From positions 310,001-374,000 of the forward strand of contig VJWM01000126.1 of assembly GCA_010909165.1 (NCBI GenBank): a DNA stretch of 64,000 nt, given 5' to 3'. The notes beneath the pieces were generated by a model. The model did no database searches. It had not been told where the DNA came from and saw only the letters and a program-made list of their open reading frames with translations. The translations under genes and the position numbers were made by a program. Source of the DNA: Anthoceros angustus (taxonomy: Eukaryota > Plantae > Anthocerotophyta). This document shows, in pieces, positions 1 to 64,000 of this stretch (positions are counted from its first letter, which is position 1; every line of letters begins with the position of its first letter).

Positions 1-14
1 TCCCCAAAGCCAGG

Positions 15-3000
15 ATGATGAGGATGCCAAACTCACCAAATGGATATGTAACACCTTCTTCTGTGAAAACTTTCTCCATAGAGGCCTTTATGGTGTTTGT
101 GAACGATTTGCAAGAAACAGATCTACTGATAGAGTGGTTGGTGCAAGAGGAGAAGGATGACAACGCTATCATAGGGCTGGACTGTGAGCATGACCCTGAT
201 GGTGCACTCAGACTCATACAGTTATCTGTTCACAGTCGATGTCTGCTTATTCGCATACCTTGCTTGACATCTAGGCACCTGTTCCAAGCTCCTATCAGGT
301 ACACAATGGGGACATGTTCTGCCAGGTTCCATGTTGGATTAGGTTGCTGCAAATGACGTACCTACTTCTGGAAGTGGCTTGCAGGCTCTCAAGACTCCTT
401 GCATCTGTAACGTACATCAAAACTGGAGCGGAAGTCCACAAGGATGCCCTGGCTATCTTCCACACCCTGGGACTTGTGGTCAATGGATGCAAGAACGTAT
501 CCCATGTGTATCGTAGTAACAATCTTACGAGTAGCATGTCAAAGATATTCAGGTGAGCAGCTAGCTTGTCGAGTACTTTCTCATTTTTCCCTGAATCCCC
601 GCACGGTCACGTTGGGATGTAGAAAAGGGCAATCTCTGTCAAGTTTCTGCATATTGCTCTGTCCTGGACTTCAATGTTACGAGGAGAGGGACATTGAATA
701 AACCTAACACAGCTTGAGGCAGGGACTTGTATGGCTGGGACTGGAAAAAGGAAAAGTCTGTAAGCTGCAGTCGTTGGGGCAGTGACTACCTATCACTAGA
801 ACAGGTTTGTCCCAAGAACCTGGTGACCTGGTTTGGGCTCAAAGGGGTGGTCTACGTTAGCAAAAGCAACCTGCATGGGGCTGCTGCAACCGGTACTGGA
901 TTAACTAGTGGAAAGTGCCTTGTCCAGATAAAGTACGCAGTCATTGATGCCTGGGCATCTCGCATGATATCACTTGAAGGAAGAGCTTCAGAGGAGGGTG
1001 CCATTCCTTTGGTATCCTTGCAAGATGTTCCCATGGAGGTGCTCGACATTTTTACAAGATCAATATCACACTCTGATGCTCTTAAGAAGGAAGAAACAGT
1101 AATCGAGGTCAGAGGGCAACATATTTTACTGGAAAGCATAACAGCATCAAGAAGTTTTTATCTGCTAGGCTTTCAGCTCCCTTCTGATTTAATCTATCAG
1201 AATTTGCTTGCTCAACACTCCTGCCAACTGTCTGCATGTGAGAATCCTCATACCCATGACTGAGGTGCTTGTGTGTAAACTGTGCATATCAGGGGGAGGG
1301 AAATATCATGGCGATTAGCTGTGGGACACTCCGACTGCAACAAACTAAGTTCCGGTCTAGAGTTCTTGGGATAAAGTCTTCAGTTGAGATTAATTTTAAA
1401 GATGGCCAGGAACCAGAAAAATATGCTGCCACAGCACGGACAGGGAAGACAGTCACCTTGCACCGAATATCAACTTCAGCACCTACTTCTGAAGCTGACA
1501 CAAAAAAATCAGGTACATGTCATTGAAACAAGCATTTTTACCTGCCTCGATGTTACAAGGGTGATAATACTAACAGTGGTTTACACGTTCACCCAGCAGG
1601 ACAGTTCCTGGATGTTGCTTCAATCAGCAGCATTGTTATCGACAACCGAAAACACGCTAACATGCAGAAAAAGAAATTGGACGAAGCTCTTTATGGCGTA
1701 CTTTGTGCACCAGCGAAGTGCCCAGCCCTCTTACTCCGTGCACTACAGTGTAGTAACATCCAGGCAGACAACGTCGTGCCCAATGAATGGCCCTCGAGGT
1801 TGATGGCACTACAGTACATCTCTGGTGCTCTGAACAACTCTCAATGTAAGGCTTGGGAACAGATCTTGACATCTCATGTCTCAGCTACTATTGGCCCACC
1901 AGGGACCGGAAAAACAAGGCTCATTGCAGCAGTCACCAAAGCATGGGATGAATTAGCGGATGAGGGGCAGGTTTTACTTTGCACCGCTTACCAAAATGTG
2001 GCAACCCGCCATATTGCAGAAACACTTGTTCGGCAACAGGTATATTTCTACTCTGTCTCCTTAGTCAGTCCAGTCAATATCCAAGTGGGACTTGCTTCTT
2101 CTTGTTGAAATAGTCGCGAAGGTTTGAAACAGCGCTGAAAGGTTGACCTTCCACTGCTGTGATGTTTGTGCTAATCTGGTGGCTTCACATTTGCTGAAGG
2201 TACCCGGAGTCATGCTGCTGATCAGCCAAGACTACTACATGGAATGGCATGAACATCTTTACAAGGACATCAAAAAATCTGTTATCATGTCAGCAGCCGG
2301 AAGTGATCTGCTTTCCTCTCTGCATGTTTGGGCAGTCACGAACAAGCGGAAAACTCCGCGGATCCTTATTTGCACCCTCAGCATGGTGGGTTCCCAAGCC
2401 TTCAATACAAGTCTCATGAGCGGAAAAGTGACCATGATGCTTGTCGACGAGTGTTCACAAGCTGCAGAAGGCAGCATTTTGGCACCTCTGGCATGTCTGC
2501 CCAACTTGCAACAAGTTGGAGTTTTGGGAGACCCCTACCAACTGCCACCATTTAGTGGGAGGCAAACCCAAGCAAACAGCGTGTATGACTTGATGGCCAT
2601 GGGCTGCATCCCAACCTTACTGGAGGAGCAATATCGAATGCCTCCTGCTATCTGCGAGTTCATATCATGCGAATTCTACAAGAAGAAACTGAAGACAGCA
2701 CCTATTCGCGAGAGACAGAAAGGAATCAGAACCCCACTTTTGTGGGTGAATGTGAAGGGGTATACTACTGTTCTACCTGGGAAAACCTCCTTGACCAACA
2801 AGGCAGAAGCAAATGCCATTATTACATTCTGCAAAAGCTACTCTACGATCTCAGCTGGAGACATGGATACAAAGGAGCCCAGAGAACTTCCGACCAACCC
2901 AGAGAGCCAAGAAGCAGGGAACAGGAGTCTGGTAGTGCTCACTCTCTACGAAGACCAGCGCCAGCTCATCTCCAGCCTCATGCGTGAGTCGAACCTAGAG

Positions 3001-3321
3001 TTCCAGGTCCACAACGTGGACTCGTTCCAAGGCCAAGAGGCGGAAACTGTCCTAATCTCCCTGGTGGTTGCTGACAAGATGTCATACTTTGCAGCAGATC
3101 CAAATCGGGCCTGCGTGATACTGTCACGAGCAAGCAAGCTGATGTGCATATTCGGGGACCTGAACAAAGTGATAGACAACCCAAGAGCAGAAGTCTGGAG
3201 GAGGCTCGCATTACACTGTCAGCATCGTGACTACATTCTTCAAGAGAATAACATACAGGCGGTTGTAGAGGAAAAAGAAACAACGAGCAGCTTGAAAAGC
3301 AAGACTTGCTCTCTCACGTGA
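15..3321 (+). CDS. Multi-exon DEDDy (WRN/MUT-7-like) 3'-5' exonuclease fused to a Upf1/DNA2/NAM7-like SF1 helicase
   Basis: Exonuclease motifs are ExoI IIGLDCE (ORF 15..356), ExoII KTGAEVHKDA (314..556) and ExoIII W..LSLEQ/IKYAVIDAW (727..1263, split by an intron at ~806-927). Helicase motifs are Walker A IGPPGTGKT, Ia TAYQNVAT, Walker B VDECSQ, III GDPYQLPP, QYRM, V VDSFQGQE and VI NRACVILSRA. All are on one strand with GT-AG gaps. The 5' end may lie outside the window. Confidence 0.85.
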
Positions 3322-4084
3322 GCCATACAGAACCCTATGGGCCACAGGCCGAGAGCCCATGAGTACCCTAATAAAGGAAGCAAATCTGTTTAGACAGAAC
3401 GCCTAGACTCCTGAATTTTGCTTACCTGCTACTTGCAATCTCTCCTGGTGGAAAACTCCGAGAAGCACAAGGAAGCAACCATAGCTGCCATGTACTGAAC
3501 ACCCTTTGTACAGCATTACATGCTTGGGCCCCGCACCTGACCACTTCACACCCTGCCAAACTCTAAAACATGCAGCGAGACCCTGAGCAAGCTGCTTGGA
3601 GCTGATGGAGGTGATGTTGTGCTGTGAAACACAGAGCAGCAGATCTGCCTGCTGAAGGAAACTGGAAATCATACCGGACTTTTTCACCAATCTGCACGTG
3701 GGGGATCTACTGTATGTACCATATTCTTGAACCAGGCCCTCCATGAGTTCCTGACCCGCAGCAGAATTTCAGCCTGCCGGCACACCATTTCCGCATTTCG
3801 CCTGCCAGCCTTCCGGGACGATCACCGACCTGCAAACGTATGGCCATTCTGACTTGTGTTGTGAACTTCCAACTTTCCTTCTGGGCTTGAAACTCACCGT
3901 AGCGATGTGTTGGGTGAATGCTTCAAAGGTATCGTGGTGTCTGTGAAGGTGCTGACCGCGTGTTGCCTTATCTCTTGCCCCGTTTCAGGGTGATGGGTAC
4001 AGGTGTTGCAGGCTGCGTTGGTAACAGTAACAGCAGCAGGAGAGTGAGGGGATAGTGTTGCCGGATGTGACTTTTGTTCCACTG

Positions 4085-7000
4085 ATGCTGCCGGACGCTG
4101 CCAGGGGGAGCTTCAAACACACGCGGATTGACGGAAGGCTACGGTCGGCACAGGCTGTTGCGAACTGGCCTGGGCCTAGCCGAATAGGGGAGCAGGGCAA
4201 GCGAGTGTCTAGTCCCGGTAACTGTTTGGCTGCTGCGCAATGCCATGTTCTGGTTGGTGAGTCTGCAGTTGAGGGATTTCTCATTTGTAGCTGTCGTGCA
4301 GAGGAGCCAGGGGCACAGCCGGCATTGTGGGAGAAGTTTCTGGACGGATTTGCGCGGTGGTGGGAGAGTAGGTCGAATAAGGTAGCTGTGTTAGCAATTG
4401 TTGTGTTTGTATCCAGATGAGCTGTAGTACTGGTGTACTGGAGGAGTCGTAGCTAAGCTGTTGATGTGGCTACAATGCAGATTTGCAAGTGGACGGGGGA
4501 CCAACTACGGGAGCCTTCGAGGGTTGACTCACAACATGCATGGCAGGATGGGAGGCTACCAACATCACAATCTGTTAGTGCATTCAGACCTTCCTACCAG
4601 CCTGAAGTAATCCCGGACGCAGATCGTAGCAACTTGTTGAGGTGCAGACTCCAGCTGTTTTGATTGAATTTGTTGCTCGGGTCCTCCAAAGCTGTGGTGC
4701 CCACAATTGTTTTCCTGATCATGATAGACTTTGCAGGGCGGTCGCGGACGAGACTCCTCCAGGCGTAGGAGCCTGGTTCGATGTGTATGGGGAGGGAGAG
4801 CTCACTGAGGCTGTTGATGCTTTGGACTCCGTGGTGCAGCAAGGGTCCTATGTTCCCACTGCTCTCTTTTATGGTGTACTCAAGAGGGGTGTGGCAGAGA
4901 AGGATCTGGTTGTGGGCAAGCTTGTCCACTCTCTTACCCTTGCCACGGGGTACGAGTCAAGCACATTTTTAGCTAACCATATCATCCGCATGTATGCCTC
5001 TCATGGAAGATTGCTGGAAGCAACCAAGCTATTCAGCAACTTGGATAGTCCGGATATCTTTGCGTGGTGCTTCATCATCTTGGCACACGTTGAACAAGGT
5101 CAGCCTACTAGGGCTATAGAGCTGTATAAGCGTATGCGGAAATTATCTGTGAAACCAGACAGTCATACGTATGTGGCAGTTCTTAAAGCCTGTGCCAGTG
5201 CTTTGGATCTGGCATCTGGCAAGCAGGTCCATTCTGATATTCTGAGTGGTGAATTGCAGCCAAGTGTCTTCGTTGGCAACTGCCTGGTGGACATGTATGT
5301 GAAATGTGGCAGCCTAGAAGATGCCCGAAGAGTGTTTGACAATCTGCTATCCAAGAATGTGGTTACATGGACTGCTATCATTGCAGGATATGCCCAGCAA
5401 GGGCTTGGTGAAGAAGCCCTTTCCTTGTATGCAAGTATGCAGCAGGAAGGCATCAATACAGCAGACCGTGTTACTTATGTGTGTCTCTTGACAGCATGTG
5501 CCAGCATTGGAGCTTTACATCAAGGGAAGTGGTTTCATGAAATGATCAAGGAGAAAGGACTTGAAGCTGATGTGGTGATTGGCAGCAGCCTGGTAGACAT
5601 GTATGCCAAGTGTGGAAGCTTAGAAGATGCCTGCAGCGTCTTTGAGAAACTGCCAACCAAAAATCTGGTGACATGGACAGCTATCATATCGGGGTATGTG
5701 CAGCATGGTCATGGTCTAGAAGCCCTTGATCTGTATGCAAGTATGCAACGGGAGGGCATGCTTTTAGCGGACCGTGTTACATTTGCAGGCTTAGTGAAGG
5801 CATGTGCAAGCATTGGTGCTTTAAATACAGGCAAGGAGCTTCATCTCCAGATTCAGAAGGGCAGGCTAGATGGTGACGTTCTTGTTGGCAATAGCCTGGT
5901 GGATATGTATGCAAAATGTGGGAGCTTAGAAGATGCAGGGAGGGTGTTCAACAATCTGCAGTCGAAGGATGTGGCAACATGGACTGCAATGATTGCAGGG
6001 TATGCTCAGCATGGGCTTTGCCACGAAGCCCTTTCTCTGTATGCTAGGATGCAAAAGGATGGTATTGGTCCAGCCAATCATGTAACATATGTGTGCCTTC
6101 TCAATGCATGTGCAAGGGTTGGAGCCCTTCCTCAGGGGAAGCAGTTGCATTCTCAGATTCAGGATAGAGGTCTTGAAGCTGATGTGGTGGTTGGCAGCAG
6201 CCTCGTGGACATGTATGCCAAATGTGGGAGCTTACTGGATGCCCGCAGGGTCTTTGACAGACTGCCAACCCGAAATGTTGTGACGTGGAATTCCATGCTT
6301 GCAGGATATGCCCAGCAGGGGCTTGGCGAAGAAGCGCTCGCTCTTTACTCTAGAATGCAGGAGGAGGGCATTACTCCAGCTGGCCATGGAACCTATGTGT
6401 GCGTCTTGAAAGCATGTGCCAGCATTGGAGCACTGCATCAGGGAAAGCAACTGCATTCTGAGATTCAAGAGAAAGGGCTGGAAGTTGATGTGGTCATTGG
6501 CAACTGCCTGGTGGACATGTATACAAAATGTGGGAGTTTACCTGATGCTCGCAAGGTATTTGATGGGCTGCCGAAGAAAGATGTGGTGAGCTGGACCACC
6601 TTGCTAAATGGGTATACACAACATAATGACAGCCAGATGGCAATGCAGTGTTTCCAGGAGATGCAGCAGCATGGGGTGGAGCCAAATGACGCTACTTTTT
6701 TGTGTCTCCTGACAGCATTCAGTCATCAGGCAATGGTTTCTGAAGGCCGGCAGTACTTCAAGATGATGATGGAGCAATATGCAATTGCGCCAACAGTTTT
6801 CCACTATGCAGCCATGGTTGACTTGCTTGGAAGGTCAGGCTTCCTTGAGGAGGCAGAAGATATGCTAAAGAGGATGCCATTCAAAGACGACATTGTGGGG
6901 TGGATGACATTGCTATGTGCCTGTAGGACCCAAGGTGACACACAGCGGGGCGAGCGGTGTTTCAACCGACTTACTGAAATGGAACCTCAAAATGCTGCAC

Positions 7001-7497
7001 CATATGCGCTCATGTCAAACATCTATGAAAATGCGAGTAGGTGGAATGATGTAGGTAGAATACAAAGCCTGAGGATATCTGCAGGTGCTTGCAAGAAGCC
7101 TGCAAGGGCTTGGATTGAGGTAGGCAGCAAAGTCCATACATTCACTGTTGGGGAAGAGAGGGATGACATATCCTCTAGGTTAAAGAGTGCCAACCTTGGC
7201 TTCGAGGAGGACAGAGAGCAAGAGCTACCTGACGAGTTGCTGCTGAAGCCATTGTCACAGAGAGATAAAGGTGATGCTCTGTGTGGACATGCTGAGAAGC
7301 TCGCATTAGCGTATGGTCTGCTCAACACTTCCCATGGCACACCTTTGCTAGTTACCAAAAATCTTAGGATGTGCCAGGACTGCCACAATGGCACCAAAGT
7401 ATTGTCGAGGATTGAAAATCGGGAGATCATCGTGAGGGATGCACATTGTGTCCACCACTTTGTGGACGGGTTCTGTTCATGCGGAGATGTACATTGA
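4085..7497 (+). CDS. PLS-class PPR protein with E1/E2 and DYW:KP deaminase domain (ends CSCGDVH); candidate organellar U-to-C editing factor
   Basis: ORF 4642..7497 has PLS triplets with an exact 306-nt period (MY.KCG ATGs at 5293, 5599, 5905, 6211, 6517), KKPARAWIEV in place of the PG box, HAEKLA and CQDCH. Inferred 5' exons are ~4085-4381 and 4481-4641, with the main exon from 4738. The start codon is tentative. Confidence 0.92.
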
Positions 7498-8824
7498 CAA
7501 AGTGAGTGCATGACTAGGAGGTGCCAACTGCACACGACGACTTTACAAAGACAACATCTGTCGGGCAGGCCTCTGGTGATGCTCTGTGCGGTTTAAATTT
7601 CGTGGCCTCTATAGCTTGTGGCTTAGAGCAGGTGCACCTCCTGCACTATGAACATGGTTCGTCCAGTTCAGCTTCTCACTTTTAGGTCTTGTGTGTTCAA
7701 ATCTTTCATTGTGTCCTAAAGGTCACTGCCACTCCTAATGGGCAGGATTGTTTCATACAGGTTGCATAGCTGAAGCAGAACTACCACAGGGACAAACGAG
7801 TGAGAATGATGAGGCTGGCACGCTCGATTGTTTGATTTCTCAGCACCCTCGCCTAGCAGGAAGCAGGAAATCACGCCTATCCTTCGTTTGAGATGGGGAT
7901 TTTAGAGCTTGGATGTCGTTGTCACGAGCAGGTGTCACCTGAATGGGCGGCAGGAGTTATCACATTGATTGCATGGTGCAACTCGGCTTCTTGTCGATAA
8001 GTAAGTTTCGTCTTTTCTATCTGGTTTGTTGAAACAGGCAAGCACGTAGAACAGGCGTATCTAACCTGAAACCTGCGGGATCCGGGTCTCCGTGTGACAG
8101 GTCTGGCTACGTTGTCCTCGGAACTGTGCACAAGGCGTTCAAACCTTTTTCTGAGGGGAACAAGCTTTGAAAGCCCGGTGGTTGCAAGAGTGCCAACCTG
8201 TGCTGGAGGCAAAGCAGAGAAAGGCGGAGTTCGAGTTCACCTCAACCTTAGAACAGACCCAAGGCTTGTCCAAAGTTACCCCTGAGGAAACATGAAGCCA
8301 CCATTATTTGGGCAGAATAGAAACAGTGATCTGTAACTGGGACTTGGGAGGAAAGGAGTGGTGGCAGGTAGACACGTGTATTGTTACGGCCATTGGCTGT
8401 GGGTCAAAAGCATCTGAACTGCTGATTGCCGTCCAAGCTGGTTATGCTGATGATGAAAGGACTCTGACAGTGTGAGGTCATCTACATTCTTCTCCAGAGA
8501 TTTGAAAGGCCGTTGAAGATGGAGGTGGGAGGTGGATGAATCGTAGTGAAACACCTGACCGATAGTCCCTGTTCCCTGGTCCTCATTATTGGCATGAAAC
8601 TGTTCCTGTTATGCTGATTGTTGGGAAAGACAGACTGTCATCAGGCTAATCCAAATTTGGACTTGCCTTGAAGTTTCGATCTCACGCGTAAAGGGTGACG
8701 TCGCCTGCTCCCAGCACAGGCTGGCAGAATTACAAGTGCTGGAGCCTGAAAAGTGATGGATGCCCTGTAGTCCGATTCCGCGGGGGTTGGAGCCTGCCGG
8801 GCCTGAGAGGGTGCTCCTCCCGTC

Positions 8825-10045
8825 ATGGCGCGTTCGTCTGCACCCTCTACCAGGACGTCGGCCTTGAATCCCACAACCAAGTCACTTGTCATCATGTTCT
8901 ACAACATTTGGTTTTGGGACGACTTGGAAGTGGAGCCAAGAATGGCAGCCATCGGGAGGCTGATAGATGAGCATCAGCCTCATGTCATCTGTCTCCAGGT
9001 GCGCTGTGGGAACATTACCCCACTGTTCCCTGTTGTTGCAACTCGTGGCCATGCCTGAGACTGTGCTTTGGATATTTCCCCTGGCAGGAAGTGACATTCG
9101 GCATCTACAGCATTTTCAGAAAATCCAGCTGGTGGGGGCGGTACAAGTGCTCTGTGTCGGAGTCGCTGGCATCAGAGCGGCCATATTTTGCCATACAGGT
9201 GGGAAGCTTGTAAATTCCGTGTGCATTTGAGTGATTCGTCGCAGGAATTTGCAGAATGACAGTGTGGGATCTCATTCCTTCTGCCTCTCCTTGACAGCTT
9301 AGTCGGCTACCAGTGAAGGCTTTCCGTCGGAATCCCTACAGCAACTCTGTCATGGGACGGGACCTCTGTATAGCGGAACTTGATGCAGGTAGTGGAAAGA
9401 AGCTGGTGGTCGCAACAAGCCATTTGGAGAGTCCCTCACCAGCCAAGGACCAAACTTACTCGGATAAGCGAATTCTTCAAGCTCGGATCGCCTTCAAACA
9501 TCTTGAGGACATCCCGAACGTGGTGTTCGGAGGGAACATGAATTGGAATGACGGCGTCGATGGAGCGCCCCCACTTCCCGAAGGCTGGGCTGATGCCTGG
9601 CTTCAACTAAGACCCCAAGAGGTGGGTGCGGGGGAGGGGAGTTTTGTGAATCTCTGAATTCTGCTTTTATTGATCCCGTGTCTGACGATTCCGCCACCTC
9701 CAATTTCGGATGGCTTCTTGTTCTCAGGATGGCTCGACGTTCAGAAGCCAATCTAATTCCAAGAACGGCGACAACTTCGACCATGGCCAGAGACTGGACA
9801 GAGTCTTTTGCCACCTTACAGATTTCAAGTTGCAGGACATCCAAATTATTGGAAGGAAACCCATTCCCGGCCTCAGCTATGAGAAAGAGGAAGCAGTGGT
9901 GGAGGGAGAAGTGCAGAGATCGACAGAACCCGTTTTTCCAAGTGACCATTTCGGCTTGGTGCTCAACGTAACATACGAAGTCCTAGCGGAAAAACAACGC
10001 TCTTCAGAACGCGCTTCGTTTCTCTGCTGCTGTCAGGCTCACTGA
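8825..10045 (+). CDS. Endonuclease/exonuclease/phosphatase family protein, TDP2-like (4-5 exons)
   Basis: Motifs FYNIWF, VICLQ|EVT (intron 9000-~9087), VATSHLES, GGNMN (normally GDxN), RLDRVF and PSDHFGL. Confidence 0.85.
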
Positions 10046-11546
10046 CGTGTATGCCTTTTCCAGATTGGGAACAAAGATTCCCGTCAAAAATCGGTAGATG
10101 CATTTTAGCCCAACAGAACGAAGTCGGTAGATGCAATGCAACAACCTTACATCCCACTTTACAGATAGAATTTCAACGTGAACCTCACTCCGTACAGAAA
10201 ACCATGTGAACCTCCCGTCATAAAGTGTATAAGGAATTCTCCTCGTGATCTGTTCATCCTGTTCAGTTTCTACCTACTGGCGATCTCCATGCTACTTGTA
10301 GAATGAAGCTGCTGACAAAAGTTTGCCCTGTTGTAACTCTTCTGCAAGGCATCAGAGGCGCTCCAGCCAAGGAATTGCAACTCTCTTCATCACTGAAACG
10401 ACGCGTTATTGACCTTCCAGCGTTGGAGTGAGTGATGAGAATTGATCAACTTGGAGTCACTGACAGAAAGCTGTCCCTTGCAACCATGGTCCCAAGAAAG
10501 GCTCTCAGGCGCAGAAGCAGGTGAGCCTTTTGGGCCACAACAGGCTTTGTTGCAGACTAGAGGAATTGCCATTCGGCGCCGTACTACACAGGCGATGCTG
10601 TGGCAATACAGTATTGTTGATCTATTCTGGTTCATCTTTTTCTGCAATTTCAAGAACATGGATACGTGATCACCATCACCACAGCATGCACCGCATGCGC
10701 AAGGAACGAATCTCCCCCGCACACGGCCATGGTTACCTTGCTTCCCAGATATCTTGCCCTTGCAAGCACTGTGATTCGTACTTCATTCTGCACAAGATCA
10801 TGGCCGACCTGGAAAGCAATGCTGGAAGGATTTGCTCCCGCTTGCTTCCCTCGTCTAGATCTCCCCTCACCTTGGCCTTGAGCACACATCGGAGTCGGCA
10901 TCGATGGATCGACATGCTTTCCGCACACTGACCAGTGGTTAGATTACGTAAACTGGTTTCTACATGGCTAAAATGACACATGATTCAATCGGTTCCTCCA
11001 TCCGCGAAGGCCACCGATTCGAGCCAGCATATGCAACTCGCGACTTGGGGGCTGCGAATGGATTGCTCCAAAACCTCTGTTCTCGGCACACCTCCAAACC
11101 CACCATGTTTGCTTCCACGTCTGAAAATATAGTCAAGTACCCAACGAAGGCAAAGCTTCAGGAAGCTCCAGTAGTGTATCTCACAACACCGCCGGAGTCC
11201 TGGCCAGCTGCGGTTGGTACTCGCACGCCGGCCGGATGATGCTTGACTTGTGAGGACTTCCTAGCAACCTAGGAACTTTCCTGTTTCTCCTCCTTGCCGT
11301 TCTGCAGCTGCGCGCCCACACGGCTGCTCCAGTTTCCTCTGTCACTGCTCCCCGCCGTTCCTTGAGTTCTCGAGTTTGTTGGATTGCAGCTCCGGGTCGA
11401 GGACGGAAACGGGCAGGCAGTGCTGGGCCTAGGACTAGGCGTCGGCATGGTTTGGAGGTGGAGATAGGCGGCATCTCCCATCCACCGGCTGCCCTAATGG
11501 TCGATCAGGACGTCTGAGAAGTGGTGAGACGCACTGGGGCATGGTC

Positions 11547-13277
11547 ATGGGCACTTCGGGATCAAAGTTGGAAAAGGTGCTGGGAGATCAGTTCCCAGAA
11601 GGCGAGCGGTACTTCGGATTGGAGAATTTTGGCAACACGTGCTACTGTAACAGCGTCCTGCAGGTGACAGCTCGGTGACATTGGAATTGGCTTTGGTGTG
11701 GCTGGCAGTGTTGAGTTATCTGAAGTGGTGTAGAGGTTTGTATGTGTCTGCAGGCTCTGTATTTCTGCGTGCCGTTCCGAGACCAGGTGTTGGAGTACCG
11801 TGGCCTCCCCAAACCTGTTGGGGAGGCAGAGGAAAATCTTTTGACCTGCTTGTCGGAATTGTTCACACAGGTATGCCGTTGCTGCTTAACGCTTGTTATT
11901 GATGCTAACCTATGTGCATGTGGGTTCTGTTATGACATCCTTAGCTTTTTTTTTTCCCGACCTTGCAGATAACTTCTCAAAAGAAGAAGACTGGAGTGAT
12001 TCAACCAAAGCGCTTTGTGCAGAGAGTCAAGAAGCAAAATGAGCTTTTCAGGAGCTACATGCACCAAGTATGTGAGAGCATGTTCTGTCTTGGCATGTGC
12101 CACAGGCGGTACATCTTTTACTCAGTTCTGTCTCCCTTGTGACACATGGACAGGATGCCCACGAGTTTCTGAATTTTCTTCTGAACGAGCTTGTTGATAT
12201 TCTTGAGAAGGAGGCCGAAACTGCAAAGTCGGCCTCTGGCAGCATGGTCCAGTCAGAGAAGGTCTCGAACGGGAACATGAATGGACGGACAAATGGTAAC
12301 CACCACAAATCTGCAGCAACCTGGGTGCATAAGATATTTCAGGTGAACTCGGTAGCTTCCGAGCCTCTGGTTGGTTGTTTTGCTCTATGTTTGGATAACT
12401 GCCTCTGGATTTGCAGGTATTTGTGCCTCCATTCGTTTAGTCTCTGGCACTGAGTGTCCCTTCTGTGGTAAAGGAAGTCTTACAGAGTGCGGCTTCAACT
12501 TGTTCTTTTGATATGCAGGGAACACTTACAAACGAGACTAGATGCCTACGGTGTGAGACCATTACAGCCAGGGATGAGACGTTTCTTGATTTGAGTTTGG
12601 ACATCGAGCAAAACAGCTCCATCACAAGCTGCTTGCGGAATTTTAGCTCTACCGAGACACTGAATGCTGAAGACAAATTCTTTTGTGACAAGTGCTGCAG
12701 GTTTGCAAAGCCGAACCTCTGACAGTTGAAAAGAAGCACCCTTTCGTTGTTTCTTTCCCCGATTGAAATGTTGCATGATGATGGTAGCTGTGCTAAGGTT
12801 CTTTGTCATGGCAGCTTGCAGGAGGCAGAGAAAAGAATGAAGATCAAAACTCCCCCTCGGATTCTTGCGCTGCATCTTAAACGTTTCAAGTACATGGAGC
12901 CGCTTCAGAGGTACAAAAAACTCTCATATCGTGTTGTGTTTCCCTTGGAGTTGAAGTTGGTCAACACGACGGATGATGCTCCCAATTCCGAGGCAGAGTA
13001 TTCCTTGTTTGCAGTTGTGGTGCATGTGGGCACTGGTCCCAACCACGGCCATTATGTTAGCCTTGTCAAGAGTCACAATCACTGGCTGTTTTTTGATGAT
13101 GAAAATGTGGAGATCATTGACGAGTCGATAGTACAGACCTTTTTTGGGTCCACACAGGAGTATGCAAACAATACAGATCATGGTTATATTTTGTTTTATG
13201 AGAGTCCGGAGCAGAGACCTAAGGCTGGACAGAATCCTTTGCCAGATTATAGGAGGGCCCAGTCCAAGTCTCAGTGA
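11547..13277 (+). CDS. UBP3/UBP4: Ubiquitin-specific protease, USP12/46-type (Arabidopsis UBP3/UBP4 orthogroup)
   Basis: N-terminus [39 protein letters not shown] (Cys box), [23 protein letters not shown] and His box [12 protein letters not shown], with GT-AG introns. Alternative ATG at 11541. Confidence 0.95.
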
Positions 13278-13445
13278 TGATAGAGAGGTGATATTACTGG
13301 TTTCGGCCAGTGATCATATTGACCCCTGGTGCTAGATTACATGTGAAGTGATGGCTATGTTGCAAATGACGTGATACATGACTCTGAATTGACAATCGAC
13401 AGTATGGACAGAACGAGATGTGGCCAAATCATAGCAGCAACACGG

Positions 13446-15184
13446 CTAGGCCCTAGGCTCAAAAAGTTCTGTTGCTTGCGAAGAGTTGGAAGCGGAGTTG
13501 GACACATCTAGATATTTCCGGAAGCTGGCCGCAGTCGTCCAGTGTTCACTCTCCAAATCATCATCTTGATAGAAAGCCTCAGCTCTCAGATCAGATGCGC
13601 CCCCTGTGTTCAGCATCTTCACTACTTGTGCCATTGACGGTCTTCTATCCCTTGTGAGTGCCAGACAAGCCACGGCCACCTACAGGCATTCGCAGAAGGT
13701 GAGTGCTCATTGTTGTATGATAAAAGAAGTGTAAAGAGCGGTTCATTTTAGAAGCAAGGCCAACAAAACTGAAAACCTTTGCGACTCCTTCGATGCTCTC
13801 GAAGTCCTCGGGAGTCAGGCCGTCATGCAGAGTGCGATCAATGATCTCCCGAACTCGGTTCTCCTTGATCAAAGGGACACAAAGTTCACTGACGTGGGTG
13901 GGCTCCGATGAAGCGTTGTCCACAGGTTTCTGTGCAGTTATCAGCTCCAGCAGCACCACCCCGAAGCTGAAGACATCTGTTTTGTCTGTGAGCTGCATGT
14001 TTCGAAAGTACTCGGGATCAAGGTAGCCGAGAGTACCCATCACTGCAGTGGAAACGTGGGTCCTCTCTGCCTCTACCAATCTTGAAATGCCAAAATCTGC
14101 AACCTTGGCATTGAAGCTGCCATCCAGCAAAATGTTTGCCGACTTCACATCCCGGTGGAAAATGGGAGGCCTGGCCAACACGTGCAGATACTTGAGGGCC
14201 TCGGCAGTCTGGATAGCAATATTCAGCCTCCTGGTCCAGTCCAGCTCAGTGATTTGGCCCTGACGAGCTTGCTCCAGGTGGCCTTGTAGGGTGCCGTTGG
14301 AGATGAACTCGTACACCAACAGGGGGACCTCCATCTCAACACAGCAGCCCAGAAGCCGGACCAGATTGCTGTGGTTCAATTGGGACAGAATGGAAACTTC
14401 GTTCAGGAACTGGTCCAGGTCCTGGGTTCCAGCATTCTTGGATTTCTTGATGGCCACCACCCTGCCGTCGTCAAGACATCCCTTGTACACCGTGCCGAAT
14501 CCCCCGCTTCCAAGCTCGGTATGGGCAGAAAAATTTTCTGTTGCCTTCTGCAACGCTCGGTACTGGAAGAAAGTACAACGAGAGCCCCAAGTTGCCATGA
14601 GTGTCTTAAGGTACCCGGGATGCACGGGATTGCTATACCGCACGGGATTGGGAATTGGCTGCACCCCGGGCACTGCAGGTGCGGAGATGTGAAGGCCAAA
14701 GTCTGACACCCGCATGTTTTTGAGAGGCTTGTACCGTCCGCAAAGATAGCAGAGTACTAGGACCTTAACCAGAAGAGCGACAACAATCAAGCTCGCAATG
14801 ACGAGTATAAGTCCTGCAGAAGCCAGCGAAGGATCATGCAAGATCAGTCAACATGCTACCTAGGGGCTTGCAGCTAATGCCCGGCTAGTGTTGAGCCTCA
14901 AGATGCCTACCTATAGGAATGTTGCCGGATGATCCTGGGTCCTCTGCATTGATCATCAGACATGTCATCAGAACACCTTCAACTCTGAACTTCAATGACT
15001 GCACATCAAGACCTTCCAGAATCTTGAGCGACCAGACCTGCCAGGACAGAATCAAGTCCTGCCAGGAGAGCATCTTACGTGCTGAGAAGTCTTGTGCAAG
15101 GCACTTGGATTGAAACCAGAAGAGGACTGGAATCCACCACATCCAGGAACTGAGCAGCGGATGCCCCATTGCTGCCCTGCCCAT
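13446..15184 (-). CDS. WAK-like receptor kinase 1 (signal peptide, ~60-aa ectodomain, TM, RD kinase)
   Basis: Exon 1 15184-14911 (MWWIPVLFWFQSKCLAQ signal). Intron 14910-14814 joins in frame to the TM LILVIASLIIVVALLV. Kinase motifs GSGGFG, VAIKK, HRDVKSANILL, DFG, GYLDPEY. Intron 13776-13680, last exon 13679-13446. Confidence 0.88.
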
Positions 15185-15189
15185 GGCTT

Positions 15190-15503
15190 CTGCAGTTCAC
15201 AAGCGGGCTGCACCCTCGATGCCGGTCATCTGTCTGCGGCCATGGGATTGCAGCACAACACCGCACTGTTTCCACGAACTTTCTCGGAGAGATTAGGACC
15301 TCCAGATCTCAGCCGAGGGCCTGCCTTCACACGGAATGCTGGGTGTCTGCAGTTCACAAGCGGGCTGCACCCTCGATGCCGGTCATCTGTCTGCGGCCAT
15401 GGGATTGCAGCACAACACCGCACTGTTTCCACGAACTTTCTCGGAGAGATTAGGACCTCCAGATCTCAGCCGAGGGCCTGCCTTCACACGGAACCCTGGG
15501 TGC
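15190..15503. repeat. Two-copy near-perfect 157-bp tandem duplication just upstream of kinase 1
   Basis: ctgcagttcacaagcgggctgcaccctcgatg... starts at 15190 and again at 15347. Confidence 0.95.
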
Positions 15504-16250
15504 CAGCACTCCCCTGTTACATACTAGACTTCTACCATAAGGGGGCAGGCTGGGGCAGGTTGTATGCTGGGGCAGGTTGTGTCCTGGGGCAGGCTGGAAC
15601 TGCAAAGTCACACGGAATGCTGGGTCCCAGATTCTTCCAGCATTAACTATCACAAGACTGTGACCTGGCATCCTTGGGCACGCTAAAACTTTAACCTCGC
15701 TGATGGTGGTAAGCTGTGCAGCAAAGCCTGGCCTTGCGCAATTGCTCTAGATCTAGGCCAGCTGCCCAGGTGCTGATTACATACGATGCTTCAGGACAGG
15801 CTATGAAAGGAGTAGCTGTCTCAGGAACTACTGGTACTGGACCCCTCTTCTCTGGCAGGGGTAGGATGCCGGATGCAGCTTTCGTGGGCACTGGTGAGAT
15901 TGGACGGCAAGGGGGATCATGGCTCCTCTCTCGCATTCTGGTCTATCTGTAGGACGAGAGGCTGGCCAGCTGTTATAAATCCTCATGGCACGCCATTCTC
16001 GTGCTTACTCATCTGCGTGCAAACAAGGCTTCGAGGCACAGCACTTTGAGGGAGTATCCGCCAGAAGCTGACCTGAAGCCGATTAGGATGCCACAGGACA
16101 GGATATGGAAGAGCAGCTGTCTCTGGTAATTGGCTCTCCCTTCTCTGGCAGGGAAAGGATGCCGGGTGCAACAGGAAGGACTGACGGATCATCAGAACGG
16201 GCAATCGACAGTATCCATGGGCAGACTCCGCTGGGATAGCAGCAACACGA

Positions 16251-17857
16251 CTAAGCCCTAGGCCCAGAAAGTTCTATTGCTTGTAGAGAGCCGGAAACAG
16301 AGCTCGACAATTTCAGATATTTCCGGAAGCTGGCAGCAGTTGGCAAGTGTTCACCCTCCAAACCATCACTTTGATAGAAAGCATCAGCGCTCAAATCAGA
16401 TGCGCTCACTTTGTTCAGTTTCTCCAATACTTGTGTCATTGACGGTCTTCTATCTCTTGTGAGTGCTAGACAAGCCACAGCCACCTGCTGGTATTTGCAG
16501 AAGGTGAGTGCTCATTGTTGTATGATCAAAGATGTACAGAAGCTGCTCATTTTTAAAAAGCAGGGCCAACAAACTACAAACCTTTGCGACTCTTTCGATG
16601 CTCTCGAAGTCCTCTGGAGTCAGGCTGTCATACAGAGTGCGGTCAATGATCTCCTGAACTCTGTTCTCCCTGATCAAAGGGACACAGACCTCACTGAGGT
16701 GGGTGGCCTGCGATGAAGAGCTGTCCACAGGTTTCTGTGCAGTTATCAGCTCCAGCAGCACCACGCCGAAGCTGAAGACATCTGTCTTGTCTGTGAGCTG
16801 CATGTTCCGAAAGTATTCAGGATCAAGGTACCCGGGAGTGCCCTTCACTGCAGTGGAAACATGGGTCTTATCTACCTCTACCAATCTGGAAAGGCCAAAA
16901 TCTGCAACCTTGGCATTGAAGCTGCCATCTAGCAGAATGTTGGCCGACTTCACATCCCGGTGGAAAATGGGAGGATTGGCCTTGACGTGCAGGTATTCCA
17001 GCGCCTCTGCAGTCTGGATAGCAATCTTAAGCCTTATGCTCCAGTCCAGCTCAGTAGGTTGGCCCTGACGAGCTTGCTCCAGGTGGTCTTGCAGGGTGCC
17101 GTTGGAGATGAACTCGTACACCAACAGGGGGACCTGCATATCCACACAACATCCCAGAAGCCGGACCAGATTTTTGTGGTTCACCTGGGACAGAATGGCA
17201 ACTTCATTCACAAACTGTTCCACGTCCTGAGCTCCCCCATGCTTGGATTTCTTGATGGCTACCAGAGCTCCATTAAGAGATCCCTTATACACCGTGCCAA
17301 ATCCTCCGATCCCTATCTGCGCATACGGAGAGAAATTCTGTGTTGCGTTCTCCAGCTCTTGGTAGTCGAAGAAAGTACATCGAGCACCCCCGCTTGCTTT
17401 CAATTTTTTGAGAACTCCTGAGTAACCAGGCATGCTCCGCCCATCGGGATCAGCAATGGGCTTCGATTGTTTGGACCGCTTGCCCCTTATGTAAACACAC
17501 GAGACTCCTAGGATGGAAGCAACAATCACGAACACAAAGGGAATGATGATGGCTGCAGGCAGAGGAGCGAACAAGGATGTACATTAGCTCACATTTCTGC
17601 CTCGGCAATCACCTATCAAATTGATGCTTAAGAGTTGAAAGCTCCAGCTCACATCCAGCAGCCAGATATAGCGTGTAGTGTTGGCTACCTTCAAGAGGAA
17701 TTGTGACATTCTTTGTCCCTGAGGGTAGTATGGGAGCTCCTGCAGCTGGCACTAGGGTTGATGGCGGCTGTGCTGGACTTTGGCCTGGGCAAGTGAAAGG
17801 AAAGCAGAGCAGGACTGGAATCCATAGCATCCAGGAAGCGAGCATTCGATTGCCCAT
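16251..17857 (-). CDS. WAK-like receptor kinase 2, tandem paralogue of kinase 1; apparent frameshift in the signal/ectodomain exon
   Basis: Kinase ORF 16450..17574 plus last exon 16251..16484, with the same intron position as kinase 1. The upstream exon MGNRMLASWMLWIPVLLCF is homologous to the kinase 1 signal exon. Its donor (ata g|gtgatt, ~17613) is in a different frame from the ATG. Confidence 0.8.
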
Positions 17858-17871
17858 CGATGGTGACTCCG

Positions 17872-19728
17872 CAGGACAACCCAAAAGACAAGTTGTCCTC
17901 CAGAAAGAGGCCTCTACTGTACCGCGTAGAAGAGAGGGCAGGTCACTCTGTCACAGGGGGTTAGATATTTTGAAAGAGGCAACGGCAGGCCGCCGCGACT
18001 GGGTCGTCGCCAGACTCGCGCTGACCTCCCGACCTATATATTCCTGGCGTTATCCACCTCCTTCCATCCAGTCCCGAATTCGTTTCCTTCTCCGCCTTCC
18101 ACAGCAGCGTTCACCATCTCCTCTAGATCACATCCCTTCCTCTCCATCGCCACCCCGATTCTTCACTCTTCTTACGATTTCAGCTTCCAGACTGCGGGCT
18201 TCCATACCTGGAACTTCCATTCCAGAATCCGGCTAGCTGTCGATCGTAAGGGTCACCGATTTCCTTGCGTTGGCAGTTCAGCAGCCCATCCAAGTTGAAA
18301 GAAGGTTGTGGGTCATGGCCGGGGGGCGGGGTCCTGCAGCTGCGGGCCTCTCGTTTCTGCTGCTTCTGCTCATGAGCTCGGCGCTGGCTCCCGTAGCAGA
18401 GGCGGGTGACTCCATTCCCCGCGGCCTGAACCCGTTCTTCTACAAGAAGTCGTGCCCTCAGTTCTACCCGATTGTGAAGCAAAACATCGACAAGTGGCTG
18501 GCTCTGGATGTCCAGAATGCTGCCCACCTGCTCCGTCTCCTCTTCCACGATGCCGTGGTGAATGTACGTATGGTGTGGTGCACATGTCTGGGCTCGAAGG
18601 CATCTGCAGGCCTAGGCCATTCTTTGTCTTAGAGTTCAAAGCACGATTGCTCACCGTGTGCGGTGCGTGCGTGTGGAAATTACAGGGGGTCGACGCGTCC
18701 ATTATGATCGACAGCACTCCCACAAACAGCGGTGAAAGGGATGCGATTCCTAACAGGTCTCTGGCTGGGTTTAACGTCATTGACGACATCAAGCAGCAAC
18801 TAGAGGCAGCTTGCCCCAACACCGTCTCTTGTGCCGACATCCTGGTCACCAGTGTCAGAGACGCTATCGTCAAGGTAGCCAAACCAGGCCAGCCTTTCTC
18901 GCATTGCCTGCATTGCATTGCATTGCAGTCGCCAATTCTGTCGTGAGTTCTCCTCATTGTCCTTCCTTTCCTGTATCCGGACGCAGAGGGCGCACCCTTC
19001 TACACCACGTACCTGGGCCGCAAGGATGGATTGATCAGCAGCGTGGGCCCGGCAAGCACCAACAACCCTCCCCAACCTGTTCGTGGACGGCGTGCTGGCC
19101 TCCTTCTCCGGTATCGGGCTCGGGACGGCGGACGCAGTGGCTCTGTCAGGGGCCCACACCATCGGCAAAGGAGCTTGCGGCGCGGTCAGGAGGAGGCTCA
19201 CCAACTTCAGGACCGGCCTGGCGGACCCAACGATCCCCAGCCTACCTGCAGGAGCTCCTGACGGCGTGCGCCGACGCCACATTCCGAGCGGACATGGACC
19301 CCCTGTCGCCCACCGTGTTCGACAACAAGTACTACATCGACCTGCTCAACAGCAAGGGCTTCTTCGTCACCGACCAGTACCTCCTCTTCGACTCCCGCAC
19401 CGAGCCCTTCGTCACCAAGTTCGCCTTCAGCCAGAGTGCCTTCTTCGCCCAGTTCAGATCCTCCATCTTCAAGCTCAGCAACGTGGGAGTTCTGACCGGC
19501 ACGCAGGGTGAAATCAGGACCAACTGCCACGTTGTCAACTCCGCTGCTGCTTCAGCTGCTCCTGCTCCCGCACCCTGATCATCTGCTACTCAGGCGCATG
19601 CATTTCGTCGGCGTGCTTGCAAACAAGATTGAAATCTGAGAGCAGCCTCTTTAAAGTGGCTCCCATGTCCAGCAAAGACTCATCTTCAAAACGTTCGTTC
19701 ACCATCATCGATGTCAGCTGTTTCCTTG
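17872..19728 (+). repeat. Left outer arm of large inverted duplication (mirror of 45293-47168)
   Basis: The reverse complement of 45293-47168 aligns from gacaacccaaaagacaag (17872) to cagctgtttccttg (19728). Confidence 0.95.
18315..19578 (+). CDS. Class III secretory peroxidase, copy 1 (frameshifted as assembled)
   Basis: Signal peptide, RLLFHDAVVN|GVDAS, ACPNTVSCADIL, ALSGAHTIG, FDNKYY, GEIRTNC. Introns 18564-18685 and 18875-18986. Versus copy 2 it lacks bases in G/C runs at ~18988, ~19066-19075 and ~19237, plus 3 nt at ~19209. Confidence 0.9.
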
Positions 19729-19970
19729 TTAGCCTAATTACCAAAGCAAACCAAAAAGCATAAGGATTTTTTTGGATTAGGATTTTGGCAGTTAATTGTT
19801 GTTTCTTTGCTTTGGTAATAAGCTAGTAAGTCCATTTTTGAGACCTTTTAAAACTGGATATTTGGGGATAAGTCTATTTTGCAAACTTGTCCCAACTCTC
19901 AAGCCTTATGCTCTACCAACTGACATTGAGCTATGACCCAATTTGGCCATGGACAGCTATGCAGCTTCGC
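19725..19970. mobile_element. AT-rich foldback/MITE-like element, truncated copy
   Basis: Internal inverted repeat taattaccaaagcaaa...tttgctttggtaat. Homologous to 44020-44305. Confidence 0.55.
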
Positions 19971-20279
19971 AGAGCAATAGCAGGAAAAAGTGATCTCAGT
20001 CCTCTTTAGATGCTTGCAACAACCAACACAATGCAATGGAAGAAGGTTAAGGTGTGGGACAATTATTCCTACATACATAGCCTTCGGGGAGTCTTATATC
20101 TCACTATCTTCCTCCTTCATCTCGATCATAACCTGCTAGATTTTACTTCTATTCTCGAACTATCTATTCTATAGATAATCCTTCTGTTCTCTAGATATAT
20201 ATTTATAAATATCTCTTATTCTTTTTATATTTATCTTATTATTTTTAAACAAGAGCTACCTGACGCTGCAGTTCTACAA

Positions 20280-20450
20280 ACTCCGAATGTCTGAGAATGA
20301 ATCTATTGTGTAATTTATGAACAACTCCATGAATCTTGGATTCAGTCAAGTTGGCAGGCACCACCGTGTCCGACTACGATGCTTCTATGCAAATGCTATA
20401 GAGCATGCCCTCTTCTTGGTTATCATTGGTGATAACGCAAACAGCTAACC
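20280..20450 (+). mobile_element. Degenerate Copia-like gag (UBN2-type) remnant
   Basis: Broken translation LRMSENESIV*FMNNSMNLG...QML*SMPSSWLSLVI resembles Copia gag. It is short and interrupted. Confidence 0.35.
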
Positions 20451-21399
20451 CTAGGGCATTAGATGGGACCATTGCCCTTTTGAAACAAGAGGAGTAGGGC
20501 AGGAAGGCGGTCGATACCCCAGCTCTCGGCGACATTGCCCTCTTCACACATAGACAACCAAGCCCAGCTCATAGAGGGCATCTTATCGGTGGATCCTCTG
20601 GTGGGGAGGCTTCCCACCCACCAATCTAAACTCCCAGCGCAGGCTGTTAGTTGATGCCTATGTGCAGTCTATGAGACGTTAAAAAGGGTATCATGAAATG
20701 TGACTTGGGGCTGATACCGTGATAGAGAGATGAGCTGCTGCTTGTTGCAAGAACTTCTGAAACTGGGAGCAAGGCCAGCAGAGGACGGCAAGGTGGGAAG
20801 CATAAATGTTTTGACGGGATACAATCAAAGCATATGAAAATCGGGAGCAGATGTTTCTTCACTCTTATTGATTGGTGGCTATTGGAGCTCCTTTCACTTT
20901 TACTAGTTGTGATTAAATTCTTAGTATATTACTCATTACTTTAGCAATTTACATTCCCTTAGTGGTTCACACAAGGGAATCATGCCCCGTGACGGGCGGG
21001 GGCCAACTTTTTAAGCTTTTTTAGGAATAATAAATTTTTATAGGTATTAAATTTTTTATCAAGCAAGCATATATATATTTTTAATTTGATTAATATTTAA
21101 TATTTTTTAATAATACATTATTAATACTTTTTTGTAAGCAATATACTATAAATATACAAATCGACCAAAAAAACTAGGACGATATTGCTTATTCATAGAG
21201 AGCGTATGAACAGGTTTACGTTTAGGGTTTAGGGTTTAATGTATAATTAATTTTCAGTGTAACACTCACACATTTTGTCAATATTCACTGTAAATTTACA
21301 TATTTCATCAATTTTTATTGTAAGATTTACAGATGTTATCAATATCTACCGTTTACAGATGTTATCAATATTTACCGTAACGCTTTGTGGAAGTTGTTT

Positions 21400-21960
21400 C
21401 TTGTAATCTATCTTATATTGATATTCTCTTCCTTGCTTTTTTGTAAACTGAAGCTCGTAGAGTAAAACTTCAAACTTGCAAGTACATTGTTTTGAAGTCC
21501 TCCCTCGTTTCACATTAATAAGTTGAGCATCGTACCATCGTTTCTACATCAAGATTGTGCAAACATTGATTGTGAACTAAACAATATAGTTTTATTAAAT
21601 ACTTTGGAGAGCAATGACTACACCGAAAATATCATGTTTCTCTTTCTCTTTCCGAAGTATAGACTTACGTACCTCTGAGATGTATTCTTCACCCTCTTTC
21701 TTCTTTAGAGTGGGATGAGTAACAAATACCACACAATGGTCCAAGTTCAGCTCCTTAGTAGGGAGAAGGTTCTCCATATGTTCTTTGCAACCACTATCTT
21801 GAAACTTCTGTGATCTTGGTCGGAGGAAGGACATTCCTCTGACTTCTCTAGCATGGGGAAAATTTACATAATCTACTACAAATCCATAGCCAGTAGCAGC
21901 CCTTTTAACTATAAAGCAATCCCACCATGAACCTCCCCATAAAGCTTCAAATTCTTCAAT
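21400..21960 (-). pseudogene. SAWADEE-domain (SHH1-like tandem Tudor) gene remnant
   Basis: The minus strand gives EEFEALWGGSWWDC..., DYVNFPHAREVRGMSFLRPRSQKFQDSGC and, after an AG, KRWYDAQLINVKRGRTSKQCTCKFEV. These match the FEA..WYD / R.RS....C / YDA...R....C.C.F.V order of SAWADEE. A frameshift is present. Confidence 0.62.
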
Positions 21961-22839
21961 AAGATATAAATAATATAAATAAAGATAATAATGATCATAT
22001 TTGAAACATGAGCTCCTAATCTAGTTACATTGTTTGAAGCAAAATCTCAATGATATCATGAGTGACAAGTTAACTTACCCATGCTTGTACGGTGGGATCC
22101 CTTCTCCACTTGGATTATAGAGATCTCTTTACTTATTCTGCATGAAATATAAAAATATAAAAGGTTATAACTAGATATTGAATCCTAAAATGAGGTATTG
22201 AATTCTAAAGCATCATAGTACTCACATATATAGAGTATTGAATGCCGAAACAAGATGTTGAATCCTAAACGCGACGTGAAATTCCTTGAGCTTCTTGAAG
22301 AAACTATCTTCTTCCAGACCCTTGAAAACTTTTTAAGTTAAAAAAATGTGAATGAGGGAACTTAATGCAGATCGGTCATAGTGTATTAGACTCTCTAGTA
22401 CCTCTCTAGTACTAATTTTGACTACACATATTCCAATTCCATCTCCATGATAAGATATCCAGCGAGAAAGAACCTTCCGTTGAAATGTAAGTAGAGGAAA
22501 CGATATAATGACATTTCATTAATTGGTAAAAATGGTGCACACTAGAGTACCCACTAAAATTATACTGTAAGCAGGGCGATGTAAGCTAACCTTGACGGAA
22601 AAGAAGAAGAATCTATTTATAATATCCACCATCTTCAAAAAGAAACTTCCATTGGCATGAAATGGAAGTAGAGAAAATTATAGAGAGGCATTTCATTATT
22701 GGTAGAAGTGGTAGAGACCAACCCTAGCACCCTCAAAAAATAGAGTGCAAGCAATGGGATGTAAGCTAGTCTGGGATGGGCAAAGGTGAGTCAAAAGTGA
22801 ATCCTTCTTGTAGAAAAGAATGGGCTCGGCTCAGCCATG

Positions 22840-23045
22840 TGGGTAGTTCTATAGCCCAGTCCTACAGCCAAATGGGTAGTTCTATAGCTTGATCTTGCGG
22901 GCAGATGGGTAGTTCTATAGTCCGTCGTGCAGCCAATGAGTAATTTTGCAGGCATATGGGTAGTTCTACAATCCGGTCGTGTAGCCAAATGAGTAACTCT
23001 ATAGCCTGGTCCTGTAGCCAGATGGGTAGTTCTATAGCCCGGTCC
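22840..23045. repeat. Degenerate ~33-bp tandem array (6-7 units, core atgggtagttctatag)
   Basis: The core recurs at regular spacing. Short aaggccaagggcca repeats follow at ~23120-23200. Confidence 0.85.
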
Positions 23046-23228
23046 TCCAGCTAGCAGAGGTCTTGCTTATTAAAGATTCAATCATACGCTACTCCAGTAG
23101 ATAGATGGCCCTTAAATAGAAGGCCAAGGGCCAAAAAGATGTAAGGCCAAGGGCCAAGAAGATAGAAAGCCAAGGGCCAAGCAGATAGAAGGCCAATGGA
23201 GTATTGGGTTAGGTGAATTATCTCACTA

Positions 23229-24497
23229 CTAGAGTATATAAGTTAGACGCCGCCCTTCCTCCGATAGCTCCGCCTCGCCATAGCTCCCATCTCCAAACAA
23301 GGCGCCTAGGCTCCCTTTTGCCACATTCTCCCCCAACCCTTCTTCTCCCCCAGCCTCCTCCGACTCCTTTGGGGGCCCTACCGCCTCAGCCGGTTGGTGC
23401 ATCATGCTTACGGCCTTCAGAAGCTCCGCGTAGTAGTAGGCGAAGTCCGAGTCCACCTGCTGTATGGCCTCCTCTACATGAGCCCATAGGACCTGGTACT
23501 CTCGCCTCCACTGGTGCTCCGGCAGTCGGGAGTGGTCTACTGCTTGCTGAGCCATCTCATCTCCCAGCCCTTCTAGCCGAAGCCCTTGCGGCATTTTGGG
23601 AGGCTGTAAGGGAAGCCTCTACAAGTTCTTGGAGCCATTGCTTCTCGCTAGCGCGCTCCCTCTCCCGTTTCGCCTTGAGACCCTGCAGTTGGGCCCTCAG
23701 GACCCAGATCTCCCCTCCTGTCTGCCGCAGCCGGACTAGCAGCTTCTGTTCCTCCTTCCTCCATTGGTGCTGGTTCGTCACCTGCTCACTCAAGCGCTCC
23801 ACCTTCTTCTCAAGTCGCTTCGGAACATGGACCAAACAAGTGGTCTCCTCGAGTTCCTTCCTGAGCTTGTCGACGTCCAGCTGCTTGCTCTTGTAGTAAG
23901 TTTCCTCCGCCCGAAGGCAAAGCTATAGTTTATCAACCTCTCGCTTGAAGTCTTCGATGCGGCCCTGGAGGAGCCCGTTCCTCTCCTTCACCACTTGCAG
24001 CTGTAGCTCCAGGGTCTCCTTTTCCACCTCCACTTGCTGCCGCACCTCCTCATTGCCTTGGAGCTGCGCCCGGAGATCCGTCGGCTCTCCCATCCATTCC
24101 TGCATCTCCACTCCATGGGCAGCCCGGGCTTGCTCCCATGTCGCGTGGTCTCCCTTCAGGCGGGCGATCTCCTGGTCCCGCTCCTTCAACCGGGCTGTGG
24201 TTGCTCCAGCCGCCTCCCTCCAGCGGTTCCGATCCCTGCGGTAGTGGTCCCGGTCCGTCCTTGCATTGGCCTCTGCACCTCTTACCTCCTTCAACTGAGC
24301 CTCCAAGGCTTGGCGCTCTTCCTCCTGGGCGGACTCCGCTGTCGCCTAGGCTTCCTCTGCTGCTTGCCGTGCAACCTCCGCCGTTGCCCGTGCCTTCTCT
24401 GTTGCGGGCTTTTGGGCTGCTGTTTGTTGGTGGCAATCAAAAATGTTCTACGGGATGCGATCAAAGCAAGAAGGTTTCTCTTTCGCATGGGTGGCAT
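23229..24497 (-). mobile_element. Retroelement-associated coiled-coil ORF, fragmented (copy A)
   Basis: ORFs 23229..23594, 23557..23835 and 23923..24306 are E/R/Q-rich coiled coils sharing AHVEEAIQQVDSDFAYY.AELLKAV and KETLELQL with 37601-38411. Confidence 0.55.
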
Positions 24498-24899
24498 TTG
24501 AAGCTCATTTCAATCTCCCTAATAATTAAATACCTATATTAATATCTCTGATCATAGCAAGCATATGTTAAAATATGAAGAATATTAATTAATCAGTTAC
24601 TAATATTTTTATTGATAAGCGATGTCTTGTCTTGGTTGTTTGTATATATATACAAACAACCAAGACAACTAGAGTAATAACTCTCAATATTAATTCATAG
24701 AAAATGTTGATATATTTCATTAATGTTTAATGTAACATTCATACGTCTTATCATATTTTACTATAACATTCACATATCACGTCAATTTTGATTGTAAAGT
24801 CTACAAATACATGATGCCCTTCATTGGGTTTTTCCCCTTTGTTTTTTGGGTGGATGGGTTTTTCCCATCTCTTTTTCATAATAAAGTCTTCTTTCCTCT

Positions 24900-25095
24900 A
24901 AATGTTATCAATATCTACTATAATACTACATGGAATTTGTGTATTGTAATCTATCCCATATTAATATACCCTTCCTTGCTTTTTTGCAAATTGAAGCTTA
25001 TGGAGTAAAACTTCAAACTTATAAGTACATTGTTTTGTCATCTTCCCTCATTCCACTTAAATGAGTTGAGCATCATACCATCATTTTTGCATTAA
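24900..25095 (-). pseudogene. Second, more decayed copy of the SAWADEE 3' exon
   Basis: Direct repeat of ~21400-21555. Reads K*WYDAQLI*VE*GKMTKQCTYKFEVLL. Confidence 0.6.
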
Positions 25096-25832
25096 AATTG
25101 AACATATCTTAATTGATTCCGAAATGACCAATACTGTCAACAAATTATTTCCTCAAATCTGTGCTATGTGTCCAATATATACACAAGCTCTCAGATTTAA
25201 GAACAACCATCCAACATATACACAGGCTCTCAGTTATAGGAATAGGCACAATCAAGGGCTAGATCCAATAAGAATCAGAGCATGAAAGTGGTCAGGTCAG
25301 AGTTGATAGATAGACCATGAAAGAATAACTGGTGCATAGGTTCTTGTCGGAAAAGACATGTTCAATTATCCCACAATAGCGAACTTAGTAGCACTCCCTT
25401 AGTAGCCTCTGCCGTTTGCACACTTTGCTTGTATCCTTGTTTGAGCATTCCAACTTGTGCTTCTCAAGTTGGCCTCTTCCTTGCTGTTGCACTTGTTGTC
25501 GGGCTGAAATTTCAAGAAACTAAAGACGTGGAAGCCTACAGATATACACCGTGGGTCTGAAAATCAGTGAAAAGAAAGCCTGCTACTTCCTACAAGACCA
25601 TCGTAACAAGTTAATGCTCAAATCAAGAGCAGATGCTTTGAAAACTGCCCTAATTGAAATGTACAAATGCATTTCACGAGCTCTTTGTTGCACAGAGCTC
25701 TGTAGCATAAGAAAAAACCCTGCCTCAAACCCATACATCCGTGCATCAGATTGAACCCGCTGATGATCTGTTCAAGATCTAATTAAAGGAAAAGGAGTTG
25801 AGCCGATAGGCTCGTAATCAGTTGGTCATTTG

Positions 25833-26021
25833 CTACCCGTGCGCCTGCGATGCAAATCGCTTTAATAGTGTGTTGGCATGCTTTGAGCACACACCCACAA
25901 CAGTATACGTATATATGTTGGGCTTCAAGCCATTCTGTTGCATCCGCTCGAACGATGTAATAGCTTCTCGGCATAGCCCAGCCTTGGTAAATCTACCATG
26001 ATTACAATGATAGCTGTCCAC
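25833..26021 (-). pseudogene. Isolated PPR motif remnant
   Basis: GRFTKAGLCREAITSFERMQQNGLKPNIYTY...CSKH is a P/L motif pair with no gene context. Confidence 0.7.
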
Positions 26022-27621
26022 GACAAAACTGTTGGGTAAGACAAATCTGTTCTTCCTCGCCTAACCCTCTGTTTGAATCCACCTCATGCTTCGCCAAACG
26101 AGCTTCTACCTTCTTGGCTCATCAAAGGCTCTTCTTTCTCGTGCAAGTGAAGTAGGTTCTCATACATGCGCACCGGGAACACCAGTCCATTTGGAGCAAA
26201 CCGGGTAAGCTCCAAAGTGAACCCAAGTTCGCCTGTCACAGGATCGAAACCTGACAGGCCGGTCAGGGTGGGTTTACACTGACAGGCCGGTCAAAAGTGT
26301 AAACCTATTTTGAACATGCACGCCAAGAGGCCTTGCTGGTGACCATCATGTATATCGTTCGATATCCTGTGAATCCGGCTTCATCGGGAACTCTGTGAAG
26401 CCAGCAACGTCGGGAAAGCCAACGCTTCAAGACACCAAAATCATGTGAGCAAGTACTGGGATTCGAACCCAAGCCTTGTACGGCTATGATTCTAGACGTC
26501 GCCTTACGCCAACTCGTCCATCCTGACGTGGAAGATTGAGGGACTGTGAAATGGATTTCGTCCAAACTCGAAGGACAGTCGGTAGCCCCCGACTGCAATA
26601 ACCCGGGCCATGCTCGATCCTGGTATGCCCCGCCTCTCAGACTGACGTTGATTGAAATTGGCCTAGGGTGGTCCTTGTGCGGCCACTGGTTGCCAAGGAC
26701 TGGCATGGTGCCACGAGTGAAGGTGTGAAGGCTACTCCCAGCTCTTGCCTTTTGGAAGCTGCAACGCAATGGATGTGAGCAATAATCTCTACTCTCAGCT
26801 CATCGATGGAGGTCTGTCTGGTAAGCTCGGCATAGCATGTACTGCAATATCCCTGCACCTGTTTCATGGTTGTTTGACGGTTACCATCAATGTTGCTGCA
26901 GACGTTTCCCAATTGTTTGCCTTTGAGTTGAAGAGAGATTGCTTTCATGTGATATATGAATTGTTGTATGCCAGGAAAGGTTCTGAATCCTCTGTGCCGG
27001 TCCTGCAGGCTTTGTGCGGTCGTGGATGTTCGTAAGATGTTGCAGGATGTTGGAGTTGTGTTGTCTGGAGACACCATGCACACCCACAGCTACTAGCAGG
27101 CAGGACCACCCTTGAACCACTCTCGAAGAATGAACTGAAGATGCCGAGACCGGCATCAATCCTCGGGTCCCGGAGCCTTGCAGGTTAGCAGCTTTGCTTC
27201 TACAGCCACAAAAAGAGAAGTCGAAAAAACTCGCAAACCCGCTCTCATACCGCTGCAGGCTGAATCCAGCAAGCGCAGCCCCGATTCCTCTGGATCTGAG
27301 CCAAAATCCCAGGCCTGCACCGGGGCCCGGACTCCCTGATCTCCAACCAGATCCCAAGCGAGTCCCTAAAATCCCAGGCCTGCACCGGCGCCCCGACCTC
27401 CTGATGTCCAAGCAGATCGCAAGCGAGTCCACACCAGGCAGACGCACCGTGTGACGATCCCCCCGCGCCGCTCTATTCTGTTTCTTTCTGTTATGATAAG
27501 AGGTGCCAGGATCATTGTTAGCCATCCATGTCCATGTCTCACTTTGGACAGGAATGGACATGTCCACGTCTCAGCAAGCACTTTCAGCCCAATAAGCACT
27601 AGCTACACTTCTTCATTTTTC

Positions 27622-30510
27622 TCATGGTCGACCCTTACAACTGCAACAACCAGCTGTGAATCGATGCACACGATACCCATCCCTTACAACAATGTCTCTC
27701 TGTTCAAGCCTTGACATAATCTCCGTGGAACTGTGGCAGTCACTGCACATGCGTAGATTCTTCGTTACCACCAAAGGTGTCCCACTCAGGTGTTCAAGAG
27801 ACCAAACGCCAAAGCTAGCTTCTCAGCATGCCCACACAGCACGTCTTCCTTTTCCTTCTCACACACTGGCTTCAACACCAACTTTGTGTGAGGTACGTGG
27901 CCTCCTTCCTGCTTCACACGTGCATTTGTGCTCTCTACCTTAAGCGCAATATCCTTTCTCTGTTCTCCCACCAGAAATCTGTGTACCTCCTTATTCACCT
28001 CAACGGTGGCCACTGCAGGTTTCTTGTTCGCTCCTGCTGCCCTTCTCTGTGTCTCAATCCTGTCTACATCGGTCCACCTACCTGCATCTGCGTAGGTATT
28101 GGCCATGAGCACATAGGCAGACGCCCTTTGAGGGTCCAGCCTAACAATGCTTTCAAAACACCACACAGCCCTCTCTATATCCCCGTGACTTTTGCAGGCA
28201 TTTAACAAAGATGTCAAGCCCACAACATTACTTTGGTCCTCACATGATAATAGCATCTTCTCTGCCTCATCTAAATGGCCAGCACGCCCAAGAAGATCAA
28301 TCATGCAGGTGCAATGCTCAATAGTAGGTTTGATGCCATGCTGTTCAGCCATGGAATCAAAGTGTTTGCGACCCTCGTGGACCAGTCCCTCATGACTGCA
28401 TGCTACTAGAAGGCAAGTAAAAGTAGCATCATTAGGCTGAACACCGGCAACTAACATCTCCTCAAAACAAGCTAGTGCCTTGTGACCTTCATCACAAGCA
28501 CCATACCCAGATATCAGGGCATTCCATGTCATCCTTTGTGGCCAAGCTGTCAAAAACCTGGCGTGCACCTTCTAGTTCACCACATTTTGAATACATGTCC
28601 ACCAGGCAGGTGCCCACCACTACGTTATCCAGCAGTCCTCTTTGGACAATCTGTGAGTGAAGCTGCCTGCCCTTCTGTAAGGCACCAGTGATTCCACAGG
28701 CCTTCACAAGGCAAGCAAAAGTAAAATGGTTAGCCAAAATAAGACCCGCGTCCTCCATTTGTCCGTACACAGCTAGCGCCTCTTGGCCAGTCCTTGCTGT
28801 GCATACCCAGCAATCAGGGCATTCCATGTCACCACATCCTTTGTGGCCATGCTGTCAAAAACCTGGCGTGCATCTTCCAGTTCACCACATTTTGCATACA
28901 TGTCCACCAGGCAGGTGCCCACCAATCATCCAGCAGTCCTCTTTCGACAATCTGTGAGTGCAGCTGCCTGCCCTTCTGTAAGGCACCAGTGCTTGCACAG
29001 GCCTTCAGAAGACAAGCAAAAGTAACATAGTTAGCCAAAGTGAGGCCTGCGTCCTGCATTTGTCCATACACGACAAGCGCCTCTTGGCCGAGTCCTTGCT
29101 GTGCATACCCAGCAATCAGAGCATTCCATGTCACCACATCCTTTGTGGCCATGCTGTCAAAAACCTGGCGTGCATCTTCCAGTTCACCACATTTTGCATA
29201 CATGTCCACCAGGCAGTTGCCCACCACTACGTCATCCAGCAGTCCTCTTCAACAATCTGTGAGTGCAGCTGCCTGCCCTTCTCTGTGCTTGCACAGGCCT
29301 TCAGAAGGCAAGCAAAAGTAACATGGTCAGCCAAAATCAGGCCCTCCTGCTCCATTTGTCCGTACACAACAAGCGCCTCTTGGCCGAGTCCTTGCTGTGC
29401 ATACCCAGCAATCAGGGCATTCCATGTCACCACATTCTTCGAGGGCAAGCTGTCAAAAACCTGGCGCGCGTCTTTCATATTGCCACATTTTGCATACATG
29501 TCCACCAGGCAGCTGCCAACAAACAAGTTAGTAGGGACACCACTCTGCACCACGTCACGGTGCACTTTTCTGCCAGATTCCAAGTCGGCAGCCAATGCAC
29601 AAGCCTTAAGGGCAGCTACAAAGACGTGAGCATCCGGCTTCACTCCTGACCTACGCATCTCTTGGTACAGTTGTATGGCCTCCTCAGGTTTCCCATGCTT
29701 AGCATATGCGGAGATTATGGAAGACCACATGAAGGCATCCGGTTTCCCCACTCTGGTGAGCACATCCATGGCCTCCTCTAGCCTACCTCCACATGCATAC
29801 ATGCGCAAGATATGGTTCCCCAAGTATGCATTCGACTCGTAGCCAAGTTTGACGCTGAGATCATGAACCCGTCGCCCCACAACCAAATCCCTCTTAGCTG
29901 TACACAGTTTCAGCACAGTGCAGACCAGAGACAGAGAAATAGCACAGTCTGTCTGCGCCAGATATTCCAGGGCTCGAACTGCCTCAGAAAGCTTCCCCTG
30001 CTGACATAACGTGCCGACGGTAACAGCAGTAACGACGCCCATTTCCGATCCTGCACGCCTGCCAGGTTCAGGCTTATCCGGAGGGCTGGACTCGGAAGGA
30101 GAGGCGCCATGGCCCATCTGCATATCCAAGTGAATGAGCTGCTCATCAACCCAAGCTGGCTTAAACATGTTGTTCAACCACAGCACCTCGCCGGATCCCT
30201 TACGCCGGAAATCAGGGGAACGGGAGCTCTTGTTACCTCGTCTGTTATCCCACCACATGGTAGGGTCCAGAAAAAATTGTTGCCACAAGTGCTCCTGCTC
30301 CTGGCAACAACCATCGCTGGAAACCCCGTCCCTACCCACACACTTTCTCGGAAGTGGAAGTGCTGGGCTCCTTACACTGCTGCACCTGGAGGCTTTGCTT
30401 GCCAGGGGTCGACTCCCTAAAATGACGTTAGCAGGAGCTCCTCGTAGAATCCCTGTACACACACCGATTTGTTGGGTCCACAACGGATCCGGTTGCCATA
30501 CTGTGGCCAT
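27622..30510 (-). CDS. PDF-motif + PLS-PPR + DYW:KP (GRP-terminal) protein; frameshifted as assembled (pseudogene or assembly error)
   Basis: N-terminal LWQQFFLDPTMWWDNRRGNKSSRSPDFRRKGSGEVLWL, PLS triplets, KKPAVATVEV and CGHAEKLA. After a 1-bp shift at ~27790 it reads GTPLVVTKNLRMCSDCH...FTAGCCSCKGRP* (stop 27622-27624). Further shifts at ~29250, ~28928, ~28788 and ~28530. Confidence 0.88.
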
Positions 30511-30959
30511 CGTTCAGGGGCCGCTATCGGAGGTGCATGGACAAGACCAGGCCGCCCACAGAGGTGTCCCCTCCACGGCCTTCACAGCAGCCAGGCCAGG
30601 GTTGGTGGACTGACCTGGCTGCCGAGAGGCTTTTACTTTTACTTTAGGAAAAGGTGGTGCATGGTACAAAGGCAGTGCACCCTGCCATGCGTTGCATCCC
30701 TGCCGTTTGCTAAGCCTTTCTCTGTTCGGGCTTGCCCATGGTTACCAAAATAAGCCAGCCTTTCTCACATTGCCTGCATTGCAGTAGTCACCTGTTCTGT
30801 CGTGAAATCTCCTCATTTTTCTTTCTTTCCAGCCATCGAGCTAGAGGGAGGGATTAACATTCTAAATCTCACGGAAGGTCAACCCTTGAGAGCCGTCCGC
30901 AGTTGCATTCCATTTTCTTTCCATGAATTTTCTCCATTCACAAGCTGCCATTCCTATTA

Positions 30960-31300
30960 TGGTCCTGCCATGTGGACGAGTCTGGAAAAGTCTGCAATCT
31001 TGACATTGGCGGGAAAATCTTGACATTGGCGGGAAGCAAAGAGGACATAAAAAGGAAAGGTCTTTGTGGAGCAGCCCTTTGGTAGCCATACTTTGCACAT
31101 CCAAGAGCGGAAGCTTTGAGCTCCCAACCAGGAGGTTTCTATTTACATCAATGAAGGTACCAACACATGTACCATTCATAAGCTCACTTACAAGTGAGAT
31201 CACGGAAGCTTTGAGCTCCCAACCAGGAGGTATCTATTTACATCAATGAAGGTACCAACACATGTACCATTCATAAGCTCACTTACAAGTGAGATCACGG
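30960..31300 (-). pseudogene. Scrambled receptor-kinase fragments (activation segment) with an internal ~90-bp duplication
   Basis: The minus strand reads ANVKIADFSRLVHM. The mirror copy at ~43620 reads NNAKIADFGISRLI. Confidence 0.55.
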
Positions 31301-31512
31301 AGCGTGATCGCGGACTGCGAGAGAGAGCCTGCCAGAGTTTAATTTGTCTGGCCGGGCGATCTATTGCTCGTGGTCATGGCTATTCGGGTGGGAATTCAAT
31401 CATAAGACTATATTTCAGTGGATCTCGGATCCTGGGCGGAAAATAAATCGCTGGGGCCGGGGATAGAAGGGAATCGCTGGGGCCGGGGATAGAAGGGAAG
31501 ACAAAGGTTGGA

Positions 31513-32025
31513 ATGGAAACAGATTGTGCCTTACAAGTTGGAATGGAAACAGATTGTGCCTTACAAGTTGGAGGAATGGAGGCACCGGTTCAGAATGATA
31601 GGCCGGAGGAGCAAGTGGACATTGTGAATCTATTCTTGCCCATTGGGGCATCTCTCGTGCTCACGGTTGTCTCCATGGGGTTCGGGCACAAACCGCATTC
31701 CTGGGTGTCGCCAAGAATCAGCTTTGGGTGGATTGTCGCCCTTTCCACCATTCCCGCTGTGTGTGCTGCAATCTTTTTTGTACTTGCGACGAGCTTCTTG
31801 TTCTCCGCCTTTTCCTTCTCACGTCTACGTAGACTACGTCCGTATTTCCCTCGTGTTGTGCGGGTTGTGCGAGTGTTATTTTGCACATCTCTTTATTTTG
31901 GCCTGGCTGGGTTCTGGTGTTCGCTATTCTTCTATAGCGCAAAAGAAAGTAGGGGTTTTTGGGTTTTGTACTGGATTTTGCCTCTTTCCATTATTCATGT
32001 TATTCTCGTTTTTAGGCACGTTTGA
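31513..32025 (+). CDS. Orphan 170-aa protein with ~4 hydrophobic helices (PGG-domain-like topology), copy 1
   Basis: Uninterrupted single-exon ORF with four hydrophobic stretches. The frame is conserved in the diverged mirror copy. Confidence 0.55.
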   Translation: METDCALQVGMETDCALQVGGMEAPVQNDRPEEQVDIVNLFLPIGASLVLTVVSMGFGHKPHSWVSPRISFGWIVALSTIPAVCAAIFFVLATSFLFSAFSFSRLRRLRPYFPRVVRVVRVLFCTSLYFGLAGFWCSLFFYSAKESRGFWVLYWILPLSIIHVILVFRHV

Positions 32026-34109
32026 TCTTGTGTAACCAAGATGTGTTCGGGTATGTTCAATAGACTAAGTAGAGCAAGGCCATGTAACTGCCATGTTATT
32101 CCAAGGTCATGATAAAGGATGTCTAAATGATTTGATCTCCATGAGTGATGCATGGAAAGTTAGGAAGGGGAAAGACTTTGCTTGACAGTTTGAACATGCG
32201 ACAAAGGTTTTGTTTTCTTTAAAATGAATTATTTTGCTCAAGTACCTTCAAAGCCAGAACTATGTACCTTCCAGGCCATCCAAACGGTTTTTTTCCTTTA
32301 AAATGATTTATTTTGTGTAAGTGCCTTCAAAGCCAAAACTATGCACTTTCCAGGCCGTCCAACGGATTTATACTGCAAAGTGCAGTGAATCTTCTACTGG
32401 ATGCCCATAGATGCCCGAATCTAGATGATACTAATATGTGGGATGCATGACAACCACTACTACGAAGGGTTGATGCATATATGCTAGTGAAATCGTCCTG
32501 CTCTCGTGCATGCTTTTGCACATCCTTTACAGGATTGTTGTCCTTACAGTCACAACTAAGCACATCATAGTGCACATGGTTTAATGCAAACTGTGGCCTA
32601 GGTGGTTGACAACCCAGCACATTCGACAAGTGTATGGAAGGCCGGATGCCAAGGTAGAAGAAGGGATCTCGATTGTGGGTTTTAGTTCCAACGGGGAGAA
32701 GAAGAAGGACGAAGAAGTGAGATTGCCTAAGGAGGGAATTGATATGCACTTGTTTGGCAGAAAGCAGATAATGGAAGAATAGGATGGAAGGCAGATGATA
32801 TCAAGGACTGTCGCCAAATTCTTGCTAGAACTTGAGAGCGCACTATAAGGAAGTCAAGCATAAAGGGAAGAATTATTAAATGAGGGAAGGCTCCCAATGA
32901 GAATTATACATTGTGTCGTCTGCTGATGAGAAGGTGTGACTCCTCATGACATGGTGTGTGGCCCTATCGGCCCTACAGGCTAAGAGTGCTCCTAACTACG
33001 GCTGTCTGTGTACTCCAATACTCCCCCTCAGATGCGGCAAGTTAGGAGAGTGGTCATCCTCCTTTCATGTAACCAAGAACACCAAGTACTTCTGAAGGGT
33101 GCGGCAACGAACACCAAGTACTTCTGAAGTGTGCGGCAATGAACACCTTGGGTGGGCATCACCCCCATAAGCTGCTCCTAGGGGAAATGCCAACTCCAAT
33201 GAATGGTTACCCCAAAGGTAAAAGGCATTAGCTCTGTGCGAAGCGGCAGAGGTGCTTGTACCGCTACATGATAATTTTTGAAGGGGGGGAATATAGTAAC
33301 CCCTTGGTCGACACCCCTCACGAAGAACACCTTTCCTAGAACAAAGATATCCGCCTACTTTGATAATCGCACACCCTTTACGAGGTCATACCTTTGATAA
33401 AAGATGCACTTTCAAGTCTACACCCGAGCTGAGCATGGGGTGTGGGCCCGTTGCGTTTAGTAGAATGCATAGAGGGCTGCCATTTTCATATGTTTATTAC
33501 AACCGAAACTTTACTTTCAAGTGGTGGAACACAATGAAAACAATCACATACTAGCGGAGTCTCATTTCAGTAGTCGTGAGAACATCGCAACAAACAACTG
33601 CTAAAGGAGGAAGTGGTCATCAGCATCGACAATAGCCATTGAAGAGTGCGGCTGGCGACTCATCTATGCCTTGCGCCCGGCGGAGTCAAGTACCACCGCC
33701 ATATTCGAGGCGGTCCATATCGTCCACCTCAAAGTTGTCGTTCTCCTCCATTGCTTGCTCGTCTTCAATAGTATCATTCTTGGGCCCAGCGTCCGACGGT
33801 GTCGACTGCCACACAGCATCTAGAGTATGCTGACCCTCATCCAAAAAGTCGCTAGTCGTGGTCTTCAACCTTCTGGCACTCAATGCAACCACTTGGGCTT
33901 TAAGGCAATGCCAGCGTCCTTAAAATGATCAAAGTTAGTTGCCCATGCGCCCATGCAAGCATCCTTAAAATCAACAAAGTTGAGTTATTAAGAGATGTTG
34001 GTTTCGAACATGAAGCCTATTTGTTACTACACCTTCCTCCTAAACACTTAACCAATGGTCCCAAGTTATAAATTCATTGAGCCGCTAAATATTCATTTTC
34101 TTAAAGACC

Positions 34110-34790
34110 TATGAGGGAGGCGCCATGGGTAGGGCAAGGTGTGCTAGGGGAGGCGGCCGGCCGGCGCCCATGGGCGGTGTGCTAGGGGAGGCGCCGGCCG
34201 GCGCCCATGGGCGGTGTGCTAGGGGCGGCCGGTGGCGCCCTAAACAGCGGGCGTGTTTTGGGGCGGGCGCCCATGGCGGTGTGCTAGGCCCGGCGGCGCC
34301 CATGGCGCATCTTTGGGGAGGCGCCGGCGGCGCCGCCTCCGCGCACCACCGTAGGCCCAAGCAGTGGCGCTGGGAGGCGCCCTCCCTCTGTGAACCACCA
34401 GGGTGGGCAAGCGGGTGGTGCGCACCTGGCGAGGCGCGGCCGGTGGCGCCGCCTCAAACACCACATGGGGTGGGCAAGCGGGTGGTGCGCGCCTGGCGGG
34501 CGCGGCCGGTGGCGCCCTCAAACACCACCGTAGGCCCATCGGTGGCGTGTGGAGGGAGGCGCCGGCCGGCCTCCCTATCAGAACCACCGTGGGTGGGCCT
34601 ACGGTGGTGCGGAGGCGCCCGGCGGTGCCATCCTCGCGCACCGTAAACCCCGACGGGTGGTGCGCGGATAGGGAGGGCGCCGGCTACATGCGGTGGACAA
34701 AAAAGCGACCCTCGTGGCATACGGCTGGTGGTGGACAAAAAAGCGACCCTCGTGGCATACGGCTGGTGGTGGACAAAAAAGCGATACGGG
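34110..34790. repeat. Very GC-rich island of nested short direct/inverted repeats (ggcgcccatgggcggtgtgctaggg; ggtggacaaaaaagcgaccctcgtggcatacggct x2), probably TE-derived
   Basis: Sharp GC contrast with the AT-rich flanks and repeated motifs. No credible protein. Confidence 0.6.
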
Positions 34791-35049
34791 ATAAGCTCTG
34801 CGAGTTGCGTGGCTTCATATAACCTGCGAGTCAAAATGTCGCTAAAGATAGTGATGACAATGCAGGAGAAGCTGGACCAAGTCATGACGAAGGATTGAAC
34901 TCTGGGGATGAGTGGCGAAATCTCGTTTTCGGGGTCCCGAGTTAATGTTGTAAAGTCCAGTTCTTGATGTTACTATGTTAGGGAAATACCCTGTCCGTGG
35001 CTTTTGTGGTGTCATAACAAAACCACATTTTCCTCCCCAAACCAGCTAA

Positions 35050-36840
35050 AATGCATATTTTGGGACTGTGTGGGATGTGCTAAGGGGGTTTAAAAACCAA
35101 AAAAGGGATTTCGGATATTCACTCCCTTCGAAAAATACTGTGTTCACTCCACATAGCTCAGATGTACTAGCCCATGTCAAACCAAGCTTGCTTGACTTGG
35201 TAGGAGAAATGAGATTATGTTTTGCTGCTAAGTCAAGCAACATCCTTGTTTCTGCTCCATTTAGAGATTTGTGTATGTAAATGCTCTCCACCCGCCATCC
35301 GAATTAGCGTCGTCCATGACACTTTCAGACTTGAGCACCATGCACATGGCCGATCCGATCACTTGGGATCCCGACGACCACTTAGTGATTCGAGTCTTGG
35401 TGTGGATCTCCTTTTATTACATTGAGAGTTTATTCAGCATTCGGGCATTAATTTGTATAATGTCCTGGCTCTCCACAAGAGTAGTAGACTTCTTTTTGAA
35501 AACCCATTGTGACTGAACAATCTCTGAGCTCCGCGGCCTCTATGTGCTCCTCGATTTCTTCCATGGAAATTTCCTCTTGGATTGCCTCTTGCAACTCCAT
35601 TTCCGCTGGTGTCTCTAGTAGCTTCTCTACCTACACTGCTAGACTTCCTATAGTCTTGGCATATCGACCACTGGTATTGCCTCGAAATCTCCTGGAGGAG
35701 TTGGATGTAGTTAAATGGAATGTGTCTGGAATGGCATCTGCTGCTGTGATAGCCTCTGCTAATGTTGTAGGACTATACAACTCAATTATGTTAGAAGCTC
35801 AATCTTTCAAGCAAGACAAAGTGGTGCAGCTTGTCATCCTCACTCATGGTAGTGCAGAGCATGATAGCTTCATTGAAGGTACTTACCTAATCTCATACAA
35901 TACCTGTTTGCATGATATTGTCAAGCTGTTGCTGACTCAGACGTGAAGCATTCGCAGGCTCGAACTGCTTCTTGAGGGCTTCTTTAAACGATGTCCAATC
36001 TGTGATTGTATATATTCGATTACCCTGGGGTATGTTAGCACCATAACTCTACCACCAGACCAAAGCATAACCCTTTAGAAAATTGCCAACAGTACCCAAG
36101 TAGTATTACGGCTCAAGACTAGATGAGGCAAGATAAGTTGATATCGAATAGATCTAAGAATCAATGACTTGAAGATCTTTTTCTCCTTTATACTTATTAG
36201 GTAGAGCAAGTTTCATGCTCGACTTGGGTGGCACTTTGAAGATGCCTGCTAGCAACATTCACCGGATGGATTTGTATATTTTGTTCTTCCGCATCTTCAT
36301 TTTGTTGAGCTGTGGGCTTTGGATTCTGCTTCGCCTTTTTCCTGAAAGTCCTCAAATCTTCTAAGGCTTATGGTAGAACTTGATAAAAGCTTCCACCATC
36401 TACTTCTTCCAATCCAATTTGTCTCCACATGGCCCTGCAGTATATTTAGGCGGTGGCGTCCTTGACCATTTTGTGCATTCTTTAGTCACTCGGAAGAATG
36501 GACTACGCTTTGATACGACAAAGTAACGCCCCTCACTACACAATCAGTAAGGAAGCTACAAATGCTGGCTTCCCAGCGATCTAGTACTTCGCCAATTCAC
36601 TCCACAAGAGACTTGCACGATTCTCAGTGCTCTCAACCTCACGATGCAGCACTAGGCTCCAAGTAGCGTGCCGTCCATTGACGATTCGCATGCCACCTCT
36701 TCCAGGTGCTGCTCTTTATTGATAGAATACACACTTGAGCCTGGCTATCTATGCCCAACTGGCTACTACCGTTGACTTAGCGACAAGCTCACTAGCTAGG
36801 CTCTCTACATCTCTCTCAACACAAGGCTTGTAGCGCATCA
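35050..36840 (-). mobile_element. Degenerate Ty1/Copia gag-protease region with probable LTR at ~36530-36840
   Basis: Zinc-knuckle remnant YYSCGEPGHYTN*CP (~35450-35490), RGNFHGRNRGAHRGRG linker, and Copia-like LLDLAAKHNLISPTKSSKLG. The upstream tract starts TG at ~36839 on the minus strand. Confidence 0.6.
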
Positions 36841-39800
36841 TGAACTGAATGATGATGATGATTCCTCAAAGCTCTTACTCTTAGTAGTCGCCGCGCCAGC
36901 AGACCAGCAACCTGCGTCGGCCCCAGCTACCGAGCCTCGCCGTACCAGGAGGGAGGCAAAGAAGAGGAAAACGGGCCCCACCACCACCGCCCCAAGGTCT
37001 GCTCCGGTGCCCTTGCCTTTGCCAACGGAGTGGCAGGAGGCTGAAGAAGTGGTGAGAAGGGCAGAGCGGGATGCAGCCAAGGGCGCGGGTGGACACTGGC
37101 AGCAACCCCACCCCGAGCCCGGGCCGTCACGACGCCAAGGCGGCCTGCTGCAAAAGGAAAGCAGAGTCCCTCGCTAGGGTTGAGGAGGAGAAGCCGGGGC
37201 CAAGTCAGGCCAGTCATAACAAGGCAGGGGCTAGGGTGCTCAGCCTATGTGAGCAGTGAAGCACGCCCAGAGGCGCAAGCGAGAGCAGGATCTTTGAAGA
37301 GGGCCCGAGGAGGCGGACGAAGCACGCAGCAGCAGAGGGCCAAAGACTGGACGGCAAGCAGGCGAACCGAGCTTGGGAGGCTCGGTGAAGGGCGGAGGCG
37401 GAGGCCTCTACCAAGACGGACAGGGATCACTACCAGCGGGACAGAAATCGGTGGAGAGAGCCGACAGGAGTAGCCACGGCCAACCTGAAGGCGGAGCAGG
37501 CAGCCGCGGAGCAAGCACGGGTAATCTGTGAGGGGGAGATGGAGGCCAGCACCAGGGAGCTAGGAGACCTCCGTGTACAGCTGCAGGACACGGAAGAACG
37601 GTGCTAGGAGTTGGAGGGCCGGAAGGAGACCCTGGAGCTACAGCTTCGGGTGACGGAAGAGCGGAACGGAATTCTCCAAGGGATAATCGAGGATCACGAG
37701 CGGGAGATAGAACGGCTCCAGTTCTTTTGGAGGGTGGAGGAGAGCTGTCGGCGCAGCAAGGAGCAGGATATCGCCGAGTTGGAGAGGGATTTGGAGGAAG
37801 CCAGGCGCCGGTCGGAGTTGCCGGAACGCCTAGAACGAGACATGGTGGCCCTCAAGGTGAAGATGGACAGGGGAGAGAGGGCCCTGCGGGAAGAGCAAAA
37901 GCTACTGATCCGCTTGCGAAAAGCAAAAGGAGAACGCCGGTGTATGGCCGGCAAATTAGCCGAGCTGCAGAAGCAGCTGGAGGAGGAGCGAGCTAAAGAG
38001 CAGCAGAGGCTCCAGGAAGTGGCGGAGGCGGCCTTAGTGGCCTCAAGAGACTCAGCCAGATAGTGTCTGGGTGATCTTGCGATCAAGATAAGACAAATAG
38101 CAACAGCCAAGGAGAGTCTCTTGGGGCGGGAATATCGGGTGCTCCGCGCTCATGTGGAGGAGGCCATCCAGCAGGTCGACTCCGACTTCGCATATTATCA
38201 TGCGGAGCTCCTCAAGGCGGTGGAGGTAGTGCACCAGACACGGCAAATTGAAGGGCCGGCGGAGGAGTCAGAAGGAGCTGGGAGAGACGAGGGCCTGGGA
38301 GATAGCACCGCCACGGGAACCCTGGGGTGCTGTTCGGGGACGAGAGCAGCAGCGGAGAAGGAGAGCACCCGGACGAGGGGAATACGGCGGACAGCACAAG
38401 ACAAGAGGTAAGTCCGTCGTACACTGCAAGGGAAGAAGGAGAGCGGGTCCTCGAGCAGGACAAGGAAGGAGAAATGTAGGGGGATCCGGTACAGGAAGGG
38501 GGTCCGGTGGGTGAAGACAGACCCCTGGAGAATGCTCTGGGCACGGATGCCCAGGAAACTGCGAGGTCGGACCCTGAGGTCCGGACTCCGAAAGCGAGGC
38601 CGGACCGCGAGGTCCGGACTCAGGAGAGGGAAGGGGTTGATGAGGGTTAGTCTCAACCCACCCAGGAAGAACGGGTTCCGAGCGGACCCACAGGGCAGGG
38701 ACCCACCAGCGTGCCAAGAGATGTCCAGCGAGGAGGAAGACTTCGTGGTCACTACGGTTGTCAGACCGCCGCTAGTAGCGTAGCTTGACAGAGTCTCGGG
38801 CAGAGGAAGAGCCTCCACATCGCGGATCATCCGATTGGGAGCCATTACCAAAGCTGAGGATTGGGCCTGCCAGCGCCATGAAGGAATCCTGGTCAGCCAC
38901 AGTCCTACCGCGTGGACGTAGATAGGAAAGCTAGGGGAGATAGAGGGTTGCATGCTAGGGCACAGTGAGCTGGACATCAGCTCAGAATAGGGGTGTAATA
39001 AAGGCGCTCCCTCAGGACGTAGTATAAGAGGGCAGTGGCCGCTCCAGTAAAGGCATCTTTCTTTTGGGGTTGATACCGCATTATCTTTGCAGGCCCTTAT
39101 GCGTCCCTTGCTAACGCGAGTCCCGAGTCACTGAGCGGGCAAGACTACTCCGGAGAGACTGATCTAGGTCTTGGTGACGGACCCTAACGCATGGTGGTGT
39201 GTGTATAGCCTGACCACGACGACCCCTCGCCTCCTCCCGAAGCGGGTCCGACGCCCGATGGACCGAGCGTGACTAGTTGGACTCAGAGGCGAGCCGGACA
39301 AGGTGGAAAACCCAAACATGGAGGTCTCGAGCTCACACGAACCCACCCGTGATTCTCAACTGGTAATGTGTGTAGTGAGTACGGTAGGAGAGACGGAGAG
39401 GAGAGGAGTGTAAGACGGACCAATAGGAAACGGACGCAAACAAGTCCTTAAATGTTTGGCCACGCCTAACCTGTCCGGTGGATGCATAGAAGTAACTAGG
39501 AAGTGGCAACGACCGTGTTGGGGTCTCCGATAGATACCCTCCCCAACGACGGGGCGAGAAACGAGCCACGAGCGTGCAAATACGGGACAAATCATTCCCT
39601 TGGGAACGGACCCCTTGCTGCAATGACACGGGATTAGTGGGCGCCCAGCTGGCCGTCAGTGAAAGTCGCGTCACACGGTGTCTTGTGTGAATAGGGAGTG
39701 ATGAGGCCTGTGCACGGGAGGAGGGATGTGTCCGAGGGCGAATCGGTGTCAGAGCATAGAGAGGCGATCACCAGAAGCAATGTATATGTGTTGAGTGTGG

Positions 39801-39900
39801 GGGAGTGGAAGAGGCGCGTGGCAGAGGGAGGATAGGAGTGAAGCAGCCAGCAGCAGCCATGGTCGGGTTAGGGGCAAAAAGGCGAATAACGGATATGAGG
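36840..39900 (+). mobile_element. LTR-retrotransposon-like GC-rich fragment with coiled-coil ORFs (copy B)
   Basis: Broken ORFs 37071-38411 are homologous to 23229-24497. The long purine-rich non-coding tail resembles a UTR/LTR. No RT or integrase seen, and the boundaries are approximate. Confidence 0.5.
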
Positions 39901-41198
39901 CATTTGTCTAGGGGGAGAGAGAAGGAGGGAGGACTAGGGGGGGAACATTCAGGTGTGTTAAAAAAGAGTCAGGGGCAGTCGACAGTTCATGGCCGAGGGG
40001 GGACACGTACTATCGGTGACATAGGAGAACATGGAGGCAGTCGATGAAATTCAAGATGTGCCTTTTTAGGAGGCACTAGATAGAGAAAAATAGGCTGGTG
40101 TGCTAAAAATTTAGGGTATAAAGATGCGTCAAGATTTGCACAAATGATAAATACAAAGTACCGTATAATGAACATGTATAAACTAGTATACATACGTAAC
40201 CCATATGACGTACATACTGATCATATACAAAATATGATATGACTATTATATCATTGAAAATATAGTATCACCGTAAATGATACACGAGTAGTACGAAGGA
40301 CATATTGATACGGGCATTTATATGTGGTGGTATTGATGGGCATATTAGTAGTAGCTACTATGTAAAACGTGGTATTCCACAGGGCAAAAGTAAAAGGGCA
40401 ATTGTAGATGGGGAGGAGGTTCGATATCAAGCCTAAAAAAGTGTTACAAGGCTTTTCTTGTAACACTTTATATATTGCAATCTTGTTGCAATCTTGAAAG
40501 AGGACAAAAGTACCTATCATTTCATCTCAACATAATTGCAACACCCTTGCAACATGATTGCAACAAAAGCTTTGGTCTGGTTTTCAAGCCAAAGTGTAAC
40601 AAGGGGCCCAAAAAGTGTTACACAGCCTTAAAATTGCAACATGAGTGTTACGTCTAGGGGTCCAAATCTTAACATAAAGTGTAACATAAGCAGGTATTTC
40701 TTGCCTAATTAGGCAATCTCACTTCTTCATCCTTCTCCCCGTTGGAATTAAAACCCACAATCGAGATCCCCTCTTCTACCTTGGAATCTGGCCTTCCAAT
40801 GTGCTGGGCTGTTCAACAACTAGACCACAATTTGCATTAAACCATGTGCACCACGATGTGCTTAGTTGTGACCGTAAGCACAACAATCCTGAAAAGGATG
40901 TCCAAAAGCATGTACACGAGCAGGACAATTTCACCAGCTTATATGCCTCGACTCTTCGTAGTAGTGGTTGTTATACATCCCACATATTAGTAGGCGCTAA
41001 ATTCGGGCTAATTTCACTAGAATGTATGCCTTGACTTTTTGTAGTAGTAATTGTTCTATATGCCCACAGGTTAGTGGCAACTAAATCCATCCAAACGTCT
41101 TCGAGCATCCAGTAGATCTAGAAGATTCACTACACTTTGCAGTATGAATGGCCATTTGGATGGCCCGGAAAGGTATCTAGTTCTCGCTTTGAAGCCAA

Positions 41199-41474
41199 TT
41201 AAGCAAAATAATTCATTTTAAAGAAAACAAGATTGTTATCACAGATGCAAGTGGTTAGGCCAGCATGGTCGAGCAAGTCATCCGTGTATGTAGGACGTCC
41301 CACACGCTCCTTCTCCTCGTGCTCGGTGTCATTATCGAACTTCCTATATTCCAAGGTTTCGTCGATACGACGTTCTTCTAACACTAGACCGCACCCTGTG
41401 CAAATGCTGTCTCCAGACCTGCTAACCTCATAAATCTCTGTCTTTATCTTGCACTCTAGACATTTGAGCTCCAT
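41199..41474 (-). CDS. Truncated TFIIB-like ORF (zinc ribbon + B-reader only), 91 aa
   Basis: CLEC-x17-CTGC, GLVLEERRIDETLEYRKF and ERVG match the TFIIB N-terminus. The ORF stops after running into arm sequence. No cyclin repeats follow. Confidence 0.75.
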   Translation of the reverse strand: MELKCLECKIKTEIYEVSRSGDSICTGCGLVLEERRIDETLEYRKFDNDTEHEEKERVGRPTYTDDLLDHAGLTTCICDNNLVFFKMNYFA

Positions 41475-42294
41475 ATTCTCGGCTGTCCTGAGATAATTAA
41501 AAAAGTGGAATGTGTAGCCTTGAAATCGTTAACCCACGAGGGCTTTGGACAATGAGTGACTAAGCACAATGATTGTTTTTCAAACAGTAAAGGATTCCAC
41601 AGTGACCTTAAACCTTGACACCTTACGAGGGGCTTGTCCAATGTTTATGAATATATGTAAGTCGCATCCCTCATTTATATACCCAAGTTTTCCTTGGCCC
41701 TTGGGAATTTGTCATGAGTGGGAACCCGTGCATTCACGTTCCGCAGTGTGGATGCAACCCATTTTTCCTTTGCGCCTGTAGTGCGAATTCAAACTCTCGA
41801 GCAAATTCTCCCCCCTTTCTAACTCTCCATGCATCACTCATGAAGAGTGAATCATATAGACATCCTTTATCATAACCTTGGAAAAACATGATACTTTCAT
41901 GGCCTTGTTGTACGTTGCCTTGCCCTACATCGTAGCTTTGGCAGAGGAGCACTATGTGCATGGTGTATGAGTGTAGGGCAGGAACAGTTGAATGACGCAC
42001 TGGCCTAGCCTTGGCAGGACAATGTCCGCACTCCTAATGCTTCAGTTGGCACACTCTATTGGCTGCTGCTCAAAGTCGAAGTGGAGCAAGGGTGAGGTGG
42101 GACACCATCCTTCTGAGGAAGTAACGAAGTTAGTTGAGAAAGATGTTGTAGCATAAATATGTGCTCACCAACATATATATGCATGTTGCTCCTATCCCAA
42201 GGCTCAACTCTAAGGCATCCAAATCGGCTCCTTGCCAGCTGGAGGCCCTAAATCCGCCATACAGCAGGTGTTCAAGGGTCTGGCTTTGCTGCAC

Positions 42295-42515
42295 AATTTA
42301 GCATCATCGGAGTATTGAATCATAGCCGGGCCCAATTTAGCATCATCGGCGAGTATTGAATCATAGCCGGGCCCAATTTAGCATCATCGGCGAGTATTGA
42401 ATCATAGCCGGGCCCACGCATCATCGGTGGGTATTGAATCATAGCTAGGCCAGTTTAGCATCATCGGTGAGTATTGAATCATAGCCGGGCCCGGTTTAGC
42501 ATCATCCGTGAGTAT
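42295..42515. repeat. ~40-bp tandem array, 5-6 units (tttagcatcatcggcgagtattgaatcatagccgggccc)
   Basis: Directly visible repetition. Confidence 0.92.
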
Positions 42516-42730
42516 TCCCATTGCTAATCAGTACGATGCTATGAGTCTTCTTGCTTTGTTGCGCTGTTGACAAGCACATATGTTACCCCCCACAAAGCTT
42601 CCCACCAGTACTTTCCAACATTCAAATAGACATCACTGATTATAACCTTGGAATAACATGACAGTTACATTGCCTTGTTGTGTAGAGATAGTCTATTGAA
42701 CAGACCCCAACACATCTTGGTTACACAAGA

Positions 42731-43282
42731 TCAAACATGCCTAAAAACAATGAAGACCGTAACAAGAATAATATGAATAATTGGAAGAGGCAAAATCCAA
42801 GATAGAACCTGAAAACCCTTCCATTTTTTTGCGCTATAGAAGAATAATGAACACCAGGACCCTACCAAGGCAAAATAAATGGATGTGCAATATAACACCC
42901 GCACCACCCGCACAAGAGTAGCGAAATACGGACGTAGTCTACGTGAATATATGAAGGAAAAGAAGAAGGACAAAAGGCTCGTCGCAAAGACAAAAAAGAT
43001 TGCAGCACACACAGCGGGAACCGTGGAAAGGCCGAAAACCCACCGAAAGCTGTTTCCTGGCGACACCCAGGAATGAGGTTTGTGCCCGAACACCATGGAT
43101 ACAATCGTGAGCACAAAAGATGCCCTCATGGGCACGAATAGATTCACAATGTCCACTTGCTCCTCCGCCAAATCACTCTCAACGTCTGTCTCCGTTCCAA
43201 CCTGTAAAGCACAATCGGTTTCCACTCCAACTTGTGTCTCCACTTGCTCCTCCGCCAAATCACTCTCAACGTCTGTCTCCAT
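42731..43282 (-). CDS. Orphan 4-TM protein, copy 2
   Basis: Homologous in frame to 31513..32025 (EEQVDIVNLF, GHKPHSWVSP, STVPAVCAAIFFV, FRHV*). The N-terminus has a duplicated METDVESDLAEEQV unit. Confidence 0.55.
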   Translation of the reverse strand: METDVESDLAEEQVETQVGVETDCALQVGTETDVESDLAEEQVDIVNLFVPMRASFVLTIVSMVFGHKPHSWVSPGNSFRWVFGLSTVPAVCAAIFFVFATSLLSFFFSFIYSRRLRPYFATLVRVVRVLYCTSIYFALVGSWCSLFFYSAKKWKGFQVLSWILPLPIIHIILVTVFIVFRHV

Positions 43283-44019
43283 TCCAACCTGTATCTCGAT
43301 CTGTCCCCAGCCCCACTGATTTGTTTTCTGCCCAGAATTCGAGTTAGAGAGTCTCGTGATTGAATTCCCACCTGAAATCCCAAATAGCCATGACGATGGG
43401 CAATAGATCGCCGGGCAAGACAAATCACTTTGGCTTGGCAGGCTCTCTCTCGCAATCTGCGGTCACGCTCCTTGCTCTCACTTGTAAGTGAGTTTGTGCA
43501 AGGTATTTATGTTGGAACCTCCTTCCTAATTGGGAGCTCAAAGCTTCCTCCCTTGGATGTGCAAAGTATGGCTATCAAAAAGAGGGCCGCCCCTCAAAGA
43601 CCTTTCCTTTTTGCTTCCTAACAATGCCAAGATTGCAGATTTCGGTATTTCGAGACTCATCCAGATTCACACGACCAAAAAAAAAAGCCAGCTTATGAAC
43701 GGAGAAAATCCATAAAAAGAAAAAAGAGTGCAACTATGGACGGCTCTCAGACATTGAACTTATTTCAGATTCAGAATGTTCAGCCGGAGTAACGACAGTG
43801 ATGAAATTTATGAGATAGAAAGGTGAAAAGTTAAAAGAGGTAAAAAGCTAATTAGTAGCTGCCCTATTAAGAAGATGTATGTGTTGCATGCTTCAGGCAA
43901 TCTCCTATTAGAGAGGAATTGCTACAGCCACTAATAAAGAGCTGCCTAGATAGGACTCTTGGTGATCAGGGTCTGTTAAAATCCCCTGAGTTTAGTAGCT
44001 GCCTAGTTAAGGTGAGTTT

Positions 44020-44305
44020 TGCAAACTAGACTTATCCCCAAATATCCAGTTTAAAAAGATCTAAAAAATGGACTTACTAGCTTAATTACCAAAGCAAAGA
44101 AACAACGAATAACTGCCAAAATCCTAATCCAAAAAAATCCTCATGCTTTTTTGTTTGCTTTGGTAATTAGGCTAACAAGTTTATTTTTGGGACTTATTTA
44201 AATTGGATATTTGAGGATTAAGTAGAATTTTGAAGTCTTATCCCAACTCCGAAGCCTTGTGCTTCACCAAAGTACACTGAGCCGTGACCTAACATGGCCT
44301 GGACA
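44020..44305. mobile_element. AT-rich foldback/MITE-like element, fuller copy
   Basis: Imperfect palindrome aatatccagtttaaa...taattaccaaagcaaa...tttgctttggtaatta...tttaaattggatatt. Confidence 0.6.
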
Positions 44306-45292
44306 GCTATACCCCTTCATAGCGCGGCATGTACTGTTTGAGATTGTATATAGATGGATTGTTTAAGGGGACGGAATTGGAGGATTCGAAGATGAACTTC
44401 ACATCATCAAGCTGGATATAGGTGTGCCCCTTGCCCTTAGCAACGAGAGAGACGCCGCAGTCGAGGGAGAAAAGGATAATGCAGGAGCTCGTCCTTGCGA
44501 CGGTGATCGAAGATGAAGAAGAGGAAGAGGCTGCGGAGCTTCTTACCAGTAGGAAGAAGATCTCTAGGAGAGAAGTAAGAGGTCCTCCTCTTGATGGAGA
44601 GCAAGGAAAGAAACTGGGCGGAATAGGAGGAGGGCCAAGAAATGCTAGTAATGATGTTGGTTCAAAGGATGTAGGGAAAGGACCTACCATGGAAGGTGAG
44701 TTCGCATCGGTAGGGAGATATCTCCTACCACCGTCCCTACCGTAGGTCCGAGTGAGGATGAGGATAGGGCCCAGGGCCCTACTAAAACCGTGGAGCGCAG
44801 ATCCACCGGGAGTGAGGAGCGAAAGGGGGGAAGACCCCTGCCAGAATTGAAGTGCCTCGTGAGGAGGAGGTGCAAGTGCCAGAGCCTGAGTAAAGATGGG
44901 CACAAGGAGGAGAGCCTCTCCAGTCCGGATTTTCATATGTGCCGAGCACAAACGAATCAATCCTGCCTCTCGAAGACTACGTTTTCGTCTTGAGGAAGAG
45001 GAAGGAAAGACAATGTACAGATGTAATATTTCAACGCCCACAAGTGTGTTACGGTGCTCGCACTTGTAAGCAACGAACTCGTGTAAAGGGACGTACCATA
45101 GGTAAGCTTAATAAGAACTTCCTCTTCCTTGATTAGCATTATATCTAGCTCCAGAGCGTCCCGCTGGAGATTGACTAGCACTCCGCAGTGTAAAGCTGTT
45201 GTCACATGTTCAAACTCTCAAGCAAATCCTTGTGCTTCCTGACTCTCCACGAATCAATCGGCCGATTATATCATATACATAGCATCTAATCT

Positions 45293-47168
45293 CAAGGAAA
45301 CAGCTGACATCGATGATGGTGAACGAACGTTTTGAAGATGAGTCTTTGCTGGACATGGGAGCCACTTTAAAGAGGCTGCTCTCAGATTTCAATCTTGTTT
45401 GCACGCACGCCGACGATATGCATGCGCCTGAGTGGCAGATGATCAGGGTGCGGGAGCAGGAGCAGCTGAAGCAGCAGCGGAGTTGACAACGTGGCAGTTG
45501 GTCCTGATTTCACCCTGCGTGCCGGTCAGAACTCCCACGTTGCTGAGCTTGAAGATGGAGGATCTGAACTGGGCGAAGAAGGCACTCTGGCTGAAGGCGA
45601 ACTTGGTGACGAAGGGCTCGGTGCGGGAGTCGAAGAGGAGGTATTGGTCGGTGACGAAGAAGCCCTTGCTGTTGAGCAGGTCGACGTAGTACTTGTTGTC
45701 GAACACGGTGGGCGACAGGGGGTCCATGTCCGCTCGGAATGTGGCGTCGGCGCACGCCGTCAGGAGCTCCTGCAGGTAGGCCGGGGGGATCGTTGGGTCC
45801 GCCAGGCCGGTCCCGTTGAAGTTGGTGAGCCTCCTCCTGACCGCGCCGCAAGCTCCTTTGCCGATGGTGTGGGCCCCTGACAGAGCCACTGCGTCCGCCG
45901 TCCCGAGCCCGATTCCGGAGAAGGAGGCCAGCACGCCGTCCACGAACAGGTTGGGGGAGGGGTTGTTGGTGCTTGCCGGGCCCACGCTGCTGATCAATCC
46001 ATCCTTGCGGCCCAGGTACGTGGTGTAGAAGGGTGCGCCCCTCTGCGTCCGGATACAGGAAAGGAAGGACAATGAGGAGAACTCACGACAGAATTGGCGA
46101 CTGCAATGCAATGCAATGCAGGCAATGCGAGAAAGGCTGGCCTGGTTTGGCTACCTTGACGATAGCGTCTCTGACACTGGTGACCAGGATGTCGGCACAA
46201 GAGACGGTGTTGGGGCAAGCTGCCTCTAGTTGCTGCTTGATGTCGTCAATGACGTTGAACCCAGCCAGAGACCTGTTAGGAATCGCATCCCTTTCACCGC
46301 TGTTTGTGGGAGTGCTGTCGATCATAATGGAGGCGTCGACCCCCTGTAATTTCCACACGCACGCACCGCACACGGTGAGCAATCGTGCTTTGAACTCTAA
46401 GACAAAGAATGGCCTAGGCCTGCAGATGCCTTCGAGCCCAGACATGTGCACCACACCATACGTACATTCACCACGGCATCGTGGAAGAGGAGACGGAGCA
46501 GGTGGGCAGCATTCTGGACATCCAGAGCCAGCCACTTGTCGATGTTTTGCTTCACAATCGGGTAGAACTGAGGGCACGACTTCTTGTAGAAGAACGGGTT
46601 CAGGCCTCGGGGAATGGAGTCACCCGCCTCTGCTACGGGAGCCAGCGCCGAGCTCATGAGCAGAAGCAGCAGAAACGAGAGGCCCGCAGCTGCAGGACCC
46701 CGCCCCCCGGCCATGACCCACAACCTTCTTTCAACTTGGATGGGCTGCTGAAATGCCAACGCAAGGAAATCGGTGACCCTTGCGATCGAGAGCTAGCCGG
46801 ATTCTGGAATGGAAGTTCCAGGTATGGAAGCCCGCAGCCTGGAAGTTGAAATCGTAAGAAGCGTGAAGAATCGGGTGGCGATGGAGAGGAAGGGATGTGA
46901 TCTAGAGGAGATGGTGAACGCTGCTGTGGAAGGCGGAGAAGGAAACGAATTCGGGACTGGATGGAAGGAGGTGGATAACGCCAGGAACATATAGGTCGGG
47001 AGGTCAGCGCGGGTCTGGCGACGACCCAGTCGAGGCGGCCTGACAGCAAGGAAAACTTGCTTGGCGGATGGGCCTCTTTCAAAATAGCCATCCCACTGTC
47101 ACAGATTGACCTGCCCTCTCTGCTACGCGGTACAGCAGAGACCTGTCTTCAGGGCAACTTGTTCTTTG
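45293..47168 (-). repeat. Right outer arm of large inverted duplication
   Basis: Mirror of 17872-19728. Confidence 0.95.
45443..46714 (-). CDS. Class III secretory peroxidase, copy 2 (intact, 3 exons)
   Basis: Same motifs as copy 1. Exon 3 is uninterrupted in ORF 45443..46111. ATG at 46714. Confidence 0.93.
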
Positions 47169-47449
47169 GGTTGTCTAGCGGATGGCCCCCATTGCTGCCC
47201 TGCCGGTAGCTTCTTCAGTTCTGAAGCGGGCTGCCCCCTCGATGTTGGTGACCTCTGTGAGAGAGGCCATGGGAGACCGGTGGGTCTGTTTCCACGATTT
47301 TTCTCCCTCCGAGAGGACCCGAACCACGTCACATCTGTTAGCGAACGTGTCATCGTGTCTCCACAACCCTATGCCTATGTATGTAGGGTATGCGAACTGG
47401 AGGGCATATGAATGTAGGCAGGTACACCCGTGCATCAGCGTGAACCCTC

Positions 47450-48530
47450 ATGCCCCGTTCAAGAAGATTTAATCTGCTGTGCAAATGCTTTGAGCACGCC
47501 TATGAAGTGGGTGTGAAGCCCAACACCTATGACGTGTTGAGCTTCATGCCGTTCTGTTGCATCTCAGCATTGTCCAGCCTTGGTAGACCCTGCTATGATG
47601 GCTGTCCTAAGACAAAACTGTTAGGGAAGACAAATCCTTGAAGACGGCAATACCGTCTGCGAGACTCCCACAGTTCACAATCGTGGTTACCTCCATCTCG
47701 CCCAACTCTTTGTTTGGATCCAACCCATGCTTTGCCAAATGGCCTTGGTAGTGCTCTGCAAGCATGTGGCGTCTAAGGTTTGCAGAGAAGGAGGAAGGGC
47801 AGTTGTGCACTGGGAGCATTGTCAAAGTTGGGTGCCTGCAAAAGGGGAAGGAGTTACAAGCTGAAGCTGCCCACTCGGGGTTGGAGCAGGATGTCTTCGT
47901 CGGCAGTGCACTGGTTAGTATGTACGCAAGGTGGGCTGCAGCATAGCCTCTGTGTCCGCCATACCCGCCCTAACCAGCCAAGGATGTCAATTTATGTAGA
48001 TTTTGTGAGCTACAGTGGGCATCACCCTGAAGTACTCATCCACCATTGCGACAGAACGGATTGTGATGGTTCGGTGATCAGGATCCACTCCATGTCGTCG
48101 CCTCTCTTTAAGCACTGCATTGCCATCTTACACGTGACGCAGATGAGACGAGACACACAGCAGGTGCGTCAAAGAGGCCTCGCCAGAGCTGGATTGAGCA
48201 TGAGGAGAGAGTGCATACATTTCTGGTAGGCAACCACAGTCACCACTAAGATGGACTGCTTCATCATATATCGAGCAAGCTGAGAACGAAGCTAGAGGAG
48301 GCGGGATAGGCTCTACAAACAGATGTCATCAGAAGCAAGATGAAAGTCTGAAACAAGCTACAACCTCGAAAGGGAGCCCCTCCAGGCAGCTTCAGAATTT
48401 GCCGTGATGGGTGTTTTTGTAAATTATCTATCCCCAAGGAAAACTTGATCACAAATCATAGGAGAAGGGTAGTTGTCAAACTCCAGCTTACTCGCATTCA
48501 AGGTTGTTAGTCCATAAGTGGGTCGTTTTG
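47450..48530. pseudogene. Decayed PPR(-DYW) debris on both strands
   Basis: Minus strand 47450-47760: CGSLADGIAVFKDLS..TAIIAG and ACSKH..G..VHA. Plus strand: LQKGKELQ..GLEQDVFVGSALVSMYA (47830-47930) and KRPRQSWIEHEERVHTFLVGNHSH (~48170-48245), with stops. Confidence 0.7.
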
Positions 48531-48627
48531 ATCGCAAGTGTTTCCTTGAGGCTGACAACAGCTTTCACCTTGCTTTTGGAGCCGCGTGCAAAGCATGTGA
48601 CCCCGATGGAGCAGATCTTGGGCCAGC

Positions 48628-50266
48628 TCAAACCGTGGTAAGCTCCTGCAAATCATGAATGTCAGATCGTGCTTTCAAGCACATTCATGGAGATCCTCAC
48701 CACCACATGCATTATACCTTCTCTTTCTGCTTAAACAGGCCATCGACTTTCTTCACATAATCGTCTGTAAGTTTCTGCGAAGCGCCCGGCCACGAGGTTC
48801 AATTGCTTGTCCATCAATCTACCTATGTCAGCCAGAAATTCCAACTTGAGCCTTCCCAACCAACCTGGATCTCCCCTGAAAGGTCCTTCACGTTATCGGT
48901 GGATAGCTTCTTCTCCTGAAAGAAGCACAAGTACAGAGTGACCTTCTTTTCTTTGCAATAACACCCTCCAAATGCCACCGATCAATAAGAGTGAAAAAAA
49001 CCTTCTCCAGTTTCTCATAAGCTTTGATTGCATCCCGTCGAACATTTCTGATTGCTACCTTGCCCTCCTCTGCCAGCCTTGACACCAGTTTCAGAAGTTC
49101 CTGCAACAGGCAGCCCATCCTCTCTGTTACTCCAGATGGCCAGTCGCAATGCTGTATTGGACACACTTCGTCACAAACCTTTCTTCTTTCAGCTGTCAGC
49201 TGCGGTATGATGAGCCGTATTACACTTCCATCGTTGCTCGGTGTCAGCCCCAAGTCAGATTTCGTGATAGCCTTTTCAATGGCTGATAGACTGCAGAGAG
49301 GCATCAACATACATACTTTCAGCGTTATTGATTTCAGAAGGAGAACAAGGACATACGAAGACGTGACAGAAGACATCCAATCACCTGGACTTGTCAAATG
49401 GCTGGACGAGAATGGTGCTGCCATCCGGTGTGGTCACCTGAGCAATGCTTTTCAGTATAACCGAGCTACCATAGTATTCTACCTGACAGATCCCACAAAA
49501 TCCATAGAATTAAGCCCCATCCACAAGCTCCAAGCTACAACCCACAACCAGGGTCCGATCCCCAAACCTCCACTCTGTCAAGTAAAGACGGGCTTGCCCT
49601 TCCCGTCCTCACTGTGTTGAAATTTGCCTTCACAGCCTCCAAGCTTTTCTCCATCCTCTCCATCTGCTCAGGTCAACCCAAGGTTACCCACTGAGCAGCC
49701 AAAACTTTCCAGCACAGAATTCTGCAAACCCATCAAAACCTTCCCCACATACTCACAGCATCCTCCTCAATCAGCTCCTTCTCAGCTTCAACGTCTTCGG
49801 CAGTGGCAGCTCTCGCAGGCATGAATCTGCCACCACAGTAACCCGCATTGCATCACCCAACAAAACCCAAAAAATCCACATTACAGCCAGATTGCTACAC
49901 TCCTCCAGAAGCCACCTCCCAACATGAGGCCGGGTAGCAACTTGAGAAGCCTGCAACGCCCGCTGCCTGGTGGGCCTGCTCAGCTGCTGCGGCAAGCTCC
50001 ATAGCCCCCGCTTCGATCCGGGCACCACGCAGGACCTGCTGAATCCAGCGTCTGCAAACCAAAGCACCACACTGTCACAGTTCAAAGGCAGCACTTCAAG
50101 CGAATCCGTCAGCCCTTGAACATCCAATCCAGCACCACGAAGTAGGACGGATAGAGTTGGTGCCTGAATGCAGCTGCTGGTGGCAGTAGTACCGTGGAGT
50201 CGGCGAGGCAGCAAGTGTGCGGGAGGTAGAGCAGGTGGCAGCAACACCTGCCATCGCCATAGCCAT
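48628..50266 (-). CDS. RRF: Plastid-type ribosome recycling factor with transit peptide
   Basis: [57 protein letters not shown], ending ELTTV*. Ser/Ala-rich N-terminus MAMAMAG. Confidence 0.93.
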
Positions 50267-50452
50267 TCTGTGGATGGAACTGTCCGCGCAAATCACCCCG
50301 TTTTGAATGTGATCGGAGTTGGGCATCAAACGGTGGAAGCACCCCGTTCCCCGTTATCTCTTTGGTTTTGCGTTATTTGACTGCCATATTCCCTGTTACA
50401 TGCATAATACGTAAGTACATATGTTACATACATACATACATAGAAGGCTCCC

Positions 50453-50460
50453 TAGGGTTT
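50453..50460 (-). promoter_or_regulatory. Telo-box (AAACCCTA) between the divergent RRF and RPL35A genes
   Basis: tagggttt on the + strand, ~90 bp upstream of the RPL35A ATG. This element is typical of plant ribosomal-protein promoters. Confidence 0.55.
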
Positions 50461-50551
50461 TACATATAGTGCTCAGATTGGTACTCGAATCCTTCTTTCG
50501 TTCTTCTACGACTTCGGCCGCCAGCGCCTGACTCAGTTCTCGTCGCTGAAG

Positions 50552-51263
50552 ATGCCGGAAACCAAAGGCGAGACCGTGAGGTATGTCGGCTTTTCCGTCT
50601 CGCCGATCTCGCCTGTTGCAGGAGTTCTGGGCTGACCTCTTTATCGAGCTGGAATTCTTCCGCAAGGATTGTGATTTGAGGCACTGTGGCTGGTCTATGT
50701 TTTGCTGACTTTTAGGTTTCCTGTGTTCGCTTGCTGTGATGAGCAGGTTGTACGTCCGAGGGATTGTCTTGGGCTACAAGAGGTAAGCTCATTGTTGTGG
50801 GCGTCTTTTGCTTGCCCCGCACTTTGTGTCTTCTGCGAGGGGAGTTGGGAGGTCTGGGCGCTTCTAGGGCTGAAAATGATAGCGAACGGTATTGTGAAGG
50901 TCCAAGTCGAATCAGTACCCGAGCACCTCCCTGCTGCAAATCGAGGGAGTGAACACGAAGGAGGAAGTTAACTGGTACCTTGGGAAGAAGTTGGCCTACA
51001 TCTACAAGGGCAAGACCAAGAAGAACGGAACTCTGTTCCGTTGCATATGGGGGAAGGTTGTGCGGCCACATGGCAACAGTGGTGTTGTTCGAGCCAAATT
51101 CCGGAAGAACTTGCCGCCTGCATCTCTGGTACGTCTGTCTGTTCGTTCATATCTCCCTTGTTTAAGACGGATTTTTCCGTGAGGTGGATCTCTGATCTTA
51201 CACGAAACCTTGTCCATGCAGGGCGGGAAAGTGAGGGTGTTCTTGTACCCTAGCCGGATCTAG
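50552..51263 (+). CDS. RPL35A: 60S ribosomal protein L35a (eL33), 4 exons
   Basis: R|[12 protein letters not shown]|[40 protein letters not shown]..|[13 protein letters not shown]. Confidence 0.96.
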
Positions 51264-52149
51264 GGTCCCTTCCTGCGAAGCAGGATGAGCTAATTTTGGT
51301 TTCTGACTGCTAGTCGTCAGTTGAGGGGTAGCAGTACGTAACGTCGATGGATGTGAGTACATGAAAGGCAGCTTATCACTAGCATGATGAGGCTTTTGTA
51401 AACTTGCAGCTCCAAGAATTAGAGCAATTCTGGGAGCTTGTTGTCTTTTACATGAATTTAGGCTTTTCCTCCTGTGCGTTGCCGGCGTGTTGCTGTTTCC
51501 TATTCTACCTTCCGCGTAGTGGTGAGAAATGGTATGAGAACGTGATGAGAGACGCGTGGAAGTGGGTCATTTTATTTTGACGATGTGGAGATGGTGAATC
51601 AAGATAGTTGTCATGCCCATTCGTTTCCTTGTGGCTCACAGCTTGACTGAGTTTCAAATTTTGCTGCATGCTTGCGAAAGGCTTGTGGCTTTACAATTTG
51701 CCTATTTTATAACTTACATTATTATCATAATTTACGGTCCACAAGGGTACTTTTTTATTCCACTTAAATTACACCTACACCAAATTGCAAATTCACATCT
51801 ATAAATTTGATGAAATAATATGATATAGATAATTTATAGAACATAAGTAATTTATATAATCTATGTAATACAAATGTAAAATATATAGAATAAATACCTA
51901 GAGGGACAGACGGGATAGTATGAAGCTCTCCTTACTCTCAGAAAAGCTTGACAAGTGCTGCAAAGTGCTAAGTGCTACCGAAATGCAGAACGCTTCTCCA
52001 ACCTACTCCTCTCCTCGCAGGTTGTAGGGGCGAGTGTGAGGCCACGAGCGACAGCGATGGACAGGGACTGGTGACAATGTATCACGCATGGATGATTTGC
52101 AGCCAGCAGCCTCGCCCTCATATTATGGATCGTCGCGCAAGATGGAGAA

Positions 52150-52545
52150 GGTGACAATCATGGACACCACTCCGAATCAATCATGGACACCACTCCGAAT
52201 CATATGCTGTCATTGATACAACTCCAGTTGGGGAAGGGAAAAACTCCACCGGTGACAATCATGGACACCACTCCGAATCATATGCTGTCATTGATACAAC
52301 TCCAGTTGGGGAAGGGAAAAACTCCACCTCTCCTCATCGATTCATAACTTACTAGCTCTAAGCCCATAGTGATTAAACTCCAACATAACACAATGAGCTT
52401 CTCTAGTATTAGGTGCCACTACAACATAACACAATGAGCTTCTCTAGAAGTAGATGGCACTGCAACATAACACAATGAGCTTCTCTAGTATTAGGTGCCA
52501 CTGCAACATAACACAATGAGCTTCTCTAGTATTAGGTGCCATCTG
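52150..52545. repeat. Two short tandem arrays (~75-bp unit x2; acaacataacacaatgagcttctctag-containing unit x4)
   Basis: Directly visible. Lies adjacent to the transposase remnant. Confidence 0.85.
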
Positions 52546-52599
52546 CTTCATAACCCGTTCACCTTTCAATCTATCAGCTACGGAAATATTAGGTAGCAA

Positions 52600-53175
52600 C
52601 TTCCTATGCTTTACATCTAACATTGCAGCAGCAAAGAAGCAATCATGCCAACCAAATTCCTTGTGTACACTCCACAAATCCAGCAAGTGCAGCTCAATTT
52701 CATAGGAGTGGACACAGTAAAGTCACTCCCCCTTTTGTCCAAAAGTGATGGTAGTTTGCTCGTTGAAATGTGTATCTAGCTTCTCTAACATCCAATATGC
52801 ATCCCCCAAGTTACCTTTTCCCCTTTAATTGATATATAACATCACATAGAAGTTGAAATACAACAATTAAATACTTCACATCCAGCCAAAATGTTCCACC
52901 ATTATGTATCACCTTGAAAGCAATTCCAAAACTTTCAATCATTAGTAGGAAAGGCCGGATCATCCACCACTGCGAGAATAGCCTGCTTGTTAACTATCAA
53001 ACTATTCATACTTAGAAGGAAGCTAGCAAACCAAGTCTTTACATCCTTTTGCAACTCGTGCTTGATCTTCAATCTACGTCGTGTTTTTTCAAGCAAAGAA
53101 TGTGGAGTTGTCTTTGCTCCACAAGCCATCTTTCTTGCAAAAGCCCCCTTCATGCCACCACCAATATGTCTCAAG
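52600..53175 (-). mobile_element. hAT-type (DUF659-like) transposase remnant
   Basis: KTWFASFLLSMNSLIVNKQAILAVV..FWN resembles the TRF(A)S..l.sl...k.al...v / FW block. Multiple stops. Confidence 0.55.
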
Positions 53176-53826
53176 CCGCACTCGCAAGTGCACCGAAACC
53201 GGATGCTGAGTCTCTCTTACATTATAAGGGTTATCTTACCTTATCTTATTATATAATTACAGTGATAAAAATATAATATATTTTTATTTTCATTTTCATT
53301 TATAGTTATATAATATAAATAATTGTATATAATTTTATTATTATTATTATTATCATAAGATATAATTATTACATATTATTTCATCTTAGGGTGATAATTA
53401 TTATCGTCATTACTACTATGCTGGGGTCTTACCGTTAATGCTCGCAATCGTATACCTGTCCGCTTTGTATTGCATTGCTGCAACATTGCTCAGTGGTAGG
53501 TATGATGATGAGGGCTTTGTACTGCATTGCTGCAACATTGCTCCGTGGTAGGTATGATGATGGGGGTATATCCTGTCCTACCCATAGGTCAGCTCCTTTG
53601 TCTTGTTGCAGAAGTTGTAAATTTGCAGTTTGATGGCAGAAAGGCAAGGTACTTGCTCTGCGTATGAACAGCGTATATATTTTTGGCCTGGTTTTTGCCA
53701 TGTTTGATCAAAATTTGCAACACAAGGAGGTATGGGTACACTTCAAGCCATTAGCTCGGAGCTGTAAACATTGCTATGTATGACAGACTACGATAGCAAG
53801 GTTTTTTCCCGGAGCTCTGTGCAGCT

Positions 53827-55239
53827 CTACATATCGGCGGCAAGTTTCAATCCGTTCAATCCGCACAACTGGGACAAAGCGAAGCCTGTGACTTTACGCC
53901 CGTTGAGGCTCTGTAATGGCCTGTTGTTAGCCGCCTGCACAGGGAAATGCAACAGGTGAGCGATAAGTGGGAGGATGTTGTGAGTGCGGGAACTGAGTTT
54001 TCAGCAGAAAGCCAGGAGGAGGAGGAGTCTTACTGGACGCAGGCGATGGTACGCATCGAGTTGGGATTGGGAGACCTCCGCAATCTGGTAGCCAGGAAGA
54101 GCACTTGAGTCAAGATATTGCGCTGGAAAAAAGCAAAGGGACCTACATTGCACTGGAACAGATTCTTGGTTACCTCTTGAAGAACAGTCCAGACGAGTCC
54201 CTCAGTGCAGGGAGGAGTGGTGAGCGAGCCAGCGTATCGCCAGTAGGGCGACTCCAAGGAGATGCCCAAGCCCTCGGCGCTGAGAGCAGGGATCGAGATG
54301 CGGGCTGTTGGATACTTCTCCAGCAATGGGACGCGACTCAAAAACTGGAGGGCCCACAGAATTCCGAATCACCTCCATGGGTAAGCAGAAGCAGCAGTGA
54401 CAAGCTCCAGAACTCTCGAGACGTGTTGGGGCACTTAGGTACCTGTTCCAAGAACGTGTTGTTGTTGGGGCCCAGCTCGTACAGGATGCCCACGACAGCA
54501 TTGTGTTGCCCGTCGGCCGTTGTGTGGACGAGGTGAACCTCCAGGGGGTAGCTGGAGGCATGAAGCGCAAGATGGCGATGTCAGGACAGGCCTACTCAAC
54601 AAACGCTACAACTCGAAGCGATTAAAGCCGGTTCCTGAAGGGACGGAGCCCTGTTACCTTTTCCCGCCAACGGTGTGCTCGGACGGGGTGTGGAAGTGCA
54701 CATTGTCAGGATAGTACACCGCGCCGTTCACCTCCAGAGCGCCCCAGCTGCTATCCAATTCTGCCTGCAGGTACCGACATTGATGAAGTGGTGAGCTGCA
54801 GCCAAGGAGCCGTAGCCACCCACTCCTGCCCAGAGGCCCCTTCCCAGGTGCAACCCATTCACCTTAGCGTTGTGCGTGTCCAGGTAGAAAAGGGCAGGCT
54901 TGGGACTGTCGACGGGATACTGGAAATCAAGAGGACCCAAGGGGACACTGCCCTCGTCGAGAACAATGTCGATTGGGGACTGCGACTTCCCGTTCCCACA
55001 CGCAGCCCAGGCAGGCGACAGGTCGCCCCATTTGTCAGGAGCAATGTCACCTATGTACCCATAATCAACTGTCTCACACCAGCAGCAATGCCAAAGTCAG
55101 TGCAGCTCGTGCAGACAGCAAAGTGGACAGGAAGGAAGACCGCAGCTGGGAACCAGAACAGCAAGGCAAGGCCTGTACCTGCTGTAGCCAAACTGACGAA
55201 GAGCAAGGCAGAGACGAGCAGCAGATACAAGGAAGCCAT
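53827..55239 (-). CDS. Secreted alpha-carbonic anhydrase
   Basis: Signal peptide, then YIGDIAPDKWGDL, CGNGKSQSPID, zinc ligands HFHTPSEH and LEVHLVH, YWRYAGSLTTPPCTEG, NNRPLQSLNGRKV. About 7 exons. Confidence 0.93.
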
Positions 55240-56382
55240 GGCTGAAGGCAGACTGGCTGGGAGTGCTACTACCCCTACACCACTGTGGAGCTAGCTATAT
55301 ACTGCCATCGGGGCTCATCAGCACCTTGGACTGTCGTGGGGCGAAAACGGCCACTGCTGGCGTCATCATCTACGTGCAAATTGCACAACCGTACACAGCA
55401 TTGGGCGTCACCTCTGGAGAGGTGGGACAAGATACGTGTTTCATACACAACCTGCACGAAGTATATCCGCAGCCCAGTACGTCCTGACACTGCAGTGTGC
55501 ACCGGAAGGTCGTTGGGCAGTGGCTGCTTCCGGAGTTCCAAACTTCATGGCAGGCCCATCAGCATGCCCAGTCCTACCAAATGAGATACACGTACATACA
55601 GTACTCCATTCACCCTTGTATGTATGTGATAATGTGTATGGATGTGCATTGTACGTAAACGCACCTTGTACATACACGTCCTTAGAAGATATTTCTCTCT
55701 CGCTGGGAGCAGAGGATGAGGATAAGGGTAAGGCTTGGGTTGAATCACAGGACGTGTGTCCGACTTGCAACCTCGTTTGGGGAGTGTGATAAGAGTGTCA
55801 GTCGGGGCTGTTGCACCGACCATGGCCCATCCATCCTAAAGAGCTTTTGTGTGCCGGCATTACTGGACTTTCTGAGAGCCAACAGGCATGTGCTTGGGAT
55901 CCGAAATCGATCCGCCCCAACAGCTTCTTAAAATAGACCTCCATTCAATTCTGTCTGGCCGTGTCCGCAGGGTGAAAGTCACCAATCCAGACGCAACTTA
56001 AGGCTTAAGTGACTTGGTGGATTTTCGGATAGTTCATCAATCGGATCACTGATGAATGATGCTCGATGGGTGATGGGGCAGATCGGTTGGAGAGGCTTGT
56101 TCACGAGTCACAAGCCAAGTATGCATCTTCGTATTCCGACATGGATCTCCCGAAGGTCCATTCGGATGTCGGTAGGCAGTTCAGATGGGTGCTCGGTAGA
56201 GATTGGTTAAGGGGTAAGGGCTCATCCCTCCCGACTTCGGACAAGGTTAGGGTGGTTCTTCCGTCAGAGAAACTTATCAGGGCAGGCGTTCGATCAATCG
56301 AACATGCCAGGACGGAATTTGCTCACCGGGTTTTTGAGAAGCTCGAGGCTGCGTTTTCTCCGCTGCTCATGGACACACACGG

Positions 56383-58245
56383 TCATGAGACAGGCCAGGA
56401 GATAGCGCGCACTTGCGTGAGATCAAGCACGAACCTGATGAGTTGGAAGATGTGGAGGAGGAGAAGAGTTACTCCGTAGGTGAAGTCCCCAGGTACGACA
56501 TCAAACCGCGGGAAGAAGGGCGTGATGGCGCTGTGGTACCATTTCTTCAGCTCCAAGGGTTCCTGCAAGGGATCAAAGGGTTTAGGCAAGCGAGACCACT
56601 GAGACCCTTCAGCGTCAAACATCACGAGCTCGTTCAACAGGTTACGACAGCCGACATAGCACATGCGGGGGCCGCCGGTGGCCATGAACATGAAATTGCA
56701 ATCCCTGGAGAAGCAGTCTTCCATCTTCATCTGGGTTTTGTCGTCGGCAGTCCAGATTTTCTCGTCTGGGTTGTAACGCATGATGCAGAAGCGGCGAGGA
56801 GGGCCTGGAGGTGGCTCAGGAACTTCCTCCTCCTCTTCCTCCATAACTTCCTCCTCCGCCTTCCCTTTCTTACCTTTGCTGTCTCCTTTCTTGTCCCCCT
56901 TGGCATCCTTCTTACCGTCTGCCTTGCCGTCCCCCTTCTTGGCGTCTGCTTTGCCATCCCCCTTCTTGGTATCTGCCTTGGCGTCCCCCTTCTTGGCATC
57001 TGCCTTGGCGTCCCCCTTCTTCGCATCTGCCTTGGCGTCCCCCTTCTTCGCATCTGCCTTGGCGTCCCCCTTCTTAGCATCTGCCTTGGCATCCCCCTTC
57101 TTCGCATCTGCCTTGGCGTCCCCCTTCTTAGCATCTGCCTTGGCATCCCCCTTCTTCGCATCTGCCTTGACATCCCCCTTCTTACCATCACCCTTCTTCT
57201 GGTTCGACTTGGAGGAGGCTTCGGAGTTGGAACCATCCGCCTCTGGAACCTCCTCCTCTGGCTTGGGCTCCGCAGGGACCGGCAGAGGGTCCATCTGGAT
57301 GGTGGCCACGAACTCAATCCTCGGGTGCTTCAGCTTGCCAAGCTGCTTGCTCACGAATAGTTCAAACTTGCAGCTGGTGAACTCCGCACCCTTGGGACAT
57401 ACAAATTCAGCCGGAGGATATATGACTCGGTACTCATCTTCCTCCACATCGTACCCCATAATCTGCAACCTCTTCACCGTGCTCTTCTTAGGATGGGGTG
57501 CAGCCTCCTGCAGAAAATACACCATGCTTCTCTCAACGCAGCTTCCATGCACCTCCTTGAATTCCACAGCCTCCTTCTTCCAGTTCCCCTGTATCCACTT
57601 CAGCGACCTCCAATTATACCGGTACGTCACCCAGCGGCACAATCCGCTGAACATGAGGCGGACCTTGAACACCAGAAGCTCGTACAGTTGCTTCTCATCG
57701 TTCCAAATGATCTCCTCGGAGATGATGCACTCGTTATGGCCCTTGTCCTCCTTAGGGCACGGAATCTCCCTCCACTTGTTGGTCATGGGGTTCCCCACCC
57801 AGTACATGGGCTCCCATTCCTTCCCCTTATCAACCTTTCCCCTAAACACAACCAGCCCGGACGTCCCCGCCGCTGAGCGACACAGCCGCACCGTGGTGGA
57901 CTCCATGGCATCGGGAACCTTGAACCTGCTCCAACTGGAATTGCTGGGGTCGAATATAAACATCACCGTCCCCATCTTCCAATGAGGATCACAATAATTG
58001 CAGGCTAAGAGCAGGCACGGCTGCTGAGGATCCACAGCCTGCGCCGTGGCAAGAGAGTTCCATCTCCGGCACACGGCCCGGCACTGGATGCGCGTAACCC
58101 ATGGCAGCCGTCCCAATATGCGGGACTGCAACTCGTCCGAAAGAAGCTCGATGTAGCAGATTTGCGGCTCCTCTACCACAGGCTCCGCTTCCTCTTCTGC
58201 CTTACCCTTCTTCTTCGCGGCTGGCGGCTTCTCTTTGGGCGCCAT
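56383..58245 (-). CDS. F-box protein with an internal Lys/Asp/Ala-rich 9-aa tandem repeat
   Basis: F-box LLSDELQSRILGRLPW..CRAVCRRWNSL and propeller-like C-region (YWVGNPMTNKWREIP). About 10 x KKGDAKADA at ~56912-57182. The 3' end may splice further. Confidence 0.85.
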   Translation of the reverse strand: MAPKEKPPAAKKKGKAEEEAEPVVEEPQICYIELLSDELQSRILGRLPWVTRIQCRAVCRRWNSLATAQAVDPQQPCLLLACNYCDPHWKMGTVMFIFDPSNSSWSRFKVPDAMESTTVRLCRSAAGTSGLVVFRGKVDKGKEWEPMYWVGNPMTNKWREIPCPKEDKGHNECIISEEIIWNDEKQLYELLVFKVRLMFSGLCRWVTYRYNWRSLKWIQGNWKKEAVEFKEVHGSCVERSMVYFLQEAAPHPKKSTVKRLQIMGYDVEEDEYRVIYPPAEFVCPKGAEFTSCKFELFVSKQLGKLKHPRIEFVATIQMDPLPVPAEPKPEEEVPEADGSNSEASSKSNQKKGDGKKGDVKADAKKGDAKADAKKGDAKADAKKGDAKADAKKGDAKADAKKGDAKADAKKGDAKADAKKGDAKADTKKGDGKADAKKGDGKADGKKDAKGDKKGDSKGKKGKAEEEVMEEEEEEVPEPPPGPPRRFCIMRYNPDEKIWTADDKTQMKMEDCFSRDCNFMFMATGGPRMCYVGCRNLLNELVMFDAEGSQWSRLPKPFDPLQEPLELKKWYHSAITPFFPRFDVVPGDFTYGVTLLLLHIFQLIRFVLDLTQVRAISWPVS

Positions 58246-58530
58246 CTCTGATCAGGCCGCACTTAAACCAGGCGGAAAACGCCTAGGACGAGCAGAAAAA
58301 AGAAACATGTCGTAGCGGGTGGGACTTTAGGGCAGAAAGGCGTGTCCGCCCAAATGACTCTCAACCAGTATTAAACAGAGTCTTTTTGGATTTCGAACTG
58401 CGAACGCTTACGGAGAATGCATGCAGTGGATTGACGCCAAAATGTCGGTCGTCACTTGACGACATGCCTTGGACGACCAGAAAGAATTGTTACACATGAT
58501 ACAAAATGAAAACAAGCATAGGAGGAAATG

Positions 58531-61487
58531 CTACGACCCCATTTCGACGTCATGGGGCACACCTCTCTCCTCAGCCGGGGCCTGGGGTGTGACGTCCGAG
58601 CTCTCTACCTTGCCAGAATTTTGAACCGTGGGGCTCTTTGCATTTGGCATGGAGTCTCCGTCTCCACTGGACCTTGGAGTTGGATCCGAAGGTTGGATTT
58701 CGATGTCCGGGTATGCTGCCCTGAATCGAGTCCTTAGACCTTCATCAACCAGCCGCACCCCGTTCAGTTGGTTACCTAATGATATCCATCTGCACCCATC
58801 AACACAGCTTAGAAGGTTTTAGGGTCCATGAACTTGGTAACCTAGACGAACTACTTAGCGGCACAGTCAGGTTCAGAGCATATACCCTGCGTGCGTGTTA
58901 TGCATCCGTGCAAAAAGTTCTAACTTCCTTGTTCGAGGGCTTATCCTTTCCAGCAACGGGTACATCTGAAGATGAACAACGACACTTAGTACGGTCGTCC
59001 TGCGCAGCTGTCCCATATACAAGTACACCAGTCGATCGCTAAAGTCACGTTACCTCATCTGGCTTGCGACTTGTTTCACGAACTTCAGCAACTATGACAT
59101 CTGTGTCAATATTGCGATTCACTTCTGGCTGGCCCTTGATACCAACAAGGCAGTGCTCCTTGCTGTGGTTCAGCCAGTGGCCAGTGCGACCGGTCCTGAT
59201 TATTCTCTGTAGCTGATTCGTCTTCACCCAGATGATCTCTTCCACTCGGCGGTACCCCCATAATTCCAAGCTGCACAATCGAAAACCCCAGGCATGACAA
59301 AATGAATCCCAAGAGACCACAAAATGGTGACGATATTGAACTTCTCGCTTGCCACACACACATACCATTCTCTTCCAAGCTCCATCGCTCGTCCAGTCAC
59401 CCAAAGAAAAATGAGGCCATCGGTTTGCAGAGCTGGTACATTCAGATTCCGCATCTCCTCATCTCCCATAGTCCCATATGGGAGTTCCATATGGATATCC
59501 CATGGTGGGTCTGCCATAATCACCCCAAAATGTCCCAGGACATCCATACGGAAGGTTCGAATGTCACAGTTTATCCACTGAGGCTCGCCCAGCTCTGCAT
59601 CTGAGCAATAATGGGCACGCTGTGGTCTTGACATAGGCCTAGGAGGAGGAGGGAGTCCAGGGGCGCCCAACATCATGGTTGGAATATCAGGCACAGGATC
59701 AAGCTCATAGTGCACATACTTGCAAGTCTGCATAGTAAGAGAGTGAAAACCATCAGCTATCTCCACTCCATTTCTAACAGTTGACACCAAAGAAATTGGT
59801 CGATAGGGGTGCCTACCTTCATATGTCGGCATGTGTCCAAAAATGAGCAGTCTCCTAAATTGATCTCAGTATGCGGAGCCATTATCCTTCTAAAATGAAC
59901 CTGCAAAGAAGCCAGACAATGATAAACACAAGCTACCCACGGTCAGTCTGGAGGGCAAAACTTCACACACTTCCAGTGAAACATATGATATGCTAAACTG
60001 ATTAAACACCTTCTCACAGGCCATATATGACCCTCGCTGTCGACGACAGTCCTCTTTAGTTAAATATGGGCAGTATTCCTTAACAGCTGAAGGCCCCACT
60101 GTCTTGAACTGCATCCAAAATTCACAAGGTTTATTTCCTTTCCTTTGACGTAGACCTGAAGACAACATAGTTAACCACCAAATGCTTCACCTACCTTTGC
60201 TGCAGCAGCCGTTTCTTTTGCAGTGGGTTTATGTAGAAGCTCCAAAAGCTCCTCCCCTGTTTTTGATTGCTGCAATTCTTTGTAAGACTTCTTGCTCAGA
60301 ATACTATCTAGGTCCTTAATCTCATCTTCTTCGGCGCTTCTCAATTTTGCATTTGCATATGGAGGGCCAGGTCCTAAGGGCCTCTGAAACGGAGGCATGC
60401 CACCAAAGCCTAAACCTAATCCTGGCACTCCAGGACCTGCCATTCCCATCATCCCCATTGCACGAGGTCGAGGGGCCATCATAGGAGGACCACCAGGATA
60501 CATGGGTGGTCCTGGCATTGGTGGACCGCCCTGAAGATGAGGTTCCCCTCCACACCACATGTCTTGTCTCGGTGGACCTGGGCCCATTCCCATGATGCCC
60601 CCGTTTGGCTCCATCCCCATGACAACGCCCATAAGATGAGGACTTCCACCACCCGGGTCCACTCCCATACGGGGATGGGGAGCCGGTGGTGGCAACTCCT
60701 TCATCAGCCGAGCTCTGTCAACGCTCAGAACCATAAGCCTACGTAGCTTCCCACCCACAAAGTATTCCTCCACCTCCACTGCAGGATTAGGGCCACCAGC
60801 GAGAGCTGACAATGCTGCTTCGACAGCTGCAACGCCACCCCCCTCACCTCCCAACTCATTCAACGCATCCCTCTCCTCACCAGAGGGATTCTTAGCCAAC
60901 CGACGATGCAAACCACTAGAATCAGTGGGAATAGTAACCATGGCCGACATCAAGCAGGCTGCAACCATCTGCTTCACAAACCCTAAAGCTCCAACGGGGC
61001 CCCTCCTAAACCCTTCCCCTCCGCCATCCCCCATCCAACCATCCCCACCTCTATGGTGATCCATCTCCCCATTCGAACCCCAATGCAGCCTGCCCTCAGC
61101 ACCTCCATTCGCAAACCCTCGACCGCCAATCCCTCCATATTCCGCACCCTTGTACCCTCCCCCATAAAATCCTCCTCTCTGCTCAGCTCTAGGTCGGTGC
61201 ACCCCCTCCCCACCCCGCTGATCTCCCCGAACCTGCCTGTCCCCAGATCTGTCCCGCCCTCTGAGCTCCAATCCCCCAACAGTTGAAGCCACTTTTAACG
61301 AGAGCTCCAAGGAAGTAACAAGATCAGGCACAAGCGTGCGCAGACTGTCCATCAGCTCCTCCTGGTTCCTGCTATGCTGCTGCCCCTTAATCTTTTCAGT
61401 GAGCTGCCGCCGGTGCTCTCTCACCATCATAATTTCATCTTGGCCCTCCATATGATGATGCGCCTCCACGTGATGATGCCCCTCCAT
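58531..61487 (-). CDS. MTA: mRNA N6-adenosine methyltransferase catalytic subunit (METTL3/MT-A70)
   Basis: [69 protein letters not shown] fingers, multiple GT-AG introns. Confidence 0.97.
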
Positions 61488-62119
61488 CCTTCCCTCCTTC
61501 CTTTCCTTCCCTCCTTCCTCTCCTCCCCTCCTTCCCTCCCCGAAAGCCTGCTGCAACAGACACAGCTACACAGCCAAACAATACCCTGGCCGTGTCATGA
61601 ATCTAACCTCCACGTTACCGGGCCCTGCAATTCCTCCCGCCCCCCGGGACCCCTCCCCACCACGCTCCTCTCCCTCTTGCCACGCATTTTCCGAAATTGG
61701 AACCAACCCAACCAGAATCCAACATCCTTCATCATCGTCTCATCAGAAGTCTGCACTGCCCCGCCACCGCGAATCCGAGAGCCTGAATGTCCGTACAGAA
61801 ACCTTACTTGCTGCCGGATCCAACCACTCTCGCCTCAAGCCACCCAGAACGTGCGCCAGACAAGGCCAGTCCTGCTCCACGCACCCTGCTTCAAACAGCG
61901 GGCAAGCGAACCTTTCCCCCGCTTTCTGCTCGTCAGTGGAACAGGCTCCGGTAAGCGGAAAACAGACGGCGTCTCATCATCCGTAGACGCCGGCAGACTT
62001 TGGGTAATTACAAATTTGGGAACCTTTCCAAGACTTCCCACAAGTTTGTAAGGGTTCCTCATTAAACGGTGGAATACGAGCGTTGTTTTCTACAATCTAG
62101 CTAAGCTCTTGCTGTCGCC

Positions 62120-63712
62120 ATGGTGCTTAGCCGGCGGAAGCTGCGAGCTAAGAAACTGGCGGCGGCTGTGCTGGAAGGTGAGCTCGGGTCGGACGCCGGC
62201 CAAGGGAAGACGGTTCGAGCGGAGGCGGAGTCCGAACTTGAGGGGAAGGGGGGGAAGAAGAGGAGGAGGAAAGACGTGAACGGGAGGGAACAGGAGAACG
62301 GAACGGAGAAGGTGGAAGCGGCGGTGGAAGATGACCTCGAGGCAAGGAGATTGAGGAAGAAGGAGAAGAGAGCTAATCGGAGGAAAGGGGAGGAGGGAAA
62401 GCCTGCGGATGGGGGTGTAGGAGAGGTAGAAGTAGATGACCTAGAGGCGAGGAGATTGAACAAAAAGAAGAAAACGACTAGTAAGAGGACCTTGGAGGAG
62501 GGCAAGCCTGCGGTTGGCGGTGTAGCAGAGGTAGAAGGAGATGACCTAGAGGCGAGGAGATTGAAGAAAAAGGAGAAGAGAGCTAATAGGAGGAGCTTGG
62601 AGGAGGGCAAGCCTGCGGATGGCGGTGTAGCAGAGGCAGAAGGAGATGACCTGGAGGCGAGGAGATCGAAGAAAAAGGAGAAGAGAGCTAATAGGAGGAG
62701 CTTGGAGGAGGGCAAGCCTGCGGATGGCGGTTCAGGAGAAGTAGAAGGAGATGACCTAGAGGTGAGGAGATTGATGAAAAAGGAGAAGAGGGCTAATAGG
62801 AGGAGCTTGGAGGAGGGCAAGCCTGCGGATGGCGCTGTAGGAGAGGTAGAAGGAGATGACCTAGAGGCGAGGAGATTGAAGAAAAAGGAGAAGAGGGCTA
62901 GTAGGAGGATCTTGGAGAAGGGCGAGCCCGCGGGAGGCGGTGTAGGGGAGGGAGGGGAAGAGGGAGACCGTGCTGCAGGGAATGGCGAGGTGAAGGAGAC
63001 AGTAGAGGATGAGGACAGGACAAAGAAGGAGAAGACGAAGAAGAAAAAGAAACAGAAGAGTGGAGTGAATAGATGGGGTGAGAAGGAGGTAGAGAATGTT
63101 GAAGATGAGGAGCAGGAGCAGGCGGTGGAGAAATCAGGTGGGGAGGATGTGGAGGGAGGATACGAGAAAAGGAAGGTTCTGGTGGGAGGGATGCCCTACT
63201 CTGTGAGCGAGGATGACATTGTCGACTACTTCGGGGCATGTGGTCGCGTTGCGGAGTTAGATTGCGTCTTGTTTCCGGATACTGGCAAGTTTCGGGGGCT
63301 GGCTTTCATCACGTTTGAGACGGAGGCCGGGGCGAGGGCGGCTCTGGAGCTGGATGGAGCTGATATGGGGGGGAGGTACCTCAAGATTCAGCGCTCCAAG
63401 GTGAAGGAGGCTAAGGCGGAAAAGCCTCGATTTGAGAAGCCTCCGCAGAAGCATGAAGGCTGCACTTCGGCGTACATAGGGAACCTGGCCTGGGACGTGA
63501 CCGAAGAGGAGTTGAGGGACTTTTTTAAGAAGTGCAAGATTACAGGGATGCGATTTGCACACGACAAGAATACAGGAGAGTTCAAGGGCTTCGGTCATGT
63601 GGATTTTGCGGATGACAGGTCCTTGGAGACTGCCATTGCCTTGGACCAGCAGTTGGTCCATGGGAGGCCAATTAAGATTTCCTATGCTGTTCCACACAGG
63701 CGAGGCAACTAA
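62120..63712 (+). CDS. Two-RRM nucleolin/PHIP1-like protein with six 35-aa N-terminal repeats
   Basis: MVLSRRKLR N-terminus as in PHIP1-like proteins. RRM1 LVGGMPY..RGLAFITF and RRM2 AYIGNLAW..KGFGHVDF. 105-bp repeat at ~62325-62955. Further 3' exons may exist. Confidence 0.85.
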   Translation: MVLSRRKLRAKKLAAAVLEGELGSDAGQGKTVRAEAESELEGKGGKKRRRKDVNGREQENGTEKVEAAVEDDLEARRLRKKEKRANRRKGEEGKPADGGVGEVEVDDLEARRLNKKKKTTSKRTLEEGKPAVGGVAEVEGDDLEARRLKKKEKRANRRSLEEGKPADGGVAEAEGDDLEARRSKKKEKRANRRSLEEGKPADGGSGEVEGDDLEVRRLMKKEKRANRRSLEEGKPADGAVGEVEGDDLEARRLKKKEKRASRRILEKGEPAGGGVGEGGEEGDRAAGNGEVKETVEDEDRTKKEKTKKKKKQKSGVNRWGEKEVENVEDEEQEQAVEKSGGEDVEGGYEKRKVLVGGMPYSVSEDDIVDYFGACGRVAELDCVLFPDTGKFRGLAFITFETEAGARAALELDGADMGGRYLKIQRSKVKEAKAEKPRFEKPPQKHEGCTSAYIGNLAWDVTEEELRDFFKKCKITGMRFAHDKNTGEFKGFGHVDFADDRSLETAIALDQQLVHGRPIKISYAVPHRRGN

Positions 63713-64000
63713 GGCTGATAACCTTGAGTTTTTTCTTTCCTTGTTTCTTAAGAGTGTTGTGATCGTCAGGTCAAAGTGGCACAGGCAATATGTGCTCACC
63801 GGCTCATCTTGTAGAGTTTGTGCTCCAACTTGAGTAGTTCTGGACATTAGCAAAGTTGTAAGCAAAACAGGAGCTAGTCCGTACGCTACTGAAAGGAAAA
63901 GAGGAGAAAGGGCTCTGCGGATTTTCAAGGACAATTTCCCAAGCTATGAAATGCGTGGACGGTTTCCGTCAGCGACCTGTAGAAGACACCTCCCGTTCGT

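Follow-up and report, generated by a model that had tools for sequence, protein, structure and literature searches.

Our analysis established from sequence comparisons that positions 3–3321 on the plus strand of the window (the whole 64 kb stretch of DNA that was analysed) are the predicted 3'-terminal seven exons of a single, very large nuclear gene from a land plant of bryophyte grade; in this gene a DEDDy exonuclease is joined to a Upf1-like helicase. The encoded tail is predicted to be the C-terminal 836 residues of a protein of about 3000 amino acids, corresponding to the last third of the gene. The best explanation, which we hold with somewhat more belief than doubt, is that this tail belongs to a coupled unwind-and-degrade enzyme, whose most likely task would be the removal of aberrant or foreign nucleic acid.

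The seven exons listed in Table 1 have GT-AG borders and are in frame, giving 836 codons plus a stop, without internal stops or frameshifts. Together the exons amount to 2511 nt, which is divisible by three, and the six GT-AG introns measure 84–185 nt each. All seven exons recur in a related bryophyte contig (L001), where the six introns interrupt the coding sequence at identical positions, while a second contig (L002) carries exons 5–7 as one uninterrupted ORF. The sequence searches used the exons one at a time or homologues taken from databases.

Table 1. Exons, motifs and signals of the exonuclease-helicase gene in the window; sequence identities are to contigs L001 and L002.
Feature	Position	Strand	Evidence
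Exon 1, incomplete, cut off by the window edge; N-terminal portion of the DEDDy exonuclease	1–298	+	Frame open from base 3; donor GT at 299; 66% to L001 (tblastn, E 7e-38); family HMM E 4e-29
Exonuclease motif I, GLDCEH (exon 1)	174–191	+	
Exon 2	385–552	+	69% to L001; family HMM E 2e-16
Exonuclease motif II, HKDALA (exon 2)	437–454	+	
Exon 3, helix before motif III, conserved W-x-W...S-x-W block	723–804	+	54% to L001, E 1e-6; family HMM E 3e-8
Exon 4, with start of the linker	928–1107	+	64% to L001; family HMM E 1e-14
Exonuclease motif III, YAVIDAW (exon 4)	934–954	+	
Exon 5, beta-rich linker domain	1293–1512	+	62% to L001, 48% to L002
GTLRLQQ block (exon 5)	1323–1343	+	
Exon 6, stalk helices and first part of RecA1	1597–2039	+	Pfam AAA_11 2e-9; 57% to L001; NAGNAG acceptor (1597 or 1600)
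Walker A, GPPGTGKT (exon 6)	1893–1916	+	
Motif Ia (exon 6)	1980–2003	+	
Exon 7, rest of the SF1B helicase	2200–3321	+	Pfam AAA_12 4.3e-30, AAA_11 4e-10; 49% to L001
Motif II, DECSQ (exon 7)	2443–2460	+	
Motif III, GDPYQLPP (exon 7)	2527–2550	+	
Motif IV, QYRMPP (exon 7)	2629–2646	+	
Motif V (exon 7)	3016–3042	+	
Motif VI (exon 7)	3118–3132	+	
Stop codon TGA	3319–3321	+	
AATAAA, candidate poly(A) signal, 49 nt past the stop	3370–3375	+	Direct reading

The original prediction had let the coding unit begin at position 15, where there is an ATG. This start was rejected: at the window edge the reading frame stays open up to base 3, and homology to relatives continues upstream; the codons preceding this ATG align to the conserved 'IPK..M..MP' block of the relatives, and the start at 15 is an artefact of the window edge. 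For exon 2, the alternative acceptor at 343 was discarded, as it would produce an intron of 44 nt and an insertion of 14 residues that is absent from relatives. The acceptor at 385, leaving an intron of 86 nt, was preferred because the resulting loop length equals that of the liverwort protein.

The claim that nuclease and SF1 helicase lie in one coding unit was borne out by the in-frame GT-AG junctions, by intron positions kept in a second species and by single ORFs in fern transcript-like contigs as well as in annotated fern and liverwort proteins. The competing suggestion, that a WEX-like exonuclease gene and an SF1 helicase gene are distinct neighbours that lie head to tail and merely look fused, could draw on the N-terminally shortened isoforms of Ceratopteris, which begin within the exonuclease domain; it nevertheless appears highly improbable to us. 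The short gaps with their GT-AG ends and matching phases leave no room for a terminator and a promoter, the linker exons 4 and 5 are conserved (62–64% identity with L001), the same domain order recurs from a glaucophyte to ferns, and both halves are spanned by single ORFs. Indeed, the fern contigs L004 and L005 each contain a complete ORF of 1088 amino acids with PF01612, AAA_11 and AAA_12, and a further single ORF is found in an EukProt transcript.

The exonuclease domain is identified by its sequence as a putative WRN/EXD2-type DEDDy 3'-5' exonuclease with intact catalytic residues. Its three motifs were found on the plus strand where they had been predicted, and in the family alignment they occupy the catalytic columns (D-x-E, D and Y-x3-D), so that all five catalytic residues (D-E-D-Y-D) are present in the window. 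The catalytic positions were mapped via a fern homologue to human EXD2 (6k17, E 1.3e-9) and the WRN exonuclease (2fbt). In addition, a family HMM built from fern, liverwort and metagenome homologues, from which the window sequence was excluded, gave four collinear, back-to-back matches for exons 1–4 (HMM positions 27–116, 113–180, 180–208 and 205–274; E-values in Table 1), and no other match to this HMM was found on either strand of the 64 kb.

The profile check suggested with the original prediction turned out as expected for AAA_11 and AAA_12, which both exceeded the gathering score; for DNA_pol_A_exo1 (PF01612), the exonuclease exons of the window, taken singly, gave no match in Pfam. Likewise, exon 1 of L001 had no match among PDB sequences. 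In the orthologues PF01612 was found with 37.6–38.7 bits in Calypogeia and 53.6 bits in the short form of Ceratopteris, at a gathering cut-off of 23.6. The AlphaFold model of the fern homologue, with block-mean pLDDT values of 41–89 (mostly 60–89) over residues 240–480, retrieved EXD2 (E 2.5e-7) and the WRN exonuclease 2fbt (TM 0.65) with Foldseek, pointing to an RNase H-like alpha/beta fold, while the first 239 residues of the short fern form are disordered in the model.

The Foldseek matches also included the DEDDy domains of Exd1 and of Egalitarian, both inactive; this would be in line with the exonuclease domain being a non-cutting binding module of the EXD1/Egalitarian kind, or with a decaying locus, and thus with no unwind-and-degrade activity at all. 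The same idea gains from the relatives, as in all three fern paralogue groups and in the alignable fungi the motif I residues are replaced, often together with those of motif III. All sampled ferns and the four fungi alignable at motif I have in fact lost catalytic residues while keeping the helicase, so the nuclease activity would be dispensable in some lineages. However, the window and L001 keep the five catalytic residues, as do the liverwort, the glaucophyte, most alignable volvocine algal sequences and, with one exception, the metagenome proteins, and the intact 836 codons of the window speak against decay; we therefore judge a non-cutting domain to be quite unlikely here and retain the active nuclease as the preferred reading.

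The second half of the window tail represents, as far as sequence can establish it, a complete Upf1-like SF1B helicase that adjoins the exonuclease via a predicted beta-barrel/stalk linker. Completeness had been claimed from the start, and it was confirmed by Pfam (AAA_11 with 38.1 and 40.3 bits, AAA_12 with 105.2 bits; gathering cut-off 27) as well as by the presence of motifs I, Ia, II, III, IV, V and VI, which are invariant in the family alignment. The linker encoded by exon 5 is probably the 1B-type barrel of Upf1-like helicases, judging from the strands at the equivalent residues 513–600 of the fern AlphaFold model. In detail, PDB sequence matches of the window helicase were Upf1/Nam7 (1e-15), Sen1 (6e-14) and ZNFX1 (2e-9), the fern homologue was assigned to the IGHMBP2 family by NCBIfam (1e-35), and PADLOC reported MkoA of bacterial Mokosh (2e-35). 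Within the land-plant family the scores lie above 1e-105, against everything else below 1e-50. As had also been predicted, a WRN-like pairing with a RecQ (SF2) helicase is absent: no RecQ, RQC or HRDC match was found in the window exons or in the orthologues.

What did not stand was the view of a stand-alone enzyme of two domains. The window tail is collinear with residues 2159–2986 of a Ceratopteris protein of 2994 amino acids (P0272), to which L001 aligns from residue 350 to 2985. Upstream of its seven exons L001 encodes a DEAH/RHA helicase, about 1200 amino acids of unknown function and a DUF3854/TOPRIM-like region, and the same domain order is present in the annotated long forms of Ceratopteris (KAH7281971.1), Adiantum (GOP47_0030144) and the liverwort Calypogeia (3343 amino acids). 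Sequence comparison thus places a DEAH/RHA-type SF2 helicase, the stretch of about 1200 residues and a putative DUF3854/TOPRIM-like region in the same protein in the orthologues of a bryophyte contig, a liverwort and ferns; in the gene of the window, the corresponding part would lie beyond the window edge. The N-terminal helicase of the liverwort long form has its best PDB matches in Spindle-E (6e-56), DHX36 and DHX29. For the region directly upstream of the exonuclease, DUF3854/Toprim_2 clusters were nearest in the orthologues (embedding score 0.96, 176–178 shared features); this TOPRIM-like assignment comes from the embedding comparison and from motifs recognised by visual inspection, and Pfam, NCBIfam and PDB sequence searches gave no match for the region in the homologues.

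Searches of the protein collections did not recover the protein of the window itself. Long forms occur in ferns and a liverwort, and ferns also possess short exonuclease-helicase forms of about 1000 amino acids, which are single ORFs on transcript-like contigs. The gene models of Ceratopteris include N-terminally shortened isoforms, down to 708 amino acids, that start inside the exonuclease domain. The combination had been described as not recognised from flowering plants, and indeed the searches made found no member of the family in any seed plant; it is however not unique to this plant, since the exonuclease-SF1B module also turns up in public proteomes of ferns and a liverwort, and as a bare module in those of volvocine algae, a glaucophyte and fungi and in metagenomes. 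The sources that name these proteins give hypothetical or automatic names only. No relatives of the metagenomic exonuclease-helicase P0137 were found in the viral contigs searched, and literature searches for an architecture of DEDDy exonuclease and Upf1-like motor found no paper on it. In the phylogenetic tree the window falls inside the land-plant clade (support 98/98), with a bryophyte clade at 97/98, and the family tree follows the plant groups. This agreement with host phylogeny, together with the conserved introns, argues for an old gene of the host, and on these grounds the locus is read as a host gene rather than a mobile element.

How such a protein might work can be proposed from family knowledge, from which substrate, polarity and coupling are drawn here. 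The SF1B motor would move, driven by ATP, in 5'-to-3' direction along one strand of a duplex or of structured nucleic acid, the peeled-off strand would be freed 3'-end first, and the attached exonuclease would degrade this strand 3'-to-5', so that unwinding and destruction would be coupled within one polypeptide. Taken together with the DEAH motor at the N-terminus, which would run 3'-to-5', the complete protein might work as a two-motor helicase-nuclease. Its likeliest job would be to clear aberrant or foreign nucleic acid, with RNA favoured as substrate because both helicases belong to RNA-helicase clades, and DNA possible. The earlier suggestion of a role in RNA surveillance or antiviral defence is plausible; the primase-like domain leaves room for a DNA substrate.

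Upf1-like helicases can also unwind DNA, which counts in favour of a whole protein directed at DNA, acting in replication restart, repair or end processing or representing a domesticated plasmid or virus replication module. The TOPRIM-like domain would then prime or nick DNA, the helicases would unwind it and the DEDDy domain would trim DNA 3' ends in the manner of WRN and EXD2. Such a role would suit the DUF3854/Toprim_2 clusters found nearest to the region upstream of the exonuclease, as DUF3854 is, judging from titles, a mark of cyanobacterial plasmid Rep proteins and the TOPRIM-like region is similar to replicase/primase domains of plasmids; moreover, DNA is acted on by EXD2 and WRN, the nearest exonucleases of solved structure (PMC6648332). 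However, Pfam found no polymerase domain in the long forms, the TOPRIM region escapes Pfam, NCBIfam and PDB sequence searches, both helicases lie in clades dominated by RNA helicases, and the agreement with host phylogeny and the conserved introns mark the gene as an old one of the host. A DNA-directed function therefore seems unlikely to us, though it deserves more weight than the other alternatives, and clearance of aberrant or foreign nucleic acid remains the preferred explanation.

A more far-reaching version of the latter, which we consider rather improbable, would be a single-chain two-motor helicase-nuclease (3'-5' DEAH, 5'-3' Upf1-like, active DEDDy and TOPRIM-type) that recognises and destroys foreign RNA, whether double-stranded or structured, or RNA:DNA hybrids, as a eukaryotic RecBCD-like counterpart for RNA immunity. 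In ferns and fungi it would have been disarmed independently. The exonuclease-SF1B core would then represent an ancient, hitherto unstudied module of eukaryotic defence or silencing, with an occurrence that extends from glaucophytes to ferns and fungi.

Fusions of helicase and nuclease, among them WRN, Dna2, HELZ2 and RecBCD, play a central part in the quality control of genomes and RNA. The pairing of a DEDDy exonuclease with a Upf1-like motor was not found described in the literature searched; it sits in bryophytes and ferns inside a protein of about 3000 residues with a second helicase and a primase-like domain, and as a bare module it is widespread but patchy among eukaryotes. The family is an unstudied candidate for the surveillance of RNA or DNA in early land plants. 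It also provides a natural series in which the active nucleases of bryophytes and algae can be set against the disarmed ones of ferns and fungi, as well as an apparent loss in seed plants.

Compared with known systems, the window family shares with WRN and WEX a DEDDy 3'-5' exonuclease of the same fold and with WRN also the placement of the nuclease in one polypeptide with a helicase; the helicase of WRN is however a RecQ enzyme (SF2, 3'-5'), that of the window family a Upf1-like SF1B enzyme. Plant WEX is not known to carry a helicase. Upf1, Sen1, IGHMBP2, ZNFX1, MOV10-SDE3 and the bacterial Mokosh MkoA resemble the window helicase in AAA_11, AAA_12 and all seven motifs, but the window family forms its own clade and the named families are not known to carry an N-terminal DEDDy domain. 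Among solved structures, EXD2 (PMC6648332) comes closest to the exonuclease domain in both sequence and fold and has the same D-E-D-Y-D pentad, yet it is a nuclease that stands alone, is anchored in the membrane and has no helicase domains. As a working analogy for unwinding and degrading RNA, HELZ2, the human interferon-induced helicase-exoribonuclease (PMC10516660), comes nearest; it combines Upf1-like SF1 helicase domains and a 3'-5' exonuclease in one protein. The nuclease of HELZ2 is however of the RNB (RNase II/R) type and not DEDDy, HELZ2 contains neither a DEAH helicase nor a TOPRIM-like region, and no RNB domain was matched by Pfam in the orthologues of the family; the resemblance is one of analogy, not of homologous architecture. 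If the long form acts as a unit, family polarities would finally suggest a likeness to RecBCD/AddAB, in that a 3'-5' DEAH/RHA motor and a 5'-3' SF1B motor, comparable to RecB and RecD, would be combined with a nuclease, but with other helicase families, another nuclease fold, a single polypeptide and a eukaryotic host.

Seven open blocks were recognised on the forward strand of the window within positions 1-3321, their borders being set by reading frame, GT-AG signals and homology. All six gaps between them begin with GT, end with AG and measure 84-185 nt, the exons sum to 2511 nt, which is divisible by three, and an AATAAA lies 49 nt 3' of the stop codon. The ATG at 15 was ruled out as start codon, the frame being open from base 3; the four codons upstream of it already match a block that is conserved in the family. 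Exon 6 starts at a NAGNAG acceptor (CAGCAG, 1595-1600), both sites of which are in frame and lie one residue apart.

Features with coordinates (window positions unless a contig is named)
Feature	Position	Strand	Basis
Exon 1	3 (window edge)-298	+	frame, GT-AG, homology
Exon 2	385-552	+	frame, GT-AG, homology
Exon 3	723-804	+	frame, GT-AG, homology
Exon 4	928-1107	+	frame, GT-AG, homology
Exon 5	1293-1512	+	frame, GT-AG, homology
Exon 6	1597-2039	+	frame, GT-AG, homology
Exon 7	2200-3321	+	frame, GT-AG, homology
Stop TGA	3319-3321	+	end of reading frame
Intronless PPR-E-DYW editing-factor ORF	4642-7497	+	PPR_2 3e-103, DYW_deaminase 2.5e-30
Tandem protein-kinase ORFs	13645-14841 and 16450-17574	-	Pkinase about 1e-46 each
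931-aa exonuclease-SF1 helicase, pentad intact	L006 (metagenome contig ERZ27280270) 3866-6661

Evidence on the window was gathered exon by exon or via database homologues. Scanned singly, the four short exons 1-4 gave no Pfam match, and the exonuclease was therefore examined via relatives. A profile search with exon 7 plus the three homologues closest to it against 1.8 billion representatives returned a small, sharply set-apart family (non-query members 1e-119 to 1e-69, next match 1e-50), in whose fern members PF01612 (DNA_pol_A_exo1; best E-value 3e-14) stands N-terminal to AAA_11/AAA_12. Sequence comparison of one fern member's exonuclease region gave matches to human EXD2 (6k17, 1.3e-9), the WRN exonuclease and NrnC; an AlphaFold model, made from a fern homologue that is devoid of the motif I catalytic residues, matches the folds of EXD2, the WRN exonuclease (TM 0.65), NrnC, Nibbler and RNase D. 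In an alignment of 23 family exonuclease domains to which the window exons had been added as individual fragments, GLDCEH, HKDALA and YAVIDAW occupy the columns of D-x-E, D and Y-x3-D. An HMM built solely from proteins of other species matches the four window fragments, collinear and back to back, at HMM positions 27-116, 113-180, 180-208 and 205-274 (4e-29, 2e-16, 3e-8 and 1e-14), and nothing else in the 64 kb. On these motif columns and collinear matches, the originally predicted DEDDy exonuclease with intact acidic residues upstream of an SF1 helicase is confirmed at the sequence level, far beyond chance.

The helicase is encoded by exon 6 (first part of AAA_11, 2e-9) and exon 7 (last part of AAA_11, 4e-10; AAA_12, 4.3e-30; all Pfam). 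Among solved structures exon 7 alone matches Upf1/Nam7 (1e-15), Sen1, a fungal 5'-3' RNA helicase-like protein, human UPF1, ZNFX1 and IGHMBP2; Mokosh MkoA helicase models match it at 2e-35. Motifs I (GPPGTGKT), Ia, II (DECSQ), III (GDPYQLPP), IV (QYRMPP), V and VI are all there and are unchanged across the closest relatives; the Upf1-like SF1B helicase is complete and apparently competent.

That both halves belong to one gene, and form a single-protein fusion as had been proposed, is borne out by four lines of evidence. First, the exons join in phase across gaps of intron size. Second, L001, a contig from another species (Logan SRR33208241), contains all seven blocks in the same order with 49-69% amino-acid identity and the six splice junctions at the same codon positions. 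Third, in L002, from a third species, exons 5, 6 and 7 form one unbroken ORF, which shows both junctions being read across just as predicted. Fourth, two fern contigs (L004, L005) hold a complete 1088-aa ORF with untranslated flanks and PF01612, AAA_11 and AAA_12, and a EukProt Trinity transcript and the annotated Ceratopteris and Adiantum models likewise have both halves in one ORF. The annotated Ceratopteris isoforms differ solely by N-terminal truncation, and none of them is exonuclease-only. Intron positions vary between the bryophyte relatives: L002 has no introns over exons 5-7, and L003, another relative's contig, has one inside the Walker A codons that is absent from the window.

The proposed interpretation is supported in part: the fusion is real, yet judged by its relatives it belongs to a giant gene for several enzymes and is not the two-domain protein first proposed. 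On the 2994-aa Ceratopteris protein KAH7281971.1, the alignment of the window covers residues 2159-2986 and that of L001, along its whole 12 kb, residues 350 to 2985. In L001 the exonuclease is preceded by DEAH/RHA helicase motifs V-VI, an HA2-like segment, several long ORFs that match no family and a TOPRIM-looking segment. A 3343-aa protein of the liverwort Calypogeia fissa carries DEAD (224-394), Helicase_C (485-610), PF01612 (2547-2673) and AAA_11/AAA_12 (2919-3298), its N-terminal helicase being nearest to Spindle-E (6e-56), DHX36, DHX29 and MLE. Pfam, NCBIfam and PDB sequence searches gave no match for the segment just upstream of the exonuclease in the relatives; in an embedding search DUF3854 and Toprim_2 clusters were nearest (score 0.96), and E-G-x-x-K-A and D-A-x motifs like those of TOPRIM domains can be seen by eye. 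Judged by homology, the window gene is the tail of a much bigger gene whose upstream domains are known from relatives. For mobile ORFs in the plastome of Mankyua, a fern, the best matches are DUF3854 and primase proteins of cyanobacteria (PMC6220310), a domain family that the TOPRIM-like region of the giant nuclear gene also resembles.

Long forms were found in three ferns and one liverwort, short forms (exonuclease and SF1B, about 1000-1170 aa) in ferns only, in two paralogue groups. In the tree of the exon 7 region land plants form a clade (98/98), inside which a bryophyte clade (97/98) unites L002, L003 and Calypogeia with the window and its sister L001. The architecture had been regarded as unfamiliar from flowering plants, and indeed no search returned a seed-plant protein near the family; coverage of mosses, lycophytes and hornworts is uncertain, because the window's own genome is absent from the collections. 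It is however not unique, occurring in ferns, a liverwort, algae, fungi and a glaucophyte. Many of the next-nearest SF1 helicases outside land plants have a detectable N-terminal exonuclease-like domain; the carriers include a glaucophyte, the volvocine algae Volvox, Tetrabaena, Pleodorina and Edaphochlamys, chytrids, basidiomycetes, Neolecta and metagenome proteins.

The catalytic pentad (D-x-E, D, Y-x3-D) is intact in the window, L001, the liverwort, the glaucophyte, most alignable volvocine sequences and all but one metagenome protein, and degenerate in every fern paralogue and all alignable fungi. Distribution and pentad pattern together indicate an old exonuclease-SF1B module whose ancestral form was probably active and which was disarmed on more than one occasion. 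In the fern copies P0273, P0290-P0300, P0121, P0122, P0272, P0302 and P0303 the motif I D-x-E is lost throughout (V-C-K, L-C-R and similar), and in the long forms, as in one of the short groups, the Y and/or D of motif III is gone as well. Every fern copy, short or long, keeps the helicase motifs, and the fern exonuclease domain therefore looks like a preserved pseudo-nuclease.

Edaphochlamys debaryana has a 2096-aa protein with two tandem modules, each of an exonuclease-like domain and an SF1 helicase, and only a few genes further along its contig a 939-aa paralogue (the pair being P0125 and P0148, locus tags HYH03_012079 and HYH03_012074); a local gene cluster or a merged gene model could explain this. 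The 12-kb L006 holds short, mixed-strand, mostly unannotated ORFs with weak SprT-like and DNA-methylase matches, and a search of viral contigs found no relatives of its exonuclease-helicase.

The DNA around the seven-exon gene is ordinary plant nuclear DNA, with a PPR-DYW gene, two tandem kinase ORFs, a second PPR gene and an RRM protein as neighbours. The C-terminus of the PPR-E-DYW ORF reads D-V-H where D-Y-W is usual, and the kinase pair is probably a local duplication.

Upf1-like helicases travel 5'-to-3' along one strand. Such a motor would release the complementary strand 3'-end first, which would supply the substrate needed by a DEDDy 3'-5' exonuclease; given these polarities, the fused enzyme could track one strand while eating the other. 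In the long form the two motors could advance in one direction, with the 3'-5' DEAH/RHA motor on the strand opposite to that of the SF1B helicase. RNA (aberrant, transposon or viral) is favoured as the putative substrate because both helicases sit in clades dominated by RNA helicases, and the kinship of the nuclease to EXD2/WRN and the likeness of the TOPRIM-like domain to plasmid replicases keep a possible DNA role alive.

The literature search for a DEDDy-SF1B fusion found no paper, and named database entries of the family bear 'hypothetical', 'unnamed' or automatic names only. The logic proposed for the two motors of the long form would be that of RecBCD-type two-motor helicase-nucleases. 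Dna2 pairs an SF1B helicase with a nuclease of the PD-(D/E)XK type, whereas that of the window gene is DEDDy. Likest in its putative working are WRN, whose helicase is however a RecQ and not an SF1B enzyme, and HELZ2, which combines Upf1-like helicases with a 3'-5' exoribonuclease (PMC10516660). The HELZ2 nuclease is RNB and not DEDDy, so the window gene is no HELZ2 member; by its domain make-up, it is a predicted helicase-nuclease of DEDDy and SF1B make that falls within neither HELZ2 nor WRN.
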